NCBI GenBank assembly: GCA_965220155.1
Contig: OZ244810.1
Location: 3,553,302-3,617,301, forward strand
Source of the DNA: Dehalococcoidia bacterium
Lineage (GTDB): Bacteria; Chloroflexota; Dehalococcoidia; SHYB01
Reading direction: 5' to 3'
DNA length: 64,000 nt
Of this stretch, positions 1 through 64,000 are shown piece after piece. How positions within the stretch are numbered: position 1 is the first letter of the stretch; each line of letters starts with the position of its first letter. The notes beneath the pieces are model-generated. The model did not search any database, was not told the DNA's origin, and worked only from the letters and a program-made list of their open reading frames with translations. Position numbers and translations under genes: made by a program.

Positions 1-748
1 TCTCGGCAACCCCGGGCACCTTGAAGAGCTCGGTATCTCGCAGCTCTTGAACGAAAGCCGCCACCTGCTCGGCGAGCCCCTGTGCAGCTTCCGGGACCTT
101 AGCCCGGATGATCCGGAGCTCCTGTTCGAAGCTGGGGTAGTCGATCCAGAAGTAGAGGCAGCGCCGTTTCAGGGCGTCGTGGACTTCACGGGTCCGGTTC
201 GAGGTGATGATCACAATCGGGGGCTGGGCTGCTTTGATGGTGCCGATCTCCGGGACCGTGACCTGGAAGTCGGCGAGGAATTCCAGCAGGAATCCCTCGA
301 ACTCTTCATCGGCCCTGTCGATCTCGTCGATCAGAAGCAGGGGCGCGGACTGCCGAGAGGAATCGATGGCCTGAAGCAGCGGCCGCTTGATGAGAAAACG
401 GTCGCTGTAAAGCCGCGAGCTCAGGGCCTCGCGGCTGGCGGCGCCGGCCGCTTCCTGGATGCGGATCTCGAGGAGCTGCCGCGGGTAGTCCCATTCGTAC
501 AAGGCCTGGGCCACGTCGAGCCCTTCGTAACACTGGAGCCTTATCAGGTCGAGGCCGAGGCCTGTCGCCAGAGCCGAGGCGGTCTCCGTCTTGCCGACTC
601 CGGCCTCACCTTCCAGAAAGAGCGGCCGCCCCAGCTTGAGCGCCAAGAAGAGCGTAAGCGCGAGAGGCCTGTCGGTCAGGTACTGCCGGTCGCGAAGCAG
701 GTCCTGGACGCCCTCGATCGAGCCGGGCATCGAGGGCCCCCGCTCCAT
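1..748 (-). CDS. MoxR-type AAA+ ATPase (CoxD-like CODH accessory protein); C-terminal end lies beyond the window edge
   Basis: Absent from the ORF track because it is open at the window edge. Own translation from ATG 748..746: MERGPSMPGSIEGVQDLLRDRQYLTDRPLALTLFLALKLGRPLFLEGEAGVGKTETASALA ... LLLIDEIDRADEEFEGFLLEFL ... VIITSNRTREVHDALKRRC. Walker A is GEAGVGKT and Walker B is LLLIDEID. It starts 8 nt after the coxM stop. The listed + ORF 47..760 is its antisense shadow. Confidence 0.85.
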   Translation of the reverse strand, partial: MERGPSMPGSIEGVQDLLRDRQYLTDRPLALTLFLALKLGRPLFLEGEAGVGKTETASALATGLGLDLIRLQCYEGLDVAQALYEWDYPRQLLEIRIQEAAGAASREALSSRLYSDRFLIKRPLLQAIDSSRQSAPLLLIDEIDRADEEFEGFLLEFLADFQVTVPEIGTIKAAQPPIVIITSNRTREVHDALKRRCLYFWIDYPSFEQELRIIRAKVPEAAQGLAEQVAAFVQELRDTELFKVPGVAE

Positions 749-756
749 AGCCACCC

Positions 757-1629
757 TTAGCTGCCTGCCGCGCGGCCAGCGGCGCTGGTGAGCGCCCGCT
801 CCACGTACACGCTCGCCATGGCCCTGCGGTAGTCGCCGCTGGCGTGAATATCGCTCAGCAGATCGTCGCCCAAGTCGGCTGAAACTGCGGCGGCGGCCGT
901 CCGAATGGTCTCAGCGGTGAGGTCCTTGCCCACGAGCGCGCCTTCGACTGATGCGGCATTGACGGGCCTGGGCGCCAGGCCGCCCAGGGCGACGCTCGCA
1001 TGGGTGCAGGCGCCCCCCTCAGCCGTCAGCACCGCCGAGGCGCTCACGAGGGCGTACCGGGACGCCGGGTGGAACATCTTGGCGTAGGCCATTCCGGTCC
1101 CCACTCCGGCGGCTGGCACGCTGATGCCGGTCAGCACCTCGCCGTCCAGGATGGCGGACTCCATGAAGCCGGTGAAGAAGTCGCTTGCGGCCACGGTCCG
1201 TTCGCCGCCGGGACCGGTCATGAGGAGCGTTGCGCCGAGGGCTGTCAGGACGTTGGGCAGGTCTGAGCCGGGGTCCGCATGGACAACATTGCCACCGATG
1301 GTCCCGCGATTCCGCACCGCCGGGTCGCCGATGACCGCCGCGGCTTCGGCCAACAGCGGACAGAGGCTCGCGAGCTGGGGCGACCCCGCCAGGGATGCGT
1401 GGGTAGTCAGCGGACCAATCGTCACGGTCCCACCGTTCTCGCTGATGCCTCGGAGGGCATCGATTCCGCCGATGTCGACAATCGACTCCGGGCGGGCAAG
1501 ACGGAGCTTCATCAAAGGGAGCAGGCTATGACCGCCTGCAAGGAGCTTGGGGCCTGGAAGGCCGCTCAACATCTGGACAGCCTCGGCCACTGAGCCCGCG
1601 CGGTGGTACGTGAACTGAGCCGGGTACAT
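757..1629 (-). CDS. coxM: CO dehydrogenase / xanthine dehydrogenase family FAD-binding medium subunit
   Basis: 290 aa. MYPAQFTYHRAGSVAEAVQML...KLLAGGHSLLPLMKLRLARPE is the typical CoxM/CutM FAD-binding N-terminus. It lies 2 nt downstream of coxL. Confidence 0.85.
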   Translation of the reverse strand: MYPAQFTYHRAGSVAEAVQMLSGLPGPKLLAGGHSLLPLMKLRLARPESIVDIGGIDALRGISENGGTVTIGPLTTHASLAGSPQLASLCPLLAEAAAVIGDPAVRNRGTIGGNVVHADPGSDLPNVLTALGATLLMTGPGGERTVAASDFFTGFMESAILDGEVLTGISVPAAGVGTGMAYAKMFHPASRYALVSASAVLTAEGGACTHASVALGGLAPRPVNAASVEGALVGKDLTAETIRTAAAAVSADLGDDLLSDIHASGDYRRAMASVYVERALTSAAGRAAGS

Positions 1630-1631
1630 CG

Positions 1632-3983
1632 CTACCTCCCCGAGGCCTGTTGGACCGCCTGCCAGACCCGTTCGGCAGTCAGGGGCATGTCGATAGGGGC
1701 GACGCCGAGGGGCTCGAGCGCGTCCATGACGGCGTTATAGACCGTCGCCGTCGAGGCGATAGCCCCCGTCTCCCCGATCCCCTTCACTCCCAGAGGATGG
1801 TGGGGCGAGGGGGTGACCGTGGAGTGCACCTCAATTTTAGGGAATCGATCGGCCCGCGGCAGGGCGTAGTCCAGCATCGACCCGGTCAGGAGCTGCCCGC
1901 CCTCGTCATAGACGGCACCCTCCCAGAGTGCCTGGCCGATGCCTTGGACGACGCCGCCATGGACCTGCCCCTCGACGATCTTCGGGTTGATCTGCGGCCC
2001 GCAGTCGTCGAGGCAAAGGTAGCGCTTCAGCTCGATTTCGCCAGTTGCGATATCCACCTCCACCACCGCAAGGTGGGCACCGAAGGGGAACGTGAAATTG
2101 GGTGGATCGTAAAAAGCCGAGGCCTCGAGGCCGGGCTCCACCCCTTCGGGGAGGTTCCATGCCACGTTGGCCATCACCGAGATGTCCTGGATGGACTTCG
2201 ACCTGTCCGGCGACCCCTTCACCGAAAACTTGCCGTCGGCATACTCGACATCCTCCACGGCCGCCTCCAGCAGATGGGCGGCGATGACCGTGGCCTTGTC
2301 CTTCACCTTCCGAGCGCCCAGTGCAACGGCGGCTCCCGAGACGGCGGTGGTCCGGCTCCCGTAAGTGCCCCAACCCATGGGGGTCCGGGCGGTATCGCCG
2401 CTGACAACGTTCACGTCCTCGACTGGGACTCCGAGCTCGTGGTCGATGATCTGGGCGAAGGTGGTCTCTTCACCCTGTCCATGGGGGGAGGAGCCGATGA
2501 ATACATCGACCTTGCCGGTTGGATGGAAGCGGACAATCGCGCTCTCCCAGAGGCCTCCACCAAAGCCGACGGCCCCCGCCACTTGGGACGGACCGAGGCC
2601 GCAGATCTCACAGTAGGTGGTGACCCCAATACCAAGGTGCCGGCCTTCCCGGCGGAGCTTCGCCTGCTCCTGGCGCAGCCCTTCGTAGCCCGCCAGCTCC
2701 AGGACCCTGTCCAAAGCCGCCTGATAGTCCCCGCTGTCGTAGATAATCCCGGTCGCCACGTTGTAGCCGTCACTGAATGCCGGCAGCAGGTTCTTACGAC
2801 GGACTTCCGCGGGGTCCATGCCCGTCTCGCGAGCAACCAGGTCCATGACCCGCTCGACGAGGAAGGTCGCCTCCGGCCTGCCGGCCCCCCGATAGGCATC
2901 GACGGGTGTCGTGTTGGTAAACATGCCGAAGACATCACACCGGATATTCGGTATGTCGTAGGGGCCGCAGTACATCAGGCCATGGAGGATCGTTGGGATG
3001 CCCGGTCCGGCGGTGGACAGGTAAGCCCCCATCCCCGCCCACACATTGGCCTTGATAGCAGTCACTTTGCCGTCCCTGGTGGCTGAAGCCTCGACCTCCT
3101 CTACGTGGTCACGGCCATGGATGGTCGCCAGATAGTTCTCGCTCCGGCTTTCCGTCCATTTCACCGGCTGCCCGAGCCTCATCGAGCAGAAGCAGATGAT
3201 GGCCTCATCGGCGTAAACCGGGATCTTGCTTCCAAAGCCGCCACCAACCTCCGGGGCGATCACTCGAAGCTTGTGCTCCGGGACTCCCGTGACTCCGGAC
3301 AGGATGAACCGGGCGATGTGAGGGTTCTGGGTGGTGCTCCATAATGTCAGCTCGCCCGTCGCAGCGACGAACTGAGCGAGAGCCGAGCGAGGTTCCATTG
3401 CGTTGGGGACCAGCCGCTGCTGAAGGATGCGCTCCCTGACGGTCACCTCGGCCGAGACCAAGGCGGCATCGGCGTCTCCGCCAGCGACGGACCAGTGAAA
3501 AGCCTGGTTGCCAGGGGCATCCGCGTGGAGCTGAGGGGCACCCGCCTCAGCCGCTGCCTTCGGGTCGACCACGGCACCCAGAGGCTCGTAGTCCACCTCA
3601 ATGAGCTCCAGGGCGTCTTCCGCCTGACTGCGCGACTCTGCGACAACAACCGCAACCGCGTCACCCTGGTATCGGACCACCTCGGCGGCGATGGCTGGGT
3701 GCGGGACAGCTTTCAGCTCCGAATCGGGGATATTCCATGCACAGGGCACTGGGCCTAGGGCGTCACTCGTATCGGGACCCACATAGGCCGCCACGACCCC
3801 CGAGGCCCCCGCAGCGGCGGAAACGTCGATACTCGTGATACGGGCGTGGGCATGCGGGCTTCGAAGGATGGCCGCGTGAAGTGTTCCCGGGAGATGGATG
3901 TCATCGGTGTACGCTGCGCGGCCGGTGATGAGGCGGGGGTCTTCGCGGCGCCGGATACCGGAGCTGAAACTTCTCGTCGTCAT
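1632..3983 (-). CDS. coxL: Molybdopterin-binding large subunit of a form II CO-dehydrogenase-like enzyme
   Basis: 783 aa, aldehyde oxidase/xanthine dehydrogenase Mo-binding family. The active-site loop reads [11 protein letters not shown] (the AYRGAGR form II signature, not form I AYXCSFR). ATGA overlap with coxS. Confidence 0.9.
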
Positions 3984-4459
3984 TGCCGGCCCCCGATCCG
4001 TTCAGCCGCCCTTCCGACGGCGTTCACGATATTCTGATAGCCAGTACACCTGCAGAAGTTCCCCTCGAGGCCGTGGCGGACCTGGTCCTCCGAGGGGCTG
4101 GGAATTTCACTCAGGAGCCCCAGAGCCGCCATGATCATGCCTGGCGTGCAAAAGCCGCACTGCAGGCCGTGCTCTTCCCAGAACGAGTCTTGAATCTCGT
4201 GCAGCCGCCCAGCTTGCTCGAGCCCCTCGATCGTAGTGATCTCGGAGCCATCTGCCTGCAGGGCCAGCGTCGTACATGACTTCACCGTCCCCCCATCCAT
4301 GAGGACCGTGCAAGCGCCGCACTGGCTCGTATCGCAGCCGATCTTGGTCCCCGTCAGGCCCAACGTCTCTCGCAGGAAATGGACCAATAGGAGCCGGTCG
4401 TCAACCGATCGTTCGTGCTGGGTGCCGTTCACCCTCATGCTGACGCTTTGCGGCATCAT
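3980..4459 (-). CDS. coxS: [2Fe-2S]-binding small subunit of the CODH/xanthine dehydrogenase family
   Basis: 159 aa. Cysteine clusters [11 protein letters not shown] and CGFCTPG ... CRCTGY. GGGGGG-rich SD before ATGATG. Confidence 0.9.
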
Positions 4460-4641
4460 CCCCCCTCTTCACACCTGCGATTCCGGAAGTGCGCCGTGGC
4501 TGGCCTTGCCCCCGGGCCATACCGTGGTATACCCGATAAGGGCTATGCAGGTTGCGGGCGTCCTCGAGATGAGGCAGTCTAGAGCCGGGACGGTTGCCCG
4601 TCAACAGACTTCGCAGCGCCGTTCACGAGGCAAAACCCGGA

Positions 4642-5076
4642 ATGAAGGTCGAGCGAGAATACCTCTTCGATGAAGACCGGGACCGAGTCTGGGCCAAACT
4701 GTTCGAGCTGGAAACCCTTGCCACGTGCATCCCGGGCTGCGAGCGCTTGGAGCAGACCGGGGACCATGAGTACGCCGGTGCTGGAACGGTCGGCGTCTCG
4801 GTGGTGAAGGGACGGTTCGAAGGGACCGTATCGCTCGTGGACATCGACCAGCCAAGGTCCCTCAAGATGCGGGCCCAGGGGAAGGGCGGGCCCGGTTTCG
4901 GCAGTGCCCAAGGCGTGATTACGCTGGAGGAGCGCGAGACGGGGACGCTGGTCCGGGTAGATGGGGAAGGGGATGTCGGCGGCATATTGGCGCGTGTTGG
5001 GCAACGAGCGCTGCTGCCGGTCGCGCGGACTCTGATGGACCGGTTTTTCACTTGTCTCGGGGGCCGCGCCGCTTAA
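4642..5076 (+). CDS. coxG: SRPBCC-fold carbon monoxide dehydrogenase subunit G family protein
   Basis: MKVEREYLFDEDRDRVWAKLFELETLATCIPGCERLEQTGDHEY...GRFEGTVSL...GGILARVGQRALLPVARTLMDRFF matches the CoxG pattern. The track ORF starts at 4594 (TTG); I prefer ATG 4642. Divergent from coxS. Confidence 0.75.
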   Translation: MKVEREYLFDEDRDRVWAKLFELETLATCIPGCERLEQTGDHEYAGAGTVGVSVVKGRFEGTVSLVDIDQPRSLKMRAQGKGGPGFGSAQGVITLEERETGTLVRVDGEGDVGGILARVGQRALLPVARTLMDRFFTCLGGRAA

Positions 5077-5096
5077 ACCAGGGGGGCGCTCAAACC

Positions 5097-5124
5097 AAAG
5101 GGGCGGCAATGGAGCCGCCCCTTT
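5097..5124. terminator. Bidirectional intrinsic-terminator-like hairpin between convergent genes
   Basis: Perfect 11-bp stem AAAGGGGCGGC (5097..5107) / GCCGCCCCTTT (5114..5124) with a 6-nt loop. T-runs follow on both strands (TTTG on +, TTTGGTTTG on -). It sits between the coxG stop (5076) and the stop of the minus gene (5151). Confidence 0.5.
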
Positions 5125-5150
5125 GCCGTCTGGCGCTCGAAGGCTGCGCT

Positions 5151-5693
5151 TTAGACGTTCAACGCCTCTGCCCGTATTTCGTCCTCGCTGGGGGCGTGGA
5201 ACCGATAACGGTAGGCAACCTCGGCGACTTTCGGGAGCGCTTCGTCGAGCGCCACCGTATCCACCTTTCTCGCCAGGTCTGATGCGCCGGCCCGCTCCAG
5301 CATCGCGGGCAGCCGGGAGCGAAGGCGGTCGATGGCCCAAGAGAGGGCGTCGCCATCGGCGATCGGGTCCAGGTGGATGATCTCCTGGTACTCGCCACTC
5401 GGCTGAATGTAGTGATAATGGGGGTCCTCGTCGAAACAATCGAACCTCAGGTATTCAGCCAGCTCCCCTCCCTTGGTCTCCCCGACGTGCAACGAGACGC
5501 CCGAATCGCTGAGTGTGCCGGCGGAGGGCTCGTCAGCCCCTGGGCGCTTCTGCTTGAAGTTCGCTTCGTAGATGGAGTCGTCTAGGACCCGGTACTCCAC
5601 GCCCACCGTCAAGGGGCCGGCATCGATGTACTCGGTGTGTTCCTTGATCGGAGGGATGGGGGGTGTATCAGGCCTCAGGATGTGTGGCGGCAT
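5151..5693 (-). CDS. Hypothetical protein (no family recognised)
   Basis: 180 aa with normal amino-acid composition (MPPHILRPDTPPIPPIKEHTEYIDAGPLTVGVEYRVLDDSIYEANFKQK...). GAGAGGAAA SD lies about 6 nt before ATG 5693. Confidence 0.6.
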   Translation of the reverse strand: MPPHILRPDTPPIPPIKEHTEYIDAGPLTVGVEYRVLDDSIYEANFKQKRPGADEPSAGTLSDSGVSLHVGETKGGELAEYLRFDCFDEDPHYHYIQPSGEYQEIIHLDPIADGDALSWAIDRLRSRLPAMLERAGASDLARKVDTVALDEALPKVAEVAYRYRFHAPSEDEIRAEALNV

Positions 5694-5799
5694 TTCGCGT
5701 TTCCTCTCTTAGATGACTTCTGTCACTTGGCCCCGATGCCCGGTTGGGCCGAGTATAGCACAAGGGCTACGTTAGATAGGGTTACGATACAATGCGGGC

Positions 5800-6729
5800 A
5801 TGTCCCCCAGGACACTCCTGAGCCTCATTGGCGATACCCCCCTGGTCGAGCTCAAGCACCTCTCGCCGAAGCCGGGAGTGCGCCTGTTCGCCAAGCTCGA
5901 GGGGCAAAACCCGACCGGCAGCATCAAGGACCGCATTGTGGCTGCGATGGTGGCTGCCGCCGAGGCCCGCGGCGACTTGAAGCCCGGGGATACCATCGTT
6001 GAAGCCAGCAGCGGAAACACGGCGATCTCGCTCGCGATGGTGGGTAAGCAAAAGGGCTATAAGATCATGCTGGCTATTCCCAAGGGGGTGGCTCCCAGCA
6101 TTGGGGATATTCTTGACTACTTTGGCGCCCAGGTGACCTGGTGCGACCCCGTTGCGGGTCTGAAGGGGGCTATCGATATCGCGTTTCGACTGGCTGAAGA
6201 GCATGGCTGCTATGCGCTGAGGCAGTTCTACGACGAGGTGAATACGGAGACCCATTACAAGACGACGGGCGTCGAGATTGTCCGCGACCTACCCGACGTG
6301 GATGTATTCGTCGCGGGGATGGGCACCAGCGGGACCTTGATGGGCGTCGGCCGCCGTCTCAGGGAAACAAATCCAAACGTGCGGATTATCGGCGTCGAGC
6401 CCAAGATTGGAGAGCGGCTCCAGGGCCTGCGAAGCCTCGCGGAAGGGTACGTCCCGCCGCTTCTGGACCTGGACCAGCTCGATGGACGGTTCCTCGTCGA
6501 TAGCGCCAGCGCCTTGGCCCGCGCCAGACGTGTCGTCATGGAGGAGGGCATCATGGCGGGGGTCTCTTCGGGGGCGGCCCTACATGCCGCGCTCCGATAC
6601 GCCGACAGGACCGACCGGGCCAATATCGTCGTGATGTTCGCGGACGGCGCATGGAAGTACCTGCCCTCCCGGCCTTGGGACGCCGCCGATGAGATGCCGC
6701 GGGACCTGGATGATATCCATTGGTGGTAG
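5800..6729 (+). CDS. PLP-dependent cysteine synthase family protein (CysK/CysM-like)
   Basis: 309 aa. LIGDTPLVEL...KLEGQNPTGSIKDRIV (PLP lysine motif), SSGNTAISLA, GMGTSGTLMGVG. Confidence 0.85.
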   Translation: MSPRTLLSLIGDTPLVELKHLSPKPGVRLFAKLEGQNPTGSIKDRIVAAMVAAAEARGDLKPGDTIVEASSGNTAISLAMVGKQKGYKIMLAIPKGVAPSIGDILDYFGAQVTWCDPVAGLKGAIDIAFRLAEEHGCYALRQFYDEVNTETHYKTTGVEIVRDLPDVDVFVAGMGTSGTLMGVGRRLRETNPNVRIIGVEPKIGERLQGLRSLAEGYVPPLLDLDQLDGRFLVDSASALARARRVVMEEGIMAGVSSGAALHAALRYADRTDRANIVVMFADGAWKYLPSRPWDAADEMPRDLDDIHWW

Positions 6730-6829
6730 ACGGCCGTCATGGCGGCTCCCCCACCGGCGACCGCAGAGACCTCACGGTCTCACAAGGGCCCTGTGATAGA
6801 ATGCCCTGATTTCGCCGCCCGAGAGAGGA

Positions 6830-7963
6830 ATGGACCTCAACTTCACCGAAGAGCAGGACATGCTCCGGAGAACTGCCCGGCAGTTCCTCGAGCGGGAGTG
6901 CCCTACGAGTCTCGTCCGGGAGATGGAGGCTGATCCACGCGGGGTCCATTTCGGCCTCTGGAAGCAGTCTGCCGACCTGGGACTGATGGGCGTTGCGTTG
7001 CCCGAGCGCTACGGCGGCGGGGGCCAGAGCTTCTTGGACCTGGCGTTGGTGCTGGAGGAATTCGGGCGGGCGATGATGCCGGGGCCAGTCCTCCAGACGC
7101 TGGCCAGCTGCGGAATGTCGCTCCTCGAATTCGGCACCGACGATCAGCGCCAGCAGTTCCTGCCGGGCATCGCAAGCGGAGAGACGCTCATGGGGCTCGC
7201 GTTCATCGAGCCTGGCACCGGCTACGAGGAGACGAACGTCTCCACCTCCGTGCTATCGACCGCCGGCGATTTCACCTTAAACGGGACGAAGCTGTTCGTC
7301 CCCTATGCGGGTGTGCTGGACTACCTCCTCGTCGTTGGGAGAAGCCATGGCGACCAGCTTTCCAAGGATGGCCTGACCTTGCTCCTGGCGGATGCGCGGG
7401 GCCCCGGTATCCAAAAAGAGGAGCTGAAGGTCAGGGGTAGGGACCGGGTCCACGAGGTACGGTTTGTCGACGCCAAGGTCCCGCGAGACGGCCTGATTGG
7501 AGAAGAGGGCAACGGGTGGCCTGTCCTGGAGCGTCTCTTGGCTCTAAGTGCGGGGGCCCAGTGCGCCGAGATAGCCGGCGTCTGCGGGGCGGTGTCCGAC
7601 ATCACCACCGAATACGCCAAAAGCCGGGCCCAGTTCGGCAGGCCTATAGGGATGTTCCAAGCGATTCAGCGTCACTGTGGGGACATGCACGCGGACACCG
7701 AAGCGGTCCGCTATCTCACGTATGACGCCGCCTGGCGCTTGGGATCGGGAGTGCCCGCCGAGAAGGAAGTCGGCATGGCGAAGTCCTTCGCGAGCGATGC
7801 CGTCCGGCGAGTAATGGAAAGCGGCCATCAGGTCCACGGGGCCATCGGTCTCACCGACGAGCACGATCTTACGCTATACAACCGGCGTTCGACTGCCTCG
7901 GCCGTAAACTACGGTGACTCGACCTTCCACCGCGAGACCGTTGCGTCCAACATGGGCCTATAG
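6830..7963 (+). CDS. Acyl-CoA dehydrogenase family protein
   Basis: 377 aa. MDLNFTEEQDMLRRTARQFLE..., FIEPGTGYEE, NGTKLFVPYA, YAKSRAQFGRPIGMFQAIQ. GAGAGAGGA SD. Confidence 0.9.
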   Translation: MDLNFTEEQDMLRRTARQFLERECPTSLVREMEADPRGVHFGLWKQSADLGLMGVALPERYGGGGQSFLDLALVLEEFGRAMMPGPVLQTLASCGMSLLEFGTDDQRQQFLPGIASGETLMGLAFIEPGTGYEETNVSTSVLSTAGDFTLNGTKLFVPYAGVLDYLLVVGRSHGDQLSKDGLTLLLADARGPGIQKEELKVRGRDRVHEVRFVDAKVPRDGLIGEEGNGWPVLERLLALSAGAQCAEIAGVCGAVSDITTEYAKSRAQFGRPIGMFQAIQRHCGDMHADTEAVRYLTYDAAWRLGSGVPAEKEVGMAKSFASDAVRRVMESGHQVHGAIGLTDEHDLTLYNRRSTASAVNYGDSTFHRETVASNMGL

Positions 7964-8016
7964 CGCCGCGTGAACGCCCCCCGAGCCTTTATCGTCGTAT
8001 TCTTTGGCCCCTCGTC

Positions 8017-8439
8017 ATGATCGACTGGGTCAACGACCGCATCGCGATCTCGGAGTATCCCTCGTCGAAGGTAGACCTGGGCCAGTTCGACGGCGTCTTG
8101 AACCTCGACAAGTTCACTCCGTACCATCACGACGGCATCCACCACGTCCATCTGCCGATCATCGACGGCCCCGGGAATACACCAGAGCAGATCGTCGAGG
8201 TCTTGGACAGGCTGGACAAACTCGTGCGCAGGGGAACGGTGCTCGTTCACTGCGCGGCCGGGGTCAGCCGGTCGCCCTTCATCATTGCCCTCTACCTGGC
8301 CTGGAAATCACCCCTCGGGTTCGAAGAAGCCCTGGATGTCGTGGCGCGCCACCGAAGCCGGCCCCTGAACGTGGATGAAGGGCTGGTGGCCATGACCGGC
8401 GACGTCGTCAGGTCCTTGGAGCGAGCGGCCGGCCTATGA
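8017..8439 (+). CDS. Dual-specificity / protein-tyrosine phosphatase family protein
   Basis: 140 aa with the HCX5R(S) active-site loop VLVHCAAGVSRSP. Stop overlaps the birA start (ATGA). Confidence 0.8.
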   Translation: MIDWVNDRIAISEYPSSKVDLGQFDGVLNLDKFTPYHHDGIHHVHLPIIDGPGNTPEQIVEVLDRLDKLVRRGTVLVHCAAGVSRSPFIIALYLAWKSPLGFEEALDVVARHRSRPLNVDEGLVAMTGDVVRSLERAAGL

Positions 8440-9239
8440 CGGGCCCAATAGGGGACGACCTATCCCTCGCCGTGGTCGAGGAGGCGCTGGTCACCCGCTA
8501 CATGGGGCAGGACTTCATCTACGTGGACTCGGCGCCGTCGACACAAGACCGGGCCCGTCAGGAGGCTCTCGCGGGGGCCCCCGAGGGCACCATGGTCCTG
8601 GCCGAGGAGCAGACTGAGGGGCGAGGGCGCTTCGGGCGGTCCTGGGTCTCGCCTCGGGGGAGCGCCCTGCTGCTCTCGATCGTCCTCCGGCCCGCCATCG
8701 AGACACTGCCCAAGCTCAACATGGTTGCCTCCCTGGCGGTGGTCCGCGCAGTTGCCGCCGAGACGGGTCTGCAAGCCCAGATCAAGTGGCCCAACGACGT
8801 TCAAATCGGGGGGAAGAAGTTGGCGGGGATGCTGATCGACACGGAGGTGACGTCCGATGGCGTGAACTTTGCCGTTATCGGCATCGGCCTGAACGTCGCA
8901 CTCGACCCCTCGGAGCACCCCGAGATCGCGGACATCGCAACCAGCCTGTCGCACGAGCTGGGCCGTCGAGTCCGACGCCTGGGACTGCTGAGGGAGCTCT
9001 TGACTGCGGTGGAGGACCTCTACGAAACGGTAAAAGGTGGGACCTCTCTGCTGGACGAGTGGAGGACCGCCATGGCGACACTGGGCCAGGACATCCGTGT
9101 CAGGTGGCCGGGCGACGAAGGCGAGACCGTCGAAGAGGGCAGAGCGGAGGATGTCGACGAAGAGGGCGCGCTCCTGTTGCGCCGCGTCGACGGAACGATT
9201 GCCCGAGTCGTCGCCGGAGAGGTCAGTCTGTCCGGCTGA
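8436..9239 (+). CDS. birA: Biotin--[acetyl-CoA-carboxylase] ligase (group I, no N-terminal HTH)
   Basis: 267 aa. Signature EEQTEGRGRFGRSWVSP (GRGRxGRxW), KWPNDV, GIGLNV. Confidence 0.9.
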   Translation: MTGPIGDDLSLAVVEEALVTRYMGQDFIYVDSAPSTQDRARQEALAGAPEGTMVLAEEQTEGRGRFGRSWVSPRGSALLLSIVLRPAIETLPKLNMVASLAVVRAVAAETGLQAQIKWPNDVQIGGKKLAGMLIDTEVTSDGVNFAVIGIGLNVALDPSEHPEIADIATSLSHELGRRVRRLGLLRELLTAVEDLYETVKGGTSLLDEWRTAMATLGQDIRVRWPGDEGETVEEGRAEDVDEEGALLLRRVDGTIARVVAGEVSLSG

Positions 9240-9286
9240 GCCCGCGTCTCGGACGATATCGCCGCGAAGGAATCTGGGGCCGTTCG

Positions 9287-10327
9287 TCAGGCTGCGCCGC
9301 CGATCCTCCTGGTAGTCGACTCACTCAGATGTCCGTTTCCCCAGAGGGAGATCACTGACGAGAATCCTCCCGCCTCGCCTCCAGCGACCAGGAGCGAGAT
9401 CCCGCCGGCGGAGGTCACGCAAGGGTGCATCTCCAGGTCGTCGCCGGGTCCGGGGGAGCCGGGCAACCGAGCAAGCCGCTTCAGTTGGGCCGTCGACACC
9501 CGGGCGCGTTCGTGGAGGTATTGCGCCGCCTGGCGCTTGCTCCAGCCCGCCTTCCTGAACAGCCTCGCGTGCTCAGGGCAAACGACGATAGCGAACTCCC
9601 CGGCGTTCCGGCCAAAGACGCTCATGCACTCCGCCACGTTTTCGAGAAATGCCTCGGGTGTGTTGCTGGTATGGTCGATCATCTGCATGGGAGAGTGGAC
9701 GGCGAAGACGGTGACGACGTTTTCTTCCAGGCCGAAGCCGCGGGTGACTTGAAGCGGCTCCCAAGGGCTGTGGTCCAAGCTCTCGGCGATGCACATGCTG
9801 TACTTGCCGCCCTGGCCCATGGTCGACTTGTCCATCACGCCCGGGCTTCCACCCGTAACGTTCATGATGATCAGCCGGATAGCGCGCCCGATGGTCGAGT
9901 TGGGCCGAAAGCCGGGCCCGAAGAGGTTCACACCCCCGTTGACCCCCAGCTCCCGCGCGATGGGCCCCCCAACGACGATGAGCTGGGCCGAGCCTCCGGT
10001 GCTGGCCAGGCTGCCGTGATAGTTGAACTGGGGCTCACACATCGCCTCCATGACGGCCACCACCACGGGCATGTACTCCGGCCGGCAACCCGCCATCACC
10101 GCATTCACCGCGACCTTTTCGGCTGTGATGACCCTGCCCCGGGTCGCGACCTCGCCGATCACATCGCCCGGCGCTTTCCCGGCCGCGGCGAGGAACTCGT
10201 GCACCCGGTCCGCCGTGGCCGGCACGACAGGGAGACCATCAGTCCAGCCCCGTTCGAAATAGTGCTCGACCGCCTCGAGGGCGTTATCGAAGCGGGTCCC
10301 CTCCGATTGGAGATCTTCCTGAGTCAT
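9287..10327 (-). CDS. Uncharacterised conserved protein, tightly coupled partner of the UGSC (seleno)protein gene
   Basis: The track ORF is 9287..10402. I place the start at ATG 10327 (MTQEDLQSEGTRFDNALEAVEHYFERGWTDGLPVVPAT...). An AGGAG SD 7 nt upstream overlaps the TAG of the preceding gene. 346 aa, no family recognised. Confidence 0.7.
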   Translation of the reverse strand: MTQEDLQSEGTRFDNALEAVEHYFERGWTDGLPVVPATADRVHEFLAAAGKAPGDVIGEVATRGRVITAEKVAVNAVMAGCRPEYMPVVVAVMEAMCEPQFNYHGSLASTGGSAQLIVVGGPIARELGVNGGVNLFGPGFRPNSTIGRAIRLIIMNVTGGSPGVMDKSTMGQGGKYSMCIAESLDHSPWEPLQVTRGFGLEENVVTVFAVHSPMQMIDHTSNTPEAFLENVAECMSVFGRNAGEFAIVVCPEHARLFRKAGWSKRQAAQYLHERARVSTAQLKRLARLPGSPGPGDDLEMHPCVTSAGGISLLVAGGEAGGFSSVISLWGNGHLSESTTRRIGGAA

Positions 10328-10337
10328 AGACGCGCTC

Positions 10338-10883
10338 CTACCGGCCGAGGAGCAGCTCGAGTACCTGAGGGACGGCCTCCTGGGCCCGCTCCTTGACCTC
10401 ATCCTTCGTGAGACTTCCCATGGGGTGCGGGACTACCGCGAAGGGGTAATCGGGGATACCTTGGATACGAGCCATGCTTTTTGCCGTTGGGATGAAGGGC
10501 TCGGTGCAGATCACCGCGGAGGGAATGCCGAGCTTCTCGAAGGTCGTTCCGTCGAGCAGACTGCTCGACGAGCAGGACCCTCAATCGCCTATCGCGGTAA
10601 CGACGACATCGCATTGAGAGGCCAGCTCCTGAATCGTCTCCGGGGGGCACGGGCGGGAGACGTCGGGCTTGGTGCGCCTCACCACAGAGGCAAACTCATA
10701 GCGGCTGGAGAGCAGCTCGTAGAGCTCGTCCAGCAGACCGCTCGCGTTCATTTTGTGATTGTCCAGAAGCCCCAGCACCTTGCCGTTGAGGGTCGTAGGA
10801 CGTTCCGCCACACTGACGTCTACCGTCAGGGCGGCGGACGTTGGGTCCAGTATTACGATCCCGGGACCGCTTGTGGTGGCCAT
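10338..10883 (-). CDS. UGSC-motif (seleno)protein; in-frame TGA (10583..10581) read as selenocysteine, codon 101 of 181
   Basis: AAAGGAGGAG-N5-ATG at 10883. ORF 10581..10964 ends ...QCDVVVTAIGD-TGA. The same frame continues GSCSSSSLLDGTTFEKLGIPSAVICTEPFIPTAKSMARIQGIPDYPFAVVPHPMGSLTKDEVKERAQEAVPQVLELLLGR to TAG 10340..10338. A SECIS-like hairpin lies just 3' of the TGA. Confidence 0.7.
10550..10570 (-). promoter_or_regulatory. SECIS-like stem-loop immediately downstream of the in-frame UGA
   Basis: mRNA: UGA GGGUCCUGCU CGUCGAGCA GUC UGCUCGACG. This is a perfect 9-bp stem with apical GUC, or 8 bp with an AGUCU loop. The stem starts 10 nt after the UGA and the apical G-U lies about 20 nt after it. 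Confidence 0.55.
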
Positions 10884-11048
10884 GTTTGCTCCTCCTTTGG
10901 AGTTACCGGCGCCGGTCGTCATTCCTTTTCCGCTGAGGGGACCCGGTTCGCCTGCGGTCCTCACAGATTACCGCATCCCATCAAGCAGCAATAGGCGATC
11001 CCCGACCGCTGCGTGTACCGCTGGGGTTGCTGGGCCAAGACGCCTTTC

Positions 11049-11810
11049 CTAGGGCCAGGTCTTGCCGAACTCCGCCGCTTGCACCACCCGCATCGTGAAG
11101 TCCTCCGCCGCCTGCCGCGCCAGCCAGACCAGAGGCCGGGCGCTCTCTTCCGGGGTCTGCCAATCATCCGCGTCCCAGTCCAACGCCACGTCCCGGTACA
11201 TCATCTCGATGCCCTCGGTCTTGACGCGTCCGGGCGCCACCGACACCACGGCGATGTTGTGCTCGCGAACCTCCCAGGCAAGGCCGAGAGAGAAGCGGTC
11301 GAGCGCGGCCTTCGAGAGGCCGTATGCCGTGTCGCCTCTCCGACTGAACCGGTATGCGGCGCCTGACGTCACGTTGATGATGTTGCCGCTGTGCTGGGCG
11401 ATCATCGTGGGAAGCACGGCCTGGCAGCAGAGAAACGGCCCGCGAACGTTTACAGCGATGGTCTGGTCGAACCTGGCCGGCGGCAGGTCCTGGACTTTCT
11501 GGTAGGAGAAGGCCCCACCGGCGTTGTTCACCAGGACATCCACCCTGCCGTATTCCTCGAGGGTCCGGTCGACCATCGCTCTGACGTCTTCCTCCGAAGT
11601 GACGTCACAACGGAGCGGCAGGGCGCGTCCTCCTTCGGCGGCGATCTCTTCCGCCGTCTGATGAATGGTCCCGGGCAGCCGTTTGTCCGCGGCCTCCGTT
11701 CGGGCCGCAATCACAACCGCAGCGCCCTCCAGGGCAAACACCTTGGCGATGCCCTTGCCTACCCCCCGGCTGGCGCCGGTGACGATCGCTATCTTCCCTT
11801 CGAGCTCCAT
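11049..11810 (-). CDS. SDR family NAD(P)-dependent oxidoreductase
   Basis: MELEGKIAIVTGASRGVGKGIA (TGxxxGxG), NNAG, YGLSKAAL (YxxxK). The track start 11831 is a TTG; ATG 11810 has a GAGGTG SD. Confidence 0.85.
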   Translation of the reverse strand: MELEGKIAIVTGASRGVGKGIAKVFALEGAAVVIAARTEAADKRLPGTIHQTAEEIAAEGGRALPLRCDVTSEEDVRAMVDRTLEEYGRVDVLVNNAGGAFSYQKVQDLPPARFDQTIAVNVRGPFLCCQAVLPTMIAQHSGNIINVTSGAAYRFSRRGDTAYGLSKAALDRFSLGLAWEVREHNIAVVSVAPGRVKTEGIEMMYRDVALDWDADDWQTPEESARPLVWLARQAAEDFTMRVVQAAEFGKTWP

Positions 11811-11915
11811 GGGTGACACCTCGAGCGGCAACGTCCCGCAGGCACAGCCCCTCTAACGCCCACCGGCCAGAAGCAACGGGCCCCGGTCCGGTGAGCGGGT
11901 GCGGCCCAGCGGGAC

Positions 11916-13103
11916 CTACAGCTTGTAGAAATCGATGGCGTTCAGGCCTCGCACCCGCTCCTGGTCCGCGGGACTCAGAGTACCGATGCTCTCGTTCAAC
12001 ATCTTGACGAATCCGGGATAGAACGCGTCGGGGTGGGGGAAATCGGTCCCCCAGATTATTCGTTCCGCACCGAGCCATTGGGCCGTCAGCGGCAGCGCCG
12101 CCTCTTCGGGGTCGAAGGAGATCCACCCCTGGCGGCGGAAGTAGTCGCTGGGCTTCATCTTCAGGTGCGGCAGGGTGTGCCCCAGGGTCTCGAAGCGGTA
12201 GTCGAGCCGCTCCAAGAAGGGGACCAGCCAGCCGCCGCTGGACTCTAGAATCGCAAACCGCAGCCCGGGAAAACGCTCCAACGCCCCGCCGATGATCATG
12301 CCCATGACGGCATTCATCGAGTCGACCATCACATTAAAGGGAGTGCGCATCATGGTCTTGATCGGTGAAGGTCCTATCAGGTCGAAGAATCGCGCGGAGC
12401 CGTACATCGAGTCACCCGGGAACGGGTGAAAAGCCACCGCCATGTCCAGCTCCTGGCATGTCGCCCAGAATTTGTCATATTGGTCCTCGTACCAGCGGTC
12501 CTCGGAATGGGCCAAGGTCGTCCGGAGGAACACCGCCCGAAACCCCATCCGGTCCCGGCACCTTCGGACTTCCTCACAGGCGGCGTCGACGTCATGAATG
12601 GCGCAGATATTGACCGCCCCATACAGCCGCCTCGGGTCCGCCTGGCAATAGTCGTGGAGCCAGTTGTCCAGAGCGATATTGACCGCCTGGTGGTAGGGAC
12701 CGTCGGGGATCCAGGCCAAGGCAGCAGTCGGGTACAGGACTGCCGCGTCCCAGCCCTCTTCGTCCATCACCACGAGGCGCGCCTCCGGGTCCGTAACCGC
12801 CGCGTCGAGGTTGGCATACCCCTCGTTGACGCTCGCGGTGCCATTGGTCGGCTTGTCATTGTGGAGTCCGATCAGCCGCTTTTCCGCCGTGCCGATCTCG
12901 CGCCTGAACATGGGCCCGGCGAAGTCGGGGTTGTATGTGTGCCAGGTCGTGCCCTCGCGTCTTTCGGCGCCGTCGGGCGTCCGGACCCGGCGGGGTGCGA
13001 CGTCGCGGTACTTTGGTTCGATGTACTCGGCGAGGGACATGGGCTCGATGAAATGTCCGTCGGCGTCTACCACCTGGAGCTTGACCTTGCGTTCGACTGT
13101 CAT
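11916..13103 (-). CDS. Amidohydrolase family protein (amidohydrolase_2 / ACMSD-like metal-dependent hydrolase)
   Basis: 395 aa. LQVVDADGHFIEP near the N-terminus and IIWGTDFPHPD near the C-terminus. GGGAGG SD 5 nt before the ATG. Confidence 0.8.
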   Translation of the reverse strand: MTVERKVKLQVVDADGHFIEPMSLAEYIEPKYRDVAPRRVRTPDGAERREGTTWHTYNPDFAGPMFRREIGTAEKRLIGLHNDKPTNGTASVNEGYANLDAAVTDPEARLVVMDEEGWDAAVLYPTAALAWIPDGPYHQAVNIALDNWLHDYCQADPRRLYGAVNICAIHDVDAACEEVRRCRDRMGFRAVFLRTTLAHSEDRWYEDQYDKFWATCQELDMAVAFHPFPGDSMYGSARFFDLIGPSPIKTMMRTPFNVMVDSMNAVMGMIIGGALERFPGLRFAILESSGGWLVPFLERLDYRFETLGHTLPHLKMKPSDYFRRQGWISFDPEEAALPLTAQWLGAERIIWGTDFPHPDAFYPGFVKMLNESIGTLSPADQERVRGLNAIDFYKL

Positions 13104-13149
13104 TGGGGCCTCCCTTCAGAGAGGAGAAAAACAAGAGTAGCTGTCGATA

Positions 13150-13179
13150 GTGATATTCCGACGCGAGCGGGGTTGTCAA
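13150..13179 (-). promoter_or_regulatory. Candidate sigma70-type promoter upstream of the amidohydrolase gene
   Basis: Minus strand reads CTTGACA-N18-TATCAC: -35 TTGACA at 13179..13174 and -10 at 13155..13150, about 45 nt upstream of ATG 13103. Consensus match only. Confidence 0.4.
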
Positions 13180-13269
13180 GCGCGTCGGCGCTTCCCGCGT
13201 CCTCAAAGCATCCTCTCGCCATGAAGGGGTCCGTATTCGAGTAAGGAAATGAGGACCCGCGGACAACAG

Positions 13270-14718
13270 TCATGGCGGGACGATACGAAGCACCGGGCCC
13301 CGGAATTGCAGGATGTAGACCTCGCCGGCGGAGTCGACCCCGAACGAAGAAACCTGACCGTCCGCCTCCGCGACCTTCACGACTGACCGGCGGTCGCCGG
13401 CATCGATAGCCCATATCCGGCCGCTGCAAAAGTCGCTGAACAGGTAGGCGTCTGCAATCTCGGCCACGGCCGCCCCCCGGTACACAAGACCACCCGTCAC
13501 GGAGCAACCCTGCTCGCGCCCATAAACGGCGATCGGAGGCTCCTTGCCCGAGTCGTCGCACCCAGAACGCGGGCGGAAGCAGCGGTCACCTTCGAGGACG
13601 TTCCAACCGTAGTTCCCGCCCCGTCGGATGATATCCACCTCTTCCATCGCGTTCTGCCCGACATCGGCCAGCCAAAGCTCCCCGGTTGCGCTATCAAAGG
13701 CCATGCGCCATGGATTCCTGAGACCATAGGCCCAGACCTCCGGCCGGCCGCCTCCCTCGACGAATGGATTGTCGGGGGGGACCCTATACGGCACCGAGGC
13801 TGACGTCTCCCGCACGTCGAGCCGGATAACGGTCCCCAAGAGCGTCCAAGGGTCCTGGCCGTTCCCACGAGGGTCTCCGCCGCTGCCCCCGTCCCCAAGA
13901 CCGAGATAGAGCATGCCATCGGGCCCGAACCGGACCGCGCCGCCGTTGTGGTTGGAGAACGGTTGGGCTATCTCCATGACAACGAGCTCGCTAGCGGAGT
14001 CAGCCCGGTCGTCAACGACAGTGAACCTGGAGAGGCGCGTTCTACGCTGACCGTCCGGCACCGAGTAATAAACCCAGAGATGCCCGGTCCTATCGAAGCT
14101 CGGGTCCAGGGCCACGCTGAGCAGGCCTTCTTCGTTTCCAGAGCGCCGCACGGCGATGTCGAGAAGGGCCGAGAGGCCCGTGCCGTCCATGTCGAGCAGG
14201 AACACGGTGCCGCCTTGCTCCGCCACGAACATGCGGCCGGTGGGAAAAGCGCCGATCTCGACGGGGCGATCGAACCTCCTACCGCCGAACGCGGATTCCA
14301 GGCGGACCGGTCCGAGGGTGGCCCGCCTTGCGGATGCAGCGGTCGGCGCGGGCGGAGTCGTCGGCGTTGGTACGGGCATCGGGGTCCGCGGTCGTGAGCC
14401 ATCCGTCGTCGACGTCGGACTCGGCGGCCGGACGGGCGCGGTAGCGGTCGCACGAGAGGATGGAAGCGGTTGGGTTGGGGTAGGAGACGGCTGCCTTGTT
14501 TCCACTATCGGAGTTGGCGCCGGCCCGCGGGGAGTCGCCGTCGCAGAGGGGCGCGCGGAAGCGGTCGCGGTGGGAGGCGGGGGTGTGGAACCCAAGACCG
14601 GCGGCGACGGGGGAGCGGCATTGCTGCAGCTTGCGAGAATCGCTGCGGCGGCAAGGACCGTTGCAGTGGCAAGGACCATTGGCACCGACCTCACTACGGC
14701 TCCCGATGCGGCTCCCAT
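13270..14718 (-). CDS. PQQ-dependent sugar (glucose/sorbosone) dehydrogenase family lipoprotein with a Pro/Thr-rich linker
   Basis: Signal peptide plus lipobox MGAASGAVVRSVPMVLATATVLAAAAILASCS, with the start placed at ATG 14718 (track ORF starts at 14847). About 110 aa of P/T/S-rich linker, then the beta-propeller motifs FSNHNGGAVRFGPDGMLYLGLGDGGSGGDP and YGLRNPWRMAFD. Confidence 0.8.
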   Translation of the reverse strand: MGAASGAVVRSVPMVLATATVLAAAAILASCSNAAPPSPPVLGSTPPPPTATASARPSATATPRGPAPTPIVETRQPSPTPTQPLPSSRATATAPVRPPSPTSTTDGSRPRTPMPVPTPTTPPAPTAASARRATLGPVRLESAFGGRRFDRPVEIGAFPTGRMFVAEQGGTVFLLDMDGTGLSALLDIAVRRSGNEEGLLSVALDPSFDRTGHLWVYYSVPDGQRRTRLSRFTVVDDRADSASELVVMEIAQPFSNHNGGAVRFGPDGMLYLGLGDGGSGGDPRGNGQDPWTLLGTVIRLDVRETSASVPYRVPPDNPFVEGGGRPEVWAYGLRNPWRMAFDSATGELWLADVGQNAMEEVDIIRRGGNYGWNVLEGDRCFRPRSGCDDSGKEPPIAVYGREQGCSVTGGLVYRGAAVAEIADAYLFSDFCSGRIWAIDAGDRRSVVKVAEADGQVSSFGVDSAGEVYILQFRGPVLRIVPP

Positions 14719-14958
14719 CAATACGCCACGGCTCTCGTCATTGAACCGGCTCCTCGGAGCCCAGGGCGTTCCCACGAGCCAACCAAACTGAAACCACCGA
14801 GATCTGTCGGTTCTTCCCGGCGGCATTGCGATTCTCCCCGATGGCATCGGGTGCAGTCAGAGGACAAGAGCGAACAGCCGAGTTGACATAAGCGGCGAGC
14901 CCAGGATGCAGTCCACGGGCCGTGCGCGCCGGCCTTCCACCGGCAGGGACCTCGTGGC

Positions 14959-15942
14959 TCAGGACAGCCCCCGATGCCGGGGCAGCACCTCGGGGTTCAT
15001 CACCTGGACTGGCTGACCGCTCAGATAGGCGGCGATGCCCTTCACCGTGTCCCCGAAGAACACCTGGTAGGTCTCCCGGCTCACGTACCCGATATGCGGA
15101 GTCAATACCGTGTTGTCGAGCCGCTTGAATGGATGGTCTCCGGGCAGAGGCTCCTCATCGAACACATCGAGGCCGGCGCCTGCGATGGAGCGGGTCTCGA
15201 GCGCACGAATGAGGGCCCCTTCGTCGACGATAGGCCCCCGAGACGTATTGATGAGGTAAGCAGTCGGCTTCATGAGCCCCAGCTCCCTTTCGCCGGCGAG
15301 CCCCCTCGTCCTGGCGCTCAGCACGAGGTGAACGGACAGAACGTCGGAGCGGGCAAATAAATCGTCCTTTGAAACCAGCTCCGCCCCATGCTGGGCGGCG
15401 ACATCGGGGGTCAGGTTCTGGCTCCAGGCGATGAGGGACATCTCGAAGGCCTTGCCAACCGCCGCGACCCGGGAACCCAGTCTTCCGAGGCCCAATAGCC
15501 CAAGGGCCTTGCCATTCAGGTCGACCCCCAGTCCCGTCTGCCAGACGCCCTTTCGGACTGCTCCGTCCTCCCGCGGAATGCTCCGAAGCAGGGCCAGGAT
15601 CAGCCCCCAGGTCAGCTCGGCGGTGGGGTGTCCCAACCCGCCGGTGCCGCAGACCACGATGCCAAGGTCCGTGGCGGCATCTAAATCGATGGCCGCATTC
15701 CTGGAGCCAGTCGTCATGAGGAGCCTGAGGCGCGGGAGGCGAGCAAGGAGGTCTCGCGGAAAGGGAGTGCGCTCTCTCATGGAGGCCACGATCTCGAAGC
15801 CGCTGAGCCTCAAGGCGACGTCTTCCAACTTGGAAAGGTGGTCGTGGAACACGGATACATCGACGTCCGACGGCAAAGCGCTCCAATCGGCCATCTTCAA
15901 GGCCACCTCTTGATAGTCGTCCAGGACCGCGACTCTAGGCAT
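14959..15942 (-). CDS. D-isomer-specific 2-hydroxyacid dehydrogenase family protein
   Basis: Only the C-terminal 327 aa of the 744-aa track ORF is a gene: MPRVAVLDDYQEVA... with GGAGGG SD 5 nt upstream. NAD motif GLLGLGRLGSRVA and LDVFDEEPLP...TPHIGY. The upstream part of the track ORF is antisense to the LLM gene. Confidence 0.85.
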   Translation of the reverse strand: MPRVAVLDDYQEVALKMADWSALPSDVDVSVFHDHLSKLEDVALRLSGFEIVASMRERTPFPRDLLARLPRLRLLMTTGSRNAAIDLDAATDLGIVVCGTGGLGHPTAELTWGLILALLRSIPREDGAVRKGVWQTGLGVDLNGKALGLLGLGRLGSRVAAVGKAFEMSLIAWSQNLTPDVAAQHGAELVSKDDLFARSDVLSVHLVLSARTRGLAGERELGLMKPTAYLINTSRGPIVDEGALIRALETRSIAGAGLDVFDEEPLPGDHPFKRLDNTVLTPHIGYVSRETYQVFFGDTVKGIAAYLSGQPVQVMNPEVLPRHRGLS

Positions 15943-16152
15943 AGGTCCCTCCGGTCGGCTGCCGGCGTCTGAGTGACGAGGGCAAAGCGGGGTGGCCGCG
16001 ATTCTATTATCCCGCCGCCAGGCTACCCTATCACGGCTTTCAGGTTGCCGCGTTGCCCGCACCAAGGGCGCGGGCTTAGACTTGGCCCGTCGGGTCCGAA
16101 GAGACAGCGGAGGGACTCGCCGCCCATAGGGCCCACACTCGGAGGCTGCGCC

Positions 16153-17322
16153 GTGACCATCCCGAGCAGAATGAAGTTCGGAGTATTCCTGGCCCCCTTC
16201 CACCGGGTTGGGGAGAACCCGACGTTGGCTTTCGAACGCGACCTGGAGCTTCTCCAATGGCTTGACACCCTGGGCTTCGACGAGGCCTACATCGGGGAGC
16301 ACCACAGCGCCGGGTGGGAGACCATCTCCTCTCCCGAGGTGTTTATCGCGGTTGCCGCGGAGCGCACCCGCCATATTCGCCTGGGAACGGGCGTCGTCAG
16401 CCTCCCATATCACCATCCGTTCATGGTTGCCAGCCGCATCACGCTCCTGGACCATTTGACCAGGGGCAGAATCATTCTGGGAGTCGGTCCCGGCGCGCTC
16501 ACCTCCGACGCATACATGCTCGGAATCGATCCGCCCAGGCAAAGGGCCATGATGGACGAGTCCATGGAGATCATCCTGCGCCTGTTCTGCGAGGAACAGC
16601 CGGTTACCTACAAGAGCGACTGGTTCGAATTGAAGGAGGCCACGCTTCAGATACGCCCTTTCCAACGTCCACACATGCCCATCGCCGTGGCGTCCGTGCA
16701 GTCGCCGGCGGGAGTCCAGCTCGCCGGGAAGTTCGGGGCCTCGCTGCTCTCGTTGAGCATACCCAGGCAGCAGGTCAGGGCGACCAACCTGAAGGATCTC
16801 TGGAAGATCGCCGAGGAGACAGCAGCCGAGCATGGCCGGAGAGTCCAGCGGGAGGACTGGTGCCTCGTCGTCACCACCCACCTGGCGGAAAGCCGCCAAG
16901 AGGCCATCGAGGACGTCCGGCTCGGCGCTGCCCGCAACCAGACGGAGTACTGGCGCGACACCCTGGGATATCCGATCCCCGCGGGACCGCCGGAGAAAAT
17001 CGTCGACTACATGGTCGAAAACGGCCACTGGATCATCGGCACCCCGGACGACTGCGTCGCCGGCATACGCCGGCTCCAGGAGGCTAGCGGAGGGTTCGGA
17101 GGGTTCCTCGTCCAGGTCCAAGACTGGGCGCCCCGTGAAAAACTGCTTCGGAGCTACGAGCTGCTGGCCCGATATGTCGCTCCCCAGTTTCAAGGGACTG
17201 TCAGCAGCATCGAGCGGTCCCGGGTCTGGTCGGGAGAGAAGGCTGAGGAGCTGCAGGCGGCCAGGGTAACGTCGCTGAAGAAGGCCGACACGAAATACTA
17301 TGAAGCGCCCTCGAGGCCCTGA
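16153..17322 (+). CDS. LLM-class (luciferase-like) flavin/F420-dependent oxidoreductase
   Basis: MKFGVFLAPFH...LGFDEAYIGEHHS...RLGTGVVSLPYHHP. GTG 16153 has a GGAGG SD 7 nt upstream; ATG 16171 (MKFGVF) is the alternative start. The track ORF begins at 15973. Confidence 0.85.
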   Translation: MTIPSRMKFGVFLAPFHRVGENPTLAFERDLELLQWLDTLGFDEAYIGEHHSAGWETISSPEVFIAVAAERTRHIRLGTGVVSLPYHHPFMVASRITLLDHLTRGRIILGVGPGALTSDAYMLGIDPPRQRAMMDESMEIILRLFCEEQPVTYKSDWFELKEATLQIRPFQRPHMPIAVASVQSPAGVQLAGKFGASLLSLSIPRQQVRATNLKDLWKIAEETAAEHGRRVQREDWCLVVTTHLAESRQEAIEDVRLGAARNQTEYWRDTLGYPIPAGPPEKIVDYMVENGHWIIGTPDDCVAGIRRLQEASGGFGGFLVQVQDWAPREKLLRSYELLARYVAPQFQGTVSSIERSRVWSGEKAEELQAARVTSLKKADTKYYEAPSRP

Positions 17323-17368
17323 CCGGCGTGGCGGGTTAGAAGGTCCATCCCCAACAAGGGAGCATCCG

Positions 17369-18133
17369 GTGGCAAAATCACGTGACGACTTCGAACAAGA
17401 GCTTCGATCGCTGTTGGAGGAGCTACGGCCGATCGCCCTAGGCCACTATCATCCGCTGATCAACGGCGAGATTCAGACATACGAGGACTTGTCCGCGTGG
17501 GCCAGGGATTTCTACGTCCGAGACGTCGGCACGGTGCTGGCCAGGACATATGCGAAGTGCCCCCACCTGGACGCCCGACGGTTCATTGCCCAGAATCTGA
17601 TGGAAGAGGAAGGCAACTTCAAGCCGGGGCATTCGCACACGGAGCTCTCCAGAAAGTTTGCCAAGCACTTCGGGACCACCGACGAAGAGATCGAAGCGAA
17701 TTACCGCGCACGGAAAGACACACCCGAAGCGTCGGCCCGGCGCCAGGGCCGGCCTTCCGAGGACTGGTTGGAGGAGTTCGCGGGTTTCGGCCTCGGCGCC
17801 GAGTTCTTTGCTCCTACCCTGTTTACCAAGATCATTCCACGGCTGCGGGACGATTTCGGCGTGCCTCAGGAGGCCCTGGGATTCTTCACCGTGCATTTGG
17901 CCGAAGATGCTCACCATTCTTCACGGACTATGGAGATCGTCCTCAAGTACGCCACCACCGAGGAAGAGCAGCACAAGGTGCGGGAAGCCATCAAGCGCTG
18001 GGTTGTGTCGGGGCAGCCTCGGGCCGAGGGGGGTCAGCTGCGGCGTCTGCCGGAGGAGGTCGTCCGCCCTCACGAAGGCCGATGCGCTCCCGCTGGCGAG
18101 GACGCAGAAACGGCCGCTCCCCGGCGGAGCTGA
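17369..18133 (+). CDS. TenA/PqqC-like (haem-oxygenase-fold) iron-containing redox enzyme family protein
   Basis: Helical protein with ...ARDFYVRDVGTVLARTY...IAQNLMEEEG...HSHTELSRKFAKHFG...FTVHLAEDAHHS.... Start placed at GTG 17369 (AAGGGAG SD), after the LLM stop at 17322. Family call from motif resemblance only. Confidence 0.5.
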   Translation: MAKSRDDFEQELRSLLEELRPIALGHYHPLINGEIQTYEDLSAWARDFYVRDVGTVLARTYAKCPHLDARRFIAQNLMEEEGNFKPGHSHTELSRKFAKHFGTTDEEIEANYRARKDTPEASARRQGRPSEDWLEEFAGFGLGAEFFAPTLFTKIIPRLRDDFGVPQEALGFFTVHLAEDAHHSSRTMEIVLKYATTEEEQHKVREAIKRWVVSGQPRAEGGQLRRLPEEVVRPHEGRCAPAGEDAETAAPRRS

Positions 18134-18140
18134 GTTGGGG

Positions 18141-19403
18141 TTAGTCCTCGTAGCGCGCTATCAGGGCTTCCATTAGAGACGGCAGGTCGTGGGCATCACC
18201 GGGGGGGCCAGGTAGCCTGACCTGGCCATGCTTCCGGCTCGGAAGCAAAATCGAAGCCGTCGCGGGGCACGTCACCTCGCCGCGCTGGTTCTCTCCCCAG
18301 AGGTCGAGATCGATCGCGGGCCGGTCTCCCTCGGCAACATACTTCTTCGTGATGTTCCCGCGCATCCAGTGGGTATCGCCCAGGTAGTTGAAGCGCCGCA
18401 TCTGGCAGTCGATCTTCCAGAGCCATGCGTCGTCGCCCATCCAATCGGTGCAGAGGTGGATCAGCCAGTTCTCGCGCATGACCCCGTAGTCGTAGGCGTA
18501 GGGGCTCCCCACCGACTGGGCCCACGAGTCGTCCCAGTGGCAGCGTTGGGAGACATCCGGCACGTTAAGGTCCGTGGGGATGTAGAAGCGCGGGATTCGC
18601 TGGCGGTTCTTGTAACCCAATCGCAGCGGAGCGACTCCGTAGATCCCCATGCCGCAGCCGATGTGCCAGCAGATGATGTCCGTTACCGTCAGGGGCCCCT
18701 TCACCAGCGGCCCGATTTCGTCCCCCTCGTTGACATCTTCCCAATAACGCGACTCAGCCCCTCGAGGCTTCTCCGCCTGGTACTGGGCGTCGATGGCCTC
18801 CAGCTCCTCTGGGGCATAGGGCTGCAGCTCGGTCGCTTTGTACTTGCCCCGTTCCGCGGCCTTCTGCCGCTCTGTCCGGATCATGGTCCGGATGCGTGAC
18901 CCGAGGAGCGTTCCATCGCCGTCACGAAAACCGTGGGCGTTGTGCTCCACCACCGAGATGCCCCCAAACTCGCTTCGCTTCTTCAGGATTCCGACGAAGG
19001 CATTGCGACTAAGAACCTCCCGGCCAGCGCGCATGGGCGCATACCACTCGCGGATCGTGCCCGCGCGAAAGGCATGGACTCCCCGGAGCGGGTCCCCCCT
19101 CATCAATTCGCGGTGCTCCGGGGCAACTTCCTGTACTTCGTTGACGCCGGTTGTGACATCGCCCCCGAGCATGCCGGGCGGAGCGATCATGCCTCCCCAA
19201 CGGGTACCCGCGGCGTACTCCTCGTCCCACCAGAGAGGGTTGTCGTCGCCGTAGCCGTAGGCCCAGTGGCGCATCGAGTCCGCGTCCGGGCGAAGGAGGA
19301 ACGGTTGTACCGGGTCAGGCATGGGGACGCCGATCCGCTCGCGAAGACGGGCGATGGCTTCCTCGGTGATCTGCGCCTCGACGTGGCTGCCGGTGGTTGT
19401 CAT
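18141..19403 (-). CDS. Double hot-dog fold MaoC-like acyl dehydratase/hydratase
   Basis: 420 aa. The N-terminal half (ITEEAIARLRERIG...MRHWAYGYGDDNPLWWDEEYA...IAPPGML) resembles the MaoC N-terminal dehydratase domain. The C-terminal half is a MaoC-like hot-dog (YDYGVMRENWLIHLCTDWMG...). Confidence 0.6.
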   Translation of the reverse strand: MTTTGSHVEAQITEEAIARLRERIGVPMPDPVQPFLLRPDADSMRHWAYGYGDDNPLWWDEEYAAGTRWGGMIAPPGMLGGDVTTGVNEVQEVAPEHRELMRGDPLRGVHAFRAGTIREWYAPMRAGREVLSRNAFVGILKKRSEFGGISVVEHNAHGFRDGDGTLLGSRIRTMIRTERQKAAERGKYKATELQPYAPEELEAIDAQYQAEKPRGAESRYWEDVNEGDEIGPLVKGPLTVTDIICWHIGCGMGIYGVAPLRLGYKNRQRIPRFYIPTDLNVPDVSQRCHWDDSWAQSVGSPYAYDYGVMRENWLIHLCTDWMGDDAWLWKIDCQMRRFNYLGDTHWMRGNITKKYVAEGDRPAIDLDLWGENQRGEVTCPATASILLPSRKHGQVRLPGPPGDAHDLPSLMEALIARYED

Positions 19404-19513
19404 GGTTGATGCCTCAGTTCGCCAAGATCAGAACAGATTCTACACAATCTCCGATGCCGGCAGGACGCGAACGTTTCAGGGCTCGGCTGCCGGTTCCCGC
19501 TCCCGGATCGTCC

Positions 19514-20311
19514 TCATCTCGCGGATGGGAAGTCAGGCTCGCGGCGCTCCTTCAGGGCAGCGATGCCCTCCTTGATGTCGGGGCCCATGAACCCGAGCAT
19601 CTCCAGCGCAATCGAGTAGTCGAAGGAAGAATGGGCGGCCATGCGCAGCCACTGGTTGAGAGACTGCTTCGTCCAGCGGATGGCCTGGACCGAGCCCTTC
19701 GCCAGCCGTTCAGCCATTCCCATCGCGGTAGGCATCAGGTCGGCATGGGGAACGACCATGCTCACGAGCCCTATGCGCTCCGCCTCACGTCCGTCCAGGG
19801 TCTCGGCCATAAGCAGGTAATACTTGGCCTTGGCCATTCCCACGAGCAGGGGCCAGATAACCGCCGCATGGTCGCCGCATGCAACGCCCAGCAAGACGTG
19901 GCCATCGCGAAGCCTTGCCTCCTCCGAGGCGATGGTGATGTCCGCCATCAATGCGACAGCAAGACCGGCGCCGACAGCCCAGCCATTGATGGCGGAGATG
20001 ATCGGCTTGTCCAGGTTGATCATGTTGTGGACGATGTCCCGGGCCTCTTTCATCAAAGCAGCGACAGCGACCTGGTCCCCCGCGTGCGACTCCAAGTCCG
20101 CGTAGTCACCGCCGACCGAGAAGGCGCGGCCGGCCCCGGTGACCACGGCGACCTTCACCTCCTCGTCTTCGCCGATGTCCAGCCAGATGCGGGACATCTC
20201 GTAATGCATCCTGGCATTGGTGGCGTTCAGCTTGTCGGGCCGGTTGAGGGTAAGCAGCGCGACTCCATCGCGGCGGTCCACGAGGATGTGCTGGTACTTG
20301 CTATAGTCCAT
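19514..20311 (-). CDS. Enoyl-CoA hydratase/isomerase (crotonase) family protein
   Basis: Real start is ATG 20311 ([30 protein letters not shown]) with AAGGAG SD 8 nt upstream. [14 protein letters not shown] oxyanion-hole motif. The track ORF extends to 20653 through the repeat region. Confidence 0.9.
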
Positions 20312-20394
20312 CGCTCTCGCTCCTTTGACTGGATTGCAGGCGGGCGCAAGGGGGGCGCCCGCAAGGGATTGTGGGCTATTATGGTCTGCCTTTG

Positions 20395-20576
20395 GACGGG
20401 GCAACAACTTGCCGGACGGCGGTTGCCACTGAAGGATACCTGGCCAAGCGGTACGGCCCGCTGGAAGCCAGACAGGGCAACGACTTGCCGGAGGGTGGTT
20501 GCCGCTGAAGGATACCTGGCCAAGCGGTACGGCCCGCTGGAGGCTAGACAGGGCAACGACTTGCCCGAGGGCGGTT
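20395..20576. repeat. Tandem direct repeat, 76-bp unit x 2.4 copies, in a divergent intergenic region
   Basis: Units start at 20395, 20471 and 20547 (partial). Unit 2: GACAGGGCAACGACTTGCCGGAGGGTGGTTGCCGCTGAAGGATACCTGGCCAAGCGGTACGGCCCGCTGGAGGCTA. Unit 1 differs at a few positions. Each unit carries GGCAA-CGAC-TTGCC and CCAAGCGG-N6-CCGCTGG hairpins. Confidence 0.9.
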
Positions 20577-20579
20577 TTT

Positions 20580-21284
20580 ATGCGCACCCGCGCAACCATC
20601 ACCTCCATCACACAAGAGACTCCGACGGTCCGATCCTTCAGACTCGGCCTCACCGATGCGTCGTTCAGTTTTCTCCCGGGCCAATGGGTGGACTGCTCCG
20701 CGCGAATCGGCGGCCACTGGGAGGTGGCCGGCTATTCGATGACCTCCTCCCCAACTACCAGGGGTTCCCTCGAGCTGGCGGTCAAGCTGGCGGGAGACAA
20801 CCCGGTCACACACTTCTTACACCGGGAAGCACGGATTGGCGACGAGCTCATGGTAGATGGGGGTCACGGAGACTTCTACTTCGACCGCGGCATGGGCGAC
20901 ACGCTGGTGCTGTGCGGGGGCGGCATCGGTTTGAACCCGCTCATGAGCATCCTGCGCTACATCGACGAGGTCTGTCCTGAGACGCGCGCCACCCTGCTCT
21001 ACAGCGCGAAGACGCCGGACGAGCTGCTCTTCCGGGCTCGCCTGGAGGCGATGGCGGAGGGAAACGAGAGGATTCAGTGTGTTTTCACGGTGACGGGCAG
21101 TAGGCCGGCGGCATGGAGAGGAAGGGTGGGGCGCATCGGTGCAGCGCTTATCGACGAAGTCAGCCGGGCAATGGAGGCGCTGCACTACATCTGTGGTCCC
21201 CCGGAAATGATCGATACCCTGGCCCCCGAGCTGGCCGGGCTGGGAATTCCCCGAGACCGAATCAAGTATGAGCGGTGGTGGTGA
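20580..21284 (+). CDS. Ferredoxin-NADP reductase-like FAD/NAD(P)-binding oxidoreductase
   Basis: MRTRATITSITQETPTVRSFRLGL...FLPGQWVD...AGYSMTS (FAD-binding), LVLCGGGIGLNPLMS (NAD-binding), HYICGPPEM. ATG 20580 follows GAGGG-N8. The track start (TTG 20499) lies inside the repeat. Confidence 0.8.
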   Translation: MRTRATITSITQETPTVRSFRLGLTDASFSFLPGQWVDCSARIGGHWEVAGYSMTSSPTTRGSLELAVKLAGDNPVTHFLHREARIGDELMVDGGHGDFYFDRGMGDTLVLCGGGIGLNPLMSILRYIDEVCPETRATLLYSAKTPDELLFRARLEAMAEGNERIQCVFTVTGSRPAAWRGRVGRIGAALIDEVSRAMEALHYICGPPEMIDTLAPELAGLGIPRDRIKYERWW

Positions 21285-21289
21285 CAAGC

Positions 21290-22096
21290 ATGGCGATGGA
21301 AACACAAGAGCTGGCGGCCACAGGTGTGATGCTCCCGGAAATCGGAACCGGCACATGGCGGTATCGAGGAGGAAAAGACCCGCTCTTGCGCGGCATCGAG
21401 GCCGGGGCGTTCCTTATCGATACCGCCGAGATCTACGGGAGCGAAGGGGATGTCGGGCAGGCGGTGCGCGGGAGACGCGATGAGGTCTTCATCGCCACCA
21501 AAGTTTCCGGGTCCCACCTTCGCTATGACCAAGTCCTGAGGGCAGCGGAGGGCAGCCTGCAACGGCTAGGAGTCGATGTGATCGATCTCTACCAGGTCCA
21601 CTGGCCGAATGGCTCAGTGCCCATCGAGGAAACGATGGGAGCCCTGGACAAGCTGGTAGACGATGGCAAGGTGCGGTACCTCGGGGTGAGCAACTTCTCC
21701 GTCCAGGAGCTGAAGGCAGCGCGCAGGGCCACCAAGCATTCCATCGTTTCCAACCAGGTCAAATACAGCCTGGCAGAGCGCAGGATCGAGAGGGACATGC
21801 TGGAGTACTGCCAGGCAGAGGGGATCACAGTCCTGGCGTTCAGCCCGCTCGATGAGGGCCATCTGTTGACGAAGCCGACCTTCGGAAGGAGCAAGGGGTT
21901 CGACACGCTTCGGCGTGTTGCGGGGGAGACGGGCAGGACTATCGCCCAGGTCGCCCTCAACTGGTGCCTGTCCCGCCCGAGGGTTATCCCGATCCCGAAA
22001 TCCAACTCAGGGGAACGGGTGGTGGAGAACTGCGAGGCATCCGGCTGGCGGCTCTCGGCGCCGCAGGTCGAGGAGCTCGACCGCGTGTATGGGTAA
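21290..22096 (+). CDS. Aldo/keto reductase
   Basis: LPEIGTGTWRY, IDTAEIYGSEGDVG, LGVDVIDLYQVHWP, YLGVSNF. First ATG after the upstream stop (21284); the track start is GTG 21275. Confidence 0.85.
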   Translation: MAMETQELAATGVMLPEIGTGTWRYRGGKDPLLRGIEAGAFLIDTAEIYGSEGDVGQAVRGRRDEVFIATKVSGSHLRYDQVLRAAEGSLQRLGVDVIDLYQVHWPNGSVPIEETMGALDKLVDDGKVRYLGVSNFSVQELKAARRATKHSIVSNQVKYSLAERRIERDMLEYCQAEGITVLAFSPLDEGHLLTKPTFGRSKGFDTLRRVAGETGRTIAQVALNWCLSRPRVIPIPKSNSGERVVENCEASGWRLSAPQVEELDRVYG

Positions 22097-22216
22097 GTAG
22101 GGGGAACGGGCTCTGCGCTCCCGCGGAGGCCGTCCTGGAGGGAGCCATTCGCGCAGCTCCCGCGTACGGTGAACCAGCCGCGACCCCCGCAGCCCCTCCC
22201 AAGGAGCATCGCACCT

Positions 22217-22552
22217 TCACGCGTAAGGGCCCAGGTACATTCCTCCCAGGATGTGGATGTGGCCATGTCCCTGGCTCTGCATGGCGTCTCGACCGAAGTT
22301 CGAGACCAGCCGAAAACCGTCGGGACAGTGCTCCTCGCCGATACTCAGCGCGACCGCGCCGACCTTGGCCATGTCCGCCCACAGCTCTTCTTGCGTCAGG
22401 TGCTTCTTGGGCATCGCCAGCATCATCACCGGCGTCCAACGCATGCGATTGTCGATAACGATGACATCGTCATCCTCGTAGCGGATCGTCCCGGGCTCAT
22501 GGCCGAGGATAATCGCGCAGAAGATGCACGAGTGCTGCTGGGACGAGCTCAT
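22217..22552 (-). CDS. HIT (histidine triad) family protein
   Basis: MSSSQQHSCIFCAIILGHEPG...VIVIDN...SQGHGHIHILGG (HxHxHxx). Real start is ATG 22552; the upstream part of track ORF 22217..22756 overlaps the previous gene. Confidence 0.85.
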   Translation of the reverse strand: MSSSQQHSCIFCAIILGHEPGTIRYEDDDVIVIDNRMRWTPVMMLAMPKKHLTQEELWADMAKVGAVALSIGEEHCPDGFRLVSNFGRDAMQSQGHGHIHILGGMYLGPYA

Positions 22553-22649
22553 GCGGGCAGTAACCTCGTCTTGACCTACCCTAAAGGGGCGTCGATCATC
22601 GATCCCGCGCGTCGCCTGCGAGGGCCCGAACAATACATGGGACCCCGGA

Positions 22650-24080
22650 CTATGCGCTGGAGCTCTTCGGCCGCCCACGGCCCTTGGGACGCTCCTGAGG
22701 GAAGCTCCGAGGACGGTGGATGACCCCGGTCCTGTAGTCTGGGGCCCTGATTTCATAGACGACGCTCAGGCTTGAATCATTCATTCTGGACCAGATCCTT
22801 GGGTCCATCTGCTCAGGTTCGACGCTGGAGGTGACCACGGTCGGGAGCCGGGTAAGATACCGGTAGTTCAGCATCTGGTACAGCTTCTCCCTGCTCCACG
22901 GCGTGTCGCTCTGCTCGCTGAAGTCGTCCAGTATCAGCACGCCGACCCGCTTCACGCGGTCGAACACCTCGTACGCCGGGTCGCCTTCAGGCTGAAACCC
23001 CGCGCGGAGCTTGTCCAGCAAGTCCGGGACCTGGGTGAAAAGCACTTCCCGACAGACGCTGCGGTGATGGTGGGCGATGGAAGCCGCGAGATGGGTCTTC
23101 CCACACCCGTAGCCCCCAACGAACACCAGCCACCCATCAGGGTCCTCCGCGAAGCTCTTCGCCAGTCCCCACGCTTCCCGGAGGCCCTCCGCCATCGGGC
23201 CGACCATCCTCCCGCTGGGATTGAACGTTTCGAAGGTCATGTGGGAAACCTCGGGAAGGTCGAGCGTATCGAGCGAGGAAGAGGTCTTCGCTGAGATGCT
23301 GCCCATCTCCACTGCCCGCACCAGTGAGGGGTCCTGAAGCCGGGGACGCAAGCGGTCATCCATCGTCTCGAGTGGAGCGCTGATCGTCAGGACAGTGGGC
23401 ATCCGGGAGTGGTACCGATGCCCGAGAAGCTGGGAAAGCTTCTCCTGGGCCCAAGGTGTCGCACTCTGGTACCCAAGGTCGTCGAGAACCAGCAGAGGCA
23501 CGTTACGCACACGGTCGAACAGCTCATCGTAGGGGAGAGCGCTGGACGGGGCATAGGCCGAACGGAGATGGTCCAGCAGGTCCGCAACGCTGATGAAGAA
23601 GACGACACGGCCTCGACGGATGCACTCTGCCGCGACGGCTGCAGCGAGCCTTGTCTTCCCGCTTCCACCAGGCCCAAGCACCATGAGCCATCCCTCCGGG
23701 TTGGCGGCATATGCTTCAGCGGTCTCTACGGCGTAGGCCGACCGGGTACTGGACGCCTGCTCCATGGCGCCCGCGTCGGGTCGGAGCTCATCGAAGGTGG
23801 TCCCTGCCAGCGTTTCGTTGAGGTTGCTCATCCGCAACAGGCGGGACATCCTGCCCTCGTCGAACCGGCGCCGCCGGCAGTCGCAGGCGACTAGCTGGCC
23901 GAACTCAGGGTCGTCTATCCCGGCGTCCGTCCGGAGCCATCCAATGTCGTCGCATTGAGAGCACTCCGGCGATGGCCCCCGTTCAGCCGCGGGGCTTCCT
24001 CCGGACAAGGTAGCCGCTGCGACCTCGCGCGGCTGGGGCCTCTGGCCTAGGTCCTTGATGATCTCGCCTATGCTGTCCAT
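22650..24080 (-). CDS. Tandem-duplicated DnaC/DnaI-type AAA+ helicase loader (two complete ATPase modules in one polypeptide)
   Basis: N-terminal Cys cluster CSQCDDIGW...VACDC. Module 1: TFDEL...GPGGSGKT...LLVLDDLG...TVLTIS...RLRPRL. Module 2: TFETF...GGYGCGKT...VLILDDF...TVVTSS...RIWSRM. Start placed at ATG 24080 (GAAGGGAAG SD); the alternative is ATG 24116. Confidence 0.8.
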   Translation of the reverse strand: MDSIGEIIKDLGQRPQPREVAAATLSGGSPAAERGPSPECSQCDDIGWLRTDAGIDDPEFGQLVACDCRRRRFDEGRMSRLLRMSNLNETLAGTTFDELRPDAGAMEQASSTRSAYAVETAEAYAANPEGWLMVLGPGGSGKTRLAAAVAAECIRRGRVVFFISVADLLDHLRSAYAPSSALPYDELFDRVRNVPLLVLDDLGYQSATPWAQEKLSQLLGHRYHSRMPTVLTISAPLETMDDRLRPRLQDPSLVRAVEMGSISAKTSSSLDTLDLPEVSHMTFETFNPSGRMVGPMAEGLREAWGLAKSFAEDPDGWLVFVGGYGCGKTHLAASIAHHHRSVCREVLFTQVPDLLDKLRAGFQPEGDPAYEVFDRVKRVGVLILDDFSEQSDTPWSREKLYQMLNYRYLTRLPTVVTSSVEPEQMDPRIWSRMNDSSLSVVYEIRAPDYRTGVIHRPRSFPQERPKGRGRPKSSSA

Positions 24081-24711
24081 CGGGCTTCCCTTCGGCTTTC
24101 CATGCTTCGAGGACACGCTGGACGTAGCGCCAGCGCCTGCGGTTGCGTGCTACGGCCTCTCGAAAGGCATCGACGATCCAGGGGAAGGGGTATTGATCCT
24201 CCGCCTCCCGAAGCTCCTCTGCCACCAGCGGCGTCAGCAGTCCGATATTCTCCTCATACAGTCCGTAAATGTTGCGATGCTCCGGTGGCTCCGGCATTGC
24301 CCCAACCTGCGGCATTGCCCCCAGTTCGACCTCCCCGGCCTGCACCCTTGCGATCGCCCTTCTATCCGTATCGGTGTTGGGAAAGTACAGGTGCTCCGTG
24401 GAGGTCTCAGACTCGAGTCCGAGATGGACAAAGGTGCCCCTGTCCAGCGCCCGCTCCAGCCCTTGCTTAAGCCCCTTTGACGGGTCCTCACCCCCGAGAG
24501 CCAGGCCCGACATCAAATCGAGGTCGCCCGCAAGCTCTTTGAGGGTCACGAATCTGGGGTACCCTTTCTTCCAATGGAGTTTCCAGAATAGGTGCAGCGT
24601 TACCTTGGCCTCCGCGAGATTGTCGATCATCGGCAATACCGCGGTGAAGAAAAGGTTGGGAATGGGTGTCTGCCTCCCGGACTTGCTGGGGAATCCTCGG
24701 AATTCCGGCAT
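23983..24711 (-). CDS. DnaD-domain replication initiation/helicase-loading protein
   Basis: 242 aa. The C-terminal part, IYGLYEENIGLLTPLVAEELREAEDQYPFPWIVDAFREAVARNRRRWRYVQRVLEAWKAEG, fits the DnaD/DnaB_2 repeat pattern. Starts 3 nt after the dnaB stop. The Arg-rich tail overlaps the next gene. Confidence 0.65.
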   Translation of the reverse strand: MPEFRGFPSKSGRQTPIPNLFFTAVLPMIDNLAEAKVTLHLFWKLHWKKGYPRFVTLKELAGDLDLMSGLALGGEDPSKGLKQGLERALDRGTFVHLGLESETSTEHLYFPNTDTDRRAIARVQAGEVELGAMPQVGAMPEPPEHRNIYGLYEENIGLLTPLVAEELREAEDQYPFPWIVDAFREAVARNRRRWRYVQRVLEAWKAEGKPDGQHRRDHQGPRPEAPAARGRSGYLVRRKPRG

Positions 24712-24714
24712 GAG

Positions 24715-26106
24715 CTACCGCGCGGCCACCAGGGCATTCTTGAAACTCGTTGTCCTCTGGTCGAAGTAAAGCTGCACGCTCCCTATAGGACCATGGCGGT
24801 GCTTGGAGACGATGATCTCCGCCATCCCCTGAGGATAGGGCCGGTCGGGGAAGGTCTTCTCCCAATCCTCCTCGCTGTAGAGCATATCCTCACGGTGGAT
24901 GAAGGCCACGATATCGGCATCCTGCTCAATACTGCCGCTCTCCCGGAGGTCCGATAGCTGGGGCCGACGGTTAGGGCGGTGCTCGACGGCCCTGCTGAGC
25001 TGAGAGAGCGCCAGCACCGGGACATCGAGGTCCCGAGCAAGCCCCTTGAGGGACCGGGAAATTTCGCTGACCTCCTGGACTCGATTGTTGGAGGAGAAGT
25101 TCGAGTCCGCACGCATGAGCTGGAGATAGTCGACGATGATCATGTCGAGTCCGCGTTCCAGGTTCAGCCTGCGGGCCTTGCTCCGCATCTCCACAACGTT
25201 GGCCAGAGGGGTGTCGTCTATCCAGACTGGGAGCTCCGAGAGCTGCCCCAGTGCGGACATCAGCGATGCTTCTTCGGCGCCCGAGTCCTGGCCCAGACGG
25301 AACTGACGCAACCGGTAGGTGTCGATCTTGGAGATGCCGGAGATCAGCCGGTCAGCCAGCTGCTCTTTGCCCATTTCCAGGCTGAAAACGGCCACGTGAG
25401 CCCCGCCGATCTTGGCCGCGTTGTAGGCCATGTTCAACGCCAGGGCACTCTTTCCCAGGCTCGGGCGCGCCGCGAGAATCACCAGGTCGGAGCGCTGCAG
25501 CCCGCCCAGGAGTTTGTCCAGGTCAAAAAACCCGGTTGGGATGAATGTTGGGGCATCCTCTCGGACCCCGGGGGCCCGGCGACGTTCCTCCAGGTACTGG
25601 TCCAGGATGTCCGCGAGTTTGACGAAATCGCGGCCTTCATCCCCAAGGCGGAGCTGGTAGAGGAGGTCCTCCGCCTGCTTGAGGGCGTAGTCAACGTCGG
25701 GCCCGGCCTGGTACCCGATATTCGCGATATCGTCGGCCGCGCCGATGAGCCGCCGCATGACGGCAGTCCGGCGGACGATGCGGGCGTAGTGCTCAATGTG
25801 GGCAGAGGTCGGAACCTTGGCAACCAAGGCGCCCAAATACACCGCACCGCCTGCCGATTCCAGCAACCCCCGAGTCCCCAGGTCGTGGGCGACGGTTACC
25901 TGGTTGACAGCCTCATCGCGCTCGAAGAGCGCCTTGCACGACTCGAAACAAGCCCTCGTGCGCTCGAAAGCGAAGTCGTTGGCGCCCAGGCTCGAGGCTA
26001 TCGCCGTTATGGACGCGCCATCGATGAGAAGAGAGCCGATGACGGCCTCTTCCGCCTCCAGGTCCTGGGGCGGAAGCCTGTCGTTGTACACCAGCCACCT
26101 CCGCAA
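24715..26106 (-). CDS. dnaB: Replicative DNA helicase
   Basis: 463 aa. PPQDLEAEEAVIGSLLIDG, Walker A ARPSLGKSALALN, IIVDYLQLM, SQLSRAVEHR, LRESGSIEQDAD. TTG start at 26106 (GTG 26091 is possible). Confidence 0.95.
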   Translation of the reverse strand: MRRWLVYNDRLPPQDLEAEEAVIGSLLIDGASITAIASSLGANDFAFERTRACFESCKALFERDEAVNQVTVAHDLGTRGLLESAGGAVYLGALVAKVPTSAHIEHYARIVRRTAVMRRLIGAADDIANIGYQAGPDVDYALKQAEDLLYQLRLGDEGRDFVKLADILDQYLEERRRAPGVREDAPTFIPTGFFDLDKLLGGLQRSDLVILAARPSLGKSALALNMAYNAAKIGGAHVAVFSLEMGKEQLADRLISGISKIDTYRLRQFRLGQDSGAEEASLMSALGQLSELPVWIDDTPLANVVEMRSKARRLNLERGLDMIIVDYLQLMRADSNFSSNNRVQEVSEISRSLKGLARDLDVPVLALSQLSRAVEHRPNRRPQLSDLRESGSIEQDADIVAFIHREDMLYSEEDWEKTFPDRPYPQGMAEIIVSKHRHGPIGSVQLYFDQRTTSFKNALVAAR

Positions 26107-26229
26107 CTGGGGTCCCGTCAGACACGATTGCTGCGGGGGACGGTATCACCGGAGTCCCAGCCGCGGAGCGCACCGGCATCTGCGGGCCTATGGAGAGCGC
26201 TGCCCTGGACCCCTTCTGGGGCTGCCAGC

Positions 26230-26865
26230 CTACGAAGCCGGGTCGTCGGTCTCCTCGGCTTCGCTGCGGTCGCCTTCCGCGTCGTCCGAGGGATCCGTCC
26301 CCTCGCCGGTATCGTCGTCAGGCAGACCTTCGTCCTCCAGGACTGGAGCCGCGTCGAGCTCACCCTCCGCTGCGGCCTGGGCCGTCTCCACCACTGCTGC
26401 CTCCGCACCAGGCGCGGGACGCCCGGGCGCCGTCACAACCACCGTGATCTTCGGCTCGATGCCGGTGTAGAGCTTCACCGGGACCTCATATGAGCCGAGC
26501 TGCCGGATCGGGTCCATGACCACCCTCCTCCGGTCTATGTCTCGCTCGACGATCCTCGAAAGCTCCTCGGCTACCGTGACGTTGGTTATCGAGCCATAGA
26601 GCCGGTCGTTGCGCCCAGCTCTACCCTCGATCACGACGGTAACATCGTTCAATCTTTCGCCCAAGGATGTCATCTGGGTTTCGGTGGCCTCCCGCCTTCG
26701 CGCCGCGGCGGTCCGAAGCCCATTGACACGGTTCATCTGGTCGGAAGTCGCCAGGACCGCCAGCTTCCTCGGCAGCAGAAAGTTCCTCGCAAATCCCGAT
26801 TTGACTTCTTTGATATCTCCGGCGTAGGCCGTCCCCTGGACGTCCTCGATGAACAGCACCTTCAT
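26230..26865 (-). CDS. rplI: 50S ribosomal protein L9 with a ~65-aa acidic C-terminal extension
   Basis: MKVLFIEDVQGTAYAGDIKEVKSGFARNFLLPRKLAV is the canonical L9 N-domain. The body is about 146 aa, followed by the tail GRPAPGAEAAVVETAQAAAEGELDAAPVLEDEGLPDDDTGEGTDPSDDAEGDRSEAEETDDPAS. Confidence 0.9.
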   Translation of the reverse strand: MKVLFIEDVQGTAYAGDIKEVKSGFARNFLLPRKLAVLATSDQMNRVNGLRTAAARRREATETQMTSLGERLNDVTVVIEGRAGRNDRLYGSITNVTVAEELSRIVERDIDRRRVVMDPIRQLGSYEVPVKLYTGIEPKITVVVTAPGRPAPGAEAAVVETAQAAAEGELDAAPVLEDEGLPDDDTGEGTDPSDDAEGDRSEAEETDDPAS

Positions 26866-26912
26866 GAAATAACGTTCCCCATCCGCTAGACTGGGTTCGA
26901 AAACTGAGCCCT

Positions 26913-26942
26913 ATTATATCGGCCCTTGCGGAGGCCGAACAA
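26913..26942 (-). promoter_or_regulatory. Candidate sigma70-type promoter for rplI-dnaB
   Basis: Minus strand reads TTGTTC (26942..26937)-N18-TATAAT (26918..26913), about 47 nt upstream of ATG 26865. Consensus match only. Confidence 0.4.
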
Positions 26943-27047
26943 GGCTTTGGGCGAACTCACATGGCCATTGGTCGCGGCTTGAGGACCGCACGAGCCCGCG
27001 CCCCCGGTTCTCCCGCGGAGAACACCCGGCCCCGGCCAGGAGAGGTG

Positions 27048-29324
27048 CTAACCAGCGGCCCGCTGGAGGAGGTTGAGGGCAGAACCGGCCTTGAACCAGC
27101 CAACCTGCTCCTCGTTCAGCGTGTGCCTTAGCCGGACCCGGTCTTCCGAGCCGTCGTCGTGGTGGAGGGTCGCCTCCAGGGACTTACCCGGCGCTAGGGT
27201 CGACAGCCCGGCAATGCTGACACGGTCGGCCTCCCGCACTTTGTCGTGGTCCGTTGGATCGGAGAACGTGAGCGGCAAGACACCTTGCTTTTTCAGGTTG
27301 GACTCGTGGATCCGAGCGAAGCTCCGAACGATGATCGCCGCGGCGCCCAGGTACCGCGGCGACATGGCGGCATGCTCGCGGCTGCTCCCCTCTCCGTAGT
27401 TGGTGTCTCCGACGACCACCCAACGCAGCCCGCGCTCTTTGTAATCGCGAGCGGTATTAGGAAACGATTCATCCCGCTCACCGGTAACCTGATTCAGCCC
27501 CTTGCCGGGTTGTCCGGTGAAGGCGTTTACGGCTCCGAGGAACGCGTTGTCGCTAATTCGGTCGAGGTGGCCCCTGAACCGCAGCCATGGGCCGGCGGGA
27601 GAGATATGGTCCGTGGTGCATTTGCCTTGAGTCTTGGCCAACAGGTGCATGCGCGTAAAGTCGTTCCCGGCCCAGGCCGGGAAGGGCTCCAAGACCTGGA
27701 GTCGGGGACTGTCCGGCGCGACCTTCACCTCCACGGCACTGGCGTCCTCAGGAGGAGCGACATAGCCCGATACATCTCGGACGAACCCATTCGCGGGAAG
27801 CTCCGGGGCGAGAGCAGGAGGCGTCAGCCGGTACTCGGTCCCATCATCCCCGGTCACGCTGTCGGTCAGCGGATTGAAGGACAGCCGGCCTGCGAGACCA
27901 TAGGCAATGACCACCTCCGGGCTAGCAATAAAGGCCATCGTGTCCGCGCTGCCGTCATTGCGCTTAGGGAAGTTACGGTTGAACGACGTGATGATGGAGT
28001 TCTTTTCTCCGGCCTTCAGGTCGTCCCGCTGCCACTGGCCGATGCAGGGACCGCATGCGTTCGCCAGCACGGTACCGCCGATCTTCTGGAGATCTTCCAT
28101 CTGCCCATCCCGCTCTATCGTGGCCCGGATCATCTCTGACCCAGGCGTCACGAGCAGGTCACTCGCAACCTTGGACCCGTGGGCCTCGGCCTGCTTCGCG
28201 ATGTCGGCGGCGCGGCTGATGTCCTCGTAGGACGAGTTGGTGCAACTGCCGATGAGGGCCACGGAGATATGGTCGGGATATCCTTCCCGCGCCGCGTCCT
28301 CGCCAAGCTTGGATACGGGGCGCGCCAGATCGGGCGTATGGGGACCCACGACATGGGGCTCCAACGTTGAGAGGTCGATCTCGATAACCTCATCGAAGAA
28401 GCGATGCGGGTCCGCTTCGACCTCCGGGTCTGCGGTCAGGATAGCCGCGTTGGCCTGGGCCAGGTCCGCCTGGGCCTCTCGGCTGGTGCCCCGGAGGTAC
28501 AGGTCCATTCTGCGATCGAAGGGAAAGACAGACCCGGTCGCACCCAACTCGGCCCCCATGTTACAGGCGGTCGCCTTGCCGGTGCAGCTAATGCTCTGAA
28601 CGCCCGGGCCGAGGTATTCGATGACCCGGTTGGTCCCGCCGGCCACGGTCATCAGCCCGCACAGATAGAGGATCACATCCTTCGGCGCCGTCCACCCCCT
28701 CAGCTCGCCGGTCAATCTGACGCCTACAATCTTCGGATGCAGGACCTCCCAGGGGAAGTCCGCCATGACATCGACGGCGTCCGCGCCGCCGACTCCAACC
28801 GCGAGCATCCCCAGTCCCCCGGCGTTGGGGGTGTGGGAGTCGGTCCCGATCATCAGCCCTCCGGGAAAAGCGTAGTTCTCCAGGACCACCTGGTGGATGA
28901 TTCCGGACCCGGGCTTCCAGAACCCGATGCCATATTTTCGCGAAACGGACTCGAGGAACTGATAGACCTCGCTGTTCTCCTCAACCGCCTTTGTCGTGTC
29001 CGCGAGGGCCCCCAGCCGCGCCTGGATAAGGTGGTCGCAGTGTACGGTCGTAGGCACCGCGGCGGTCGTGCGTCCAGCGAGCATGAATTGGAGAAGAGCC
29101 ATCTGGGCCGTCGCGTCCTGCATCGCCAGCCGATCCGGCTTGAGGAGGAGGTAGCTCTCACCCCGAGTGAGGTCCTGCCCCCGAGGATCGGCCAGATGCC
29201 CGTACATGATTTTCTCCGCCAAGGTCAGCGGCCGGTTGAGGCGTCCCCTGATGATCCGCAGGTTGTCATGGACCTTCCCGTATGCTTCGGCAACGAATTC
29301 CGGTGTGGACTCGATCTGAGGCAT
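27048..29324 (-). CDS. Aconitate hydratase (about 750-aa type)
   Basis: 758 aa. HCDHLIQA, IGTDSHTPNAGGLG, GSCTNSSYED and ANACGPCIGQW (Fe-S cysteine ligands), GDTNYGEGSSREHAA. Confidence 0.95.
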   Translation of the reverse strand: MPQIESTPEFVAEAYGKVHDNLRIIRGRLNRPLTLAEKIMYGHLADPRGQDLTRGESYLLLKPDRLAMQDATAQMALLQFMLAGRTTAAVPTTVHCDHLIQARLGALADTTKAVEENSEVYQFLESVSRKYGIGFWKPGSGIIHQVVLENYAFPGGLMIGTDSHTPNAGGLGMLAVGVGGADAVDVMADFPWEVLHPKIVGVRLTGELRGWTAPKDVILYLCGLMTVAGGTNRVIEYLGPGVQSISCTGKATACNMGAELGATGSVFPFDRRMDLYLRGTSREAQADLAQANAAILTADPEVEADPHRFFDEVIEIDLSTLEPHVVGPHTPDLARPVSKLGEDAAREGYPDHISVALIGSCTNSSYEDISRAADIAKQAEAHGSKVASDLLVTPGSEMIRATIERDGQMEDLQKIGGTVLANACGPCIGQWQRDDLKAGEKNSIITSFNRNFPKRNDGSADTMAFIASPEVVIAYGLAGRLSFNPLTDSVTGDDGTEYRLTPPALAPELPANGFVRDVSGYVAPPEDASAVEVKVAPDSPRLQVLEPFPAWAGNDFTRMHLLAKTQGKCTTDHISPAGPWLRFRGHLDRISDNAFLGAVNAFTGQPGKGLNQVTGERDESFPNTARDYKERGLRWVVVGDTNYGEGSSREHAAMSPRYLGAAAIIVRSFARIHESNLKKQGVLPLTFSDPTDHDKVREADRVSIAGLSTLAPGKSLEATLHHDDGSEDRVRLRHTLNEEQVGWFKAGSALNLLQRAAG

Positions 29325-29492
29325 GGCACCTACCCTACCCGAAGAATAGCGAGGCTCGAAACGCAGTCAGACGGTTTCAGGGCCTCGTCGACGCCCCCGT
29401 ATCCAACTAGGGTCGGCAGAGGAACCTCGTTACGAGGCCTTGCACGTATGGAGCATGAAGGTCCCGACGACGGCGACCTCTCGGGACGGGGC

Positions 29493-29750
29493 CTATTGAA
29501 AATATTCAGCGTTCTTCTGGACGAAGCTCTTCCACTCTTCTGGCACGGCGCTCTCTTCGAAGATCGCGGTGACGGGGCACACGGGCTCGCAGGCCGCGCA
29601 ATCGATGCACTCATCCGGATGGATGTACAGCATGTCCGCAGCATCGAAGCCATCGTCGCCCGGGCGGGGATGGATACAGTCCACCGGGCAGACCTCCACA
29701 CACGAGGCATCCTTCACCCCTATGCATGGCTCCACAATGATATAGGCCAT
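29493..29750 (-). CDS. fdxA: 7Fe ([3Fe-4S][4Fe-4S]) ferredoxin
   Basis: 85 aa. CIGVKDASCVEVCP (C-x7-C-x3-CP) and CIDCAACEPVCP (C-x2-C-x2-C-x3-CP). Confidence 0.85.
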   Translation of the reverse strand: MAYIIVEPCIGVKDASCVEVCPVDCIHPRPGDDGFDAADMLYIHPDECIDCAACEPVCPVTAIFEESAVPEEWKSFVQKNAEYFQ

Positions 29751-29835
29751 CGACTTGGGTCCTCCCTCAGCTAGCTCACCATCGGCGGTGAGTCCTTTCG
29801 ATCTCAGGCGCCCCCGGGGCCAGGCTCAAGCCATA

Positions 29836-29912
29836 TGGTAGCGCATAGGGGATTCGAACCCCTGATCTCCGCCTTGAGAGGGCGGCGTCCTGGGCCGCTA
29901 GACCAATGCGCC
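29836..29912 (-). tRNA. tRNA-Glu (anticodon CUC), CCA encoded
   Basis: Hand-folded: GGCGCAU UG GUCU AGCGGCCCA GGAC G CCGCC CUCUCAA GGCGG AGAUC AGGGG UUCGAAU CCCCU AUGCGCU A CCA. All four stems pair (G1-U72 wobble) and it closely resembles the E. coli tRNA-Glu core. Confidence 0.9.
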
Positions 29913-29916
29913 ACAT

Positions 29917-29990
29917 TGGCTGGGGATCCTGGATTCGAACCAGGGCTAACAGATCCAGAGTCTGCCGTCCTACCGCTAGACGAATCCCCA
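29917..29990 (-). tRNA. tRNA-Gln (anticodon CUG), CCA encoded
   Basis: Hand-folded: UGGGGAU UC GUCU AGCGGUA GGAC G GCAGA CUCUGGA UCUGU UAGC CCUGG UUCGAAU CCAGG AUCCCCA G CCA. U1-A72 is typical of bacterial tRNA-Gln. It lies 4 nt upstream of tRNA-Glu. Confidence 0.9.
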
Positions 29991-30030
29991 ACCGGCAGGA
30001 CTCCGGTCACCGGCAGCCCCGGCCAAGGTT

Positions 30031-30059
30031 AGTGTACCGTTCCGGCCATAACCCGGCAA
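30031..30059 (-). promoter_or_regulatory. Candidate promoter for the tRNA-Gln/tRNA-Glu pair
   Basis: Minus strand reads TTGCCG (30059..30054)-N17-TACACT (30036..30031), about 40 nt upstream of the tRNA-Gln 5' end. Consensus match only. Confidence 0.4.
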
Positions 30060-30105
30060 GCCCGTCATCTCTGATACAGGACGTTTGTCATGCTCCAGTT
30101 TCTCC

Positions 30106-30135
30106 TTGACATCGAGAGGGACTCCTCAGTATCGT
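30106..30135 (+). promoter_or_regulatory. Candidate sigma70-type promoter for the DUF35-thiolase operon
   Basis: TTGACA (30106..30111)-N18-TATCGT (30130..30135), about 80 nt upstream of the proposed TTG start at 30217. Consensus match only. Confidence 0.45.
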
Positions 30136-30216
30136 GCGGTGCGGTTAAGCCCCACCCAACTCAGACAGCAGCGAGCTCTGCTCGACGGCCGCGATGCGAG
30201 AAAGTCGAGGTGCACT

Positions 30217-30624
30217 TTGGCCGAATATGCCGGCCCACTCCCCAAAGCAACCCCGGAAACGGAGCGCTTCTGGACTGGCTTGAGAGAGCACAAGCTCATG
30301 ATCCAGAGGTGCAAGGACTGCTCCAAGGCATACTTCTACCCGCGTCCTTTCTGTCCTGCATGCCACTCTTGGAACACCGAATGGTTCCAGGCCAACGGCA
30401 AAGGGAAGCTGTACAGCTTCGTCATCCCCCAGCGGCCGTTGCCGCACATGGGCGACGGCGCATATGTGATCGCGATCATCGAGCTGGATGAGGGGCCCCG
30501 GATGATGAGCAACCTTATCGGCATCGATCCCGACCCCGATAAGATCGGTTGCGACATGCCGGTCGTCATTGACTACGCCGACGTGACGGATGAAGTCACG
30601 CTGCCCAAGTTCCGCCCGGCCTAG
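30217..30624 (+). CDS. Zn-ribbon/OB-fold DUF35 family protein (thiolase partner)
   Basis: ETERFWTGLREHKLMIQRCKDCSKAYFYPRPFCPACHS (rubredoxin-like C-x2-C...C-x2-C), then OB-fold GKLYSFVI...VIAIIELDEGPRMMSNL. Start placed at TTG 30217 (GAGGTG SD) to give about 135 aa; the track ORF starts at 30085. Confidence 0.8.
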   Translation: MAEYAGPLPKATPETERFWTGLREHKLMIQRCKDCSKAYFYPRPFCPACHSWNTEWFQANGKGKLYSFVIPQRPLPHMGDGAYVIAIIELDEGPRMMSNLIGIDPDPDKIGCDMPVVIDYADVTDEVTLPKFRPA

Positions 30625-30639
30625 CCGAAGGAGAACGAC

Positions 30640-31806
30640 ATGATCCCCAGGGACCTGCGCGGCACCGTCGCGATTGTGGGAGCCGACGAGGCCGACGAAA
30701 TCGGTCTTGTACCCGGGAAGTCCGTCCTTACGCTTCAGGCGGAGGCGGTCCGCAACGCCGTCACCGATGCTGGACTCAAGATCTCGGATATCGACGGCAT
30801 TTTCACCGCTGGCGGGGGCTTTGCGCCCAGCTCCGTCCTGGGCGAGTATCTGGGAATCTCGCCCCGGTACACCGACGGGACCAGCGTCGGCGGATGCTCT
30901 TTCATTCTCATGGTCGAGCATGCCATGCTGGCGCTCCACGCTGGCATTATCGACGTGGCCGTCGTCGCCCACGCCGAAAGCGGCAGATCACGCATAGGCG
31001 CGGGGGGGGGCGGGTTCAATGCCGATGGGACCGTCGGCCAATTCGAGTCGCCTTTTGGGGTAGTCGGGGCGCCGACTACCTTCTCGCTCCCTGCGACCCG
31101 GCACATGCATGAGTTCGGGACGACCCGGGAGCAAATGGCCTGGGTCTCGGTCTCTACCCGCAAATGGGCGCAGATGCACCCCAAGGCCATGATGAAGGAC
31201 GACCTCGACCTTGACGGGGTGCTGAACTCGAGGATGGTCGTATGGCCCTACAACCTTCTGATGTGCTGCCTGGTCACGGATGCGGCCGGAGCGATCGTCC
31301 TCACGCGCTCCGACCGGGCCAGGGACCTGAAACAGAAGCCGGTCTACGTACTTGGAACAGGCGAGGGGACCGAGCACGCCATGATCAGTCAGATCGCAGA
31401 CCTGACAACGTCAAAAGCGGCGCGTACGTCCGGGAAGGCCGCCTTCGAGATGGCCGGCGTTTCTCACAAGGAGATCGACGTTGCGGAGCTCTATGACGCC
31501 TTCTCCTTCACTCCCATGATCGCCCTCGAGGACCTCGGGTTTGTGGGGCGCGGCGAGAGCGGGCCGTTCGTCGAGAACGGCCGGACGGGGCCGGGCGGTG
31601 ATTTCCCCATGAACACCAATGGCGGGGGGCTTTCCTACACGCACTCGGGAATGTACGGGATGTTCACCTTGATTGAGCTGACGCGCCAGCTCCGGGGTAC
31701 CGAGGGCCAGCGACAGGTCAAGGACGCCAAGATCGGCCTAGCCCACGGGCCCGGAGGCATGCTCTCCGCCGCAGCAACGCTCATCGCCGGAAACGAAATC
31801 CCCTGA
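30640..31806 (+). CDS. Thiolase-fold protein (SCP-x/lipid-transfer-type, DUF35-associated)
   Basis: 388 aa. GAAGGAG SD. VAIVGADEADE..., NTNGGGLSYTHSGMYGM, GLAHGPGG. The pairing with the upstream DUF35 gene is typical. Confidence 0.85.
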   Translation: MIPRDLRGTVAIVGADEADEIGLVPGKSVLTLQAEAVRNAVTDAGLKISDIDGIFTAGGGFAPSSVLGEYLGISPRYTDGTSVGGCSFILMVEHAMLALHAGIIDVAVVAHAESGRSRIGAGGGGFNADGTVGQFESPFGVVGAPTTFSLPATRHMHEFGTTREQMAWVSVSTRKWAQMHPKAMMKDDLDLDGVLNSRMVVWPYNLLMCCLVTDAAGAIVLTRSDRARDLKQKPVYVLGTGEGTEHAMISQIADLTTSKAARTSGKAAFEMAGVSHKEIDVAELYDAFSFTPMIALEDLGFVGRGESGPFVENGRTGPGGDFPMNTNGGGLSYTHSGMYGMFTLIELTRQLRGTEGQRQVKDAKIGLAHGPGGMLSAAATLIAGNEIP

Positions 31807-31948
31807 TTCCCGGGACCGTCAAGCGTCCCGCTCCGCGCCTCTTCTGTCACCCGGATAGAGCAGGATAGCACCCGGATAGCACCCGCAAAGAGCAGGATTG
31901 GGACGCCCGGCCCCGCGACGCCCATGGCCGTCCTGCGGGACAGGGGCC

Positions 31949-32920
31949 TCAGGGGCTGAGGACAACCTTGCCGAAGTTCTTGCGCTGCGCCACGTATCGG
32001 TGGGCGTCCGCGGTCTCGCTCAACGGGAAGACGCGGTCGACGACAGTCCGCATCTCGCCCTTAGCGCAGAGGTCCATGATTTTCGCAAGCTCGGCCATGA
32101 CGCCCCCGTAGCCCATTTGCCGCGCCAGGGAAAAGCTGTTGAAACTGCAGTTCTTAACCGCCAATGCCGCCATATCGGGGGTGACGTTGCTGCGGCTGCT
32201 GTTGCCTACGGTCACAAGCCGCCCCATGGGGGCCATGGCCTGGATGCTTTTTGTCAGGACCTCCCCACCTACTGATTCCAAGACGACGTTGACTCCCCTC
32301 TGGTCAGTCGCGTCCATTACGGCTGGCAGGAAATCATCCTTCTCGTAGTTGATCGCGAGGTCGGCGCCCAGATCGCGGGCCTTCGCGACCTTTTCGTCGG
32401 TCCCCGCCGTCGTGAACACTTTGGCGCCCAAATGCTTGGCTATCTGAATCCCAGCGATTCCGACTCCGCTGCCTCCCGACTGCACGATCACCGTTTCCCC
32501 GGCCTCGATCCTCGCCACCCTTACCAAGGCGTACCAGGACGTCAGGAATACCATAGGTATCGTCGCGGCCTCGTCGAACGAGATGTTTCCCGGTATTGGG
32601 AAGGCTCCCGCTCGGCTGACCGCCACGAGCTCCGCGTAGCCGCCCTGCGGCAGGGTAGCGACGACCCGCTCTCCACGTGCGCGGTCATTGACGTCGGAGC
32701 CAATCTCCTCGATGGTGCCCGCCACCTCCCACCCTGGAACGAAGGGCAGAGGAGGAGCATTGCCCGCGTAGGAGCCTTCCCTGCGGAACAGGTCTCCTCG
32801 GTTGATCGCGGCGGAACGGACACGGACAAGGACCTGCCGGGGCCCGATCTCGGGGTCCGGCAGGTCTCCATAGATGAAGTTGTCCTCGCTGCCGAAATCT
32901 TCAACGAACGCTGCCTTCAT
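31949..32920 (-). CDS. NADPH:quinone oxidoreductase / zinc-type alcohol dehydrogenase superfamily (MDR) protein
   Basis: 323 aa. MKAAFVEDFG..., VLVRVRSAAINRGD, GETVIVQSGGSGVGIAGIQIAK, GKVVLSP C-terminus. Confidence 0.85.
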   Translation of the reverse strand: MKAAFVEDFGSEDNFIYGDLPDPEIGPRQVLVRVRSAAINRGDLFRREGSYAGNAPPLPFVPGWEVAGTIEEIGSDVNDRARGERVVATLPQGGYAELVAVSRAGAFPIPGNISFDEAATIPMVFLTSWYALVRVARIEAGETVIVQSGGSGVGIAGIQIAKHLGAKVFTTAGTDEKVAKARDLGADLAINYEKDDFLPAVMDATDQRGVNVVLESVGGEVLTKSIQAMAPMGRLVTVGNSSRSNVTPDMAALAVKNCSFNSFSLARQMGYGGVMAELAKIMDLCAKGEMRTVVDRVFPLSETADAHRYVAQRKNFGKVVLSP

Positions 32921-33051
32921 CGGCTCCTCCCTGGACCTTCCAATGCACGGGATCTCGTCTGCGGATGCCCCGGATTGTATGAAGGGTGTAGAGGGACGTC
33001 AATCCGATGCCATGAGGCGGGCTATCGAGGGTCATAGCCGGCAGTCTCCTT

Positions 33052-33060
33052 TGATAGAAT
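33052..33060 (+). promoter_or_regulatory. Candidate extended -10 element upstream of hisG
   Basis: TGATAGAAT (TGn + TAGAAT) at 33052..33060. There is no good -35. It would place the transcription start near the listed GTG 33067, which favours a downstream hisG start. Confidence 0.3.
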
Positions 33061-33141
33061 GGGCTTGTGACAGCCTCGGATGCATCCATCGCGTCTCTCG
33101 CGCCACCTCCCAGCGCGCCCCTTGATGGGGGAGGTCTGCGA

Positions 33142-34143
33142 TTGGCCCTTCCCGGCGACCGGCAGATGGAAGGAGAGACGCTCGATTTCCTGAACAACTG
33201 CGGACTGACTGTGCGCAGGCCCAGCCCCAGGCAATACGTCGGTGAAGTGGCGAACCTGGAAGGCGTCTCCGTCCTGTTCCAGCGTTCAGCGGATATTCCC
33301 GGCCAGCTCGACGCCGGTGCGGTTGACCTGGCAATCGTCGGCTATGAGCGTTACCTGGAAAGCCGGGCCGAAGACGGCGAATCAACCGTCGTCATCGCGG
33401 ACCTCGGCTACAGCCGGGCCCGGTTGGTCGTAGCCGTTCCCAACCGCTGGGCCGGCGTATCGACTATGGCCCATTTGGCCGCACGGGCGAGGGCAGCCGT
33501 CGCAGACAACACCGCCCTTCGGGTCGCGACCAAGTACCATCGCCAGGTAGGCCGCTTCCTAGAGCACCATGGGGTTACCGGTTTCCGGCTCGTCCACGTC
33601 ACAGGCGGGGTCGAAGCGGCTCCTCTCATCGACACCGCCGACGTCGTGAGCGACCTGACATCCACGGGCGGGACCCTTCGCGAAAACGATCTCAAGGTCC
33701 TCGAAGATGGAGTCATTACCTCCTCGGCTGCGTGCCTTATCGCCAACAAGCGCCTCCTCAGGGAGAACGAGGCCAAACTGCTAGCTGTCAAATCGGTCTT
33801 GGAGCTCATCGAAGCAAGACTGCGGGCCGGGGGGCTCTACAGCATCATCGCCAACGTCCAAGGGCGGTCCGTGGAAACGGTCGCTCATAGGGTCATGAGC
33901 AACCCGGACCTGGCTGGAATGCAGGGGCCGACAGTCGCCAGGGTGGTGAGCAAGAGTGGGGAGCAGGACTGGCACTCGGTCTCGGTGGTGGTGCCGATGT
34001 CCGGACTCGCCCGGGGAGTCGACCATCTCCGCCAGATCGGCGCGAGCGGCGTCGTGGTCTTCCCGGCGTACTACGTGTTCGGGGGGCAGTGCGAGGCCTA
34101 CGAGAGGCTGCTAGCCGACCTCGGGCCGGAGGATGGGAAGTGA
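33142..34143 (+). CDS. hisG: ATP phosphoribosyltransferase, long form with C-terminal regulatory domain
   Basis: LALPGDRQMEGETLDFLNNCGL..., DLAIVGYE, SDLTSTGGTLREN, and a C-terminal ~90-aa regulatory domain. Start placed at TTG 33142 (GGGGGAGG SD 7 nt upstream); the track ORF begins at GTG 33067. Confidence 0.85.
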   Translation: MALPGDRQMEGETLDFLNNCGLTVRRPSPRQYVGEVANLEGVSVLFQRSADIPGQLDAGAVDLAIVGYERYLESRAEDGESTVVIADLGYSRARLVVAVPNRWAGVSTMAHLAARARAAVADNTALRVATKYHRQVGRFLEHHGVTGFRLVHVTGGVEAAPLIDTADVVSDLTSTGGTLRENDLKVLEDGVITSSAACLIANKRLLRENEAKLLAVKSVLELIEARLRAGGLYSIIANVQGRSVETVAHRVMSNPDLAGMQGPTVARVVSKSGEQDWHSVSVVVPMSGLARGVDHLRQIGASGVVVFPAYYVFGGQCEAYERLLADLGPEDGK

Positions 34144-34145
34144 CC

Positions 34146-34319
34146 ATGCGCCGCGACGGGGAAGGCCGAGAAGAGCGGCGCGCTCGCCGCCGTAACAACA
34201 AAGGGCGGGCGTGGCGCATCATCAGCACGGCCGTCGCGATTACCCTGGTGATTGTGCTGGTCCTGAGCATGACCGTAGCTTTCTTCGACGGAGGGGGCGG
34301 AGGGGCCCCTACGGGATAG
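34146..34319 (+). CDS. Small (57-aa) single-pass membrane protein, hypothetical
   Basis: ATG lies 2 nt after the hisG stop. MRRDGEGREERRARRRNNKGRAWRIISTAVAITLVIVLVLSMTVAFFDGGGGGAPTG has an Arg-rich N-terminus and one clear TM helix. No family recognised. Confidence 0.4.
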   Translation: MRRDGEGREERRARRRNNKGRAWRIISTAVAITLVIVLVLSMTVAFFDGGGGGAPTG

Positions 34320-34324
34320 AGCTC

Positions 34325-35083
34325 ATGCCCAACCTGGGACTGCACATAGGGTTCGCACTGGACTGTGCCAGTAACCTCGGTCACCCGATCGTGGAAGAGC
34401 ACCGCGGCGCCTTCCTGCTAGGATGCACGACCCCGGACATCCGGCTCTTCGCCGGGTGGGAGAGGGAGAGGACTCACTTCTTCGACCTGGCGCGAGACCC
34501 TCAGGGCGCGGGCGTTCAGGGGATGATGGAGAGCCATCCACACCTGCGGAGCTCCGAGCGATTGAGCCGCGAGACGGTGGCATTCCTCCTCGGCTACATG
34601 ACCCACCTGCACACCGACGAGACCTGGATAGTCCAGGTGTGGAGACGCTTCTTCGGCCGCGGGTCGGCTCTTTCAACGGACTCCATGGTCCACATCCTGG
34701 ACCGGGCCTTTCAGTTTGAGTTGGACCGCAGCGAGCGGCAACAGATCGTGGACCTGGAGGGGGCCGTGGAGAGCATCAAGGGAGCCTATGCGGGGGTGGA
34801 GGTGGGATTCATCGAAGGGGACCTTCTCCGGGCTTGGCAAGAAGCCGTGATCGATCGGGTCGGGCGCGACCTTTCATGGGACCGCTTTCGCGGCCTCATT
34901 CACCGGGTCTACGGCCCGGCCGATGAGGCCGAGGTGGATGCGATCTTGGCGATGGTGCCGCAGATCTTGGAGAAGGTCCGTGCGCAGGTGGATGACTCGG
35001 AAGTAAGGGCGTTCCGCAATAGCTCGGTCACTGCATTCGTAGAAAGCGCCACGGCGTATCTCGCCGAGGGGCGTATCGAGTGA
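34325..35083 (+). CDS. Hypothetical metal-dependent hydrolase, possibly zinc-dependent phospholipase C-like family
   Basis: MPNLGLHIGFALDCA...FLLGCTTPDIRLF...THFFD...LLGYMTHLHTDETW. The His/Asp pattern resembles Zn-dependent PLC-like proteins, but the family call is weak. It sits inside the his cluster. Confidence 0.4.
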   Translation: MPNLGLHIGFALDCASNLGHPIVEEHRGAFLLGCTTPDIRLFAGWERERTHFFDLARDPQGAGVQGMMESHPHLRSSERLSRETVAFLLGYMTHLHTDETWIVQVWRRFFGRGSALSTDSMVHILDRAFQFELDRSERQQIVDLEGAVESIKGAYAGVEVGFIEGDLLRAWQEAVIDRVGRDLSWDRFRGLIHRVYGPADEAEVDAILAMVPQILEKVRAQVDDSEVRAFRNSSVTAFVESATAYLAEGRIE

Positions 35084-36429
35084 GGCGGGCCGTTGGAGTC
35101 GAGGCCGCCCGGCAGTTGCTCCGCCGCGTCCCGCTGGAGGACCAAGCCCCACCGCCCGAGGCACAGTCCCGGCTCCGTGAGCTCTTTGGAGAGAACCTCA
35201 CAGTCGCAGATGCCGTTGAGCGGATCATCCGGGACATCGAGGCACGCGGCGACGATGCCATCCGAGAGTATTCTTTCCGTATAGACGGCCTCCAGTCCGG
35301 GTCCCTGATCGTCTCGAAAGAAGAGATCGAGGCTGCGGCGTCACGCCTGGACCCCGGCCTTCGCGATGCCCTGGAATTGGCAGCCGTCCGTATCCGCTCC
35401 TTCCACGAGGCTTGTGTGCGCAAGAGCTGGTTCGACGCGGAAACGGGCCTGGGCCAAAGGATCCAGCCTATTGAACGGGTTGGCGTCTACGTTCCAGGCG
35501 GCACCGCCTCGTACGCTTCGACGGTATTGCACACCGCTGTTCCGGCAAGGGTCGCCGGCGTGGCCCATATCGTGATGGCGACGCCTCCCAGAAAAGACGG
35601 GGCACCGCCGGCCGCGGTCCTTGCGGCCGCCCACCTGGCGGGAGTCGACACCGTCTTGCGCCTGGGCGGAGCGCAAGCCATCGCGGCCATGGCGCTGGGA
35701 ACACGGACCATCCTTCCCGTGGACAAGGTAGTCGGACCCGGGAACGTCTTCGTCACCATTGCCAAGAGGAAACTGTACGGGCGCGTAGGCATCGACGGAC
35801 TTCATGGCCCCACGGAGACGATGATCATCACCGATGAGTCAGCCCGCTCCGACCTTTGCGCAGCAGACTTGTTGGCGCAGGCTGAGCACGATGTCATGGC
35901 CACTCCCATCTTGATCACGACCTCCAGCGACCTGGCTAATCGGGTCCTGGAGGAGATCGAGCGCCAGATCGAGGGTCTGGAGAGAGCCGCCGTGGCCAGG
36001 GAATGCATAAGGGAACGCGGGGTTTTGGCTCTGGTGGAGAACGTTGCTGAGGGGATCCAGCTCGCCAACGATTTCGCCCCGGAACACCTCTGCCTCGCCG
36101 TTGCCGACCCAGAAGCCCATCTGGACCAGGTGCGCCACGTTGGAGGACTGTTCCTCGGCGAGGGCTCACCCGAGGTGCTGGGGGACTACGTCGCGGGTCC
36201 GAGCCATGCGATGCCGACAGGAGGGACAGCGCGGTTCGCCTCGGGCCTCGGGGTCCACGACTTCGTCACTGTGACCGGCATCATCGGCCTGGACCGGGAC
36301 CTAGTGGGAGACATCAGCGGCCCCGCGGCTACCATTGCCCGAGCCGAGGGACTGACCGCTCACGCCCGCGCCGCTGAGCTGCGGTCCCGGGCTCAAGGCG
36401 ATGCCGGGAGAGGACCCGGAGATGGGTAG
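35080..36429 (+). CDS. hisD: Histidinol dehydrogenase
   Basis: 449 aa. VGVYVPGGTASYASTVLH, QAEHD, FAPEHLCLAV, GDYVAGPSHAMPTGGTARF. GTGA overlap with the previous gene. Confidence 0.95.
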   Translation: MRRAVGVEAARQLLRRVPLEDQAPPPEAQSRLRELFGENLTVADAVERIIRDIEARGDDAIREYSFRIDGLQSGSLIVSKEEIEAAASRLDPGLRDALELAAVRIRSFHEACVRKSWFDAETGLGQRIQPIERVGVYVPGGTASYASTVLHTAVPARVAGVAHIVMATPPRKDGAPPAAVLAAAHLAGVDTVLRLGGAQAIAAMALGTRTILPVDKVVGPGNVFVTIAKRKLYGRVGIDGLHGPTETMIITDESARSDLCAADLLAQAEHDVMATPILITTSSDLANRVLEEIERQIEGLERAAVARECIRERGVLALVENVAEGIQLANDFAPEHLCLAVADPEAHLDQVRHVGGLFLGEGSPEVLGDYVAGPSHAMPTGGTARFASGLGVHDFVTVTGIIGLDRDLVGDISGPAATIARAEGLTAHARAAELRSRAQGDAGRGPGDG

Positions 36430-37492
36430 CTCCCTGGACCGGCTGATGCGCCCCGGGCTTCAAGCGCTCAGCCCTTACCATCCCATCGCTTACCCTGGCG
36501 ACCTCGACGGCGTTATCAAACTCGACGGAAATGAGAACGTCTACGGCTGCTCTCCCCGAGTCCGGGAAGCTCTAGCATCCTTCAGCTTTCACCACGTTTA
36601 CCCGGACCCGGATGCGCTGAGACTGCGGGAAGAGCTGGCCCGGTATACCGGCCTGCCGAAGGAGCACATCGTCGCCGGCTCCGGCAGCGACGAGCTCATA
36701 GACCTGGTCCTGCGCCTAGTGATGGACCCCGGTGACCGGGCGATCAGCTGCGGCCCCACCTTCGGCTTGTACTCGGTTGCCACACAGTCGGCCTGCGGCG
36801 TGATGGTGAATATCCCGAGGAGAGAGGACTTCACTGTTGACATAAGCGCTGTGCTCGATTCAGTGGACAGCCGAACGAAGGTGGTCTTCATGGCGTCCCC
36901 AAACAACCCGACGGGGACTCCGATGTCCAGGCGGGACATCGAGCGATTGCTCCAGACTCAAGCACTTGTCGTCGTAGACGAAGCCTACTATGAGTTTTGC
37001 GGCTCTACCGTCGCGGACCTGGTGCCGGCGCATGACAACCTGGTTGTGCTCAGGACCTTTAGCAAATGGGCTGGGCTGGCGGGGCTGCGGGTTGGCTACG
37101 GGATATTCCCGGAGCAGATTGCCGATTGGTTGGTGAGAATCAAAACCCCATACAATGTGAACGCCATGGCCCAATTGGCGGCCATCGAATCGTTGCGCGA
37201 TCTCGACTACATGATGAGCACTGTGGGTTGGATTCTGGAAGAGAGGGACCGTCTAGGGGTCATGCTGGCGAACCTGGACTTCATGGACCCGGTCCCTTCG
37301 GATGGAAACTTCATTCTATCGCGCGTTGCGGGCAGAGACGCGCTCGCCATCCAGCAAGACCTACGCGCGAAGGGGATCCTTATCCGGCATTTCGACATGG
37401 AACCGATTCGCGACGCTTTACGCATCAGCGTCGGCAAGCCGGAGCACACGGAAGCCCTCATCTGGGAGCTCCGGCGGTGGGAGGAGATGTAG
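36422..37492 (+). CDS. hisC: Histidinol-phosphate aminotransferase
   Basis: LSPYHP..., KLDGNENVYG, YPDPDA, VVVDEAYYEF, RTFSKWAGLAGLRVGY (PLP lysine). ATG 36422 overlaps the hisD stop by 8 nt. Confidence 0.9.
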   Translation: MGSSLDRLMRPGLQALSPYHPIAYPGDLDGVIKLDGNENVYGCSPRVREALASFSFHHVYPDPDALRLREELARYTGLPKEHIVAGSGSDELIDLVLRLVMDPGDRAISCGPTFGLYSVATQSACGVMVNIPRREDFTVDISAVLDSVDSRTKVVFMASPNNPTGTPMSRRDIERLLQTQALVVVDEAYYEFCGSTVADLVPAHDNLVVLRTFSKWAGLAGLRVGYGIFPEQIADWLVRIKTPYNVNAMAQLAAIESLRDLDYMMSTVGWILEERDRLGVMLANLDFMDPVPSDGNFILSRVAGRDALAIQQDLRAKGILIRHFDMEPIRDALRISVGKPEHTEALIWELRRWEEM

Positions 37493-38091
37493 TGGCGCAA
37501 CGGACTGCGGAAATCAACCGCCCCACGGCCGAGACGGCTGTTACGGGGAGCATCAATGTCGACGGAACCGGGCAGTACTCCGTCACCACTGGTATGCAGA
37601 TGCTGGACCACATGGTCGGCCAGCTTGCGCGGCACGGCACCTTCGATATTTCCCTCGCGGTCGATGTCCGCATGGACCCGGACGGCCACCACACCACCGA
37701 GGACGTCGCCATAGCGCTGGGGCAGGCTTTCAATGAAGCCCTGGGCGACAAGAAGGGTATCAACAGGATGGCCCACGCCTATGCGCCTCTGGATGAGGCT
37801 CTTGCGTTCGTGGCTGTCGACATCAGCGGCAGAGGCTATCCCGTCTTCGAAGCCCAATTCACCACGGAGAAAGTGGGAGACCTGCTAACGGACCTCGTCC
37901 GGCACTTCTTCGAGACCTTTGCCCGCGAGGCCCGGATCAACCTGCATGCCCAGGTGCTTCGGGGGGTAAACGACCATCACAAGGTTGAGTGCCTGTTCAA
38001 GGCGCTAGCGAGGGCTCTGGACGCTGCCACTCGCCACGACGCGAGGATCCCGGGGGTGCTGCCGAGCACCAAGGGTGTCATTGAATCTTAG
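37492..38091 (+). CDS. hisB: Imidazoleglycerol-phosphate dehydratase
   Basis: GTG 37492 overlaps the hisC TAG by 1 nt. RTAEINRPTAETAVTGSINVDG..., LDHMVGQLARHG, DGHHTTEDVAIALG, NDHHKVECLFKALARAL. The upstream part of track ORF 37066..38091 is an out-of-frame overlap with hisC. Confidence 0.9.
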   Translation: MAQRTAEINRPTAETAVTGSINVDGTGQYSVTTGMQMLDHMVGQLARHGTFDISLAVDVRMDPDGHHTTEDVAIALGQAFNEALGDKKGINRMAHAYAPLDEALAFVAVDISGRGYPVFEAQFTTEKVGDLLTDLVRHFFETFAREARINLHAQVLRGVNDHHKVECLFKALARALDAATRHDARIPGVLPSTKGVIES

Positions 38092-38827
38092 TGGCAGCTT
38101 CGGCGGCACCCGCCGCCGCGGCCGCCTCGGTTGAGGCACGACGTTCAGTGGACGGCTGCTCGCGCTCGGCCGAGACTGAGCCCATCAGGGCTTCCGGGAC
38201 CAACACCCCGCTGGAAACCACCAGCTTGATGCCTTCCTCGACGGTCATGCTTGTCATCACGACCTCGGACTCTGGAACGATCGACAGAAGCCCCGTATGA
38301 GGAGTCGGCGTGGTAGGAATCAAGACGCTGTGGAACTTCCTGCCGTCCCCATCGGTGAGGGTGTTGGTCAGGAACCCCAGAGTGTAGGTCCCCTCCTTCG
38401 GCCATTGCACGAGCACCACTCTCGACACCTCCCGGCTGACGGTCGACAGCGCGTCGACGACTCCTCTTGCCAGGTTGTAGAGACTCTTGACGATCGGCAC
38501 TCGGACTAGGACCGCTTCCAGTGACCCCAGGGCTCGTCGACCAAGAAAATTCGTCGTGATCACGCCGATGATGTAGACCGATACGACCGTGATACCGATG
38601 CCCACTCCTACGATCTCGCGGCCCCAGATTTGCTCGACCAACGGTTGGACGAGGCCGTCGAGCCAGTCAAACATCAGCCTCAAAATCAGATATGTGAAGA
38701 CGAGGGGGATGAGTGTGAGGACCCCCGCAAGCAGCTTGACGCGGACGTGGGACCCGATCACCGTCAAGCCACGCCGGCCTCGTGAGAGAGGTTTCCGTGG
38801 ATCCGTCTTTGGCGGGGGTCCGGTCAT
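38078..38827 (-). CDS. DUF502 domain-containing membrane protein
   Basis: 249 aa with two N-terminal TM helices (LLAGVLTLIPLVFTYLILRLMFDWLDG; IVGVGIGITVVSVYIIGVITTNFLGRR), then VPIVKSLY and GFLT...IPTTPTPHTG, as in DUF502. Confidence 0.75.
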   Translation of the reverse strand: MTGPPPKTDPRKPLSRGRRGLTVIGSHVRVKLLAGVLTLIPLVFTYLILRLMFDWLDGLVQPLVEQIWGREIVGVGIGITVVSVYIIGVITTNFLGRRALGSLEAVLVRVPIVKSLYNLARGVVDALSTVSREVSRVVLVQWPKEGTYTLGFLTNTLTDGDGRKFHSVLIPTTPTPHTGLLSIVPESEVVMTSMTVEEGIKLVVSSGVLVPEALMGSVSAEREQPSTERRASTEAAAAAGAAEAATKIQ

Positions 38828-38830
38828 TAC

Positions 38831-39850
38831 CTAGCTATCCTGGGAGGTGAGGTAGGCAGTTACTGCCACCAGCTCACTGAGGGCCTCTGATGGCAGCGCA
38901 GTCCGTGTTAACGCGTCGAACGCCTCTTCGCGGTAGCTGTCGACTACATCGGCGGCGAAGGCCCGGGCCCCAGAGTCTTCCATCACACCCAGGAGCCGGC
39001 CGGTCTCTTCATCGCCAAGGGGGGCTTCTCTGGAGATGACCGCATCGATGACGCGTCTCGCGGACTTGCTGGCGTTCTCCAAGGCGTAGAGAAGCGGGAC
39101 CGATCGGCGTCGGTCAAGGACGTCGATGACACCGGCCCCGGTGGCCGCATGCCCCCACAGCTCGTCGATGTCGAGGCTGACCCGCCACGCCGAGCCCGCG
39201 CGAAGGCCATAATGGCCCAGCGCCTCAACTGGACCCGCGCCGGCGCCAGAACCCAGCCCTCCTAGAGAGGCAGCGGCCCCCATGAGCGCCCCATCCTGGC
39301 CCTCGATGCCGCTCAGCCTTCGCCGCGCCGTGAGCTCCCCCCTTTGCTCCCAGTCAATTTCCCGATAGCGGGCCTGGCAAAGCTTGAGGCATGCCAGGTC
39401 GAGCTCCCGCGTAGCTGCGACTATCGTAGAGTCAGCCACGCCGTTCCCGGCCATCTCCATGACCGCCAACCGCGCCAGGGCATACATTCCGTCCCCGGCG
39501 TTGATCCCCTGCGAGTGTCCCCAGACCCACCAAAGGGTGGGCCTGCCTTCCTTGGAGGGGACGCCTAGCCTCAGCTCTTCATGCACCTCGGCAAAACCGT
39601 TCGCCATCTCAATACCGACGGCCGCCGGGAGGGCAAGCCTGGAGTCCTTCCCCAACGCTTCCGCCGCCAAGAGGCACACCGTCCCGTGGCGCCGGTCAGG
39701 GCGAGGAGTCGGTGTCTCGGTGGGGAAGCGGCCTCCGAGACCGATCTGATAGCGAAGCATGTCATACAGCGGTGACCGGTGCCCACCTATCGTGCTTCGA
39801 AGGGCCTTGTCCAGATCGGGGTCAAGCCGGTCGAAGGATGAGGGCCTCAC
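38831..39850 (-). CDS. Polyprenyl synthetase-fold protein lacking both Asp-rich (DDxxD) motifs
   Basis: 339 aa, alignable by eye to trans-isoprenyl diphosphate synthases: AAVGIEMANGFAEVHEELRLG in place of ...LIHDDLxD; QGINAGDGMYALA; LGHYGLRAGSAWRVSLDIDELWG in place of ...FQIxDDxLD. There is no DD dipeptide anywhere. GTGA overlap with tsaC. Confidence 0.6.
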   Translation of the reverse strand: MRPSSFDRLDPDLDKALRSTIGGHRSPLYDMLRYQIGLGGRFPTETPTPRPDRRHGTVCLLAAEALGKDSRLALPAAVGIEMANGFAEVHEELRLGVPSKEGRPTLWWVWGHSQGINAGDGMYALARLAVMEMAGNGVADSTIVAATRELDLACLKLCQARYREIDWEQRGELTARRRLSGIEGQDGALMGAAASLGGLGSGAGAGPVEALGHYGLRAGSAWRVSLDIDELWGHAATGAGVIDVLDRRRSVPLLYALENASKSARRVIDAVISREAPLGDEETGRLLGVMEDSGARAFAADVVDSYREEAFDALTRTALPSEALSELVAVTAYLTSQDS

Positions 39851-40476
39851 CTCGTGGTCCCGCCGAACGCCGCTTCAGCCGGCCCGAGAGCACGTTCGAT
39901 GTCGCCCATTTCCACCGCACCCTGCCGTACTACGGAGACCGTTGGCCCCGTGAGGTCGATGACGGTCGACTCGGTCACCCCGGTACACTGCCCTTCGATA
40001 ATGTAGTCCACGTCTCCGCCCAGCTGCGCCCGGACCTCGGCAGAGGTCAGCGGACTAGGGTGCCCAGAGCGGTTCGCGCTCGTGCCAACAACGGGAGCCC
40101 CAAGCGATCGGATCAGCCGCCGAAGCCCATCGTGGTCCGGCATCCGTACCCCGACGCTATCCCCTCCACCGGTCACCTCGTCCGGGACCGAGTCTGCCCT
40201 GGGCAGGACCATGGTCAACGCCCCCGGCCAGAAGGCGTTGGCGAGCGCGGCCGCTTTGCCAGGGAGGACGCGAACAACGGCCGAAAGCATCGAGAGATCG
40301 GAAATCAGGAGAGGGACCGGCTGGTCGAGGGAACGGCGTTTGACCTGGAAGACCCGCATCACCGCCGAGGAGTTTTCGGCCTGCGCTCCGAGGCCGAAAA
40401 CGGTGTCCGTGGGGAACGCTACAATCCCCCCGTTTCGGAGGACCGTGACCCCGTTACCTAGCTGGCTTTCATCCAC
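39847..40476 (-). CDS. tsaC: L-threonylcarbamoyladenylate synthase (YrdC/Sua5 family)
   Basis: 209 aa. GGIVAFPTDTVFGLGA, VFQVKRRSLDQPVPLL, GVRMPDH, GAPVVGTSANRSG. Confidence 0.9.
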   Translation of the reverse strand: MDESQLGNGVTVLRNGGIVAFPTDTVFGLGAQAENSSAVMRVFQVKRRSLDQPVPLLISDLSMLSAVVRVLPGKAAALANAFWPGALTMVLPRADSVPDEVTGGGDSVGVRMPDHDGLRRLIRSLGAPVVGTSANRSGHPSPLTSAEVRAQLGGDVDYIIEGQCTGVTESTVIDLTGPTVSVVRQGAVEMGDIERALGPAEAAFGGTTR

Positions 40477-40542
40477 CCCCCGGCTCCTTGACCGAGTATA
40501 GCACGGCTGCTAGGCTTGACATCGACGGGGTAAGGGGGGTCG

Positions 40543-42210
40543 GTGGAAGGTCGGGCCCACGACGAGAGTCTCCGCGTCTCCGTAAGCGACGACGTGGAGG
40601 TCGGGACCTACCTTGAAATCGCCCGGCAGAAAGATGGCCTCGAACCCGTAGCCTCTCCGGAGGCCTCCCCAGTTCATCCCGAAACCGTGGTCGTCCTCGA
40701 CTTCGGCTCGCAATACAGCCTTCTCATCGCCCGCCGGGTCCGGGAAGCCCGCGTCTACTGCGAGGTCGTTCCCTTCGACACCCCGTGGGAGCGAATCGCC
40801 GAGCTCAACCCCAGAGGCTTCATCCTGTCCGGCGGCCCCGCCAGCGTCTACGAATCCGGCGCCCCCCAAGCACCCATGTATGTCTTCGAAAAAAGCATCC
40901 CGGTGCTTGGCATCTGCTACGGCATGCAGCTCATGGCCCATCAGCTTGGGGGCCGTGTGGCCTCAGTCGACCGCCGTGAATACGGTCATGCCGTCGTCCA
41001 TCAGAATGCCGATAGCTCCCTGTTCAGGAGCCTTCCCCCGGCGTTACCTGTCTGGATGAGCCACGGAGACCGTATCGAAGAGATGCCTCCCGGTTTCCAG
41101 AGCCTGGCCTACTCTGAGAACAGTCCGATCGCGGCGATGGGCAACGGCGATGGCATGATCGGCTTGCAGTTCCACCCAGAGGTTATCCATACAGAGCAGG
41201 GTAGGGATATCCTCCGGAACTACCTCTACAACGTCTGCGGATGTGCCGGCACCTGGACTGCCGGCAACTTCATCATGAACAGCGTCGACAAGATCAAAGA
41301 ACAGGTGGCAGGCGGCAGAGTTGTGTGCGCCCTTTCCGGGGGGGTCGATTCTGCGGTCGCCGCGGCGCTCGTACACAGAGCGATAGGCAACCAGCTGACC
41401 TGTATTTTCGTGGACAACGGCCTCCTCCGGCTGGAGGAGGCCGAACGTATCCTGAATGTGTTCCAGCGGAACCTCAAGATGGACCTGCGGCACGTGCAGG
41501 CCGAGGAACGTTTCCTCGACCGGTTGAGGGGTGTCACCGACCCGGAGAAAAAGCGCAAGGCCATCGGGGCGGAGTTCATCCGCGTGTTCGAGGAGGAGGC
41601 GCGCAAAGGAGGGGCGGCTGATTTCCTCGCCCAAGGGACCCTTTATCCTGATGTTATCGAAAGCGTCACGTCGGAGACCAAGGCAGCCTCAAAAATCAAG
41701 ACACATCACAACGTAGGGGGCTTGCCGAAACGCATGAAGCTCCGGCTTATCGAGCCTCTCCGATATCTCTTCAAAGATGAGGTGAGGGAAGTCGGGCTGG
41801 GGCTCGGCCTGCCCGAAGAGATGGTCTTCCGGCAGCCGTTCCCAGGGCCCGGCCTGGCCATCAGGATCATCGGCGAGGTTACACGCGAGAGATTGGAGTC
41901 CTTGAGGGCCGCCGACTGGATCGTCATGAACGAGATCAAGAAGGCGAAGCTCTACCGGAGTCTCTGGCAGAGCTTCGCGGTCCTGACCTCATCCAGAAGC
42001 GTCGGTGTCATGGGAGACCATCGGACCTACGGCCACGTCGTAGCTATCCGGGCAGTGACGAGCGAAGACGCGATGACGGCGGACTGGGCCCGGCTCCCCT
42101 ATGACCTCCTCGCGCGCATCTCCAGCCGCATCGTCAACGAGGTCCCGACGGTGAACCGCGTGGTCTACGACATCACGAGTAAACCCCCCGGGACCATCGA
42201 GTGGGAATAG
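40543..42210 (+). CDS. guaA: Glutamine-hydrolysing GMP synthase
   Basis: [27 protein letters not shown] (GATase Cys), SGGVDSAV (PP-loop), C-terminal GTIEWE. GTG 40543 gives an unusual ~48-aa N-terminal extension. GTG 40687 is the alternative but has no SD. Confidence 0.9.
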
Positions 42211-42228
42211 GGCACCGGCAATAGCCTC

Positions 42229-43503
42229 ATGAATGTCCTCGTCGTGGGGTCCGGGGCGCGCGAACACGCCTTGGCCTGGAAGCTGGCGCAGAGCCCTCGC
42301 GTTGACAGAGTGTTTGCCGCCCCCGGCAACGGGGGGACGGCCCAGGTCGGCCAGAACCTCGAGGTCCGCTCCAACGATTTCTCCGCGCTAGCCCGGGCCG
42401 CGAACGACAATCGGACGGATCTCGTCGTCGTCGGGCCGGAGGGGCCGTTAGCTGAAGGCATAGTCGACTATTTCGAGGCCCAGGGCATTCCCGTCTTCGG
42501 GCCGTCCAAAGCGGCGGCGACCCTCGAGGCCAGCAAGGGCTTCGCCAAGCGCCTCATGCTGCGCTACCGCATCCCCTGCGCTGCCAGCGAGACCTTTGCC
42601 GACTTCGAAGCGGCCAAGAGCTATGTGCGCGAGATGCACCAGCCTCCAGTGATCAAGGCCGATGGGCTGGCTGCTGGAAAGGGCGTAACCGTATCACGGT
42701 CCACCGAGGAGGCCCTGCACGCCCTCGAAGATGCCATGGTCCGCGGGATTTTTGGCGAAGCCGGAACGCAGGTAGTCGTCGAGGAGCGGCTGGAGGGCAA
42801 GGAAGCCAGCGTCTTCGCCTTCACAGACGGCGAGACCGTGCTTTCGACAGTCCCGGCATGTGACTACAAAAGGGCCCTTGACGACGACCAGGGTCCCAAT
42901 ACCGGAGGAATGGGCAGCTACAGCCCCCCGGAGTTCCTCGACGATGAGGCTCTTGCCCAGATTGCCGACACCATCCTCACGCCCACGGTCCAGGCCATGG
43001 CGCGAGAGGGGCGCCCCTACCGGGGAGCGCTCTACGCCGGCCTGATGATGACCTCAGCCGGGCCCAAGGTCCTGGAATACAACTGCCGCTTGGGGGACCC
43101 GGAGACGCAAGTCATTCTGCCCCGGATGAAGACGGACCTTCTCGAGGTCATCGAAGCCGTCATTAGCGGGCGCCTTGGGAGCCAGGCATTGGACTGGGAC
43201 CCCCGTCCATGCGTCGGCGTGGTCATGGCCTCGGGCGGGTATCCCGGCAGCTACCAGACGGGTCATCCAATCGAGGGGCTCGTCGAGGCCGTCGAAGGGG
43301 TGACCGTTTTCCACGCCGACACCGCTCAGCGAAACGGCGTTGCCCACACAGCCGGGGGAAGGGTCCTGACCGTATCAGCGATGGGCGCGGACATATCCGA
43401 AGCCCGGGCCAAGGCGTACGCGGGACTCGAGCGTTTGTCTTTCAAGGACGCCCAGTACCGAAGGGACATTGGCCTCAGAGCGGTAACAGCGGCCAGCGCT
43501 TAG
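42229..43503 (+). CDS. purD: Phosphoribosylamine--glycine ligase
   Basis: 424 aa. MNVLVVGSGAREHALAWKL, VVVGPEGPL, VIKADGLAAGKGV, EYNCRLGDPETQ. Confidence 0.95.
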   Translation: MNVLVVGSGAREHALAWKLAQSPRVDRVFAAPGNGGTAQVGQNLEVRSNDFSALARAANDNRTDLVVVGPEGPLAEGIVDYFEAQGIPVFGPSKAAATLEASKGFAKRLMLRYRIPCAASETFADFEAAKSYVREMHQPPVIKADGLAAGKGVTVSRSTEEALHALEDAMVRGIFGEAGTQVVVEERLEGKEASVFAFTDGETVLSTVPACDYKRALDDDQGPNTGGMGSYSPPEFLDDEALAQIADTILTPTVQAMAREGRPYRGALYAGLMMTSAGPKVLEYNCRLGDPETQVILPRMKTDLLEVIEAVISGRLGSQALDWDPRPCVGVVMASGGYPGSYQTGHPIEGLVEAVEGVTVFHADTAQRNGVAHTAGGRVLTVSAMGADISEARAKAYAGLERLSFKDAQYRRDIGLRAVTAASA

Positions 43504-43553
43504 GTCCCTGCGGTTAGAGTCCGAGCCCGGAAGCGCTCGACTCCCAGGGGTGC

Positions 43554-44789
43554 TCAGCGCGGCAGGACCGCCGAAGGGGCCGGGTCGGATGATTCTCCTA
43601 GAGCGGCCCGCTCGCTCGCCCGCCCTCCTGGGTCCAGCCGGCGCACCGACGGGAAGAGCACAAAAGCGGTCGCGAACCCGATGGTCATGAGCGCCCCCAT
43701 GATGAAGAGCGCCGTTGTTACCGACCAGGTGTCGGCGATATACCCCATGAAGAGAGCGCCCAGGGGCGTCAGCCCGAATTCCATCATCATGATGCTCATG
43801 ACCCGGCCCCGGATTTCGTTGGGGACGATGGTCTGAATGAGCGTCGTGGTAACCGCCATGTAGACCATGAAGCAGCCCCCTCCAATGGTCGAAATCAACA
43901 GAACAACCGGGAAGTTTGTGACAGCCCCGAGGGCCATCAACGAAAGTCCAAACACAAGGGCCATGGCAAACACCAATTTCCCCGCTCCCCGGTAGTTGCC
44001 CCTGGAGGCAAGGCCTAGCGTGAAGAACATCGCTCCGAGCCCCGTGAAGACATAGATGAGAGCGAGCCCCGTCTCGTCCTGTCCCAGGACATCACGTACC
44101 AAAACGGGCATCAGCGCAATATACGGGCTCCCCACCAGGGCGGGAATCAGAACCATCGCGATGATCGAGAGGACCGTGCGGTTCTCCCTGAGATAGCGGC
44201 CCGCGACCCTGAGATTCTCCGCTACGGACTCTTGGGTGGCGCGCAAAGCGCCATGAGGGGCACGGATGAAGAAGGTGCTGATAAATACCAGCAGGTACAA
44301 CACCGCGGCAACAAAAAACGCTCCCCAAATATCTATCGTGCTAATGAGGACGCCGGCAACGGCTGGACCAAACACCCGGGAGATGTTGAAAGCGGAAGAG
44401 TTCACCGCGATGGCGTTCATCAGAGCTTCTCTGGGGACCAGGGAAGGCATCAGTGCATGCCGCGCCGGATTGTTGAACGCCCACGAGACGCCGAAGATGA
44501 GCACAATGGTGAGTACATGCCAGGGCTCGATCATTTCGGTGAAGTTCAGGAAAGCCATGGTTGCCGCTAGGACCGCGGAGGCGAGCTGGGTTACCCCGAT
44601 GACCCGGACACGGTTCAGGCGGTCGGCGTAGGCACCAGCGAAGGGGCTCAGTATCAGGGAGGGCAGCGACTTGGCGCCCATGGCCGCTCCCACCATGAAG
44701 GCCGAATCAGTCAGCTCCAGCATCAGCCAGCCGATGGCGATCTGCTCCATCCACTGGCCGGACGACGAGATGAGGACACCGATCCACAT
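43554..44789 (-). CDS. MFS transporter (12-TM)
   Basis: 411 aa of hydrophobic helices from ATG 44789. The in-frame upstream sequence ...GRTFHSLRYRNFRV-MWIGVLISSSGQWM looks like the family N-terminus but has no ATG/GTG/TTG (see findings). Confidence 0.8.
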   Translation of the reverse strand: MWIGVLISSSGQWMEQIAIGWLMLELTDSAFMVGAAMGAKSLPSLILSPFAGAYADRLNRVRVIGVTQLASAVLAATMAFLNFTEMIEPWHVLTIVLIFGVSWAFNNPARHALMPSLVPREALMNAIAVNSSAFNISRVFGPAVAGVLISTIDIWGAFFVAAVLYLLVFISTFFIRAPHGALRATQESVAENLRVAGRYLRENRTVLSIIAMVLIPALVGSPYIALMPVLVRDVLGQDETGLALIYVFTGLGAMFFTLGLASRGNYRGAGKLVFAMALVFGLSLMALGAVTNFPVVLLISTIGGGCFMVYMAVTTTLIQTIVPNEIRGRVMSIMMMEFGLTPLGALFMGYIADTWSVTTALFIMGALMTIGFATAFVLFPSVRRLDPGGRASERAALGESSDPAPSAVLPR

Positions 44790-45034
44790 AACGCGGAAAT
44801 TCCGGTATCGCAGAGAGTGGAAGGTCCGGCCTAGCCGGGAGCTCGAGGCTCCCCCGGGAAGGGACTCGGGAAGGGGCTGTCGTATCTCCGTGGCCTTCCT
44901 TCCACCAAACGAGAGGATGTCGTGAATGGCGAGGGGCTCGGGGGCGGCAGTGCCAGTGTACCGGCTGGCCTGGACCCATTCAACGAGAATCCGGGCTCGC
45001 CCACATCCCGGCGACTCTCAGGGACGTACGATGA

Positions 45035-45043
45035 TGCTAAGAT
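45035..45043 (+). promoter_or_regulatory. Candidate extended -10 promoter element for the zinc-ribbon gene
   Basis: TGCTAAGAT (TGn + TAAGAT) lies about 43 nt upstream of ATG 45086. The -35 is weak. Consensus match only. Confidence 0.3.
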
Positions 45044-45085
45044 GTGGTACCCGCCCGAAAGCCGGCGCACGACCCAGGGGGAACC

Positions 45086-45538
45086 ATGAAGTGCCCGAGA
45101 GACGGCATTGACCTCGTCCCGGAGATGTACAAGGGAATCGAGATCGACCGATGCCCGCAAGATAGCGGCATGTGGCTCGACTACCCCGAGCTAGACCAAC
45201 TCGAGGACACCGTCTTGGACCAGGACCACCTCAAGGGGACCTTGATGTACAGCCCTCACCCGGCGGGCATCAACTGCCCGGAATGCGGGGAGGAGATGAC
45301 GGCGTTCTACTACCGCGCGAACAGTATGGTCCTGGACGTCTGCGGCAAGCACGGACATGGCTTCTGGCTCGACGGGGGTGAGGACAAGGAGCTGGTCGAT
45401 TTCATGAAACAGCGGATCAAGGACCTCAAGCGCTCTCAATCAGCCGAAGCCCAATGGAGCGCTTTCGTGGAGTCGGCCAAGCGAAGGGGCGGCGGGGGTT
45501 TCATGGGCAAGGTAAAGCGTTTCCTGGGAGGCCGGTAG
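45086..45538 (+). CDS. Tandem TFIIB-type zinc-ribbon domain protein
   Basis: Two modules of the type CPxC...CxxCxGxWLD: MKCPRDG...DRCPQDSGMWLDYPELDQL (two Cys replaced by Asp) and INCPECGEEM...DVCGKHGHGFWLDGGE. GGGGGA SD. The track ORF starts at 45044. Confidence 0.65.
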   Translation: MKCPRDGIDLVPEMYKGIEIDRCPQDSGMWLDYPELDQLEDTVLDQDHLKGTLMYSPHPAGINCPECGEEMTAFYYRANSMVLDVCGKHGHGFWLDGGEDKELVDFMKQRIKDLKRSQSAEAQWSAFVESAKRRGGGGFMGKVKRFLGGR

Positions 45539-45620
45539 GTCCCGGCCGCGCCATCGGCGACAACCCGGTAGTCCGATACCCGGTTTTCCCGACCACTCTT
45601 TGCGGCTATGATACGGGGCC

Positions 45621-46832
45621 ATGAATGAGGCCCTGTCCGGCGCAACCGTCCTGGAGCTGAGCACGGGCGTCGCCGGTCCGTTCTGCACCAAGATACTTGC
45701 CTGCCTCGGCGCTGAGGTCGTCAAGGTCGAGCCTCCGGGAGCCGGCGACCCATCGCGCCGGGTCGGACCGTTCCCCAACGATGAGCCTCACCCCGAGGCC
45801 AGCGCTCTATTCCTGCATCTGAATACCGGGAAAAAGAGTGTCACCCTGGACCTGGATAGCCCCAGCGGCGCCGCCCTCATCAGGAAGCTCGCTACGTCTG
45901 TCGACATTCTGGTCGAGAGCTTTTCATCCCGGGCCGCCGAACACGTGGGGCTCGTCTATCGCCGGTTGCGCGAGGCGAACCCCAAGCTGGTCCATGTGTC
46001 GGTAACAGACTTCGGGAACGATGGACCATACTCCGCTTACCGCGCAACCGACCTGGTCCTATACGCCATGGGCGGGGAGATGTACGGGACCGGGAAGCCA
46101 GAGCGTCCGCCCATTCGTCTGGCGGACTATGTCATGCAGTACCAGGCAGGGAACACCGCTGCGGCCGCGGCACTGATGACCTTCTATGGGGCCGCGGCGA
46201 CTGGGAACGGGCAGCATATCGACATTTCTACCTTCGAGACTGCAGTCAGCAGTGTCGACCGCCGTCTTCAGTACCTGATGGGTTACATCTACACAGGAGC
46301 GATAACCCGGCGCAAGGACAACGAATGGTCGATCTATCCCATCGGCGTCTACCCCTGCAAGGACGGGTTCTTCGATGTGCACGGAGGAGGACCAGTCAAC
46401 TTCCCTCGAGCCTGCGCGATGATCGGCATGCCTGAGCTGGTGAACGACCCCCGCTTCTCGACGCAGATGGACCTCATCGACCCAGAACGGAAGGACGAGT
46501 TCGACACGATCTTCCTCCCATGGCTGGTTGATCGGACGCGAGAGGAGTGCATGGAAGCTGCCCGGAAGGCCAAGCTGTATGCCGCCCCCATATACACTCC
46601 CGAAGACGTCATGAATGACCCTCACTTCGCTTTCCGGGAGTCGTTCACGAACGTACCCCATCCGGTGGCTGGGTCCATGCGCTACCCTGGACCACCGGCC
46701 AAGCTGACCGCAACCCCGTGGCGCACGGAGCGGGCCCCACTGCTGGGCGAGCACAACCTTGAGGTCCTGGTGGACCGCCTGGGGCTTTCGAGGACCGAAC
46801 TGGTACAGATGCGGCACGCGGGGACGATATGA
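45621..46832 (+). CDS. CaiB/BaiF family (class III) CoA-transferase
   Basis: 403 aa. LSGATVLELSTGVAGPFCTKILACLGAEVVKVEPP and the rest of the family III pattern. Confidence 0.9.
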   Translation: MNEALSGATVLELSTGVAGPFCTKILACLGAEVVKVEPPGAGDPSRRVGPFPNDEPHPEASALFLHLNTGKKSVTLDLDSPSGAALIRKLATSVDILVESFSSRAAEHVGLVYRRLREANPKLVHVSVTDFGNDGPYSAYRATDLVLYAMGGEMYGTGKPERPPIRLADYVMQYQAGNTAAAAALMTFYGAAATGNGQHIDISTFETAVSSVDRRLQYLMGYIYTGAITRRKDNEWSIYPIGVYPCKDGFFDVHGGGPVNFPRACAMIGMPELVNDPRFSTQMDLIDPERKDEFDTIFLPWLVDRTREECMEAARKAKLYAAPIYTPEDVMNDPHFAFRESFTNVPHPVAGSMRYPGPPAKLTATPWRTERAPLLGEHNLEVLVDRLGLSRTELVQMRHAGTI

Positions 46833-48139
46833 GCCCATCCCAGAAGCCGATGCCCCTCGACGGGGTGCGAATTATTGACATAACCGCAGTAATCGGAGCG
46901 CCCATTGGGACCGGCCTTCTTGCCCAGATGGGCGCCGAGGTCATCCGAGTCGAATCGACGAGGATTTTCCCAGCCACCACCCGTGGCAGCCTTGCCCATC
47001 CACCGAAAGAGATCGTCCCCTCCATGGGGCCCGTCGGTCGGGGCTACCCGGACTTCGAGCCGGGCGAACGGCCGTGGAACCGCTTCGCGTTGTTCAACTG
47101 CCACGGGCACAACAAGCTGAGCATGACGGTTGATCTGCTCCTGCCGGATGGAGTCGAGATATTTCACCGCCTGCTGCGGCTCACGGATGTGGTCATCGAG
47201 AATGTGCCCGGCGTGATGGACAAACTGGGCCTCGGATATGAGGCGCTTCGCAGGGTGCAGCCCGATATCATCATGCTCTCGGTGTCCGGGATGGGGTCCA
47301 CGGGCCCTTACAAGGACAATCGCGGGTTTGGGGGCCACTTCGAAGATGTGATGGGGCATGCGTGGCTCCGAGGCTACCCCGATGACCACCCCGGCTCCAA
47401 TACGAGCGTTGTGGCATCCGATCCCGCCGTGGGAGCCGGGCTTGCCTGGGCCGTTGCCGCAGCCCTGCACTCTCGGCGCTCGACCGGCAAGGGTCAGCAC
47501 ATCGATATGTCCATGGCCGAGGTCTACCTCCACCACCTGGGCACCGCGTTCCTGGACTACGAGATGAACCACCGGGCGGAGCGGACATTGGGCAACCGGC
47601 ATCCTTTCCTAGCGCCCCATGGCTGCTATCCATGCAAGGGTGAAGACAAGTGGGTCACCATCGCGGTCCGAGACGACCGGGAATGGGAGTCGCTTTGCCT
47701 TGCCATGGGCGACCCGGACTGGGCCAGCGACCCGAAATTAGCAGACGGCTACGGGCGGTCCCGCCGGCAGGACCTGATCGATGGCCAAATCGAGGAATGG
47801 ACCCGGAAGCATGGCCACGTGGAACTCCAGAAGCTGCTCCAGGAGGCAGGCGTCCCGGCCGGAGCAGTGCTGGACGACTCCGAGATATTCCAGGACCCCC
47901 ACCTGCGAGAAAGAGGCTTCTACAAGCGCGTATCGCATCCAGAGGCCGGGTCGCATGATTACCCTTACACCTTCTGGCACATGTCCGAGAGTCCCTGGGA
48001 ATCCCGCAGGCCTCCGCCCACGCTGGGTGAGCACAATGAAGGTCTCTACCAGGGGCTGCTGGGTCTATCGCAAGGGGACTACCGCCGGTTAGAGGCCCAA
48101 GGCCATATCGGGACGGCGTACGAGCCTCACATCAAGTAG
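46829..48139 (+). CDS. CaiB/BaiF family (class III) CoA-transferase, second paralogue
   Basis: 436 aa. LDGVRIIDITAVIGAPIGTGLLAQMGAEVIRVES. ATGA overlap with the upstream paralogue. Confidence 0.9.
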   Translation: MSPSQKPMPLDGVRIIDITAVIGAPIGTGLLAQMGAEVIRVESTRIFPATTRGSLAHPPKEIVPSMGPVGRGYPDFEPGERPWNRFALFNCHGHNKLSMTVDLLLPDGVEIFHRLLRLTDVVIENVPGVMDKLGLGYEALRRVQPDIIMLSVSGMGSTGPYKDNRGFGGHFEDVMGHAWLRGYPDDHPGSNTSVVASDPAVGAGLAWAVAAALHSRRSTGKGQHIDMSMAEVYLHHLGTAFLDYEMNHRAERTLGNRHPFLAPHGCYPCKGEDKWVTIAVRDDREWESLCLAMGDPDWASDPKLADGYGRSRRQDLIDGQIEEWTRKHGHVELQKLLQEAGVPAGAVLDDSEIFQDPHLRERGFYKRVSHPEAGSHDYPYTFWHMSESPWESRRPPPTLGEHNEGLYQGLLGLSQGDYRRLEAQGHIGTAYEPHIK

Positions 48140-48151
48140 GCCGCGCCCTGG

Positions 48152-49456
48152 TCACTGGGCCACGGTCCCGCGCAGCCGCTTCGGCACTGGGCGCCGGGCC
48201 AGGAGCATACACAGCATGCCGGTCAGAGCGAAGCCAATGTACGACCAGTGGGCCACGGTGTAGGTCCCGGTGATATCGAAGGTGTACCCGGCGAAGATCG
48301 GTCCCGAGAACACACCGACGGTCTGGATGACATTGCCGAACCCCGCAATGGTAGCGAAATTCTTTCTTCCGAAGAACTCGCCCCGGATCGCGAGCATCAT
48401 CGCACCGCCGCCGCCGCCCCATGCAGTCGCGTACATGAGGATGGCGAAGACTGTCATACCCAGGCCATCGGAAACGGCCAAGACCAGCATGGCGACAGCC
48501 ATCAGGCCGCCCATTGCGCCGACAATCCCGACCTTCGAGATCCGGTCACCGAGATACCCGAAGAGGACCCGCGATGGAATCGTTGCGATTCCATACATCG
48601 CCAGAAGACTGGCGCCGGCCTCGGCCGAAAAGCCCTTCGCCTGCATCATCGGAATGAAGTGAGAGCTCACCCCGGCTACAGCGAACATCCTGGCGGCGAA
48701 GGATAACCCGATCAGCCAGAAAGCGGCACTGGACAGGGCTTCCTTGACGGTGAAATCGATCTCCGTGGCAGTGCCTGGTCTCGCCGCGGCCGTCGGCTGC
48801 TCGGGCGGAACTCTGGCGCCATCGGGGTAATACCCGTACTGCTCCGGTCGATGGCGAACGAAGCCCGCCATCGGGTAGGCGACGGCCATTACGGTCAGCC
48901 CCAAGATCAGCATCGCCTCGCGCCATCCCAGGGTCTGCACCAAGAAGTTGGTGAGGATGACCATGACGCCGCCCACGCCCCAACCGGACATGCTGATGGA
49001 AAAGGCCAGGGCCCGCTTGCGAACGAACCAGTTGCCGATGGCGGCTGCGGGAGGCGAGAAGAGGCCGGCCCCCGACCCGATGGCCACGAGCGGGACGAAG
49101 AAGATAAAAAACCAGGTGATCGAGGGCGCCCAACTCGAGAGGATATACCCGATGCCCATCATGGTGATGCCGAAGTACATCACCTTTCTGGGCCCGAACC
49201 GGTCAACCATGAACCCCAGCACCGGGCCGAGCACCGCTCCTTCGAGGCTGGCCAGGGCAACCGCCCAAGAAACGGTGCCGCGGCCGACATCGAACTCCTC
49301 GCTCAGGGGGACGATGAAGGCGCTGACCCCGAAGGTGTAAACGCCACCCCCCAGGGCACCGAGAACGCAGTTGATGGCGACGAGCCACCAGCCGTAGAAG
49401 ATGGGCTTGCCGAACACCCTGGGGTCCGGCTTAGCCTGGGGAGGACTGCCTACCAT
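48152..49456 (-). CDS. MFS transporter (oxalate/formate antiporter-like)
   Basis: 434 aa, 12 predicted TM helices. N-terminus KPIFYGWWLVAINCVLGALGGGVYTFGVSAFIVPL is typical of the OFA-type MFS. Confidence 0.8.
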   Translation of the reverse strand: MVGSPPQAKPDPRVFGKPIFYGWWLVAINCVLGALGGGVYTFGVSAFIVPLSEEFDVGRGTVSWAVALASLEGAVLGPVLGFMVDRFGPRKVMYFGITMMGIGYILSSWAPSITWFFIFFVPLVAIGSGAGLFSPPAAAIGNWFVRKRALAFSISMSGWGVGGVMVILTNFLVQTLGWREAMLILGLTVMAVAYPMAGFVRHRPEQYGYYPDGARVPPEQPTAAARPGTATEIDFTVKEALSSAAFWLIGLSFAARMFAVAGVSSHFIPMMQAKGFSAEAGASLLAMYGIATIPSRVLFGYLGDRISKVGIVGAMGGLMAVAMLVLAVSDGLGMTVFAILMYATAWGGGGGAMMLAIRGEFFGRKNFATIAGFGNVIQTVGVFSGPIFAGYTFDITGTYTVAHWSYIGFALTGMLCMLLARRPVPKRLRGTVAQ

Positions 49457-49646
49457 AGGCCCATGATGGGGCGGCTGAAGCTCCTGGAGAAGGGGACTGG
49501 GGTCCCGCGGGGCGACCGGAGCATAGCATCGGCCTTACTGGGGGTCAACGGAGACAGAGGCGTGACCCAGGGGTGCCGCTAGCGCAAGGCCTCAGTGTAA
49601 GATATGGCCTGCACGTTACTTCTCGACAGGACCAAGGAGGCGGTCT

Positions 49647-50309
49647 TTGACCCAGGACAAGCAGGCCATTGCATTCATTGGGGGCACGGGACCCGAAGGG
49701 CTCGGCTTGGCGATGCGGTTCGCCCAAGCAGGCCGAGAAGTGATCATCGGGTCCCGGCGGCAGGACCGGGCCGATGAAGCGGCCCAGAAGATCCGCGACG
49801 CTGTCCCCAACGCCAATGCGAGCGGACTCGAAAACAAGGCCGCCGTAGCCCAAGGCGAGGTTGTCTTCATCACCGTTCCTTTCGACGGGCAGGAGCCGAC
49901 CCTCCAGGACCTCAGGGCGGAGCTCGCGGGAAAGATCGTCGTGGACACTGTGGTTCCGCTCCAGTTCGAGAAGGGGAAGATCCGGGCGCTGATCCTCGAC
50001 GACGGCTCCGCGGCTGAGCAGGCCAACAGGATTCTTCCCGATTCGATCGTGGTGGGAGCCTTCCAGAACCTGAGCGCCCACGAGCTCATGGACCTCGAGC
50101 ACGATGTTCCAGCGGACGTGGTGGTCTGCGGGGACGACGGCGACTCGAAGCAGCTTGTCATCGCCATGGCGGCCGAGATCAAAGGGTGCCGGGGCATCGA
50201 CGGCGGCGGCCTGGCGAACTCGCGCTACGTCGAGGACATCACGGCCCTCCTCCTCAATATCAACAAGGTCCACAAGGCCCAGTCGATGATCAAGATCGTC
50301 GGGGTGTAG
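49647..50309 (+). CDS. npdG: NADPH-dependent F420 reductase
   Basis: 220 aa. AAGGAGG SD 7 nt before TTG 49647. IAFIGGTGPEGLGLAMRFAQAGREVIIGSR Rossmann motif, typical of NpdG/Fno. Confidence 0.8.
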   Translation: MTQDKQAIAFIGGTGPEGLGLAMRFAQAGREVIIGSRRQDRADEAAQKIRDAVPNANASGLENKAAVAQGEVVFITVPFDGQEPTLQDLRAELAGKIVVDTVVPLQFEKGKIRALILDDGSAAEQANRILPDSIVVGAFQNLSAHELMDLEHDVPADVVVCGDDGDSKQLVIAMAAEIKGCRGIDGGGLANSRYVEDITALLLNINKVHKAQSMIKIVGV

Positions 50310-51067
50310 TGGCTCCTCCCGAGGTCCGGCTCATAGGAATCACCGGCCTCCCCGAGGTCCACTCCGGGGACGATCTGCCGGCCATGCTCATCGAGGCAGC
50401 CGCCAGGCAGGGGACACCCCTCGAGGATGGCGACGTTCTCGTGGTGACTCAAAAGGTAGTCTCCAAGGCCGAAGGCCGCGTGCTCAAGCTCGCGGAGATC
50501 GACGCATCGCCCTTCGCCCAATCCTTCGCCGCCAAGTGGGACAAAGAGCCGGGGCTGGTCGAAGCGGTCCTTCGGCAAAGCCGGCGTATCGTCAAGATGG
50601 ACCAAGGAGTCCTGATCACCGAGAACCTGCTGGGGCATATCTGCGCCAACGGGGGGGTCGACGCCTCCAACCTCGAGACACAGGGGACGGTAGCCCTGCT
50701 CCCGGAGGACCCCGACCGATGGTGCTCTCAGGCCAGGGCAGAGGCCCGGAAGAGGCTCGGCGTCGAGATCGCGGTCATCATGTCGGACACCTTTGGCCGA
50801 CCGTGGCGAGACGGCTGCACCAACGTTGCCATTGGGGTCTCGGGCATGGACCCTATGATCGACTACCGAGGGCAGATCGACCCCGCGGGCATGGTCCTGA
50901 AGGTCACGGTTATCGCCATTGCCGATGGGCTGGCCGCGGCCACCGAGCCGATCATGGGAAAGTTCAATCGCGTTCCGGCAACGATTGTGAGGGGCTACGA
51001 CTATCCGAAGGGGGAAGGTGGTGCGGCGGCCCTCTTGCGCGATCCCAGCAAGGACCTCTTCCGCTGA
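50309..51067 (+). CDS. cofE: Coenzyme F420-0:L-glutamate ligase
   Basis: GTG 50309 overlaps the npdG TAG by 1 nt. GDVLVVTQKVVSKAEGR, ANGGVDASN, SDTFGRPWRDGCTNVAIG. The upstream part of track ORF 50186..51067 is an out-of-frame overlap. Confidence 0.85.
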   Translation: MAPPEVRLIGITGLPEVHSGDDLPAMLIEAAARQGTPLEDGDVLVVTQKVVSKAEGRVLKLAEIDASPFAQSFAAKWDKEPGLVEAVLRQSRRIVKMDQGVLITENLLGHICANGGVDASNLETQGTVALLPEDPDRWCSQARAEARKRLGVEIAVIMSDTFGRPWRDGCTNVAIGVSGMDPMIDYRGQIDPAGMVLKVTVIAIADGLAAATEPIMGKFNRVPATIVRGYDYPKGEGGAAALLRDPSKDLFR

Positions 51068-51166
51068 CCCAAAGGCACAGCAGTGTTCAGCACCTCATCA
51101 ATCGCGATGGGAGTTGACGTAATGCCAGCCTGCTTCACATAACCGCGTGACATAAACCGTGCCCGA

Positions 51167-51494
51167 CTAGGGATTGTTCACACTAGCTGTGAGGCAAAGG
51201 CTTGCCAAAGGCGTGGCGGGGCTAAGGTGCCTGGCGGGCAGCGTCTTAGACCCCTCGCCGTTCGCTCGGGGTGACAATCAAAAGGCCTCGGAATCACTAT
51301 GGCCTTGTGAAGGCCACGGAAGGGGATGAAAACAGGGCGGCGTCCCAGGAACGGGCCGGAGGCGGGTTTCAAACCCGCCTCTACGAAACAACGGTGCGGC
51401 GGTGCCCATTTTCATAGCAATGACACGGGGGAGCGCTTTATGACACGGAGGAGCGCTTTTCGTGTAGCGCGAGCATAGTGTAAACAGGCCCTAC
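51167..51494. mobile_element. MITE-like non-autonomous element, copy A (~328 bp, imperfect TIRs, CTAG/CTAC flanks)
   Basis: Left end CTAG|GGATTGTTCACACTAGC. Right end (reverse complement) GGCCTGTTTACACTATGC|. The terminal ~80 bp and ~150 bp blocks are near-identical to copy B, with a variable middle. Internal perfect palindrome GAGGCGGGTTTCAAACCCGCCTC. No plausible ORF. Confidence 0.7.
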
Positions 51495-51536
51495 TCAAAT
51501 CGGTTGGGCAACCGCGCTCGCCCACCCCGGGGGCAC

Positions 51537-51896
51537 ATGGCGTTCTTGAAGATCGAAGTTGAGGACAACGGCAACTCCTACGCCGTCCCGATGCGGCTTT
51601 TTTCGACCCTTGGGGACACGAGCGCCGTGAGGCGGCTGAAGATGGATACTGCCAGGGGCACCGGGCAGCCTCATCTGGTGACAGGTTGGAGCAGCGAAGA
51701 TGACGGCGCCCCTGTGCCCGCTTACTGGGTTGCCGTCGAGGACTCTGGGGCGGGAATCTCATATCTCGTGTACGGCGGCGACTGGGGCCTGAGGTTCAAG
51801 CCACAGCACTCGGACCGAGAATGGGCCCTCGACGAGGCGGAGCAGTTCGGGGAACCCTACTTGCTGCTGGGGGACCCGTCGGACATCCTCGAATAG
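51537..51896 (+). CDS. Hypothetical protein (119 aa), inside the MITE-bracketed module
   Basis: MAFLKIEVEDNGNSYAVPMRLFSTLGDTSAVRRLKMD...EWALDEAEQFGEPYLLLGDPSDILE. Acidic, protein-like composition. GGGGG SD 4 nt upstream. No family recognised. Confidence 0.5.
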   Translation: MAFLKIEVEDNGNSYAVPMRLFSTLGDTSAVRRLKMDTARGTGQPHLVTGWSSEDDGAPVPAYWVAVEDSGAGISYLVYGGDWGLRFKPQHSDREWALDEAEQFGEPYLLLGDPSDILE

Positions 51897-51948
51897 AGCG
51901 GCCCGCGGCAGTGGCCCGCGGCGGCTCCAACACTCTCAAGCCACCCCC

Positions 51949-52010
51949 CCTAATTATTATGTCAACCAGTATGCCGTCTCCTGTGTCGTATCGACATAAC
52001 ATATATTAGG
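51949..52010. repeat. AT-rich imperfect inverted repeat in the leader of the efflux-pump gene
   Basis: CCTAATTATTATGTC (51949..51963) ... 29 nt ... GACATAACATATATTAGG (51993..52010). The outer CCTAAT/ATTAGG and inner TATGTC/GACATA arms pair. It is the most AT-rich patch seen in the window. Confidence 0.6.
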
Positions 52011-52236
52011 CGAACCAACCAACACCCCAAATGGAGCCCCCTTAGGGAGCCTTTATGACAACTTGTCACCCCGGTAATGTCGATCGAACGGGAGCCTGGG
52101 AAGGTTATCGGCAAGGCCCGGGATCTTCGCCGCAAGACCATTCGGCTTTGCAGCACGTGATACAGTTGCGCCACCGTACGCCTCGTACGGTCACCGACAC
52201 CGCCTAGCCCCGACACCGTCTAGCGAGGGTAATCCG

Positions 52237-53760
52237 CTGAGACAGGCTATCCATCAGAGCGCGTCCTACAAGTGGTGGGTCTATGCGGCGGTGGCGGTGG
52301 GGACGTTCTTCACGGTGGTGGACCACGGCAGCGTCAACGTGGCCCTGCCAAGGATTGAATCCCACTTCGACACGGACCTGCCCACCGTCCAGTGGGTCGT
52401 CGTGGGCTACGCCCTCGCCATCAGCGTGCTCCTCTTGCCGATGGGCCGCATGGGCGACGTCCTCAACCGTAAGAGCGTCTACCTCACGGGACTCGCACTG
52501 TTCGCCCTCGGGGCCGGGCTGGCGGGGACCTCCCAGAACGTGCCCATGCTCATCGCATTCAAGGTCTTGCAAGGGGCCGGGTCGGCCATGGTCCAGGGGA
52601 ATGGAATGGCCACCATCCTGTCCGTTTTCCCACCCAGCGAGCGGGGCAAGGCCCTGGGGCTGAACATGAGTGTCGTGGGCAGCGGCATCATCGTCGGGTC
52701 GGCGGTAGGAGGGCTGCTCGTAAGCGCTCTTGGATGGCGCTCGGTCTTCTTCGTGGCCTCCGGGGCGGGGCTAGTGGCCCTCGCCGCCTCGGCGCTCGTT
52801 CTGGACCGCCAGCGGCTCGCCCCGCAGCAGGACCAGGGACAGCGTGTCAAGTACGATTGGCTCGGCGCCGCCTTCTCCGGGGGAGCACTGCTCCTCTTCC
52901 TCGTATCCATGACCAACGGTCACAGCAGCGGATGGGGCTCCCCGCCGATCGCTCTCGGGTTGCTGGGGGCCGCCGCTCTGCTCGGAGCGTTCGTCTGGTG
53001 GGAGCTGCGTCACCCTGCACCGATGCTGGACCTGCGGTTGTTCAAGCACAAACTGCTGGCCCTTGGCGTCGCTACGGGGTGGATCTCGTTCATGGGGAAC
53101 ACATCGGTCATTTTCATGATGTCCTTCTACCTTCAGAAGGTCCTGGGGTACAGTCCCCGGGAGGCCGGACTCATCATCATACCCGGGGCCTTTGCGATGA
53201 TCGTCATCGGCCCGCTGGCCGGCCGCCTGTCCGACCGCTATGGGTGGCTGAAGTTCAACGTCGCCGGCCTGGCGATCTCGGCCACCGGCCTCTTCGTACT
53301 GTCCACCAGCCTTACCACCGACTCCAGGCTGGCATTCATCATCCCCATCTTGATCATCAACAGCTCTGGTATCGGTCTGTTCAGCTCCCCCAACAACAAC
53401 TCGATCCTCAGCGCCGTCGAGCGGTCTCGATACGGCGTCGTGACGGCCCTGACCCAGCTTGTCAGAAATTCCGCCCAGGTCACCAGCATCGCGGTGATGA
53501 CGACGCTCGTGGTGGCGACCATGGCGTCCAGGGGCTTCGAGCCCAGCCTGACGGCCGTAACGGAACCCGGTGGGGCGGCCGGGGTGACCGAGGCCTTCGT
53601 TGCCGGGTTCAAGAGAGGCTGCCTGGTACTGGGGAGCCTGCTCGTCCTCGGCATCGTCCTGTCCATCATCAAAGGCGATAAGCCGAAAGGGCCGCCCATG
53701 GAGGCCGGAGAGCCGGTCCCAGCGCGGCGACGGGAGCAGGCGGTGGGGGCTGGGGACTAG
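52237..53760 (+). CDS. DHA2 (EmrB/QacA-type, 14-TM) MFS drug-efflux transporter
   Basis: ...SYKWWVYAAVAVGTFFTVVDHGSVNVALPRI..., MGRMGDVLNRK, LQGAGSAMV. The track start GTG 52291 would cut TM1, so I propose CTG 52237 (GAGGG SD 7 nt upstream). The stop TAG lies in the CTAG flank of MITE copy B. Confidence 0.85.
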   Translation: MRQAIHQSASYKWWVYAAVAVGTFFTVVDHGSVNVALPRIESHFDTDLPTVQWVVVGYALAISVLLLPMGRMGDVLNRKSVYLTGLALFALGAGLAGTSQNVPMLIAFKVLQGAGSAMVQGNGMATILSVFPPSERGKALGLNMSVVGSGIIVGSAVGGLLVSALGWRSVFFVASGAGLVALAASALVLDRQRLAPQQDQGQRVKYDWLGAAFSGGALLLFLVSMTNGHSSGWGSPPIALGLLGAAALLGAFVWWELRHPAPMLDLRLFKHKLLALGVATGWISFMGNTSVIFMMSFYLQKVLGYSPREAGLIIIPGAFAMIVIGPLAGRLSDRYGWLKFNVAGLAISATGLFVLSTSLTTDSRLAFIIPILIINSSGIGLFSSPNNNSILSAVERSRYGVVTALTQLVRNSAQVTSIAVMTTLVVATMASRGFEPSLTAVTEPGGAAGVTEAFVAGFKRGCLVLGSLLVLGIVLSIIKGDKPKGPPMEAGEPVPARRREQAVGAGD

Positions 53761-54088
53761 GGCCTGTTCACGCTAGCTGTGAGGCAAAGGCTTGCCAAAG
53801 GCGTGGCGGGGCTAAGGTGCCTGGAGGGCAGCGTCTTAGATTCCTCGGCTGCGCCTCGGAATGACATGGGGCTGCGCCTCGGAATCACTATGGCCTTGTG
53901 AAGGCCACGTAAGGGGTGAAAACAGGGCGGCGTCCCAGGACAGGGCCGGAGGCGGGTTTGAAACCCGCCTCTACGAAACAACGGTGCGGCGGTGCCCATT
54001 TTCATAGCAATGACATGGGGCTGCGCCTCAGAATGGCACGGGGGAGCGCTTTTCGTGTAGCGCGAGCATAGTGTAAACAGGCCCCTAG
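53757..54088. mobile_element. MITE-like non-autonomous element, copy B (~332 bp including CTAG at both ends)
   Basis: CTAG|GGCCTGTTCACGCTAGC ... GCATAGTGTAAACAGGCCC|CTAG. Same orientation as copy A. Contains GAGGCGGGTTTGAAACCCGCCTC and three copies of a GCTGCGCCTC(G/A)GAAT short motif. Confidence 0.7.
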
Positions 54089-54158
54089 GCCGAGGCTGGC
54101 TGAGCCTCCAGCGCGTAAAGGCCTAGGCTTCGAGCCCAGGCCTTCCTGGACCTCAAGT

Positions 54159-54980
54159 CTAGGAGGCGCCGCTCTTCGCCCTCATTTTCTGCACGTCCAT
54201 TCCGGATATAGCGTCGCCGTGGACAAGCTCGGAGTGCGTGTGGGAGAGCTGGTGCAGGGCAAAAGCCCCCTGCATCGCGGTGTGCTGGCCCATCGCGTCC
54301 ATGGAATCGTTGACGGCCTTCTTCGCCATTCGAAGAGACCACGCGTCCATTTGCGAGATCTTCTGCGCCATGGTCATGGTCTCGTCCAGGAGGTCATCCT
54401 TTGCAACTACTTTATTGACCATGCCAAGCCGGTAGGCCTCCTGGGCGTCGATGAACTCTCCCGTGAACAGCAGCTCCTTGGCCTTGCGGTGGCCCCACTC
54501 CCACGGATGGGCGAAGTACTCGACGCCCGGGATCCCCATACGGAGGACCGGGTCGCTGAACTTCGCGTCGTCCGACGCGATGATGATGTCGCACGGCCAG
54601 GCCAGCATCAGGCCGCCAGCTATGCAGTAGCCTTGGACCGCGGCGATGGTGGGCTTGGGGATGTCGCGCCACCGCCGGCAATAGCCCAAGTAGGCGTCGC
54701 TCTCGTATTCCCAGCGGCTCTCCGCTCCCGGGTCCCGCGGGTTCTTCTCCCAGTAGGCCCTGGACTCGGCCGTGCCGATGTCGTGCCCCGCCGAGAAACT
54801 TGGCCCGTTGGCTTTCAGGATGATGACTTTGATGTCTTTGTCTTTCTCGGCCATGGAGAAAGCCGTGTCCAGCTCCCGGAGCAGAGGGGGGTGCTGGGCG
54901 TTGCGGGTCTCGGGACGGTTGAGGGTGATCATCCCGATGGAGTCTTCCTTGTCGTACAGAATGAAATCGAGCTCTTGCAT
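54159..54980 (-). CDS. Enoyl-CoA hydratase/isomerase (crotonase) family protein
   Basis: Real start is ATG 54980 (MQELDFILYDKEDSIGMITLNRPETRNA) with AAGGGAG SD. ANGPSFSAGHD and AAVQGYCIAGG. The N-terminal 270 aa of track ORF 54159..55790 is antisense to the BKACE gene. Confidence 0.9.
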   Translation of the reverse strand: MQELDFILYDKEDSIGMITLNRPETRNAQHPPLLRELDTAFSMAEKDKDIKVIILKANGPSFSAGHDIGTAESRAYWEKNPRDPGAESRWEYESDAYLGYCRRWRDIPKPTIAAVQGYCIAGGLMLAWPCDIIIASDDAKFSDPVLRMGIPGVEYFAHPWEWGHRKAKELLFTGEFIDAQEAYRLGMVNKVVAKDDLLDETMTMAQKISQMDAWSLRMAKKAVNDSMDAMGQHTAMQGAFALHQLSHTHSELVHGDAISGMDVQKMRAKSGAS

Positions 54981-55139
54981 GCTTGTCTCCCTTTGGGCCG
55001 ATGGGTTCCAGCCGATCCCCGGGGGGGCAGCCGCCAGTATATCACCGGGCCGGACTCGGTCTCCGGCCTCCCGTTTCAGGCGTGATAGAATCCGCTGGCT
55101 CCGGAACGCGGGAGCCCTTCGGGAAGGGGAGGCAGCGCA

Positions 55140-56027
55140 ATGCAGAAGATGATGATCGAGGCCGCCATCAACGAGCTGGCGACCAAAGAGCAGAACCCCC
55201 ACGTCCCCTACGGACCGGAAGAGGTAGCCGAGGATGCCATAGCTTGCGCCAAGGCGGGGGCCGCCATCGTCCATTTCCACGCCCGTGACGCCCAGACGGG
55301 GGAGCAGCTGTGGACGAGCGCGGACACCTACAAGGAAGCGATCAGGCTGATCCGCAAGGAATGCGACGCCATCATCTACCCGACCTATCCAGGCCGGCGG
55401 TCGAAGGAGGAGCGGATCGGCCACGTCCTGGAGCTCGGGCGCGACCCCGAGATTCGCCTGGAGCTCGCCACCTTGGATGTGGGCGCTACCAACAACGGCC
55501 GGTTCGACGCCGGGACCGGGGAGCTCATCCGGGATGCTACTTATGTCAACACGCATCAAGAGATGATGTACTTCATGAAAGAGCTGACGGAGCTCGGCGT
55601 GACGTTCAACTTCGGCCTCCGAGACATCGGCCACGCGCGGCACGTGGGCGCTTACCTGAGAGCCGGCATGGTGCCCGGCCCGCTCATTCTGAAAATCTTC
55701 TTCTCGGACTCCGACCCCTACGGCCCCTACCCCGACGCTAAGGGCCTGTCCATGTACATGGATATGGTGCCCCGCGAAAAAGAATGCCATTGGTTCAGCG
55801 TGACCTTCGGCGGTGCGGGGGACGGCTCCATCTTCCGGCCGTTAAGCATGATGGCGGCGGCCACCGGTGGGCACATCCGGACCGGCCTCGGCGACAACCC
55901 AAGGCTGGATGGTAGGGCCTATACCAACGTCGAACAGGTCAAGATCGCCGTCGAGATGGCGCATATGGCCGGCCGGGAGGTCGCCACGACGGTCGAGGCT
56001 CGCGCCATGATGGGGATGGTCGCCTAG
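55140..56027 (+). CDS. BKACE family enzyme (3-keto-5-aminohexanoate cleavage enzyme-like, DUF849)
   Basis: 295 aa. IEAAINELATKEQNPHVPYGPEEVAEDAIACAKAGAAIVHFHARD... and GGHIRTGLGDN are typical of the family. Confidence 0.8.
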   Translation: MQKMMIEAAINELATKEQNPHVPYGPEEVAEDAIACAKAGAAIVHFHARDAQTGEQLWTSADTYKEAIRLIRKECDAIIYPTYPGRRSKEERIGHVLELGRDPEIRLELATLDVGATNNGRFDAGTGELIRDATYVNTHQEMMYFMKELTELGVTFNFGLRDIGHARHVGAYLRAGMVPGPLILKIFFSDSDPYGPYPDAKGLSMYMDMVPREKECHWFSVTFGGAGDGSIFRPLSMMAAATGGHIRTGLGDNPRLDGRAYTNVEQVKIAVEMAHMAGREVATTVEARAMMGMVA

Positions 56028-56052
56028 CCGGCGGCCCTCCGCCGCCCTACCA

Positions 56053-56092
56053 TCACACAACCGTCCACACGTTCACACAACCGTCCACACGT
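56053..56092. repeat. Perfect 20-bp tandem duplication spanning a stop codon
   Basis: TCACACAACCGTCCACACGT occurs twice (56053..56072 and 56073..56092). The second copy holds the stop and the last codons (..NVWTVV) of the flavin reductase gene. Confidence 0.9.
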
Positions 56093-56651
56093 TGGGCGTT
56101 ATGTCGTGCATGGTCCTCCGGGAAATCTCGATCTCGCCCTGGATCTTTCGGCCCCACTCCTCGAGCCACTCTTTCGGCACGATCTCCCGCATTTGGCGCC
56201 AATACAAAGGCTCCCCCTCCGTGACCATGCCACCATCGACCACGTCGGCCAGGAACACCGTCATATCGCCGCCGTCCATCGCATTGATGACCCTGCAATC
56301 GAAATAGCCCAGGCAGTCGTGAAACACGGGACTCCCCGTCTCTCTCTTTTCGTAGGCAATATCTGCCAGCTTATCGCGGTCCCTTCCGGAGACGTATCCC
56401 AGGCTTTTCACCGTTTCAGTCTGGTCCACCCGCATGAAGCAAAGGGCAAAAGCGCGGCTATTGAACACCTGGTCGTGGCTGAAGTTGGTCTTGTAGAGCT
56501 GCACAGAAACCCGGGGTAGGTCGGGCACGATGGAAGCCCCCCCGATGGCCAGGGCGATCTGCGCATTGTCTTTTCCCTGCCACGAGCTGGTCACAGCGGC
56601 AAGGGGGGACCAGAGAAGGCCCATGACCGGGGCGATTCTTCCGTAATCCAT
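56073..56651 (-). CDS. Flavin reductase-like FMN-binding domain protein
   Basis: Real start is ATG 56651 (MDYGRIAPVMGLLWSPLAAVTSSWQGKDNAQ...) with GGAGG SD 5 nt upstream. RAFALCFM...GDMTVFLADVV fits the flavin reductase split-barrel pattern. Confidence 0.65.
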   Translation of the reverse strand: MDYGRIAPVMGLLWSPLAAVTSSWQGKDNAQIALAIGGASIVPDLPRVSVQLYKTNFSHDQVFNSRAFALCFMRVDQTETVKSLGYVSGRDRDKLADIAYEKRETGSPVFHDCLGYFDCRVINAMDGGDMTVFLADVVDGGMVTEGEPLYWRQMREIVPKEWLEEWGRKIQGEIEISRRTMHDITPNVWTVV

Positions 56652-56810
56652 GCCAACCTCCGGGGTAAAAGCCCCGCGCGATTCGAGTAGGGCGGCTATC
56701 CCCCCAGCTCCGCGGCCTCGCCGGACCCCAGGGAGGTCTACTCCACGCGATGACTGGGGAGCAGGCGGACACTGTAAGCTATAATTGGCAGACCTGAACA
56801 GAGGTAATTC

Positions 56811-57671
56811 GTGGACTTCGTGAAGATGCATGGGGCTGGCAACGACTTCATCGTCGTTGATGGCAGGGCAGAGCACCGGGACTGGCCCGGCCTGGCGAAA
56901 GCCCTCTGCGACCGTCATTTCGGCGTCGGAGCGGACGGGATCCTCGTGGTTGCGCCGTCCTCCGCGGCCGATTTCCGGATGCGTATGTTCAACCCCGATG
57001 GATCTGAAGCCGAGATGTGCGGCAACGGCATCAGGTGCTTCGCCCAGTACGTGGTGGAGGAAGGTCTTTCATCGAACGGTCACGCAGGCCTGACTGTCGA
57101 GACCCTTGCCGGGCTTCACCACCTGACCCTCGATAGCGTCGGCGGTCCCGTACGCTCTGTGCGCGTGGGTATGGGGAAACCCATTTTGAAGCCCGGGGAT
57201 ATCCCGGTGGCTGCTGAAGGCGAAGTTCCTTTGCTCGACTACCCCTTGAACGTCGACGGCGCCATGATCGCCGTGACGTGCGTCTCCATGGGGAATCCTC
57301 ACGCGGTGGCCTTCATCGACACGCCAGTTGCATTGTGGCCCCTGGACCAGATCGGCCCCAAGGTCGAGCACCACGATTTCTTCCCGAGACGGGTGAACTT
57401 CGAAATCGTGAATGTGCTGGACCGCCAGCGCCTTTCGGCGCGGGTGTGGGAACGGGGAGCTGGACTGACGCTCGCCTGCGGCAGCGGCGTCTGCGCCATA
57501 GCCGTCGCCGCCCGGCTGAAGGGGCTTATCGATGACAGAGTCGAGATCGGCCTGCCGGGTGGAGCGCTATCCATCGAGTGGGACGGCGCCGGTGAGCTCT
57601 GGCTGGAGGGCCCCACCGAGCTGGTGTTCAGGGGCGTATGGAGCGGAGCCGGGCTCCAAGACACTGCGTAG
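56811..57671 (+). CDS. dapF: Diaminopimelate epimerase
   Basis: 286 aa. MDFVKMHGAGNDFIVVDGR, catalytic Cys motifs EMCGNGIRC and ACGSGVCA. Confidence 0.95.
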   Translation: MDFVKMHGAGNDFIVVDGRAEHRDWPGLAKALCDRHFGVGADGILVVAPSSAADFRMRMFNPDGSEAEMCGNGIRCFAQYVVEEGLSSNGHAGLTVETLAGLHHLTLDSVGGPVRSVRVGMGKPILKPGDIPVAAEGEVPLLDYPLNVDGAMIAVTCVSMGNPHAVAFIDTPVALWPLDQIGPKVEHHDFFPRRVNFEIVNVLDRQRLSARVWERGAGLTLACGSGVCAIAVAARLKGLIDDRVEIGLPGGALSIEWDGAGELWLEGPTELVFRGVWSGAGLQDTA

Positions 57672-57790
57672 GGGCCCTTACCCGCGGCGTGCCGCTGCGG
57701 CCGACCCACCGCCGCACCACCCCGGTTCCTGTATCATGGTGCGGCCCGGGGAATCGCCCTACCCCCAATCCTTGCGAGGAGCCCTGCCGA

Positions 57791-58954
57791 ATGGAGCTTG
57801 CGAGCCGCGTCGACCAGCTGCCCCCTTACCTGTTCGTCGAGATCACGAGGAAGATAGCCGCGAAGCGGGCCGAGGGAATCGACGTCGTCACGTTCGCTAT
57901 CGGGGACCCGGACATCCCAACACCGCAGCACATCCTGGACCGCCTGGGTAAAGAGGCCCAGGTGCCGGCGAATCACCGCTACCCAGAGAGCGATGGCCTT
58001 CCCGAGTTCCGCCGGGCCATCGCGAGCTGGTACCAAAAGCGGTTTGGGGTGACGCTCGACTCCGATACGGAGGTCCTGCCACTCATCGGGGCGAAGGAGG
58101 GGATCGGGCACATGGCCCTGTGCCTGATAGACCCTGGAGATATCGCGCTGATCCCTGACCCTGGGTACCCGGTCTACTCCACCGGTACGATGTTTGCCGG
58201 AGGCGAGTCCCATACGATGCCCCTCGAGGAGGAGAACGGCTTTCTACCCGACCTGGATGCTATCCCCGAGGACGTCGCCCGCCGGGCGAAAGTCCTCTGG
58301 GTGAACTACCCGAACAACCCCACTGGGGCCGTTGCGGACCTCGGCTTCTTCCAGAAGCTCGCTGATTTTGCGATCAAGTACGACATTCCCGTCTGTCATG
58401 ACGCTCCCTATACGGAGATCGCCTTCGACGGCTACAGACCCGCAAGCTTCCTTCAGGCACGGGGGGCTATGGACGTCGGCATTGAGTTCCACTCACTCTC
58501 GAAGAGCTACAACATGACCGGATGGCGCGTCGGCATGGCGATCGGCAACGCCAAGCTGATTAACGCTCTGATGCGGGTCAAATCGAACCTGGACTCAGGA
58601 ATTCCCCAGGCAATCCAGATCGCGGGGATCGAAGCGCTCAACGGCCCGCAGGACTGCATACAAGACAACGTCCGGGCGTATCAGCGGCGGCGCGACCGGC
58701 TGGTAGAGGCGCTGACAGCACTGGGCCTCAGGGTCACAAGCCCGAAGGCAAGCTTGTACGTTTGGGCGCGTGTACCAGAAGGGTTTACCTCCGCGGAATA
58801 CGCCGCGAAGCTCATCGACGAGGCTGCCGTCGTCGTCACCCCTGGGAGCGGGTACGGGAAGTACGGCGAAGGCTACGTCCGCCTATCGCTGACCCTACCT
58901 GACACCGAGCTGGAGAAGGGTGTCGAACGGATTGCCGCCCTGGCGGGCAAGTAG
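57791..58954 (+). CDS. dapL: LL-diaminopimelate aminotransferase
   Basis: MELASRVDQLPPYLFVEITRKIAAKRAEGIDVVTFAIGDPDIPTP..., NYPNNPTG, HSLSKSYNMTGWRVG (PLP Lys). ATG 57791; the track ORF begins at 57638 inside dapF. Confidence 0.9.
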   Translation: MELASRVDQLPPYLFVEITRKIAAKRAEGIDVVTFAIGDPDIPTPQHILDRLGKEAQVPANHRYPESDGLPEFRRAIASWYQKRFGVTLDSDTEVLPLIGAKEGIGHMALCLIDPGDIALIPDPGYPVYSTGTMFAGGESHTMPLEEENGFLPDLDAIPEDVARRAKVLWVNYPNNPTGAVADLGFFQKLADFAIKYDIPVCHDAPYTEIAFDGYRPASFLQARGAMDVGIEFHSLSKSYNMTGWRVGMAIGNAKLINALMRVKSNLDSGIPQAIQIAGIEALNGPQDCIQDNVRAYQRRRDRLVEALTALGLRVTSPKASLYVWARVPEGFTSAEYAAKLIDEAAVVVTPGSGYGKYGEGYVRLSLTLPDTELEKGVERIAALAGK

Positions 58955-59011
58955 GGGAGCCCGCCCATCTCCAGAGCCCCAATTCACACGAGGCCGACCG
59001 TCGAGCGGGCA

Positions 59012-60163
59012 GTGCTGGTCGGCGTCGAGATCCGCGGGCAGCGTAGGGCGCTGTCTCCGAGCGAGTCGCTTGACGAGCTGGCCCAACTAGCCACCACGGC
59101 CGGGGCTACCATCGAGGGCGCCGTCACGCAGCGCCTGGAACGCAGGACTCCCTACTATGTAGGCAAGGGCAAGCTGGAGGAGATCAGGGACCTGGTAGGG
59201 GCGCGCTCCGCAGACCTCGTGGTGCTGGACGATGAGCTAAACCCCACTCAGCAGCGCAACCTCGAGAATGTGCTGCGCGTCAAGGTCATCGATCGTGCCG
59301 CCCTGATCATCGACATTTTTGCCAGCCATGCCAGGACCCGGGAAGGGCGGCTCCAGGTCGACCTCGCCCAGCACCAGTACCTGCTGCCTCGGCTCGCCGG
59401 TCAGTGGTCGCACCTCGAGCGGTTGGGCGGCGGAATCGGCACCCGCGGCCCAGGAGAGACTCAGATCGAGACCGACCGCCGCTTGATCCGCGGGAGGATT
59501 CGGCGTCTCAGGGTGGCGATCGAGGAGGTCCGCGTCCACCGCTCGCTCTATCGTCGGCGCCGGAGGAAACGGGGTGTAAAGGTAGCCGCTCTGGTCGGCT
59601 ATACCAATGCCGGAAAGAGCACGCTGTTCAACGCCCTGAGCAGGGCAGACACTCTTGTCCAGGACCAGCTCTTCGCCACGCTGGACCCAGTGACTCGAAG
59701 ATGCCGGCTTCCCTCCGGCCGCGACTTCCTCCTCACCGACACCGTAGGGTTCATCAACAAGCTGCCGACGGCCCTAGTTGCAGCATTCCGCGCCACGCTC
59801 GAGGAGCTGGAGGAGGCCGACGTCCTGGTCCATGTGACCGACATGACGCACAGCAGCGCGGCTGAGCAGGCTCAGGTCGTCGAGCGAACACTGCACGGGA
59901 TGGGCTTGGCCGGCAAGCCGACCGTGACGGCATTGAACAAGCTGGACCTCGCGTTCCCAGCGGCTCGGGATGAACGAGATGCACACGCAGCTATCGGTTC
60001 CCTCCCACGCGAGGCGAGCCACCGGGATAGGCGCACCGTCATGCTGTCTGCGGCCAAACGCTGGTGCCTTCCGCGGCTACTCGAGGCCATCGAGGAGGCG
60101 CTCCAAGACGAGAGCCCCGCAGAGGTCAATGGGCGTCAGCGAGTCGAGATTACCGGGGACTAG
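59012..60163 (+). CDS. hflX: GTPase HflX
   Basis: YYVGKGKLEEI, NPTQQRNLE, RLQVDLAQHQY, G1 GYTNAGKSTLFN, G3 DTVGF, G4 NKLD. GTG start. Confidence 0.9.
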   Translation: MLVGVEIRGQRRALSPSESLDELAQLATTAGATIEGAVTQRLERRTPYYVGKGKLEEIRDLVGARSADLVVLDDELNPTQQRNLENVLRVKVIDRAALIIDIFASHARTREGRLQVDLAQHQYLLPRLAGQWSHLERLGGGIGTRGPGETQIETDRRLIRGRIRRLRVAIEEVRVHRSLYRRRRRKRGVKVAALVGYTNAGKSTLFNALSRADTLVQDQLFATLDPVTRRCRLPSGRDFLLTDTVGFINKLPTALVAAFRATLEELEEADVLVHVTDMTHSSAAEQAQVVERTLHGMGLAGKPTVTALNKLDLAFPAARDERDAHAAIGSLPREASHRDRRTVMLSAAKRWCLPRLLEAIEEALQDESPAEVNGRQRVEITGD

Positions 60164-61392
60164 GCAGCGACTGACTTCAGCTCTTCCTTAGGCGTGAAGT
60201 CCAGGCTAACCGGGTTGTCGAGCTCGAGCGGGCTTTGCAACCCCAGCTCCTTGCCATACTCTCGCAGTGCCGGCATGACCTCTTGGCCCATGAGCCTGAT
60301 GCAGGTCATGGAGTCTTCGTGGGTGACCTTCCCATCGTTACCCCACAAGGCCAGGATGGACGGCCTGGTTTCCTTCATGATGTGCTTGAGGCGGGCCGTC
60401 ACCTGGTCGGGCGTGCCGGCGATGATCGTGCCGGACTCTAGCTGCTCTTCGAAGGACGGCCAGACGCGCATCTCGCCCTTGCCGCTAGCCGAAAGGCGGT
60501 TGCGGCGAGTCGTGGGAGAGCCGTAACCGGGCGGATTCCCCCAAACGGGGTGTCCAAGCCCCGTGAACTCTCCCTGCATCCACATAAACTCCCGCCCGTT
60601 TTGCTTTGCCTTCTCCTCGCTATCGCTAATGTGACAGCGGATCAGATACCCGCGGTTCTCCGGGCCGGCTTCGTAGCCGACGCCCGCCGCGGCCTCGTCG
60701 TAGATGTCCCACATCTTCTTCGTGTCTTCCACCGTGGTGTTGAGCGCGATGTACGGATAGCGGTGCTCCGCCGACCAGATGATGGTCTCCTTGCTGGCCA
60801 CGCCGGGAACCCAGATACGGGGATGAGGCTTCTGCAGCGGGACTGCCCAAGGGTTCACGACACGGAACTGATAGTGGTTGCCCTCCCAGCGGAAGGGGCC
60901 CGGCACGGTCCAGGCTTTCACGATAAGGTCGTGGGCCTCCTCAAACCGTTCCCGGTTGTATGCCGGATTGACGTTGGTAGAGAGCTGCTCCGTGCCGCCC
61001 CCCCGGACGATACCGCCAACCAGCCGCCCCTTGCTGATCATATCGATCATGGACAGCTCCTCCGCCAGGCGCACCGGGTTGTCGGCCAGCGGTAGGGGGT
61101 TCCCCAGCAACACGATCTCCACCCGATTGGTCATCCCCGCAAGGATGGCCGCGTAGATGTTGACCTTGGACTGCATGCAGAAGGGGGCATTATGGTGCTC
61201 GTTGAGCATGATCCCATCGACGCCCATCTCCTCGGCATAGATGTATTCCTCAAGGCGCTCGTTATACAGCCGGCTTCCTTCTACGGGGTCGTAGTGGCTG
61301 TTCGAGAACGTGAGTGCCGTGAACTTGAAGGCGCGGCCCTCCTCCTCCGGGTACGCGCTCATGGGTTGCTCGGTGAAATACATCAGATGCAT
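60160..61392 (-). CDS. LLM-class (luciferase-like) flavin/F420-dependent oxidoreductase
   Basis: ATG 61392 (MHLMYFTEQPMSAYPEEE...) with GAAGGAG SD 6 nt upstream. GVDGIMLNEHHN, VLLGNPLP. The stop shares the CTAG at 60160..60163 with convergent hflX. Confidence 0.85.
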   Translation of the reverse strand: MHLMYFTEQPMSAYPEEEGRAFKFTALTFSNSHYDPVEGSRLYNERLEEYIYAEEMGVDGIMLNEHHNAPFCMQSKVNIYAAILAGMTNRVEIVLLGNPLPLADNPVRLAEELSMIDMISKGRLVGGIVRGGGTEQLSTNVNPAYNRERFEEAHDLIVKAWTVPGPFRWEGNHYQFRVVNPWAVPLQKPHPRIWVPGVASKETIIWSAEHRYPYIALNTTVEDTKKMWDIYDEAAAGVGYEAGPENRGYLIRCHISDSEEKAKQNGREFMWMQGEFTGLGHPVWGNPPGYGSPTTRRNRLSASGKGEMRVWPSFEEQLESGTIIAGTPDQVTARLKHIMKETRPSILALWGNDGKVTHEDSMTCIRLMGQEVMPALREYGKELGLQSPLELDNPVSLDFTPKEELKSVAA

Positions 61393-61491
61393 CGGTCGCT
61401 CCTTCCCCTGGGCGTCCAGGGTCGCCCGGCGTCGGACAATGATCGGAATCCGGGGAGTCTGGGCGAGGGCCAACGGTCTCGAGGGATTATA

Positions 61492-62418
61492 TCAAACGAG
61501 GAACTTCCTTATTGCCCACTCGACGGCTGGATACGGGTCATCAGTTATGTCAACCCAGCTGATCCTTGGGTCGGATGCTCTGAACCACGAGTACTGGTGC
61601 CTCACGAACCGATGCGTCGCCGTCTTCGTCCTGTCGATTGCAGCGCCCAGCTCCAGCTCACCACCGAGGTGCCGGACGATCTCTTTGTAGCCAAAGCCCG
61701 ACATCGATGGCAGCTCAAGGCCATAGCCCATCTTCAGAAGGCGGCGCACCTCGCCGACCCATCCCCGATGGAACATCTCCTCGATGCGTTTGTCGATTCG
61801 CCGGTAGAGGGCGGCTCGCTCCTGGGTAAGCCCGATAATGAGCGGCTCGTATGGCGGGGGCTCCCGCTTCCCGACCTGTGAGAACGGAGTCCCTGTGGCC
61901 CTGGAAACTTCGATAGCGCGGATGACTCTCCTGACATTTCGCGGGTCGATCCGTTCAGCGCCGGCGGAGTCCACCTCGGAAAGCATCCGATGGAGGAGGT
62001 CCACGCCGCCTTCCCGGGCCGAAACGGCGGCCAGCTCCCGGCGCAGGCACTCATCAGGAGGGACCCGAGGGACCCGAAGCCCCTCCAATAGCGCCCAAAC
62101 GTAATGCCCTGAGCCCCCAACCAGGAAGGGGACCTTCTGTCTGGCATGCAAGTCCGAGACAGCGTTTCCCGCCATCCCCTGGAAGCGGGCGACGCTAAAA
62201 TCCTCGTCCGGGTCGACTGCATCGATCACATGGTGCGGCACCCCCTCCCTCTCTTCCAGGGTCGGCTTGCCGGTACCGATGTCCATGTGGCGGTATACCT
62301 GGCGGCTATCGGCCCCGATGATCTCGCCCCGGAACCTTTTGGCGAGGCGTACCGCCAGGGCGCTCTTGCCCGCCCCGGTCGGCCCGACAATAGCGACTAT
62401 CGGGATGAGTGAAGACAC
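61492..62418 (-). CDS. miaA: tRNA dimethylallyltransferase
   Basis: IVAIVGPTGAGKSALAVRLA (P-loop), DSRQVYRHMDIGTGKPT, PHHVID. Start placed at GTG 62418. The track start 62568 would overlap tpiA by 53 nt. Confidence 0.85.
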   Translation of the reverse strand: MSSLIPIVAIVGPTGAGKSALAVRLAKRFRGEIIGADSRQVYRHMDIGTGKPTLEEREGVPHHVIDAVDPDEDFSVARFQGMAGNAVSDLHARQKVPFLVGGSGHYVWALLEGLRVPRVPPDECLRRELAAVSAREGGVDLLHRMLSEVDSAGAERIDPRNVRRVIRAIEVSRATGTPFSQVGKREPPPYEPLIIGLTQERAALYRRIDKRIEEMFHRGWVGEVRRLLKMGYGLELPSMSGFGYKEIVRHLGGELELGAAIDRTKTATHRFVRHQYSWFRASDPRISWVDITDDPYPAVEWAIRKFLV

Positions 62419-62515
62419 GGGTGACTGCCACCAACGGGTCCGAGCTTCTGCGTCGTCCGGCGGCCTCGAAGCGCCAAGACGAGCCTGCAGACGGAACCGC
62501 AACCGGGATGCCCCA

Positions 62516-63274
62516 CTAGCCCCTCCTGGCGGCGGCCTGTTGGGCGAGGGTGATGAAGTCCGCAGCATTCAGGCTCGCGCCGCCCACCAATCCTCCATCG
62601 ACCTCCGGCTGGGCCATGAGCTCCGAGATGTTCTGAGGACTGACGCTGCCGCCATACAGGATGCGGACCTGCTGCGCGAAATCCCGGCCGTATTGCTTTT
62701 CCAGCAAGCCTCGGATGAACCCGATGGTCTCGTTAGCATCCCCGGCGCTCGCCGCCTTCCCCGTCCCTATGGCCCAGACCGGCTCGTAAGCGATGACCAG
62801 GGCCTCCGAAGCGGCGATGCCGGCAAGGCCTCCGCGGACCTGGCGCCCGATGACGTCCTCGGCGCGTCCCGACTCGCGCTCCTCGAGCCGCTCGCCTACA
62901 GCCAGGATCGGCTTGAGTCCGGCCGATAAGGCGGCAGCCACCTTCTTGTTGATGAGCGAATCATCTTCATGAAAAACCGCGCGGCGTTCCGAGTGCCCAA
63001 GAATGACGTATTCGCAGAGCCCCGCCAGCATCGTCGACGAGACCTCTCCGGTGAAGGCCCCCTTGGCCTCTTCGTGCATGTTTTGCGCCCCGAGCTTCAG
63101 TGACGAGCCGGCCAGCAACCTGGCCACCGGCACAAGGGAGACGAAGGGGGGGCAGACCAATGTCTCCACCCCAGAGAGGCTCTCTATTGGCTCCAGCATG
63201 TCCCGGACCAGCGCCTCCGCGTCAGCTACCGTGGTATTCATCTTCCAGTTCCCGGCGATCAGTGGAACGCGCAT
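62516..63274 (-). CDS. tpiA: Triosephosphate isomerase
   Basis: 252 aa. PLIAGNWKMN, ILGHSERR, VIAYEPVWAIGTG, YGGSV. Confidence 0.95.
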   Translation of the reverse strand: MRVPLIAGNWKMNTTVADAEALVRDMLEPIESLSGVETLVCPPFVSLVPVARLLAGSSLKLGAQNMHEEAKGAFTGEVSSTMLAGLCEYVILGHSERRAVFHEDDSLINKKVAAALSAGLKPILAVGERLEERESGRAEDVIGRQVRGGLAGIAASEALVIAYEPVWAIGTGKAASAGDANETIGFIRGLLEKQYGRDFAQQVRILYGGSVSPQNISELMAQPEVDGGLVGGASLNAADFITLAQQAAARRG

Positions 63275-63304
63275 GAGAACCCCCGCAGTTGGTCCGTCTG
63301 GAGG

Positions 63305-64000
63305 TCAGGCCCCGAACTTTGCCAGCTTGAGCGCATTGGCCATCCCCAGTCCCAATGCCTGTTGGGCGGGGAACCGGCCCAGAAGCCCCCGCGAGCAAGA
63401 GCGCTCCGTGAACTCGGCGACCCCTTCGTGTTGACAATAGCGCGAATGGAGCAAGAAAGGGACCGGGTGCCAACTATGGGCCGACAACACGGACGGGGTC
63501 GAGTGGTCCCCCGCTATCATGATGGCGTCCGGCTCGAGGTCCCGAAGCTTCGGAATATACCGGTCGACGTCCTCCAGCGCCTGGGCCTTGCGCTCGAAGT
63601 CGCCGTCCTCTCCTGCGGCGTCCGTCCCCTTGACATGAATGAAGAAGAAGTCGTACTTGCCCCAGTTCTTCGCGGCGGTATCCAGCTCGTCCCCCAGGGT
63701 CTGCCCCTCGGACTCCAGCAGGTCCATACCCACGATCCGGGCAAGCCCTCGGTACATCGGGTAGACGGCGATAGCCGCCGGGGTGAGCTTGAACCGCTGG
63801 CTCATGGAGGGCAGGTGCGGTAGTCCGGAGAAGCCTCGCAGCAGCGCCATGTTGGCCGGGGACCGCCCCGCCAGCGCTTGCTTGGCCTGTCGTGAGAACT
63901 GGTTGGCGACCCTGGCCATCGCGGCGGCGGCCGGCGTTATCGCGACGGCCTCCGCCGGGGAAAGGCCGGTCTTCGACGGGTCCGTATCGCTCACGTCGCC
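63305..64000 (-). CDS. apgM: Cofactor-independent phosphoglycerate mutase, archaeal-type (ApgM); N-terminal part lies beyond the window edge
   Basis: C-terminal ~230 aa. YDFFFIHVKGTDAAGEDGDFERK, IAGDHSTPSVLSAHSWHPVPFLL. The frame is open to position 64000. Confidence 0.8.
   Translation of the reverse strand, partial: GDVSDTDPSKTGLSPAEAVAITPAAAAMARVANQFSRQAKQALAGRSPANMALLRGFSGLPHLPSMSQRFKLTPAAIAVYPMYRGLARIVGMDLLESEGQTLGDELDTAAKNWGKYDFFFIHVKGTDAAGEDGDFERKAQALEDVDRYIPKLRDLEPDAIMIAGDHSTPSVLSAHSWHPVPFLLHSRYCQHEGVAEFTERSCSRGLLGRFPAQQALGLGMANALKLAKFGA

Follow-up and report, generated by a model that had tools for sequence, protein, structure and literature searches.

The locus raises the question of whether an in-frame UGA codon at positions 10583..10581 (minus strand) is decoded as selenocysteine (Sec) under the direction of the RNA hairpin that follows it, or whether the codon is a stop and the hairpin has another origin. 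The window, by which we mean the whole stretch of 64,000 nucleotides that was analysed, had been the subject of an earlier note that read the minus-strand mRNA as UGA, GGGUCCUGCU, CGUCGAGCA, GUC, UGCUCGACG and GA and likened the hairpin to bacterial SECIS (bSECIS) elements such as that of E. coli fdhF.

The gene occupies positions 10883..10338 on the minus strand, with the start codon ATG at 10883..10881, the in-frame UGA at 10583..10581 and the stop codon TAG at 10340..10338; its start matches that of the called 100-aa fragment P0001. Beyond the UGA the frame remains open for 80 codons, and the read-through product of 181 aa scores 162.3 bits against the NCBIfam model NF041046, "UGSC family (seleno)protein" (curated cut-off 125), and 205.5 bits against Pfam PF24696 (cut-off 25). 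The nearest named homologues come from Dehalococcoidia and Chloroflexi MAGs. The UGA, read as Sec101, aligns with the first cysteine of the invariant GD[C/U]GSCS motif, which is the invariant C101 of GDCGSCS in the full-length Cys-containing homologues. In the analysis of the GOS ocean metagenomes, UGSC proteins emerged as a major selenoprotein family of prokaryotes and one of the most abundant there, with 255 Sec and 21 Cys forms (PMC2398784), and the family is also found in current review lists (PMC13188914).

Residues 48–167, around the UxxC motif, show weak similarity to PrdB of D-proline reductase (TIGR04483, E = 2.9e-4, 20 bits against a cut-off of 300) and to GrdB of glycine reductase (TIGR01917, E = 9.4e-4, 18 bits against a cut-off of 602). 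We rejected membership in either family, given that the scores are far under the curated cut-offs, the UGSC protein is much shorter, and a PrdA/GrdE-type partner was not found. A Cys-type homologue was modelled with AF2 (pLDDT 89.8) as a generic alpha/beta sandwich, in which the C/U-G-S-C motif sits where a strand meets the N-terminal end of a helix; such a predicted placement would be typical of redox-active CxxC motifs. In this model, the hairpin codes for the first turns of the helix that follows the motif. No specific relative of the model was detected in the PDB (best TM 0.45), and a PDB sequence search gave nothing meaningful.

If the UGA were a true stop, the gene would be split or a pseudogene, and the hairpin could be a terminator, an attenuator or an mRNA-stability element lying between two ORFs. 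Two facts speak for this: gene callers annotate two separate ORFs at every locus examined, and UGA is a normal stop codon in this genome, where it terminates 9 of the 27 long ORFs in the window and is thus not globally reassigned. Comparison with homologues, however, argues strongly for read-through. Among the homologue clusters of 92–112 aa recovered in a search with the N-terminal 100 aa, 118 out of 118 end in ...GD right before the stop, and a stop at the exact Sec residue in all of these clusters indicates a family trait and not a sequencing error or a pseudogene. From a homologue search with the N-terminal fragment and the contigs that encode the matches, we assembled stop-type orthologues of 11 further lineages (L113–L135), which share 41–70% protein identity with the window gene and together with it form a set of 12 sequences. 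The stop at the Sec position is TGA in ten of these lineages and TAG in one. In each of the 11, the conserved C-terminal half continues in frame past the stop with the pattern GD-U-GSCS[S/T/A][S/C/A]S[L/M/V][L/H/F/A]D[G/A], and mostly there is no start codon directly after the stop. In addition, the stop aligns with a cysteine of the catalytic motif, the family is a curated selenoprotein family, and no U-tract follows the stem. We therefore consider it extremely unlikely that the UGA is a true stop.

Figures for the hairpin itself are given below with the U of the UGA as nucleotide 1; all of its parts lie on the minus strand. The 10-nt spacer GGGUCCUGCU (10580..10571) comprises the codons Gly102, Ser103 and Cys104 and the first base of Ser105. 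It is followed by the 5' arm of the stem, CGUCGAGCA (10570..10562, nt 14–22), in which nt 16–22 belong to a conserved 7-bp core, by the apical loop G23-U24-C25 (10561..10559), and by the 3' arm UGCUCGACG (10558..10550, nt 26–34), after which GA comes next. The order of elements is thus exactly the one that had been described. The arms form nine perfect Watson–Crick pairs, or ten pairs if the U13–G35 wobble is included, and opening of the closing A-U pair leaves an 8-bp stem with the loop AGUCU, so that both forms given in the earlier note are borne out by the reading of the sequence. The apical G-U, which had been placed about 20 nt after the UGA, occupies nt 23 and 24, with a gap of 19 nt between the UGA and the loop; both nucleotides fall in the Ser108 codon AGU and are the probable contact of SelB.

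Folding with RNAfold, which had been suggested as a check, gives −34.1 kcal/mol for a 76-nt context (z = −2.7, with 1 of 200 shuffles as good), and the hairpin is present in both the MFE and the centroid structures. The isolated 21-nt hairpin has a calculated energy of −13.5 kcal/mol, and the mean probability of the core pairs is 0.95. Folding also predicts a possible, optional lower stem between GACCUUCG (10545..10538) and UGAGGGUC (10583..10576), which would include the UGA. Across the orthologues 68% of its cells are paired, with no compensatory change, and the poor conservation and absence of covariation led us to drop it from the element. Rfam covariance models applied to positions 10300..10800 gave no SECIS match even at E ≤ 10. 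The SECIS models of Rfam mainly describe eukaryotic-type elements, and for this reason the null result says little.

The earlier note had also held that a perfect 9-bp stem at this place is unlikely to be incidental. Perfect stems of this length are not rare here: the window, with 64% GC, contains 14 matches (about nine distinct hairpins) as compared with 2.8 ± 2.3 in dinucleotide shuffles, and stem perfection by itself is therefore a weak argument. A rough estimate from the same hairpin counts puts at about 1e-3 the probability of a chance hairpin that starts no more than about 10 nt from a given UGA. It is the position and the conservation of the hairpin, and not the perfection of its stem, that carry the argument, and it is the conservation that takes the case beyond chance.

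It should be noted that other perfect hairpins of at least 9 bp with loops of 3–8 nt start at window positions 411, 5098, 31059, 40374, 41418, 48574 and 53949. The motif GCAGTNTGC occurs in one further copy, at 6964, which corresponds to chance frequency. A crude scan of the window for in-frame TGA codons followed by a hairpin returned six further candidates, all of which were rejected: the one at 51414 translates to junk beside a terminator-like hairpin, and the remaining five were dismissed solely on their positions as artefacts that lie out of frame or antisense. The stretch from about 51067 to 52291 lacks a long ORF and contains a perfect, GC-rich hairpin, GAGGCGGGTTTGAAACCCGCCTC (51359..51381), which looks like an intrinsic terminator.

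According to the published bSECIS model, a loop of 3–9 nt is carried on a stem of 4–16 bp, a G stands in the first two loop positions and is usually followed by G or U in the pattern N1 G [G|U] N N2, the distance from the UGA to the loop is 16–37 nt, and the MFE is −7.5 kcal/mol or lower (PMC13188914). The window hairpin agrees with the model in all four respects, having a loop of 3 (or 5) nt on a 9-bp stem, G23-U24 in the loop, a distance of 19 nt and an energy of −13.5 kcal/mol; the pentanucleotide A22-G23-U24-C25-U26 fits the pattern exactly. Its location also corresponds to that of a bacterial SECIS, immediately 3' of an in-frame Sec codon and inside the coding sequence, with the stem starting 10 nt downstream.

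The closest functional comparison is with E. coli fdhF, whose minimal element consists of nt 15–31 with a bulged U17 and loop nucleotides G23 and U24 (PMC8659212). The sequence of fdhF was checked in 5,419 E. coli genomes and then folded. Both genes have a stem-loop directly 3' of the UGA within the ORF, with G23 and U24 at identical positions, so the assertion that the distance is comparable to that in fdhF is borne out to the nucleotide. The apices are nearly identical (GCA-GGUC-UGC in fdhF and GCA-GUC-UGC in the window), and U26, G27 and C28 of the 3' arm are in the same register. The upper stem-loop of fdhF begins about 11 nt after the UGA, and in the window the full stem begins after a spacer of 10 nt and the conserved core after one of 12 nt. 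The differences concern the bulge, the loop and the stability. There is no counterpart of the bulged U17 in the window hairpin, where nt 17 is a paired C and the stem is fully paired; the loop has 4 nt in fdhF and 3 (or 5) nt in the window; and the upper stem of the window is longer and fully paired, reaching −13.5 kcal/mol over its 9 bp where nt 15–31 of fdhF reach −4.2 kcal/mol. The lower stem of the window hairpin is poorly conserved, and the host protein is unrelated.

If the hairpin serves Sec decoding, it should be conserved among the stop-type orthologues, and the note had named stem covariation in TGA-containing members as a test. The alignment from the Sec codon onward has no indels, the hairpin keeps its register in all 12 sequences, and the 19 nt that separate the stop codon from the loop (positions 4–22) are identical in number in all orthologues. 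Over the 12 sequences, 88% of the cells of the 9-pair stem are paired, as opposed to 18–45% when the 3' partners are slid by 1–3 columns, and the covariation score of the stem was reached by none of 500 column shuffles. RNAalifold finds the 7-bp core, pairing columns 16–22 with columns 26–32. Compensatory changes are seen at two pairs: pair 19:29 is U-A in six sequences, A-U in three and G-C in one, and pair 20:28 is G-C in ten, C-G in one and G-U in one. The loop is G23-U24-N throughout, with G23 and U24 invariant in all 12 sequences, and no orthologue has a conserved bulge in the stem. The predicted covariation is therefore found, with the hairpin in register in all 11 further lineages.

The picture at individual pairs is more complex. 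The swap between A-U and U-A at pair 19:29 matches the residue pairs Ser107/Leu110 and Cys107/His110, and the co-variation S107C/L110H could in principle have arisen at the protein level. Lineages L113 and L114 carry the intermediate combination Ser107/His110, which produces an A-A mismatch at this pair. Orthologue hairpin energies range from −7.4 to −13.5 kcal/mol; L127 is marginal, with a core pair probability of 0.01, and folds preferentially into another structure in which the 5' arm is displaced. A TGA pattern (GGNGAYTGAGGNWSNTGYWSN + 15 N + GAYGG) gave no match on viral contigs. One lineage has a second TGA-type UGSC paralogue (L122:3001-3546), 58% identical in its N-terminal part, on a contig of 3,605,618 bp that also carries a member of the cluster of the window gene; the 5' arm is identical in the hairpin of this paralogue, whose stem includes a G-U wobble, and no partner gene lies nearby.

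The hairpin could still be an incidental consequence of encoding, at high GC content, a peptide rich in Ser and Leu, and could lack any function at the RNA level. The abundance of perfect 9-bp hairpins, about five times commoner in the window than in shuffles (14 and 2.8), fits this explanation. Synonymous sites, however, speak against it. In the codon alignment of the 12 genes, the third-position entropy is 0.00 bits at six consecutive codons, 106–111; it averages 1.15 bits over the gene and falls to zero in just 10 of the 175 columns, and a run of six is found only at the hairpin. Codons 106–111 are exactly those of the core stem and loop, and third positions vary in the spacer codons 102–105 and in codon 112. 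Ser108 is encoded by AGT in 12 of 12 genes, although AGT is the rarest Ser codon in the genes of the window (5.4%). We also enumerated all 373,248 synonymous recodings of the peptide SSSSLLDG, weighted by codon usage: 0.07% of them combine a stem of this length with a GU loop, and for the peptides of the other orthologues the stem and GU loop are kept in 0.1–1% of the recodings each. The rarity of this combination among recodings means that the hairpin is not a by-product of the peptide.

Genes of the family that encode Cys at position 101 provide a control, and the hairpin had been expected to be lost in them. We used 81 Cys-type genes, mostly from Actinomycetota, obtained by a genome scan whose pattern demanded a Cys codon. 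On average 4.1 of the 9 in-register pairs form in these genes, no better than in the slid controls, and the stem run counted from the loop side has a mean of 2.0 pairs. A G-U loop is present in 0 of 81. Ala or Thr codons (GCN or ACN) stand at position 108 in 79 of the 81 genes, the other two have AGC, and AGT was found in none. The in-register stem is thus mostly absent from Cys-type genes. It should be noted that these controls belong to other phyla, that no Cys-type orthologue close to the lineage of the window was found, and that part of the contrast between Sec and Cys forms could be due to divergence of lineage or of amino acid sequence.

Folding energy does not discriminate between the two types. 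The Cys-type genes have a mean local folding energy of −12 kcal/mol, similar to that of the Sec-type genes, which is due to their high GC content, and only the register-specific stem and loop separate Sec-type from Cys-type. This similarity, too, fits an incidental hairpin, as do three Cys-type genes (L027, L029 and L039) with a 6-bp in-register stem at nt 17–31 after the Cys codon; these stems are of the CGGCCA/UGGCCG type on a GGCC palindrome, with loops CCG or CGG, and may be due to chance or may be a relic of, or a pre-adaptation for, switching between Sec and Cys. The stem-loop segment of L027 differs from that of the TAG-type locus L130 solely in codon 108, which is ACC in the former and AGT in the latter. 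When these observations are set against the invariant third positions, the fixed AGT codon, the scarcity of equivalent recodings, the compensatory changes at two pairs and the fixed register to the Sec codon in all orthologues, the incidental origin of the hairpin is already largely refuted, and we assign it a very small probability. Selection acts on the hairpin as RNA, and it is conserved at a constant distance 3' of the Sec codon.

Another possibility is that the UGA is read through without Sec-tRNA(Sec), either by near-cognate Trp or Cys insertion or because UGA has been reassigned, and that the hairpin merely slows the ribosome. Low-level insertion of Cys or Trp at Sec UGA codons under selenium limitation is known in bacteria, and tRNA scans found no tRNA-Sec in the 64-kb window, where no selA, selB or selD gene was noticed either, all of which is compatible with this possibility. 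Reassignment disagrees, however, with the use of UGA as the terminator of one-third of the long ORFs (9/27), and the loop G-U and the spacing match those of SelB-dependent SECIS elements. Furthermore, in one orthologous lineage a tRNA-Sec(UCA) gene (L124:3654-3748, minus strand) adjoins the TGA-type UGSC gene, about 100 nt downstream of it; it was identified by ARAGORN and by Rfam RF01852 with 64.7 bits (gathering score 47). Judging from the orthologues, the present genome is probably capable of Sec decoding as well.

The loci with TAG at the Sec position are also relevant here. Three metagenome contigs with 74% GC have this codon (L130:1288-1290, L131:1259-1261 and L132:744-746), and their protein sequence is actinobacterial-like. 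They keep the in-register hairpin in the form CGGCCA-GUG-UGGCCG, in which the two variable pairs have both changed in a compensatory way; these three loci yielded no tRNA gene. The use of UAG as a Sec codon by means of tRNA-Sec(CUA), including in proteins with the UGSC motif, is documented in Geodermatophilaceae, according to the citation of Mukai et al. 2016 in PMC5330540. The UAG-decoded UGSC proteins belong to the same family and the same in-register hairpin is seen in the three contigs, the difference being that the window gene uses the canonical UGA. Retention of the hairpin with TAG at the Sec position means that it follows Sec coding and not the UGA triplet, as is expected for an element that recruits SelB. 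The occurrence of the same hairpin with UAG, in a lineage type known for decoding by tRNA-Sec(CUA), is difficult to reconcile with read-through that does not involve Sec-tRNA(Sec), and we regard the latter as highly unlikely.

Overall, the data support the interpretation that the hairpin is a functional bSECIS element inside a UGSC-family selenoprotein gene, with a probability that we put at roughly 0.93. By analogy with E. coli fdhF, SelB would bind the hairpin and Sec would actually be inserted in this organism in the following manner. With the ribosome at UGA101, the stem-loop that starts 10 nt downstream would remain folded where the mRNA enters. SelB would attach to its apical part through the C-terminal winged-helix domains, chiefly by contacts with the loop nucleotides G23 and U24, and SelB-GTP-Sec-tRNA(Sec) would thereby be tethered at the A site, so that the UGA would be decoded as Sec and not as a stop. 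The hairpin would then melt and be translated as Ser105–Gly112, yielding a 181-aa protein with the U-G-S-C redox motif.

Both the UGSC family and its SECIS-dependent decoding are already known, and the hairpin is an ordinary member of this class. The known UGSC bSECIS elements (Zhang & Gladyshev 2008, PMC2398784; NF041046) belong to the same family and share the Sec position and the location of the SECIS inside the coding sequence just 3' of the UGA; the window gene is another orthologue that differs in nothing essential. The family-specific consensus, consisting of a 7-bp core, a GUN loop and an invariant AGU Ser codon, is not spelled out in the papers cited here.

The most interesting loose end is outside the hairpin finding and concerns the conserved pairing of the UGSC gene with its neighbour. 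A conserved gene of 346 aa at 10327..9287 (minus strand) starts 10 nt after the UGSC stop codon, and the two genes are probably co-transcribed. Of 80 Cys-type loci, 79 carry a homologue of the neighbour beside UGSC, as do 7 of the 11 Sec-type lineages. The product of the neighbour is probably a functional partner of the UGSC protein; the gene is likely to be part of the same functional module as UGSC and not of the SECIS. It matches no Pfam or NCBIfam family, and its own family comprises at least 7,912 homologue clusters, none with a name beyond "hypothetical". Its AF2 model (pLDDT 85.7) has no convincing fold match in the PDB (best TM 0.28). The UGSC (seleno)protein and the 346-aa neighbour might together constitute a widespread uncharacterised two-component redox enzyme, a proposal to which we give slightly less than even odds.

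Taken together, these results leave the known picture of Sec decoding unchanged, and they matter for annotation. The gene should be annotated as one selenoprotein of 181 aa and not as two short ORFs. The consensus of a 7-bp core, a G23-U24-N loop and an obligatory AGU Ser codon could help to locate UGSC selenoproteins, and to annotate them correctly, in Chloroflexota, Methylomirabilota and other MAGs. The element also appears to have left a footprint on the protein, since the start of the helix is Ser-rich in Sec forms and Ala-rich in Cys forms, and residue 108 is Ser in the former and Ala or Thr in nearly all of the latter. Insofar as the SECIS shapes the residues at the start of this helix, a switch between Sec and Cys would need coordinated changes in the protein and the RNA.
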